Below are positions 1 to 18,946 of a stretch of DNA of 18,946 nucleotides, in pieces. Source of the DNA: a bacterium (GTDB lineage: Bacteria > BMS3Abin14). A program made the position numbers and the translations under genes. The stretch lies in contig CP070698.1 of the NCBI GenBank assembly GCA_020349685.1, forward strand, positions 1,773,962 to 1,792,907, written 5' to 3'. The notes under the pieces were generated by a model. That model was not told where the DNA came from, made no database searches, and saw nothing but the letters and a program-made list of their open reading frames with translations. The first letter of the stretch is position 1. Each line of letters starts with the position of its first letter.

Positions 1-317
1 AGGAAAATGCCGGGCTTCTGGCTATGTATTCCATTGAGCTGAACCGCCGTTTCTCTTTTCCCCTGACTATCCTCCTGTACCCGTTCATTATCTTCCCCGC
101 TGCCATCACGACGGGACGGCACGGCAAGCTGACTGCCTTCTCAGGCAGCCTGATCCTTTTCCTGACCAGCTTTTTTCTCTTTTCCATTGGATCGAACATG
201 GCAAGGCAGGGAATGATCCAGCCAGCTTTGGGTGCCTGGTTCCCGGTCCTGTTTCTGATAATTTCAGCTTTAGCCATATTCCCCGCCTACATCTTCAGCC
301 AGAGGCTGCGGCCATGA
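1..317 (+). CDS. lptF: LPS export ABC transporter permease LptF (YjgP/YjgQ family), 3' part only
   Basis: The frame is open from the window edge (codons from nt 3). 'ELNRRFSFPL' is followed by hydrophobic helices and 'PALGAWFP', a typical YjgP/YjgQ C-terminus. ATGA overlap with the next paralog. The F versus G assignment is from gene order. Confidence 0.8.
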   Translation, partial: ENAGLLAMYSIELNRRFSFPLTILLYPFIIFPAAITTGRHGKLTAFSGSLILFLTSFFLFSIGSNMARQGMIQPALGAWFPVLFLIISALAIFPAYIFSQRLRP

Positions 318-1405
318 ACCGGCTCGACAGATACGTGATCAGACGCTGGCTTCTTTTTTTCATTCCCGCCATGATCGTTCTCGGAGCAGCCTACCTTTCT
401 TCGGACGCCGCTTTCACGCTCTGGGAATATATAAAGAGAGGGTTGTCCCCCGGCCACATCGCCATGCATTATATTCTCAAGACTCCCAACATCCTGTACC
501 AGATGGCGCCCATCGCCTCACTCATCGCCACTTTGCTCACCATGTCGGCCATGAAGCGTTCCGGTGAAATGACGGCAGCCTTTGCCAGCGGGGTGGGAGG
601 AATGAGGATGAGCGCACCGGTCCTCGCTATTGCTGTCGTCGTCAGCATGATGGCTTTTTATGTGACCGAATACATGGCCCCCGGCGCCAACAGGATCAGC
701 CGGGATCTCGTGCGCAATGAATCCGGAGCAGGATCCTCAGTGGTTGGAACGAAGAGAATCTGGCTCCTGGAAGGAAACCGGGTCATACACATACGATCCG
801 TCGAGGACGAAGGGGCCCGGCTCAACCACTTGACGGTCCTGCAGTTCGAGGGGAAAGGCCTGAAAGATCTGGATCTGAGGATGGATGCCGAGAGTGCCGT
901 TTGGACCAGCGGCGCATGGAGAGCCGATAATGTTGTCATGCGGCGCTTCATGAATGGGACCATGACCGATTCGGGAGTTTTAAAAGACCTGCTCCTGCCC
1001 ATTCAAATCAGGCCCGAAGAGTTTTACAAGGTGAGGAGAAAACCGGAGGAGATGAGCATGTCGGAGCTCAGGAGCTATATCCTGAATCTGAAAGCCGCCG
1101 GTCTCCCGTACGTTACCCATCAGGTCAGTATCTACCAGAAGGTCTCAACCGCAGTCATATCGCTCATTTTTACTGTGATGGCTCTCCCCATAGCCTTCAT
1201 CATCCCCATCCGAGGGGGTGTCCCTATGGGACTCGGGCTCAGCATCCTCCTCGTCCTCGTCTTCTGGTCCCTCTTCTCCCTGGCGTTGACCCTTGGCTAT
1301 ACGGGAATTATCCCTCCCCCGGCTGCAGCCTGGTCGGCGCAGCTGCTGGCGCTGATCCTGGGCCTGGCCGCACTGGCGCTGATCAAGCACCCGAGGCTCA
1401 CTTAG
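314..1405 (+). CDS. lptG: LPS export ABC transporter permease LptG (YjgP/YjgQ family), 363 aa
   Basis: N-terminal 'MNRLDRYVIR', 'MKRSGEMTAAFASGVG' (family motif), a central periplasmic beta-rich region, 'PEEMSMSELRSYI' and C-terminal 'IIPPPAAAW'. Confidence 0.88.
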   Translation: MNRLDRYVIRRWLLFFIPAMIVLGAAYLSSDAAFTLWEYIKRGLSPGHIAMHYILKTPNILYQMAPIASLIATLLTMSAMKRSGEMTAAFASGVGGMRMSAPVLAIAVVVSMMAFYVTEYMAPGANRISRDLVRNESGAGSSVVGTKRIWLLEGNRVIHIRSVEDEGARLNHLTVLQFEGKGLKDLDLRMDAESAVWTSGAWRADNVVMRRFMNGTMTDSGVLKDLLLPIQIRPEEFYKVRRKPEEMSMSELRSYILNLKAAGLPYVTHQVSIYQKVSTAVISLIFTVMALPIAFIIPIRGGVPMGLGLSILLVLVFWSLFSLALTLGYTGIIPPPAAAWSAQLLALILGLAALALIKHPRLT

Positions 1406-1443
1406 TGTCGGGTATCGGAGTGTCGGAGTATCGGTGTATCGGG
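1405..1443 (+). repeat. Octamer tandem array GTRTCGGN x5 starting at the lptG stop codon
   Basis: gtgtcgg gtatcgga gtgtcgga gtatcggt gtatcggg (first unit is 7 nt). Confidence 0.9.
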
Positions 1444-1475
1444 GAAAGCGCTAAATCGCAGTTTTATTTTCCATA

Positions 1476-1570
1476 CGGATACCCTGTTACGCCAAAACTC
1501 CGACACATGTGCCTAAAGTTAATGGCCGATCTCCTTGACCGATGCGCCGATACCCCGTTACCCCGATACG
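1476..1570 (-). repeat. Inverted copies of the octamer array (degenerate 1476-1507; cleaner 1539-1570)
   Basis: ccgatgcg ccgatacc ccgttacc ccgatacg at 1539-1570 is the reverse complement of NGTATCGG units. actccgacac at 1497-1506 is the exact reverse complement of 1420-1429. Confidence 0.8.
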
Positions 1571-2022
1571 TCCTTTCCTCCCGGGTACCGGGTACCGGGT
1601 GCCGGGTATTTCCTGAATCCCCCCAGACTCCCCATCAGCCCCACTGACAGGGTCAGATCAATGCTCGACACCGTGAGGAGCGCGGCATAGTTCCCCTCCG
1701 CCCACCGCGACAGCCATGCGCCAAGCGATATCATCGAAATCAAGAAAATAAAGAACCCGACCCTGAAGAACTGCCACGGCTTCGGGTCAGGCAGGGTGTC
1801 GATGCGGGTGAGGTTCCTCCGGCAGCTGGGGAGAAACAGGTATCTTGCCTTGAGACCACCTGCTGTGACAGCGACGAGGAACGGCAGGTAGTTGAGTGAG
1901 GCGCCGGGCCTTATATCCAGGGCCTGGGTGAACAGAGCGTACCCTTTGAGGAACAGGACCACTCCACCTGTGATCCAGGTGAGAAGGGCGAGGAGCTTGA
2001 GGGTGGAGTGGGAGACGGGCAT
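1558..2022 (-). CDS. Hypothetical membrane protein, 154 aa, about 4 hydrophobic segments
   Basis: ATG start, four hydrophobic stretches and a basic loop ('KARYLF...RRNLTRI...PWQFFR'). The last ~16 aa are largely encoded by tandem repeats. Family not recognised. Confidence 0.75.
   Translation of the reverse strand: MPVSHSTLKLLALLTWITGGVVLFLKGYALFTQALDIRPGASLNYLPFLVAVTAGGLKARYLFLPSCRRNLTRIDTLPDPKPWQFFRVGFFIFLISMISLGAWLSRWAEGNYAALLTVSSIDLTLSVGLMGSLGGFRKYPAPGTRYPGGKDVSG
1581..1608. repeat. Heptamer array CCGGGTR x4 inside the 3' end of the hypothetical gene
   Basis: ccgggta ccgggta ccgggtg ccgggta. Confidence 0.9.
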
Positions 2023-2028
2023 GAGGAT

Positions 2029-2056
2029 AATCTCAAATCTCAGATCTCAGATTTGC
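2029..2056. repeat. Heptamer array RATCTCA x3-4 (left arm of an inverted pair)
   Basis: aatctca aatctca gatctca gatttgc. Confidence 0.85.
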
Positions 2057-2123
2057 ACACACCTTCAAAAATCATTTAATGCAAACCGGCACACAGGATT
2101 GTGATCATATCGCTTTTGGAGGC

Positions 2124-2160
2124 ACAAAGAAAGCCGGAGCATATACTCCGGCAACTTTTT
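2124..2160 (-). terminator. Intrinsic terminator downstream of ahcY, possibly bidirectional
   Basis: Stem GCCGGAG (2133-2139) / CTCCGGC (2146-2152) with a 6-nt loop. It is followed by TTTCTTTG on the minus strand and AACTTTTT on the plus strand. Confidence 0.7.
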
Positions 2161-2194
2161 GAGATATGAGATCTGGGATTTGAGATTTGAGGTT
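2160..2194. repeat. Heptamer array TGAGATY x5 (right arm), 3 nt past the ahcY stop
   Basis: tgagata tgagatc tgggatt tgagatt tgaggtt, the reverse complement of the 2029-2056 units. Confidence 0.9.
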
Positions 2195-2197
2195 CGA

Positions 2198-4610
<2,413 letters not shown>

Positions 4611-4711
4611 GTTTGAACTCCCTTCAGAAGAGACTGAATAGTATTAGAAAAGCAACTCATTTAGATAACAGAATAGAGAAAGGTGAGCAAGAGGGAAGGA
4701 CTCATTTCCAA

Positions 4712-4765
4712 TCCTGGTCCTGGTCCTGTTCCAGTTCTGGTTCTAGGTCCAGGTCCAGGTCAAGG
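4712..4765. repeat. Hexamer array x9 drifting from TCCTGG to TCCAGG (self-complementary)
   Basis: tcctgg tcctgg tcctgt tccagt tctggt tctagg tccagg tccagg tcaagg. Confidence 0.9.
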
Positions 4766-4779
4766 TGTGGGCCGGCTGT

Positions 4780-5049
4780 TCATGCCTTTTCCCCGAATCC
4801 GCTCAGCACGAGTTTTTTCAGAACCTTGAGTGCTCTTTCCTCGTCGGGACCCGTGATCTCCATGACTATGGTTTCGCCCCTTGCGGCAGCCAGGGTCAGA
4901 ATTCCCATGATGCTTTTCCCGTTGACCCTTTGCTGACCCTTGTTCAGCCAGATCTCGCAGTCAAATGGGGAAGCGGCCTCTACCAGCTTGCCGGCAGCCC
5001 GGGCATGCAGACCAAGTTTGTTGGGGATAACCAGCTCTACCCTGACCAT
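4780..5049 (-). CDS. ptsH: Phosphocarrier protein HPr, 89 aa
   Basis: 'NKLGLHARAA' (His15) and 'NGKSIMGIL' (Ser46). Start reassigned to the ATG at 5049, which gives HPr length and a short overlap with the EIID end. Confidence 0.95.
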   Translation of the reverse strand: MVRVELVIPNKLGLHARAAGKLVEAASPFDCEIWLNKGQQRVNGKSIMGILTLAAARGETIVMEITGPDEERALKVLKKLVLSGFGEKA

Positions 5050-5759
5050 GGAATACTCATTTCGAGACCGAGAAGACCCAGCAGAACCGCGACGATCACA
5101 AGGATCGCGAATACCGCAGGCATTTTCCACTGCCTGCGGAAGAGACAAAAGGCTAAACCGAACAGGAGCATGGCTGTCCCAGGGGTCTGGGTACCGAAAG
5201 CCACCATTCCCAGGATCAAACCCATAGCCGGTGCGGCGAGATGCTCGAGTATTTTCGATAACTTCTGCCCGTTGAGTCCGGCAGCCCCCTTCAGTGGCTC
5301 ATGGGCGTTCCGATACCCGCGCTCAAGGTAAGCCCACCTGTTCCTCAAATGGACACAATTATAGACAATGAGGAAGAAGACAGGTGCAAGGACAGCGATG
5401 AAAAAAGAAAACGCGAGGCTCACCAGGATAACAACGGGAAGCAGGGTGGCCCAGTAAAATCCATCTCCCATGGCGCCCAGAGGCCCCATAAGGTTGTTCC
5501 GGGCCCTCACACTCTCTTCCCCCTTACCCTCCTCCTCCAGTCTGGCAACAACACCGAGGATATAGGGAGACATGTAAGGGTTGGTATTGAAATATCCCAG
5601 ATGGCGATAACACGCCTCCCTGAAACCGCTTCCTGCAGCCTTTCTCAACCATGGGAGAAGGGAGAAGAAGAATCCAAGCCCCTGCATCCGGGGGAAATTC
5701 CACGATGCCTGGATGGACAGGGAACGGATGAAAAGGTTCAGGCGATCCATAAAGCGCAT
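5037..5759 (-). CDS. PTS mannose/fructose/sorbose family EIID component, ~240 aa
   Basis: 'QASWNFPRMQGLGF', 'HLGYFNTNPY', 'LMGPLGAMGDGFYW'. Start reassigned to ATG 5759, 2 nt after the EIIC stop. Confidence 0.9.
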   Translation of the reverse strand: MRFMDRLNLFIRSLSIQASWNFPRMQGLGFFFSLLPWLRKAAGSGFREACYRHLGYFNTNPYMSPYILGVVARLEEEGKGEESVRARNNLMGPLGAMGDGFYWATLLPVVILVSLAFSFFIAVLAPVFFLIVYNCVHLRNRWAYLERGYRNAHEPLKGAAGLNGQKLSKILEHLAAPAMGLILGMVAFGTQTPGTAMLLFGLAFCLFRRQWKMPAVFAILVIVAVLLGLLGLEMSIPWSG

Positions 5760-5761
5760 AA

Positions 5762-6460
5762 TCAGTAAAGGGCCCTCCAGATACCCAGGCCGGCACCGAG
5801 AACAAGCCCGAGGGTGAACCCTTTCCATCCCCTCCTGGCGGTGCGATCGGAGGCAAGGCCTGCCAGACCGGTGAGGAAGGGGATCATGGCCACAATGGAG
5901 AAACGGGCAAGGAGGGGTCCTGAGCCCTTTATAAGGTAGTTAAAGGAGATAACCAGAACGGTTCCTGCCAGCAGAAAGGACCCACCGTGATACAGGCCAG
6001 CCCTCAGAGCCGACATGAGATGCTGGAGCTGCACGAGGTCGGTGCGTCCCAGCCTGAGGTAGACCATGGCCCTGTGAAAAGCCTTTTCGTTGCTGCGCCT
6101 CCAGTGGATATTCACTGCCCTGTCGAGAAACACTGTCGGTACACCGAACAGGACGGCAAGACCGATCAGTTCCATGGTCGGTCGGGGGCCTGGATACATT
6201 CCGATGAGCAGGACGCTGATAAGCGAGGGGAAAAGGGGATGATGCGGAATAAAGGAGCCGACGGGAAGGGAGCTGAGGAAAAACAGTTCATAGATGAGCC
6301 CCAAAATGACTCCTTCGGCAGGAACGCCCAGGACAAGGCCCAGAATAAAAGACGCGACCATGGGCCTGGAGATCTGGAATTGGCCGAAGGCGTTGCGGTC
6401 AAGGCTCAGGATCCCTGCCACGAGGGCGGAAAGGAGGATCTTTGTGACAGCAACCGTCAT
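5762..6460 (-). CDS. PTS mannose family EIIC component (divergent), 232 aa
   Basis: 'LDRNAFGQFQISRPMV...GLVLG...GLIYELFFL...PVGSFIP' matches the EIIC-Man N-terminal pattern. Lies between EIIB and EIID. Confidence 0.85.
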   Translation of the reverse strand: MTVAVTKILLSALVAGILSLDRNAFGQFQISRPMVASFILGLVLGVPAEGVILGLIYELFFLSSLPVGSFIPHHPLFPSLISVLLIGMYPGPRPTMELIGLAVLFGVPTVFLDRAVNIHWRRSNEKAFHRAMVYLRLGRTDLVQLQHLMSALRAGLYHGGSFLLAGTVLVISFNYLIKGSGPLLARFSIVAMIPFLTGLAGLASDRTARRGWKGFTLGLVLGAGLGIWRALY

Positions 6461-6945
6461 TGAGAATCGCCGGGCTCTTTGAGACAGCTGACAAGATCCA
6501 GAGCGGCGGCATCCGGAACCTCTCTTGCCTCGACAGCGATCCCCCTTTGAGCCAGGATCCTGACCATTTCAAGATCCCTGCTGTTCAGGTATACGGAAGG
6601 AGTGATCTCTGTGCCACCCTTAATGTTGTGGAGGTTCCCGACGTTGATGCTGCTCAGAACCACACCCCCTTCCAGAACCTCAAGGACGTCGTCGAGTCCC
6701 GCGAACAGAAGGAGCATCCTGGACTCACCTGAACTGCTGATAAGGGTTTTCAGCCCCCGTAGTGGGGTAACCTTCAGTTCAATGTGATCGGGCACAATGA
6801 GCCGCATCAAGCGGCACCTGTCTTCTTCCAGACAAACGGTGTCGCTCACCACGACGATCGTATCGGCCTGCACGTAAGGGGTCCACCCCTCCACGACCTG
6901 ACCGTGCAGCAGCCGGTCATCGACCCTGGCCAGTACGACAGGCAT
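6457..6945 (-). CDS. PTS mannose/sorbose family EIIB component, 162 aa
   Basis: 'RVDDRLLHGQV' phospho-His motif and 'INVGNL'. Confidence 0.93.
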   Translation of the reverse strand: MPVVLARVDDRLLHGQVVEGWTPYVQADTIVVVSDTVCLEEDRCRLMRLIVPDHIELKVTPLRGLKTLISSSGESRMLLLFAGLDDVLEVLEGGVVLSSINVGNLHNIKGGTEITPSVYLNSRDLEMVRILAQRGIAVEAREVPDAAALDLVSCLKEPGDSQ

Positions 6946-6948
6946 CCT

Positions 6949-7359
6949 TCAACCCCGCGCCAGATACTCCGTGGCCACCTTGATATGACTCCGGCCGTAG
7001 TCCCTGAGGGTGGACGCTGCTTCATGCAGGGTGGTGTCCCTTTCCAGGCTGCGGAGCTTCGTCAGCATCGGCAGGTTAACACCCGTAACGACCTCTATAT
7101 CGTCCTTGCCGAGAAAGGAAAGGCTTATATTTGATGGGGTTCCACCGAACATGTCGACGAGGAGGATGACTCCCTTGTCCCCCCTGACTTCTTTAATGGC
7201 TTTTACGATGCGTTCCCTGGTCATAGCGACATCATCCCCGGCCTGCACCGATATCGAACGTATCGGCCCGCTTTCGCCGGTTATCATGCTGCAGGTCTCA
7301 AGCAGCGCCTGCCCGAGGCTCCCGTGGGTGATGATCACGATCCCTATCTGGTCTTTCAT
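6949..7359 (-). CDS. PTS mannose family EIIA component, 136 aa
   Basis: 'IGIVIITHG', 'VDMFGGTPSN', 'VTGVNLPML'. Start reassigned to ATG 7359 with GGAGGT SD inside the rapZ 3' end. Confidence 0.93.
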   Translation of the reverse strand: MKDQIGIVIITHGSLGQALLETCSMITGESGPIRSISVQAGDDVAMTRERIVKAIKEVRGDKGVILLVDMFGGTPSNISLSFLGKDDIEVVTGVNLPMLTKLRSLERDTTLHEAASTLRDYGRSHIKVATEYLARG

Positions 7360-7363
7360 GTTC

Positions 7364-8233
7364 TCACACCTCCGGTAGGTCGCGGTGCCGCACCTGGACC
7401 CATAAGTGGTCCCGATCCCTGAAATATTGCGACATCCTCTCGACAATTGCAACGGACCTGTGTCGTCCACCTGTGCACCCGATGGCCACTGTGAGGTAAC
7501 CTCTCCCTTCGCGCAGGTATCTCGGCAGCAGGAACTCCAGAAAGGATTCGAGCTGGCCCAGGAACTCTCCGGCCCCATCGGCATTGTAGACAAAGGAACT
7601 GACTTCGGGGGTCCTGCCGTCAAGGTCCCTGAGTTCCTCCACGAAGAAAGGGTTGGTCAGAAACCTCACATCGAGGACCATGTCCGCTTCCTTTGGAAGA
7701 CCGTTCTTAAAACCGAAGGAGAGGAAGGTCAGGAGCATCCTTTCTCTTGTACCGGATGTCCGGAAACGGTCGGCCACAAATTTCCTCAGATCGTGATAAC
7801 CCAGATCGGATGTGTCCAGATGGATGTCTGCCGACTCCTTGAGCGGCTCTAAAAGCTGTCTCTCCCTGGAGAGCGCCTCAAGGAGCGGGAGGGAGTGGTC
7901 CAGGGGGTGAACGCGTCTCGTTTCACTGAACCTTTTCTGCAGAGCTTCCAGAGAAGCCTCCAGAAAGATCACCTTGATACTGTAACCGGATTCCTTCAGT
8001 GACCTGATGACCTCGGGATAGCTCGATACCGACTCCCCTCCCCTGATATCCATCACCATAGCGGCCCGGCTGATGGTCGAACCGCTTGTGGAGGCAAGAT
8101 GGACAAAAGAGGGCAGAAGGTCAATCGGAAGGTTATCGACGGTATAATAACCCATGTCCTCCAGGGTTCGGAGCACAGTCGTCTTACCGGAACCGGAGTA
8201 GCCGGATATGATAAGTAATTGGGAACTGGTCAT
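7364..8233 (-). CDS. rapZ: RNase adapter RapZ / YvcJ-family P-loop NTPase, 289 aa
   Basis: 'ISGYSGSGKT', 'VDNLP', 'RFSETRRVHPL', 'SFGFKNGLP', 'DVRFL', 'IGCTGGRHRSV'. Confidence 0.96.
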   Translation of the reverse strand: MTSSQLLIISGYSGSGKTTVLRTLEDMGYYTVDNLPIDLLPSFVHLASTSGSTISRAAMVMDIRGGESVSSYPEVIRSLKESGYSIKVIFLEASLEALQKRFSETRRVHPLDHSLPLLEALSRERQLLEPLKESADIHLDTSDLGYHDLRKFVADRFRTSGTRERMLLTFLSFGFKNGLPKEADMVLDVRFLTNPFFVEELRDLDGRTPEVSSFVYNADGAGEFLGQLESFLEFLLPRYLREGRGYLTVAIGCTGGRHRSVAIVERMSQYFRDRDHLWVQVRHRDLPEV

Positions 8234-9201
8234 TCCATGGATTCCAGGTCTGGTTTACCCGTATCCTGGGTTTGGCTGGCCAACCTCTCGTTCAGTGTTT
8301 TATCGAATTCCTTTGCGGCATTGAAACCCATACGCCGCAGGAGATGGTTCCTGGCGGCGACCTCGATGATCATAGTCAGGTCGCGCGCCGGCCTCACGGG
8401 GATGTTCAGATAAGGGATCTCCAACCCCAGCATGGAGTAGGTGTTATCTTCAAGGCCAAGGCGCTCCACTTTTAAGTCATTGTGCCACTCGACGAGCTCA
8501 ACGACGAGTTCGATCTTCTTGCTCTTCCGGATGGAGGAGACACCGAAAAGATCCCTGATATTCAGGATCCCGAGCCCCCGGATCTCCATGTGGTATTTGA
8601 TCAGATTCTCCGCGCTTCCGAAAATGGCGTCCTGCATCTTTCTTCTCAGGACGACGACATCGTCCCCTACAAGCCGGTGCCCGCGAGCGACGAGACCAAG
8701 GGCGCATTCGCTCTTCCCTATCCCGCTCTTGCCGATAAGGAGTATGCCCACGCCGAAGACATCCACCAGACAACCGTGCACGGAGGTTTCCGGGGCAAGG
8801 ACATCCTCCAGGTAGACCGTCACCCGACGGATCAATGATGAGGTTATTTCAGGGCTTCTGAGAAGGGGGACCTGATGAAGTTCGCAAAGGTTGACAAGCG
8901 ACTCAGGTGCAATGAGGTTTTTGGCGATGATAAGGCAGGATACACCCGCAGAGCAAAGCTGGTCCATCCGTTCGTCACCCAGGTCCTGGTCCAGGGTTTC
9001 AAGGTAGGACAATTCAGTGGCACCCAGGATCTGGACCCTGTCTCTGTGAAGCTGGTCCAGGAAGCCGGCCAGAGCCAGTCCGGGCTTTTGAATGCGCGCG
9101 ATGCGGATGGCCCTGTCCATGCCCTTCTCACCGGCGAGGATCTCCAGATCAAGATCCTTGTACAGGTGGTCATAAAGGTAGCGGACAGGAATGCTGATCA
9201 T
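8230..9201 (-). CDS. hprK: HPr(Ser) kinase/phosphorylase, full length, 323 aa
   Basis: 'QKPGLALAG', 'GKSGIGKSECAL', 'GHRLVGDD', 'HMEIRGLGILNI', 'IPVRPARDL..IIEVAARN'. Confidence 0.97.
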   Translation of the reverse strand: MISIPVRYLYDHLYKDLDLEILAGEKGMDRAIRIARIQKPGLALAGFLDQLHRDRVQILGATELSYLETLDQDLGDERMDQLCSAGVSCLIIAKNLIAPESLVNLCELHQVPLLRSPEITSSLIRRVTVYLEDVLAPETSVHGCLVDVFGVGILLIGKSGIGKSECALGLVARGHRLVGDDVVVLRRKMQDAIFGSAENLIKYHMEIRGLGILNIRDLFGVSSIRKSKKIELVVELVEWHNDLKVERLGLEDNTYSMLGLEIPYLNIPVRPARDLTMIIEVAARNHLLRRMGFNAAKEFDKTLNERLASQTQDTGKPDLESME

Positions 9202-9217
9202 CCGTCCCCGCGGTCAT

Positions 9218-9679
9218 TCAGTGCCGCTGGTCCTCCTCTTCTATGGTGTGGTAGAGTTTGTCCCGGTCATCGGTACCGAGAAGTGTCTTGCGACACTCCG
9301 GGTTTTTGACGATGCGGGAGATCCTTGCGAGGGTCTTCAGGTGAAGCCCGGCTGAGTCCTCCGGCGCAACAAGAAGGAAGAAAAGGTTGACAGGCTCACC
9401 GTCATGGGCATCGAAATCCACCCCGTCGGGTGAGCGGCCAAAGACCAGCAGGATCTCGTTGAGCCCGCTCAGCCTGCCATGGGGTATGGCGACGCCGTGG
9501 CCGATACCTGTGCTGCCGAGCATCTCCCGATCCAGCAGAATACTGACCAGCTTCTCCGGATCATCGATCTTGCCGGACTGATTGAGGTGATCGACCATCT
9601 CCTTGATCACGCCCTCTCGTGAGGAAGCGTTCAGCCGAGAGATAACATCATTTTCCGAAAGATAATCCACGATCTTCAT
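9218..9679 (-). CDS. ptsN: PTS EIIA (Ntr/fructose-type), 153 aa
   Basis: 'REMLGSTGIGHGVAIPHGR' and 'FDAHDGEPVNLFFLLVAP'. Position after rpoN-hpf. Start reassigned to ATG 9679. Confidence 0.9.
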   Translation of the reverse strand: MKIVDYLSENDVISRLNASSREGVIKEMVDHLNQSGKIDDPEKLVSILLDREMLGSTGIGHGVAIPHGRLSGLNEILLVFGRSPDGVDFDAHDGEPVNLFFLLVAPEDSAGLHLKTLARISRIVKNPECRKTLLGTDDRDKLYHTIEEEDQRH

Positions 9680-9692
9680 GACCTCTAACACA

Positions 9693-10238
9693 CTACTCCT
9701 GAATCTGTGGCTCAATCAACCCAAAATGACCATCGTCCCGAACGTAGATGACGTTGAGCTGGTTGGTCTGTGAATTGTTGAAAAGAAGGAAGTTCTTGTT
9801 CAAAAGCTCCATCTGCATAATGGCTTCATCGACGGTGATGGGCTTGAGAATGATCTCCTTTTGTTTTTTTATCTCGGGCCCGGACAACTGCGAAGCCATC
9901 TCGGGTAAAACGGTGTGGCTGGCCCGGAACTCGCGCACCGCCTCCCTGGTACCATGACGCACGATCTTTTCCTTGTATTTCTTGACCTGGCGATCCAGCT
10001 TGTCGACGACCAGGTCGATGGAGGAATACATGTCGTTGGTCTCTTCCTTGCCCTTGATGATGATCCCGTTGGCGTGGACGGTGATCTTGGCGATATGCCT
10101 GTATTTTTCCACCTGAAGGATGGCCTGAGCGTTCACCGGCTCGCTGAGGGGTTTGAGGACCTTTTCAAGCTTTTCGGCGGCGTAATCCCTAAGGGCATCA
10201 CTTTGTTCCATCTGCTTGAATGAAACCTCTATTTGCAT
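9693..10238 (-). CDS. hpf: Ribosome hibernation promoting factor (long HPF), 181 aa
   Basis: 'SDALRDYAAEKLEK', 'DMYSSIDLVVDKLDRQVKKYKEK' and C-terminal 'KPITVDEAIMQMELL...NVIYVRDDGHFGLIEP'. ATG 10238 with GGGAGG SD. Confidence 0.95.
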   Translation of the reverse strand: MQIEVSFKQMEQSDALRDYAAEKLEKVLKPLSEPVNAQAILQVEKYRHIAKITVHANGIIIKGKEETNDMYSSIDLVVDKLDRQVKKYKEKIVRHGTREAVREFRASHTVLPEMASQLSGPEIKKQKEIILKPITVDEAIMQMELLNKNFLLFNNSQTNQLNVIYVRDDGHFGLIEPQIQE

Positions 10239-10501
10239 GGTAATGGAACCTCCCTTCAAAGGTTATGGACCTAAACATAATAAACAAACCAAGTCAACCC
10301 CGCGAGAGCTGGTTAACACAGCACCTCACAGGGTTCATTTATCTGGAGATGATCGGCCTGAGGGGATCTCATCTTGTCCTTTTTTGACTTTACCATTGTT
10401 TTGGCTGCTTCGCTCCCATTACTATCTTACCACGACCGTGAAAAGCGGTGTGACTAGAGCCCGGTCGACAGAAAAACTTTCGGCCAGAGCCTTATGGAAC
10501 C

Positions 10502-11950
10502 TCAGCTGATCTTCTTTCTCCTGGACGAAGGAAGGATCTTCATGGACTCCCTGTACTTGGCAACGGTTCTCCTGGCAATATCAACCCCCTCGAGCCTGAG
10601 CATCTGTGAGATGGCCTGGTCGCTGAGGGGTTTTGCCGTGTCTTCCGCCCCGATAAGATCCCTGATCTTGGCCCTCACGCTCTCGGAAGCCATCATCTCT
10701 CCCGAAAGCGTCTGGATACCAGGGTTGAAGAAGAACTTGAGCTCGAACAGGCCATGGGGGCAGTGAAGGTATTTATGGGTCGTTACCCGGCTGACGGTGG
10801 ATTCATGGACGCCGATGTCATCGGCCACATCCCTCAGTACCATCGGTTTCAGATGCCTGATTCCGCGCTCGAAAAAGTCCAGCTGCTTTTCAAGGATACT
10901 TTTGGTGACACGGTAGATCGTGCGCTGCCGCTGGTCGATGCTCTTTATGAGCCAGGATGCCGAGCGTATCTTTTCCAGCAGGAACTCGCGATCCTCCGCC
11001 TTCATGGAGGATCCGTGCTTCAACAGCTCCCGGTAGTAACCGTTGATCCTCAGTTTGGGCATCCCGTCGTCGTTGAGCATGATGGTCCACTCATCACCCA
11101 TCTTGAACAGAAAAGCGTCGGGTGTGACATAGATCGACTCCGTGCCGCCGAAGGGCCTGCCCGGCTTGGGTTCAAGCTCCTTGAGGAGGTCCAGGGCCTT
11201 CAAAACTTCCGATCTCGATACTTCCATCTGCCGGACGATGGTGTCGACATCGCCCCTGGCCACGTCATGAAGATGTTCACGGATGATCTTCTCTACCAGT
11301 GAACCCTCAAGCTCCAGGAACCTTATCTGGATGAGCAGGCACTCGACCAGGTCCCTGGCCCCTGCTCCCGGCGGATCGAACTCCTGGATAACCCTTAGCA
11401 CATTTGGACCGACGGCTTCGATATCAGGCCCCAGAGGATGCAGGATCTCCTCGAGAGGAGTCTCCAGATAGCCGTTGTCATCCAGGTTCCCGATAATAGC
11501 CTGTCCTGCTGTCATTTCCTCTTCAGTGAGCCGGGTCATCCGCAGCTGCCACATGAGATGTTCCTGGAGAGTGTCAGGCCTGGTGATCATCGCCTCGAAG
11601 GACGGCCGCTCCTGTTCTTCGCGAGCCTGGTAAGGGAGGCTCTGGCTGGATTCCAGGTAGGATTCCCACTCTGCGATATCCTTCGGGATGGAAAGCGTGT
11701 TGATCTCGTCTTCCCTGTCACTGTTGCTTTGGGCAGGTGCGTTGGGATCCTCGGGCTGGTCAATGGAGAACTCGGTCTCGTTCTCCGGCGGTGCGTACTC
11801 ATCCAGAACGGGATTTTCCAGCAACTCCTGCTGGACGATCTCCGAAAGCTCCAACCTCGACAGTTGTAGCAGGCGGATCGCCTGCTGAAGCTGCGGTGTC
11901 ATCACCAGCTGCTGCTGCTGTTTTAACTGTAGCTGTGTTTTAAGGTCCAA
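10502..11950 (-). CDS. rpoN: RNA polymerase sigma-54 factor, 482 aa (TTG start)
   Basis: Gln-rich region I 'QQLVMTPQLQQAIRLLQL', HTH 'VHESTVSR', RpoN box 'ARRTVAKYRE'. GAGGT lies 8 nt upstream of the TTG. Confidence 0.98.
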   Translation of the reverse strand: MDLKTQLQLKQQQQLVMTPQLQQAIRLLQLSRLELSEIVQQELLENPVLDEYAPPENETEFSIDQPEDPNAPAQSNSDREDEINTLSIPKDIAEWESYLESSQSLPYQAREEQERPSFEAMITRPDTLQEHLMWQLRMTRLTEEEMTAGQAIIGNLDDNGYLETPLEEILHPLGPDIEAVGPNVLRVIQEFDPPGAGARDLVECLLIQIRFLELEGSLVEKIIREHLHDVARGDVDTIVRQMEVSRSEVLKALDLLKELEPKPGRPFGGTESIYVTPDAFLFKMGDEWTIMLNDDGMPKLRINGYYRELLKHGSSMKAEDREFLLEKIRSASWLIKSIDQRQRTIYRVTKSILEKQLDFFERGIRHLKPMVLRDVADDIGVHESTVSRVTTHKYLHCPHGLFELKFFFNPGIQTLSGEMMASESVRAKIRDLIGAEDTAKPLSDQAISQMLRLEGVDIARRTVAKYRESMKILPSSRRKKIS

Positions 11951-11959
11951 AATGCTTTA

Positions 11960-12148
11960 CCTCAAATCTCCACCAGGTTGAATTTCAAATTTCAACTGAT
12001 CCAAGATCTAAAATCCACCGTCCGAAGTTAACCATGTCCAAATCTCATACTGATTTTCCCATTACTATTTCCGTTACTATTACCCGTTCTCCCCGTGCCC
12101 CCACGTCTGGCGGCTTTTATCAGACACCAGACCCTAGACACTAGACAC
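11960..12148. repeat. Mosaic of short repeats in the lptB-rpoN gap, including YAGACAC x4 (12121-12148)
   Basis: cagacac cagaccc tagacac tagacac; aatttca aatttca (11981-11994); caaatctc fragments; tcccattactat ttccgttactat (12057-12080). Confidence 0.75.
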
Positions 12149-12152
12149 TTCC

Positions 12153-12878
12153 TTATAAGCTAAACCCCTCCCCAAGGTAGATCTTCCTCGCCCGCTCGCT
12201 GCGAATGATAGTTTCCGGAGGACCTTCCTCGAGGATCTCCCCCGCGGCCAGGATATAGGCTCTGTCGGTGATACCCAGTGTCTCCCTGACATTGTGGTCG
12301 GTTATCAGGATCCCGAGACCGCTCTCCTTCAAACCCCTGATGAGCTTCTGGAGTTCCACGACCGTTATGGGATCGATCCCGGCGAAGGGTTCGTCCAGGA
12401 GCAGGTATGTCGGCTCGGGAACGAGGGCCCTGGCGATCTCGGCTCTTCTTCGTTCGCCCCCTGAAAGGGATCCGCCGAGGGTTTCCCCGAGATGGGTTAT
12501 ACCCATGGACTCTTTCAGCTCCAGAAGCCTTCCGGCCCTGTCGGCCTTGCTGACACCAACCGCCTCCATAATAGCGAGGATGTTGTCGTCGACCGACATC
12601 CCCCTGAAAATAGATGACTCCTGGGGGAGATAACCGATCCCGGCCCGGGCCCTGCGGTGTATGGGCCACCCGGTGATGTCAACGCCATCCAGCTGGACTT
12701 TGCCTCCACTGGGACGGATTAGACCCGAGATCATGTAGAACGTTGTCGTCTTGCCCGCCCCGTTGGGACCGAGAAGTCCCACGACCTCACCGGGAGAAAG
12801 GCTGACGCAGACATCCTTGACCACTGTTCTGCCACGGTACGATTTCTTCAGATATTCAGCGCTCAGCGCGGTTTTCAT
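12153..12878 (-). CDS. lptB: LPS export ABC transporter ATP-binding protein, 241 aa
   Basis: 'GLLGPNGAGKTTTFYM', 'YLPQESSIF', 'LSGGERRRAEIARAL', 'LLDEPFAGIDP', 'ITDHNVRETL', 'YLGEGFSL'. Confidence 0.97.
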   Translation of the reverse strand: MKTALSAEYLKKSYRGRTVVKDVCVSLSPGEVVGLLGPNGAGKTTTFYMISGLIRPSGGKVQLDGVDITGWPIHRRARAGIGYLPQESSIFRGMSVDDNILAIMEAVGVSKADRAGRLLELKESMGITHLGETLGGSLSGGERRRAEIARALVPEPTYLLLDEPFAGIDPITVVELQKLIRGLKESGLGILITDHNVRETLGITDRAYILAAGEILEEGPPETIIRSERARKIYLGEGFSL

Positions 12879-13339
12879 CAGGGTCGATCCCCCTCCACCC
12901 CGAAGAGAGCCTTCACAGGACCCATAAAGGAAGCCGTACCCTCATCGAGGGAGTATACGATCCTTTCCGCTTCAATGGTGGTTTTCTCCCTCATCAGGCG
13001 GGGAGCCCCGGTGAGCTCAACCATTCCGGACTTCAGGTCGAACTCGGCCATGCCGGCTTCGAGGCGGTCGTTTCCCCTGGTCAGGACAATATTGCCAGAG
13101 GCCTCACCTCTCAATATCCTGGAAGGGTCGGCCTCATCGGTATGAACCTTGAGAGTGTCACAACCCATGACCACCTCCGCCATGCGCACCTGAACCTTGC
13201 CCTCGAATTGGATATCTCCGGTCTTTTCCTCTATCACGAGGCTCTCAGACCGTATGGTCACACCCTGCTCGGAGGCGCACCAGGCGGACGAGGCCAGGTA
13301 AAAAACAGAGAACGCAGCCGCAAACAGTCGAATTCTCAA
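12878..13339 (-). CDS. lptA: LptA/OstA-family periplasmic LPS transport protein, 153 aa
   Basis: Signal peptide, then OstA-like 'ITIRSESL...FEGKVQV...ASGNIVL...VELTGAPRL' pattern (here VTIRSESL). TTG start overlaps the lptC stop, and its stop overlaps the lptB ATG. Confidence 0.85.
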   Translation of the reverse strand: MRIRLFAAAFSVFYLASSAWCASEQGVTIRSESLVIEEKTGDIQFEGKVQVRMAEVVMGCDTLKVHTDEADPSRILRGEASGNIVLTRGNDRLEAGMAEFDLKSGMVELTGAPRLMREKTTIEAERIVYSLDEGTASFMGPVKALFGVEGDRP

Positions 13340-13872
13340 GGCCGGTTGCTCCTGCTGTCAAGGGTTGTCCTCACGCCACCGCTGACCATCGCCATCCCGG
13401 AGTCTATCCTGTACCTGGCCGATTTCCCGAGAACCTCAAGTCCCAGGCGCTTTAAACGTACGCCCCCACCCGCAACCATGACAGCATCCGCGCCATTCCA
13501 TTGCAGCTCTGGCGTTTCCAGCCTGGAACCAAGCCCACTGGCGACGATGACATTCCCTTCGAGGTGAAGGACCAACCTGGACGCTTCAAAACGTCCCTTG
13601 TCACTGATCACCGTCACTCGCTCAAAACCGTTGGAAAGCATCCTGGCTGACACCTCCTGCAGAAGAACATCGCCCTGTGCGTCATAGGTGGCTTTAACGG
13701 CCCTGATCTCCCACCGGCCGTTAACTGTTTCCTGGGTGATCCTGAACCCGGTCATCTCCACATCCGAAACGGCACCGGTCGTCTGTGGAAAAAACAGGAG
13801 AAGACAGAGACCAACTGTTTTCAGATGACCTCCAAGAAGGGTTTCCCTCCGGCTCTTGAACCGGGATAGCAT
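13336..13872 (-). CDS. lptC: LPS export protein LptC (start uncertain)
   Basis: 'WEIRAVKA', 'LHLEGNVIV', 'LETPELQW' beta-jellyroll pattern. Position kdsC-X-lptA-lptB. Confidence 0.8.
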   Translation of the reverse strand: MLSRFKSRRETLLGGHLKTVGLCLLLFFPQTTGAVSDVEMTGFRITQETVNGRWEIRAVKATYDAQGDVLLQEVSARMLSNGFERVTVISDKGRFEASRLVLHLEGNVIVASGLGSRLETPELQWNGADAVMVAGGGVRLKRLGLEVLGKSARYRIDSGMAMVSGGVRTTLDSRSNRP

Positions 13873-13912
13873 AAAACTAGACTAACACAGTGCAGAGTGA
13901 AAGGAAAGATTA

Positions 13913-13928
13913 TGGCGTGATTGTTGCA
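13913..13928 (+). promoter_or_regulatory. Candidate sigma-54 -24/-12 element, antisense to the operon
   Basis: TGGCGTGATTGTTGCA fits TGGC-N7-TTGCA, with exact GG-N10-GC spacing. Confidence 0.55.
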
Positions 13929-14007
13929 TGCGCTGCCTCTGGTGGGCATGAAAGGATACCAGGAACGTATCCGGAAGAGTAAATAGCTGTTGCAGGTCGG
14001 GTAGAGC

Positions 14008-14084
14008 GAGATTGGAGATTAGAGGTTGGAGATTAGAGATTAGAGATTAGAGATTGGAAATTAGAAATTAGAAATTAGAAATCA
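14008..14084. repeat. Heptamer array x11, GAGATTR changing to GAAATTA
   Basis: gagattg gagatta gaggttg gagatta gagatta gagatta gagattg gaaatta gaaatta gaaatta gaaatca. Confidence 0.97.
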
Positions 14085-14103
14085 GACCAAACAGTTGTGC
14101 TCT

Positions 14104-14136
14104 TTATCATTTTCCATTTTCTATTATCCATTTTCC
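14104..14136. repeat. Heptamer array TTTCCAT-like x4-5, inverted relative to 14008-14084
   Basis: ttatcat tttccat tttctat tatccat tttcc. Confidence 0.85.
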
Positions 14137-14154
14137 GGTTTAGCGTACTTCCAA

Positions 14155-14688
14155 TTATATGTACCGCTCCATGAGCTCATCAAGGAGTCCCTGCTCCCGA
14201 AGGATAAGAAATATCAGCTCCCTGGCTGCCCCTTTGCCTCCGTGTGCATCCGTCGCGAAATGTGACAGGTCCAGGACCTCGGGTGCGGCATCGCAAGGGC
14301 AGCAGCCAAGACCCACCGAAAGCATGACCGGAAGGTCCACCACGTCATCCCCCATGTAGGCTATTTCGGCAGCGGAGAGCCCGGTCTGATCCATTATCTC
14401 ACGAAGTGATTCGCGCTTGTCCTTGATCCCCTGGAAGACCAGCCCGATGCCCAGTTCGTCACATCTTCTATTGACAATATCGCTCTCGCGCCCGGTTATG
14501 ACAGCGACGGTCAGACCAGCCCTTACGGCCAGCTTGATGGCGTGACCATCCCGGACATGGAACGATTTTATCTCTCCTCCCGATGATGTATAGGTGATCT
14601 GGCCGTCGGTGAGCACGCCGTCCACGTCAAAGGCGATGAGCCTGATCTTCTTGGCCGCCGCGATAACGGCAGGAGAAACCTTTTTCAC
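14155..14688 (-). CDS. kdsC: KDO-8-phosphate phosphatase (HAD family), 177 aa, GTG start
   Basis: 'FDVDGVLTDG', 'FHVRDG', 'ITGR', 'YMGDDVVDLP', 'GGKGAARE'. Confidence 0.95.
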   Translation of the reverse strand: MKKVSPAVIAAAKKIRLIAFDVDGVLTDGQITYTSSGGEIKSFHVRDGHAIKLAVRAGLTVAVITGRESDIVNRRCDELGIGLVFQGIKDKRESLREIMDQTGLSAAEIAYMGDDVVDLPVMLSVGLGCCPCDAAPEVLDLSHFATDAHGGKGAARELIFLILREQGLLDELMERYI

Positions 14689-14695
14689 TGGAGTA

Positions 14696-14730
14696 TTTTC
14701 CTTTCCACTTTCCCCTTTTCCCTTTCCCCT
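14696..14730. repeat. Polypyrimidine heptamer array CTTTCCC x4-5 filling the kdsD-kdsC gap
   Basis: ttttc ctttcca ctttccc cttttcc ctttccc ct. Confidence 0.85.
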
Positions 14731-14735
14731 GCGTC

Positions 14736-15704
14736 TTAAGCTATCCCCGCTTTCAGGATGTCGTGCATGTGAACCACGCCTGTGACCTGCTTATCGTCGT
14801 CCACGACGACCAGGCTGGTGATCTTGCTGCTCTCCATGATCTGCAGCGCCTTCGCGGCGAGGGCTTCGGCGTTGATGACCTTTGGAGTAGGAGTCATGAC
14901 CTGTCCGGCCGTGAGGGAGAGGGGATCCGATCCCCCTTCCAGCGACCGTCGCAGGTCCCCGTCCGTGATGATACCGAGGAGTCTGCCTCCATCGTCCTGC
15001 ACGGTGGTAAAGCCCAGCTGTTTGGAGGTGATCTCGAAGAGGGCCTCCCGCATGGTTGTCTCTTTTCTGACGCAGGGGATCTCCTTGCCGACGTGCATGA
15101 TCTCCGATACGGTGAGAAGGCGTCGTCCGAGGGCTCCTACGGGGTGGAAAAAGGCGAAATCGTTTTCCGTGAACCCGCGGGCCTCGAGAAGCGCCACCGC
15201 CAGGGCATCGCCCAGGGCCATGGTGACCGTCGTGCTGGCTGTGGGGGCGAGGTTGAGCGGGCAGGCCTCCTCCGTGACCGATATGTCCAGAACGACATCC
15301 GCCCTCGCCGCCAGGGTGGAGGAGGCACCCCCCGTCATGCTGATGATGGGAATACCCAGCCTTTTGACGGCCGGCAGCAGCCGGATGAGCTCCTGGGTCT
15401 CTCCGCTGTTTGATACAGCCACCAGGACATCCCCCTTGGCGAGCATTCCCAGGTCGCCGTGCCCCCCCTCCGCGGGATGGAGGAACAAGGAGGGCGTCCC
15501 GGTACTGGCAAAGGTGGCTGCTATTTTTCTGCAGACGAGGCCCGATTTGCCCATGCCGGCAAAGACCACCCGGCCACGGCAGCTTTTGAGAAGATCCACC
15601 GCAAGGGCGAACTCTTCACCCAGTCTGGACCGCAGCGCCTCGATGGACTCTTCCTCGATCCGCAGCACTCTCCGGGCACTCTCGAGGACCTTGTCATGGT
15701 CCAT
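14736..15704 (-). CDS. kdsD: Arabinose-5-phosphate isomerase (KpsF/GutQ family, SIS + 2 CBS), 322 aa
   Basis: 'GMGKSG', 'STGTPS.FLHPAE..HGDLG', 'SNSGET', 'EACPLNLAPTASTT', 'GIITDGDLRR'. Start reassigned to ATG 15704 with GAGGA SD 9 nt upstream. Confidence 0.96.
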   Translation of the reverse strand: MDHDKVLESARRVLRIEEESIEALRSRLGEEFALAVDLLKSCRGRVVFAGMGKSGLVCRKIAATFASTGTPSLFLHPAEGGHGDLGMLAKGDVLVAVSNSGETQELIRLLPAVKRLGIPIISMTGGASSTLAARADVVLDISVTEEACPLNLAPTASTTVTMALGDALAVALLEARGFTENDFAFFHPVGALGRRLLTVSEIMHVGKEIPCVRKETTMREALFEITSKQLGFTTVQDDGGRLLGIITDGDLRRSLEGGSDPLSLTAGQVMTPTPKVINAEALAAKALQIMESSKITSLVVVDDDKQVTGVVHMHDILKAGIA

Positions 15705-15709
15705 AATTA

Positions 15710-15865
15710 AATATCCTCGCAAAAAATTTCTTCGAGCCATTTTGGGAGGCGGGGGATGGTTTCCTTCGCCCGCCAGCCGGAGTGAATCCGCCTGGTTCCA
15801 CCCCCACCCCAGGATATGCGCTGTGGATACATCCCGAGTGATGGACTTTTAGCGAGTCCCTCATA
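15710..15865. mobile_element. Putative MITE/REP-like structured element, ~150 bp
   Basis: Imperfect terminal inverted repeats CTCGCAAAAAATT (15716-15728) and GACTTTTAGCGAG (15844-15856), 10/13 match. GC-rich internal hairpins. No coding capacity recognised. Confidence 0.45.
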
Positions 15866-15872
15866 TTCCGGC

Positions 15873-16709
15873 TCATGGTCCTTCTCCTGAAAGGGCCCGA
15901 TAGATAGCCATCACCTGTTGCAAAAGACCTTCCAGTTGATCCAGGGGCCACATGTTGGGGCCGTCGCAAGGGGCCCGGTCCGGATCCGGATGCACCTCCA
16001 TGAACAGGCCGTCCACGCCGCACGCGACAGCAGCCCGGCAAAGATGGGGAACATACTGCCTGAGGCCCCCCGAAGAGGAACCGAGCCCGCCCGGAAGCTG
16101 GAGGCTGTGGGTGGCATCGTAAACGACCGGGATGCCAAGTTCCCTGATCATGGGAAAAGCCCGGAAGTCGACCACGAGGTTGTTGTATCCGAAGCTCGTA
16201 CCCCGCTCCGTGATGATCAGGTTGCCGCCGCGGTCGGCCTTGCCTGCGATCCCCTTGACGTCCCAGGGTGCCAGGAACTGGCCTTTCTTGATATTCACCG
16301 GTTTCCCAGAATCGGCGGCCGCTGTCAGCAGGTCCGTCTGCCTGCACAGGAAGGCCGGTATCTGCAGGAGGTCAAGGACAGGTGCCGCCGCGGCTACCTG
16401 GGACGCGTCGTGGACATCGGAGGTGACGCAAACGCCGATCTCATCCCTCACCGCCTGGAGCACCTCGAGCCCCTTTTCGAGGCCCGGCCCGCGGAAGGAA
16501 TTCACGGAGGTCCGGTTGGCCTTGTCGAAGGATGCTTTGAATATGTGGGGTATCCCCAGCCTGGAACAGGTCCTTGAAAGGGCCCCGGCTACCTTGAGGG
16601 TGCTGTCCCTGTCCTCGATGACGCAGGGGCCGGCGATGAGAACGGGAGGAGCTCCGCGCCCTATCACCACATTGCCGATCCTCACCTGTTGCTCAGCTCT
16701 GCCGGTCAT
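15873..16709 (-). CDS. kdsA: KDO-8-phosphate synthase, 278 aa
   Basis: 'IAGPCVIE', '[11 protein letters not shown]', '[13 protein letters not shown]', 'KKGQFLAP', '[14 protein letters not shown]', 'DATHS'. Confidence 0.98.
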
Positions 16710-18313
16710 TTACCCTTATTCCTGTTGGCCAGGCTCGCGGCAATGAACCCGGCGAAGAGCGGGTGGGGCTCCCACGGCCTCGACTTGAATTCAGGGTGGA
16801 ACTGACATCCCACAAACCAGGGATGATCGCCGTGCTCCACCATTTCCACGAGACGCCCGTCGGGGGAGGTTCCCGATATGATGAGCCCTTTCTCCTCGAG
16901 CAGCCCCTTGTACTCGGGGTTGAACTCGTAACGGTGCCGGTGCCTTTCCGATATCTCCCGGGATCCGTACACCCCGAAGGCCCGGGTGCCTTCCTCGAGG
17001 ACGCACGGGTAGGCTCCGAGCCTCATGGTACCGCCCTTGTCAACGATGTCCCTCTGCTCCGGGAGCAGGTCGATGACGGGGTCCGGCGTATTTTCGTCGA
17101 ACTCCGAGCTGTTGGCCTTTTCGAGTCCTGCAACCGAGCGAGCGAACTCCACGACCGCAAGCTGCATACCGAGGCAGATCCCGAAATAGGGGATCTGGTT
17201 CTCACGGGCATGGCGGGCGGCGCGGATCTTGCCTTCCGTTCCCCGGTGGCCGAATCCCCCGGGAACAAGGATCCCGTCCACATCACCCAGAAGCTCCTCA
17301 GGTTCCCTCTTTTCCAGTTCCTCGCTGTCGACGAACCGCAGAACCACACTGGCGTCGTTGGCCATGCCTCCGTGGACGAGGGCCTCGTTCAGGCTCTTGT
17401 AGGACTCGACCAGGCTCACGTATTTGCCCACTACAGCAATAACCACCTCACCTTTTGGATTCCGGGCCTTCTCGACAATATTCTTCCAGACGGTCAGGTC
17501 GGGCATCCGGGTCCACATGCCCAGATGTTCGATGATCTGCTGGTCGAGACCCTCCTCGTGGTACACGAGAGGAACCTCGTAAATGCTCTCCACGTCTCTC
17601 GCGGTGATCACCGCCTCGGGGGTCACGTTGCAGAAGAGGGCGATCTTGTTCTTGATGTCCTGCTCGAGGGTCCTGTCGGTCCGGCACAGCAGGATGTCGG
17701 GCTGAATGCCGATCTCCCGCAGTTTCTGCACGGAATGCTGGGTCGGTTTCGTCTTGAGTTCCCCGGCCGTCCTGATGTAGGGCACGAGGGTGAGGTGAAT
17801 GTAGATCACGTCCTGCCTGCCCACATCGGTCTTGAACTGTCTGATGGCTTCCAGGAAAGGAAGGCTCTCGATGTCGCCCACCGTCCCGCCGACCTCGCAG
17901 ATGAGGAGGTCCACACCGTCGGCGGCCTGACATATCATCGATTTTATCTCATCAGTGATGTGGGGGATGACCTGGACCGTTCCCCCGAGGTATTCGCCCT
18001 GTCGCTCCTTGTTGATGACCGAGTCGTAAACCCTTCCTGTGGTGAAGTTGCTCTTCCTGGACATGGGTGCGTGGGTGAACCGTTCATAGTGCCCGAGGTC
18101 CAGATCGGTCTCCGCGCCGTCATCCGTCACGAAGACCTCCCCATGCTGGTACGGGCTCATGGTGCCCGGATCCACATTGATATAGGGATCCATCTTCTGG
18201 AGGGTCACCGTCAATCCCCGCGATTCCATGAGAGCGCCGATGGAGGCCGATGCCAGCCCTTTTCCCAGGGAGGACACAACCCCTCCCGTTACGAAAATAT
18301 ACTTGGTCTTCAT
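16706..18313 (-). CDS. pyrG: CTP synthase, 535 aa
   Basis: '[16 protein letters not shown]', '[13 protein letters not shown]', 'KTKPTQHSV', 'GICLGMQ', 'ERHRHRYE', 'QFHPEFKS'. Confidence 0.99.
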
Positions 18314-18946
18314 GGCGCCCCCTCAACTTTACCGGGTACGGGATCAGCCGGTCCCGCAAGCTTTCCCTTCATCATCCCCTCCACTCTCTCCAGATCCTCC
18401 GGCGTATCCACACCTAAACCGTTAAAATCATCGACTCTCACGACCAGGATGCTCATCCCGTTCTCCAGGGCTCTGAGCTGTTCCAGGTCCTCCGTCCTCT
18501 CCAGCCTGCCGGCAGGCAGGGAAATGTATTTCATCAAGGCAGCCCTGCGATAGGCATAAATCCCTATATGCCTTAAAGCCTCCTCCGAACCTTCCCGCCA
18601 ACCGTGGGGAATGCCAGCCCGCGAGAAGTATAGCGCAAATCCATCCTTATCGGTCACGACCTTGACGATATGCCTGCTGGAAAAATCCTCTGCCGACCGG
18701 ATGGGAACGGCAACGGTAGCAATGTCGGGAACATGCTCTCCCCTGTGAACCTGGACCACCGCGTCGATCACAGCTGGTTCAATGAGCGGTTCATCGCCCT
18801 GAACGTTGACGATGACGTCAGCCTCCAGGCCGGCGGCAACCTCGCCCAGTCTGTCCGAGCCGCTCCGGTGGCCGGCATCGGTCATGACACAATCACCCCC
18901 GAAGCCGCGGACGGTATCAAAGATGCGCCTGTCGTCGGTAGCGACG
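18310..18946 (-). CDS. kdsB: CMP-KDO synthetase, 5' end outside the window
   Basis: The frame is open to the window edge ('VATDDRRI...'). Motifs 'SGSDR', '[10 protein letters not shown]', 'ALYFSRA', 'HIGIYAYR', '[12 protein letters not shown]', 'VDTPEDL'. Confidence 0.97.

Follow-up and report, generated by a model that had tools for sequence, protein, structure and literature searches.

Short tandem-repeat arrays after stop codons in a kds-lpt-rpoN-hpf-pts locus of a BMS3Abin14 bacterium

Short tandem repeats recur close to stop codons in the 18,946-nt stretch of contig CP070698.1 analysed here (hereafter the window), with a different unit at almost every site, which raises the question of whether they were deposited by mobile DNA, serve as RNA or DNA elements, or arose in place. 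The order of the genes, kds-lpt-rpoN-hpf-pts, is one that we take to resemble that of Geobacter-type genomes. A preliminary description of the sequence had attributed the arrays to a dedicated process, with empty sites of a mobile gene cassette as one possibility, and this interpretation was partly supported. The window was compared with three syntenic loci from relatives (L001–L003).

Arrays in the window and their excess over chance

Gene calls, which matched the gene names in the preliminary description, defined eight gaps longer than 40 bp. As described, 6–8 bp tandem arrays were detected in six of the eight using Tandem Repeats Finder (TRF), and none was detected in the gaps at 10260–10501 and 15741–15872. 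A strict filter (period 6–8, at least 3 copies, score of at least 38) applied to 1401 bp of gap sequence recovered six arrays, against a mean of 0.001 and a maximum of 1 in 1000 dinucleotide-preserving shuffles. The 8-mer and 6-mer arrays were missed by this filter because merging gave them periods of 16 and 23. Merging left 17 TRF rows for the window. Eleven are non-coding or at gene edges, and the six coding rows were all weak (score 39 or lower). Identity at lags of 7, 14 and 21 was 0.355, 0.340 and 0.305 in intergenic DNA and 0.247, 0.240 and 0.283 in coding DNA. Arrays of 6–8 bases following stop codons are real and lie far above chance. Those found at ptsH, lptB, kdsC and kdsD, together with the remainder of one gap, are:

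4707–4765, minus strand: hexamer array, about 8 copies, 14 nt after the ptsH stop (TRF)
11951–12118, minus strand: remainder of the lptB-rpoN gap, with a residual period-7 signal (lag 7, z = +3.1)
12121–12149, minus strand: heptamer array, 4 copies, 4 nt after the lptB stop (12153–12155; TRF)
14008–14086, minus strand: longest array, about 11 heptamers (10.3 by TRF), in the kdsC 3' flank
14106–14136, minus strand: heptamer array, 4.1 copies, 18 nt after the kdsC stop (14155–14157; TRF)
14697–14730, minus strand: purine-rich heptamer array, 4.4 copies, occupying the 47-nt kdsD-kdsC spacer (TRF)

The units and stop distances given earlier in mRNA sense were reproduced from the sequence, namely lptG (0 nt), ahcY (3 nt, AAUCUCA in the register used there), ptsH (14 nt, CCUGGA), lptB (4 nt, GUGUCUA), kdsC (18 nt, GGAAAAU) and kdsD (5 nt, AGGGGAA). 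Copies within an array are imperfect, as had been noted, matching at 76–93% (TRF). For seven arrays the TRF bounds depart slightly from those listed here (1404–1443, 2030–2052, 2158–2191, 4707–4761 with 8.3 copies, 12122–12149, 14108–14136 and 14700–14730). Most units are indeed unrelated. Among the 18 heptamer consensus units, seven of the 153 pairs differed by no more than one mismatch, where 3.7 were expected, and the fraction of shuffles reaching at least seven such pairs was 0.07; three of the seven join partner arms or segments of a single array, leaving four that are non-trivial. Array lengths are mostly about 28–40 nt, with two longer examples of 59 and 79 nt. By our own reading of the window sequences, both G-rich and C-rich arrays are present in mRNA sense. 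Arrays 14008–14086 and 2156–2195 in the window, 177–204 in L001 and 7027–7065 in L002 are almost free of G, and arrays preceding start codons are purine-rich. None of the arrays matched an Rfam family, and no transposon hallmark, cassette gene or common binding motif was found.

The hexamer array is quasi-palindromic because its unit switches from one CCWGG-core form to another; its predicted RNA fold is weak (z = -1.4), and it is missing in all three relatives. At lptB, the last units of the array are predicted to pair with the sequence directly downstream (z = -2.4). We read the remainder of the lptB-rpoN gap as decayed arrays. This gap is 202 nt in the window versus 38 nt in L001 and 50 nt in L003, where the spacer is entirely array, and the additional 150 nt is as expected of arrays that first lengthen a gap and later decay. 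The longest array consists of two blocks of identical copies. The kdsD-kdsC array begins 5 nt after the kdsD stop, ends 6–8 nt before the kdsC start and is predicted to be unstructured as RNA (z = 0.08).

orf154 and the inverted array pairs

Both inverted pairs in the window flank a single gene, orf154, the only one bracketed by arrays. The features of this region are:

1404–1444, plus strand: octamer array, about 5 copies, starting at and overlapping the lptG stop (1403–1405); left arm of inverted pair 1 (TRF)
1478–1506, minus strand: decayed inverted copy of the lptG array, 76% complementary to 1412–1440
1539–1569, minus strand: octamer array, 3.9 copies; right arm of inverted pair 1 (TRF, inverted-repeat search)
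1558–2022, minus strand: orf154, a conserved membrane protein without a family model (gene call, family search)
1581–1608, minus strand: heptamer array, 4.0 copies, inside the orf154 3' end (TRF)
2027–2052, minus strand: heptamer array, 3.3 copies; arm of inverted pair 2 (TRF)
2133–2152, no strand assigned: intrinsic-terminator-like hairpin, bidirectional, predicted on both strands
2156–2195, minus strand: heptamer array, 4.9 copies; other arm of inverted pair 2 (TRF)

Pair 1 joins 1412–1442 with 1539–1569 (81% complementary) and pair 2 joins 2029–2052 with 2164–2194 (88–92% complementary). The preliminary description had counted four sites that are or have inverted partners; these two pairs stood, the hexamer is quasi-palindromic only, and an inverted-repeat search gave no inverted partner in the other three gaps examined. 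Across the window and L001–L003 there are three inverted pairs. A suggested role in 3'-UTR RNA structure is fair for the two pairs in the window because they are inverted and fold into long stems (predicted z = -4.0 for pair 1, over 1400–1612, and -5.5 for pair 2). The unpaired purine-rich arrays have no predicted fold (z = 0.08 and 1.12).

The orf154 stop codon (1558–1560) lies inside the 1539–1569 array, and the 1581–1608 array codes for the tail residues YPAPGTRYPGG. Among 62 homologues the tail is hypervariable, with 0–36 residues after the conserved core (no more than 5 in 25 of the 62, at least 10 in 33). As tails vary and that in the window is array-encoded, the arrays lie at, and sometimes over, the functional end of a gene. 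At the other end of orf154, the 2027–2052 array finishes 4 nt upstream of the start codon and is complementary to the ahcY 3' array. The latter starts 3–6 nt after the ahcY stop (2198–2200), and the terminator-like hairpin lies directly past it, between the arms of pair 2, giving the order stop, 3–6 nt, array, 5 nt, terminator. Here and at kdsD-kdsC, arrays abut constrained elements on both sides.

The gene orf154 is missing from this junction in L001 and L002; the L003 locus ends 360 nt past ahcY and so does not cover it. In L001, the orf154 junction carries a 105-aa TPR-like ORF with arrays on both sides.

Recurrence in related loci and density in controls

The window and its three relatives (HprK identity 57–70%) total 58.2 kb, and all of the results rest on these loci, from four genomes; 66 Firmicutes loci (1004 kb) served as controls. 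Arrays were found in all three relatives, often at matching gene junctions, with largely unrelated units. Period 7 accounted for 11 of the 13 short-period arrays in the 58.2 kb. The shared period had been taken as a sign of dedicated machinery, a view that did not survive the comparison, as period 7 also dominates the control loci (9 of 12 arrays). The density of short-period arrays was 22.3 per 100 kb versus 1.19 in the controls, an approximately 19-fold difference for which a lineage-specific cause is needed.

The reported placement near stop codons was borne out. In 13 of the 15 array-bearing gaps of the window and relatives the first array lies no more than 19 nt from the stop (Fisher combined p = 4e-6 to 9e-4, depending on the length of gap reserved for the downstream gene and reaching 9e-4 with 60 nt reserved). 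In the controls, two of nine period-7 arrays touch a stop codon, by crude ORF calling. From one genome to another, array-bearing gaps tend to be found at the same junctions (12 of 19 gap instances; p = 0.016 by permutation). Arrays at orthologous junctions had a mean local score of 6.6 (28 pairs) versus 5.5 for the 133 other pairs (p = 0.054), and the top cross-genome similarities were between non-orthologous sites (top-5 test, p = 0.195). Two array-free stretches are conserved among the genomes: about 60 nt proximal to the lptC start and a promoter-like TTGACT region before hpf. An inverted-repeat element adjoins arrays in gaps of L001 and L003, and the GTCATTGCGA element does not occur in the window. 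In L003, an inserted FGE-domain gene is not bordered by arrays.

Known repeat classes and possible origins

The REP and BIME sequences of enterobacteria lie after stop codons within or at the end of operons, where their inverted hairpins are thought to stabilise the upstream mRNA. REPs are single imperfect palindromes forming one genome-wide family that is spread by a dedicated transposase. The window arrays share the position after stops in or at the end of operons, but their arms are tandem arrays with site-specific units. The grammar of about four units, within 50 bp of a stop and with inverted pairs, is already on record for Xanthomonas/Nostoc and Geobacter (PMC4692102, PMC2700814). The G-rich heptamers GGGAATC of Xanthomonas and GGGGAYT of Nostoc (Rehm et al. 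2015, PMC4692102) are likewise described as tandem, mostly of about four units and between co-oriented genes, with 70–75 inverted heptamer pairs per Xanthomonas genome. There, one G-rich, G-quadruplex-capable unit dominates the genome, whereas in the window nearly every site has its own; by our count only one window array, 14697–14730, has as many as three runs of at least three G. Geobacter metallireducens has four-heptanucleotide elements and paired 'global regulator binding sites' (classes 1–3), for the latter of which IHF/HU has been proposed (Aklujkar et al. 2009, PMC2700814). They resemble the window arrays in having 3–5 intergenic tandem repeats of 7–9 nt, often in opposite-strand pairs at variable distance, and differ in being multicopy families (16–49 copies) with a fixed consensus; none of four of the published consensus sequences was found in the window. 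The direct repeats of 6–42 nt in G. bemidjiensis are a related case (PMC2996986). The TAACTGA direct repeats of marine Beggiatoaceae (MacGregor 2015, PMC4679880) are also intergenic heptamer arrays near coding-sequence boundaries (2–6 copies, described as having no known function, with RNA-binding proteins suggested as readers), but use a single unit genome-wide and lie mostly just upstream of starts, in contrast to the many units, mostly after stops, seen here.

A further class is that of long simple sequence repeats (units of 5–11 nt), for which polymerase slippage has been proposed and of which heptanucleotides are the commonest in most prokaryotic genomes (Mrazek et al. 2007, as cited in PMC4679880 and PMC4692102). 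The window arrays share with it a length greater than chance allows, the prevalence of heptanucleotides, the exclusion from coding DNA of units whose length is not divisible by three, and a scattered distribution over lineages, as these two papers describe. They present the 2007 work as a statistical survey and do not credit it with stop placement, inverted pairing or recurrence at orthologous junctions. The dominance of period 7 in both window and controls fits this published prevalence.

An origin in mobile DNA, with the arrays as footprints, ends or attachment sites (of miniature inverted-repeat elements with array termini, or as insertion sites of small cassettes, orf154 being a filled site as first proposed), appears improbable. 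It could account for the inverted pairs around a gene missing at that junction in L001 and L002, for the bracketed TPR-like ORF and for the inverted-repeat element beside arrays in L001 and L003, and insertion sequences are reported at a fixed distance from some G. metallireducens paired sites (PMC2700814). However, the units of pairs 1 and 2 differ and their inter-arm sequences are unlike by eye, no target-site duplication was seen by eye at the pair ends, the bracketed gene has no family match, the majority of arrays have no partner and only core genes beside them, and the gene that was inserted in L003 lacks them. The GTCATTGCGA element is absent from the window, and the 1400–2200 region had no plasmid match. 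The longest gap, 282 bp, is too short for a gene of about 120 aa, so no gap could hold the four-helix-bundle or GxxExxY genes named in the preliminary description, and no link between arrays and such genes was found in the published literature searched. Nothing in the analysis marks the arrays as empty sites left by a mobile gene cassette. That the arrays are bound as DNA by nucleoid-associated or ribbon-helix-helix-type proteins, which would recognise tandem 7–8 bp repeats in direct or inverted order, is very improbable. Cooperative binding of repressors to such repeats is a known mode, and the architecture is that of the G. metallireducens paired sites (PMC2700814), but with the unit changing at nearly every site a large set of different proteins would be required, the arrays follow genes and do not occupy promoters, and the consensus sequences tried gave no match. 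The site-specific units and this lack of a G. metallireducens consensus make a single sequence-specific factor or mobile element unlikely.

Selection of the arrays as cis-acting RNA elements, in 3' UTRs or intercistronic spacers, is also unlikely, though less so. They could offer regularly spaced contacts to a protein that binds single-stranded RNA by composition or register and not by exact sequence (Rho where arrays are G-poor and C/U-rich, the ribosome or its protein S1 where they are purine-rich, or cold-shock or CsrA-type proteins), or pair with complementary arrays of other transcripts, as the complementarity between the array upstream of orf154 and the ahcY array might suggest. The stop-proximal bias, the recurrence by junction, the marginally greater likeness at orthologous junctions, the nearly G-free arrays and the purine-rich ones before starts are consistent with this, as are the binders proposed for the TAACTGA repeats (PMC4679880). 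Against it, the arrays have no shared composition, G-rich and C-rich examples both occurring, their best cross-genome similarities are non-orthologous, and no Rfam family was matched.

Local slippage or duplication in unconstrained DNA following genes is the explanation that we favour, although we consider it evenly poised between right and wrong. The arrays would be long simple sequence repeats of the heptanucleotide class, arising in place when a short local seed slips during replication or is duplicated in tandem; the blocks of identical neighbouring copies at 14008–14086 are a mark of local duplication. They would survive in the only unconstrained DNA of a compact locus, which runs from a stop codon to whatever constrained element follows (terminator hairpin, promoter or 5' leader, or start codon of the next gene). 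Copies are only 76–93% alike, which implies that slippage is slow at present and that the arrays have some age. Six of seven gap remainders lack decayed periodicity, so a smooth continuum of birth and decay is not seen. Slippage alone cannot produce an inverted partner, yet three pairs occur in four loci, and the stop bias (p = 9e-4) and junction clustering could reflect selection or a targeted process.

The arrays of this locus belong to a class of intergenic repeats in bacteria that is already known but poorly understood. Under local slippage or duplication they would be transcribed together with the upstream gene, the unpaired ones acting as structure-free spacers, of which the purine-rich ones immediately before the next start codon could also serve in ribosome binding. 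Inverted arms, perhaps generated by inverted duplication or hairpin-templated copying, would form a long stem, probably a REP/BIME-type 3' hairpin or a structure at the transcript end. The lineage as a whole would make or retain such arrays at an unusually high rate.

Arrays in the gaps of a core-gene block

The window consists of a conserved core-gene block and one extra gene between lptG and ahcY, the 154-codon membrane-protein gene orf154 (1558-2022, minus strand). The plus strand carries lptF and lptG, while ahcY, metK, ptsH, the mannose-type PTS, rapZ, hprK, ptsN, hpf, rpoN and lptB follow orf154 on the minus strand, continuing with lptA, lptC, kdsC, kdsD, kdsA, pyrG and kdsB. Tandem Repeats Finder (TRF) confirmed the preliminary description in placing arrays with units of 6-8 bp in six of the eight intergenic gaps longer than 40 bp, and the units and stop-to-array distances listed there were all recovered when the gaps were written in mRNA sense. 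TRF also called a further array within the 3' end of orf154. Seven of the ten window arrays had copy numbers of 3.9-5 (3.3, 8.3 and 10.3 in the remaining three), and the unit-to-unit match within arrays was 76-93%. As the copies are only this alike, the arrays are not freshly made. In the 11-copy array, blocks of adjoining copies are identical, which shows local duplication.

When the 1401 bp of window gaps were filtered strictly (period 6-8, three or more copies, score of at least 38), 6 arrays were retained, against a mean of 0.001 and a maximum of 1 in 1000 dinucleotide-preserving shuffles. This count is too low, because merging had assigned the octamer and hexamer arrays to periods 16 and 23. 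Among the merged TRF rows for the window, 11 of 17 were non-coding or at gene edges and the 6 coding rows were all weak. Every period-7 or period-8 array with at least three copies was at a gene edge or in non-coding DNA, and the array at 1581-1608 extends into the variable tail of orf154. Base identity at lags of 7, 14 and 21 was 0.355, 0.340 and 0.305 in the gaps and 0.247, 0.240 and 0.283 in coding DNA.

Two true inverted pairs of arrays were found in the window, both flanking orf154:

1412-1442 with 1539-1569: pair 1, arms 81% complementary and 96 nt apart
1478-1506: third copy of the pair 1 array, decayed
2029-2052 with 2164-2194: pair 2, arms 88-92% complementary and about 111-118 nt apart

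Pair 1 is located where lptG and orf154 converge, between the ends of the two genes, and a consensus scan found no terminator there. Pair 2 encloses the ahcY terminator, a bidirectional hairpin 5 nt beyond the end of the ahcY array, and stops 4 nt short of the orf154 start. As RNA, the two regions were predicted to fold at -83.5 kcal/mol (pair 1, z = -4.0) and -57.7 kcal/mol (pair 2, z = -5.5), with 0 of 200 shuffles as good in each case. The ptsH hexamer array is only quasi-palindromic (fold z = -1.4), and the three remaining window gaps examined gave no inverted partner. Unpaired purine-rich arrays were predicted to give unstructured RNA (z = 0.08 and 1.12).

Array density and placement in related loci

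A genome scan seeded with HprK yielded 69 loci, and the only close ones were three syntenic relatives, L001, L002 and L003 (HprK identity 70%, 63% and 57%, respectively), all from metagenome-assembled genomes. The remaining 66, mostly from Firmicutes together with one from Ignavibacteria, were the controls. The relatives have their gene order in common with the window and also carry period-7 arrays, with different units. Together, the window and relatives contained 13 arrays of period 6-8 in 58.2 kb (22.3 per 100 kb) and the controls 12 in 1004 kb (1.19 per 100 kb), an approximately 19-fold difference in density; the lineage sample behind this and all other comparisons is 58 kb from four genomes. 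Period 7 was dominant in both sets (11 of 13 and 9 of 12 arrays), and the lineage is therefore peculiar in density, not in period.

Of the 9 period-7 arrays in the Firmicutes controls, 2 were stop-proximal, a figure based on crude ORF calls and too small for generalising. Heptamer arrays were seen in several Agathobaculum-like Firmicutes loci (L012 244-276 and 2820-2852, L014 18931-18958, L006, L018 and L021). Two of these arrays run across a stop codon, and the units ATTTTCC and TAATTCC are similar to that of the kdsC array in the window.

Arrays were placed in the orientation of the gene upstream in 25 gaps of the four loci, with the ptsH array of the window and the first ahcY array of L002 added by hand, as merging had given a longer period. 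In 13 of the 15 array-bearing gaps the first array began no more than 19 nt from the stop codon (Fisher's combined p = 4e-6 against uniform placement). With 35 or 60 nt allotted to the downstream gene, p was 2.5e-4 and 9e-4, respectively. These values are somewhat generous, as taking the first array in gaps with several favours short distances. At their far ends, too, arrays run right up to the next element, and the 47-nt kdsD-kdsC spacer is nearly all array. No array is present in two sequences that are alike between genomes, the roughly 60 nt preceding lptC and a stretch upstream of hpf that contains TTGACT. The rpoN-hpf gap (window 10260-10501; L001 3657-3840; L003 2544-2614) is also without arrays, and the stretch GGGTTGACTT..., by its look the hpf promoter, is kept in all three genomes. 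The gap upstream of metK (window 4611-4779) exceeds that of the three relatives by about 80 nt, for the most part through its hexamer array, and neither a SAM riboswitch nor any other Rfam family was detected in it.

The same junctions tended to carry arrays in different genomes. Arrays were found 3' of ahcY in 4/4 genomes, lptB in 3/3, kdsC in 2/2, lptG in 2/3, ptsH in 1/4 and rpoN in 0/3, and this clustering (arrays in 12 of 19 gap instances) gave p = 0.016 by label permutation. L003 has one inverted pair, 3' of ahcY, consisting of one unit on opposite strands. The lptB-rpoN gap (window 11951-12152) is 202 nt long, compared with spacers of 38 nt in L001 and 50 nt in L003 that are nearly all array, and the start of rpoN is confirmed by a conserved N-terminus. 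With the called arrays masked, the remainder of this gap retained a lag-7 signal (z = +3.1), and the extra DNA looks like old arrays. No such signal was detected in the other six gap remainders, and the pooled lag-7 z was 0.5. Decayed arrays as a general gap filler were rejected, the signal being present in only one of seven remainders.

The units themselves differed from site to site. Among 153 pairs of 18 heptamer consensus units, 7 were near-matches (at most one mismatch) compared with 3.7 expected (fraction 0.07), and three of the seven were between partner arms or within a single array. The kdsC 3' array is one base from the unit of the pairing between the ahcY 3' array and the orf154 leader. 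Arrays at orthologous junctions had a mean local score of 6.6 (28 pairs) versus 5.5 for other cross-genome pairs (133 pairs; p = 0.054). For the top five p was 0.195, and the best-scoring pairs were non-orthologous. Because this likeness is marginal, we make no claim of homology for arrays at one junction. Two candidate properties shared by all units, a stop triplet acting as a universal stop-codon trap and a uniform C-over-G skew for Rho loading, were dropped, as by eye each fitted only some units.

The variable ahcY/lptG junction

The membrane protein encoded by orf154 is small and conserved: a search for homologues retrieved 74 at E <=0.001; there was no named family among them and no match to orf154 in NCBIfam or Pfam. 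When 22 of the 74 were aligned with the window protein, conservation of the core extended up to GSLGGF[KR], beyond which the tails diverge in length and sequence. The tail boundary, set by motif search, could be located in 62 of the 74 homologues; tail length ranged from 0 to 36 residues, with 25 tails of at most 5 residues and 33 of at least 10. The array at 1581-1608 encodes the tail of the window protein, and the stop codon lies inside the array at 1539-1569. Several tails in the family have a 7-residue rhythm which, judged from the protein alone, would come from a 7-nt DNA period read in three frames. An 80-codon open frame (1405-1647, plus strand) spans three arrays and is most likely spurious.

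The content of this junction varies. The place occupied by orf154 (window 1406-2197) holds a 105-aa TPR-like ORF in L001 (12013-12677) and a rhodanese and a multihaem cytochrome in L002 (6960-9612). Elsewhere, L003 has a gene with an FGE-sulfatase (SUMF1-like) domain between ptsN and hprK (3657-5109), with no clear flanking arrays; the ptsN-hprK distance in the window and L001 is 13-16 nt.

It had been suggested that the arrays mark empty sites for genes encoding small four-helix-bundle or GxxExxY proteins. This found no support in the window, where the longest gap is 282 bp and the only array-bracketed gene, orf154, matched neither the IVS/Avd-like four-helix-bundle nor the GxxExxY family. 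Nor was there support in print, as a full-text search retrieved no literature on array-flanked genes of either kind and the available text of one relevant paper mentions GxxExxY merely as a neighbour of a reverse transcriptase.

Of the 69 loci, only L001 and L003 contained the inverted-repeat element GTCATTGCGA, which was absent from the window at up to two mismatches. Elements with the GTCATTGCGA core adjoin arrays in L001 (213-288 and about 12460-12640) and L003 (12180-12189). By eye, the L001 element is flanked by two look-alike arrays in direct order, as if inserted into one.

Known repeat classes and possible origins

The grammar of these arrays is already in print, as far as the available portions of the relevant papers show. 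The window arrays consist of head-to-tail units within the 5-11 nt range of long simple sequence repeats (LSSRs), are longer than expected by chance and have their non-triplet units in non-coding DNA or at gene edges. Heptanucleotide arrays are given as the commonest class of long simple sequence repeats in prokaryotes in the accessible parts of PMC4679880 and PMC4692102. The former (MacGregor 2015), which describes TAACTGA arrays, refers to Mrazek et al. 2007 for heptanucleotide repeats as the most abundant class in most genomes and for polymerase slippage as the proposed origin. In copy number, stop proximity and inverted pairs, the window arrays agree with the G-rich heptamer repeats of Xanthomonas and Nostoc as described in the consulted passages of Rehm et al. 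2015 (PMC4692102). They differ in that those repeats form G-quadruplexes (at least four runs of at least three G), whereas the array at 14697-14730 has three such runs and the other arrays none. G-quadruplex formation was rejected, a single array being rich in G runs. The accessible sections of PMC2996986 report intergenic direct repeats of 6-42 nt in G. bemidjiensis, and nothing on heptamers or Geobacter was found in those of 'Satellites in the prokaryote world' (PMC6749651). A description combining many units in one locus with recurrence at orthologous junctions with other units was not found in the literature searched, so far as its text was available.

A CRISPR array, in which repeats of 23-50 nt alternate with unique spacers of about their own length, was ruled out, as the copies in the window are contiguous and 6-8 nt long. 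An Rfam search of the whole window gave three matches (E = 0.48-0.62), all far below gathering scores.

The most economical account is that the arrays are simple sequence repeats of the heptanucleotide class that would arise in place and inhabit the unconstrained 3' flank of genes, where arrays with a partner would act as 3' hairpins and unpaired arrays as spacers free of structure. We consider the chances of this account about even. By itself it leaves the inverted partners, the strength of the stop bias and the 19-fold lineage excess unexplained, and for this reason three other readings were kept. That the arrays are functional RNA elements is rather unlikely. Mobile DNA is improbable. The inverted arms are present, as the terminal inverted repeats of a miniature inverted-repeat transposable element would be; no direct duplication was visible by eye outside them, no second copy of the module was found inside the 18.9-kb window and blastn gave no plasmid match to window 1400-2200. 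A role as DNA-binding sites is very doubtful. The retrieved text of Aklujkar et al. 2009 (PMC2700814) describes Geobacter metallireducens families of 3-5 tandem repeats of 7-9 nt, mostly paired on opposite strands with variable spacing and present at 16-49 sites per genome, and proposes IHF/HU-type binding sites. Of the consensus sequences published for its class 1-3 paired sites and four-heptanucleotide elements (GTTGCTYN, TCTCCGTS, MTYCTGA and GGACCGG), three had 0 matches in the window, and the fourth had 1 match with 3 mismatches, within hpf, compared with 3.9 expected by chance. The use of the same junctions with differing units in four genomes speaks against a single sequence-specific reader and against a single mobile element. 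What it suggests is a role for position, length or composition, or else a mutational hot spot.

A more speculative proposal, to which we give little credence, is that the lineage has a dedicated, position-aware process or code. In one version, a repair or synthesis activity would deposit a 7-nt copy over and over, for about 30 nt, at the ends of transcripts or genes. In the other, the arrays would amount to an RNA pairing code, in which an array in the 3' UTR of one gene binds its complement across another gene's ribosome-binding region, as the ahcY 3' array might with the orf154 leader. If true, either version would account for the reuse of the same junctions with different units, for the inverted partners and for a density 19 times that of the controls.

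Whatever their origin, recurrence at the same junctions with differing units is one constraint on any model of such arrays. The window offers a compact test bed, with core genes, ten arrays, two pairs that form predicted hairpins and one protein family with a C-terminal tail written by an array. For annotation, the arrays can move stop codons and make protein tails variable, and they can give rise to false small ORFs, the 80-codon frame at 1405-1647 being a likely case.
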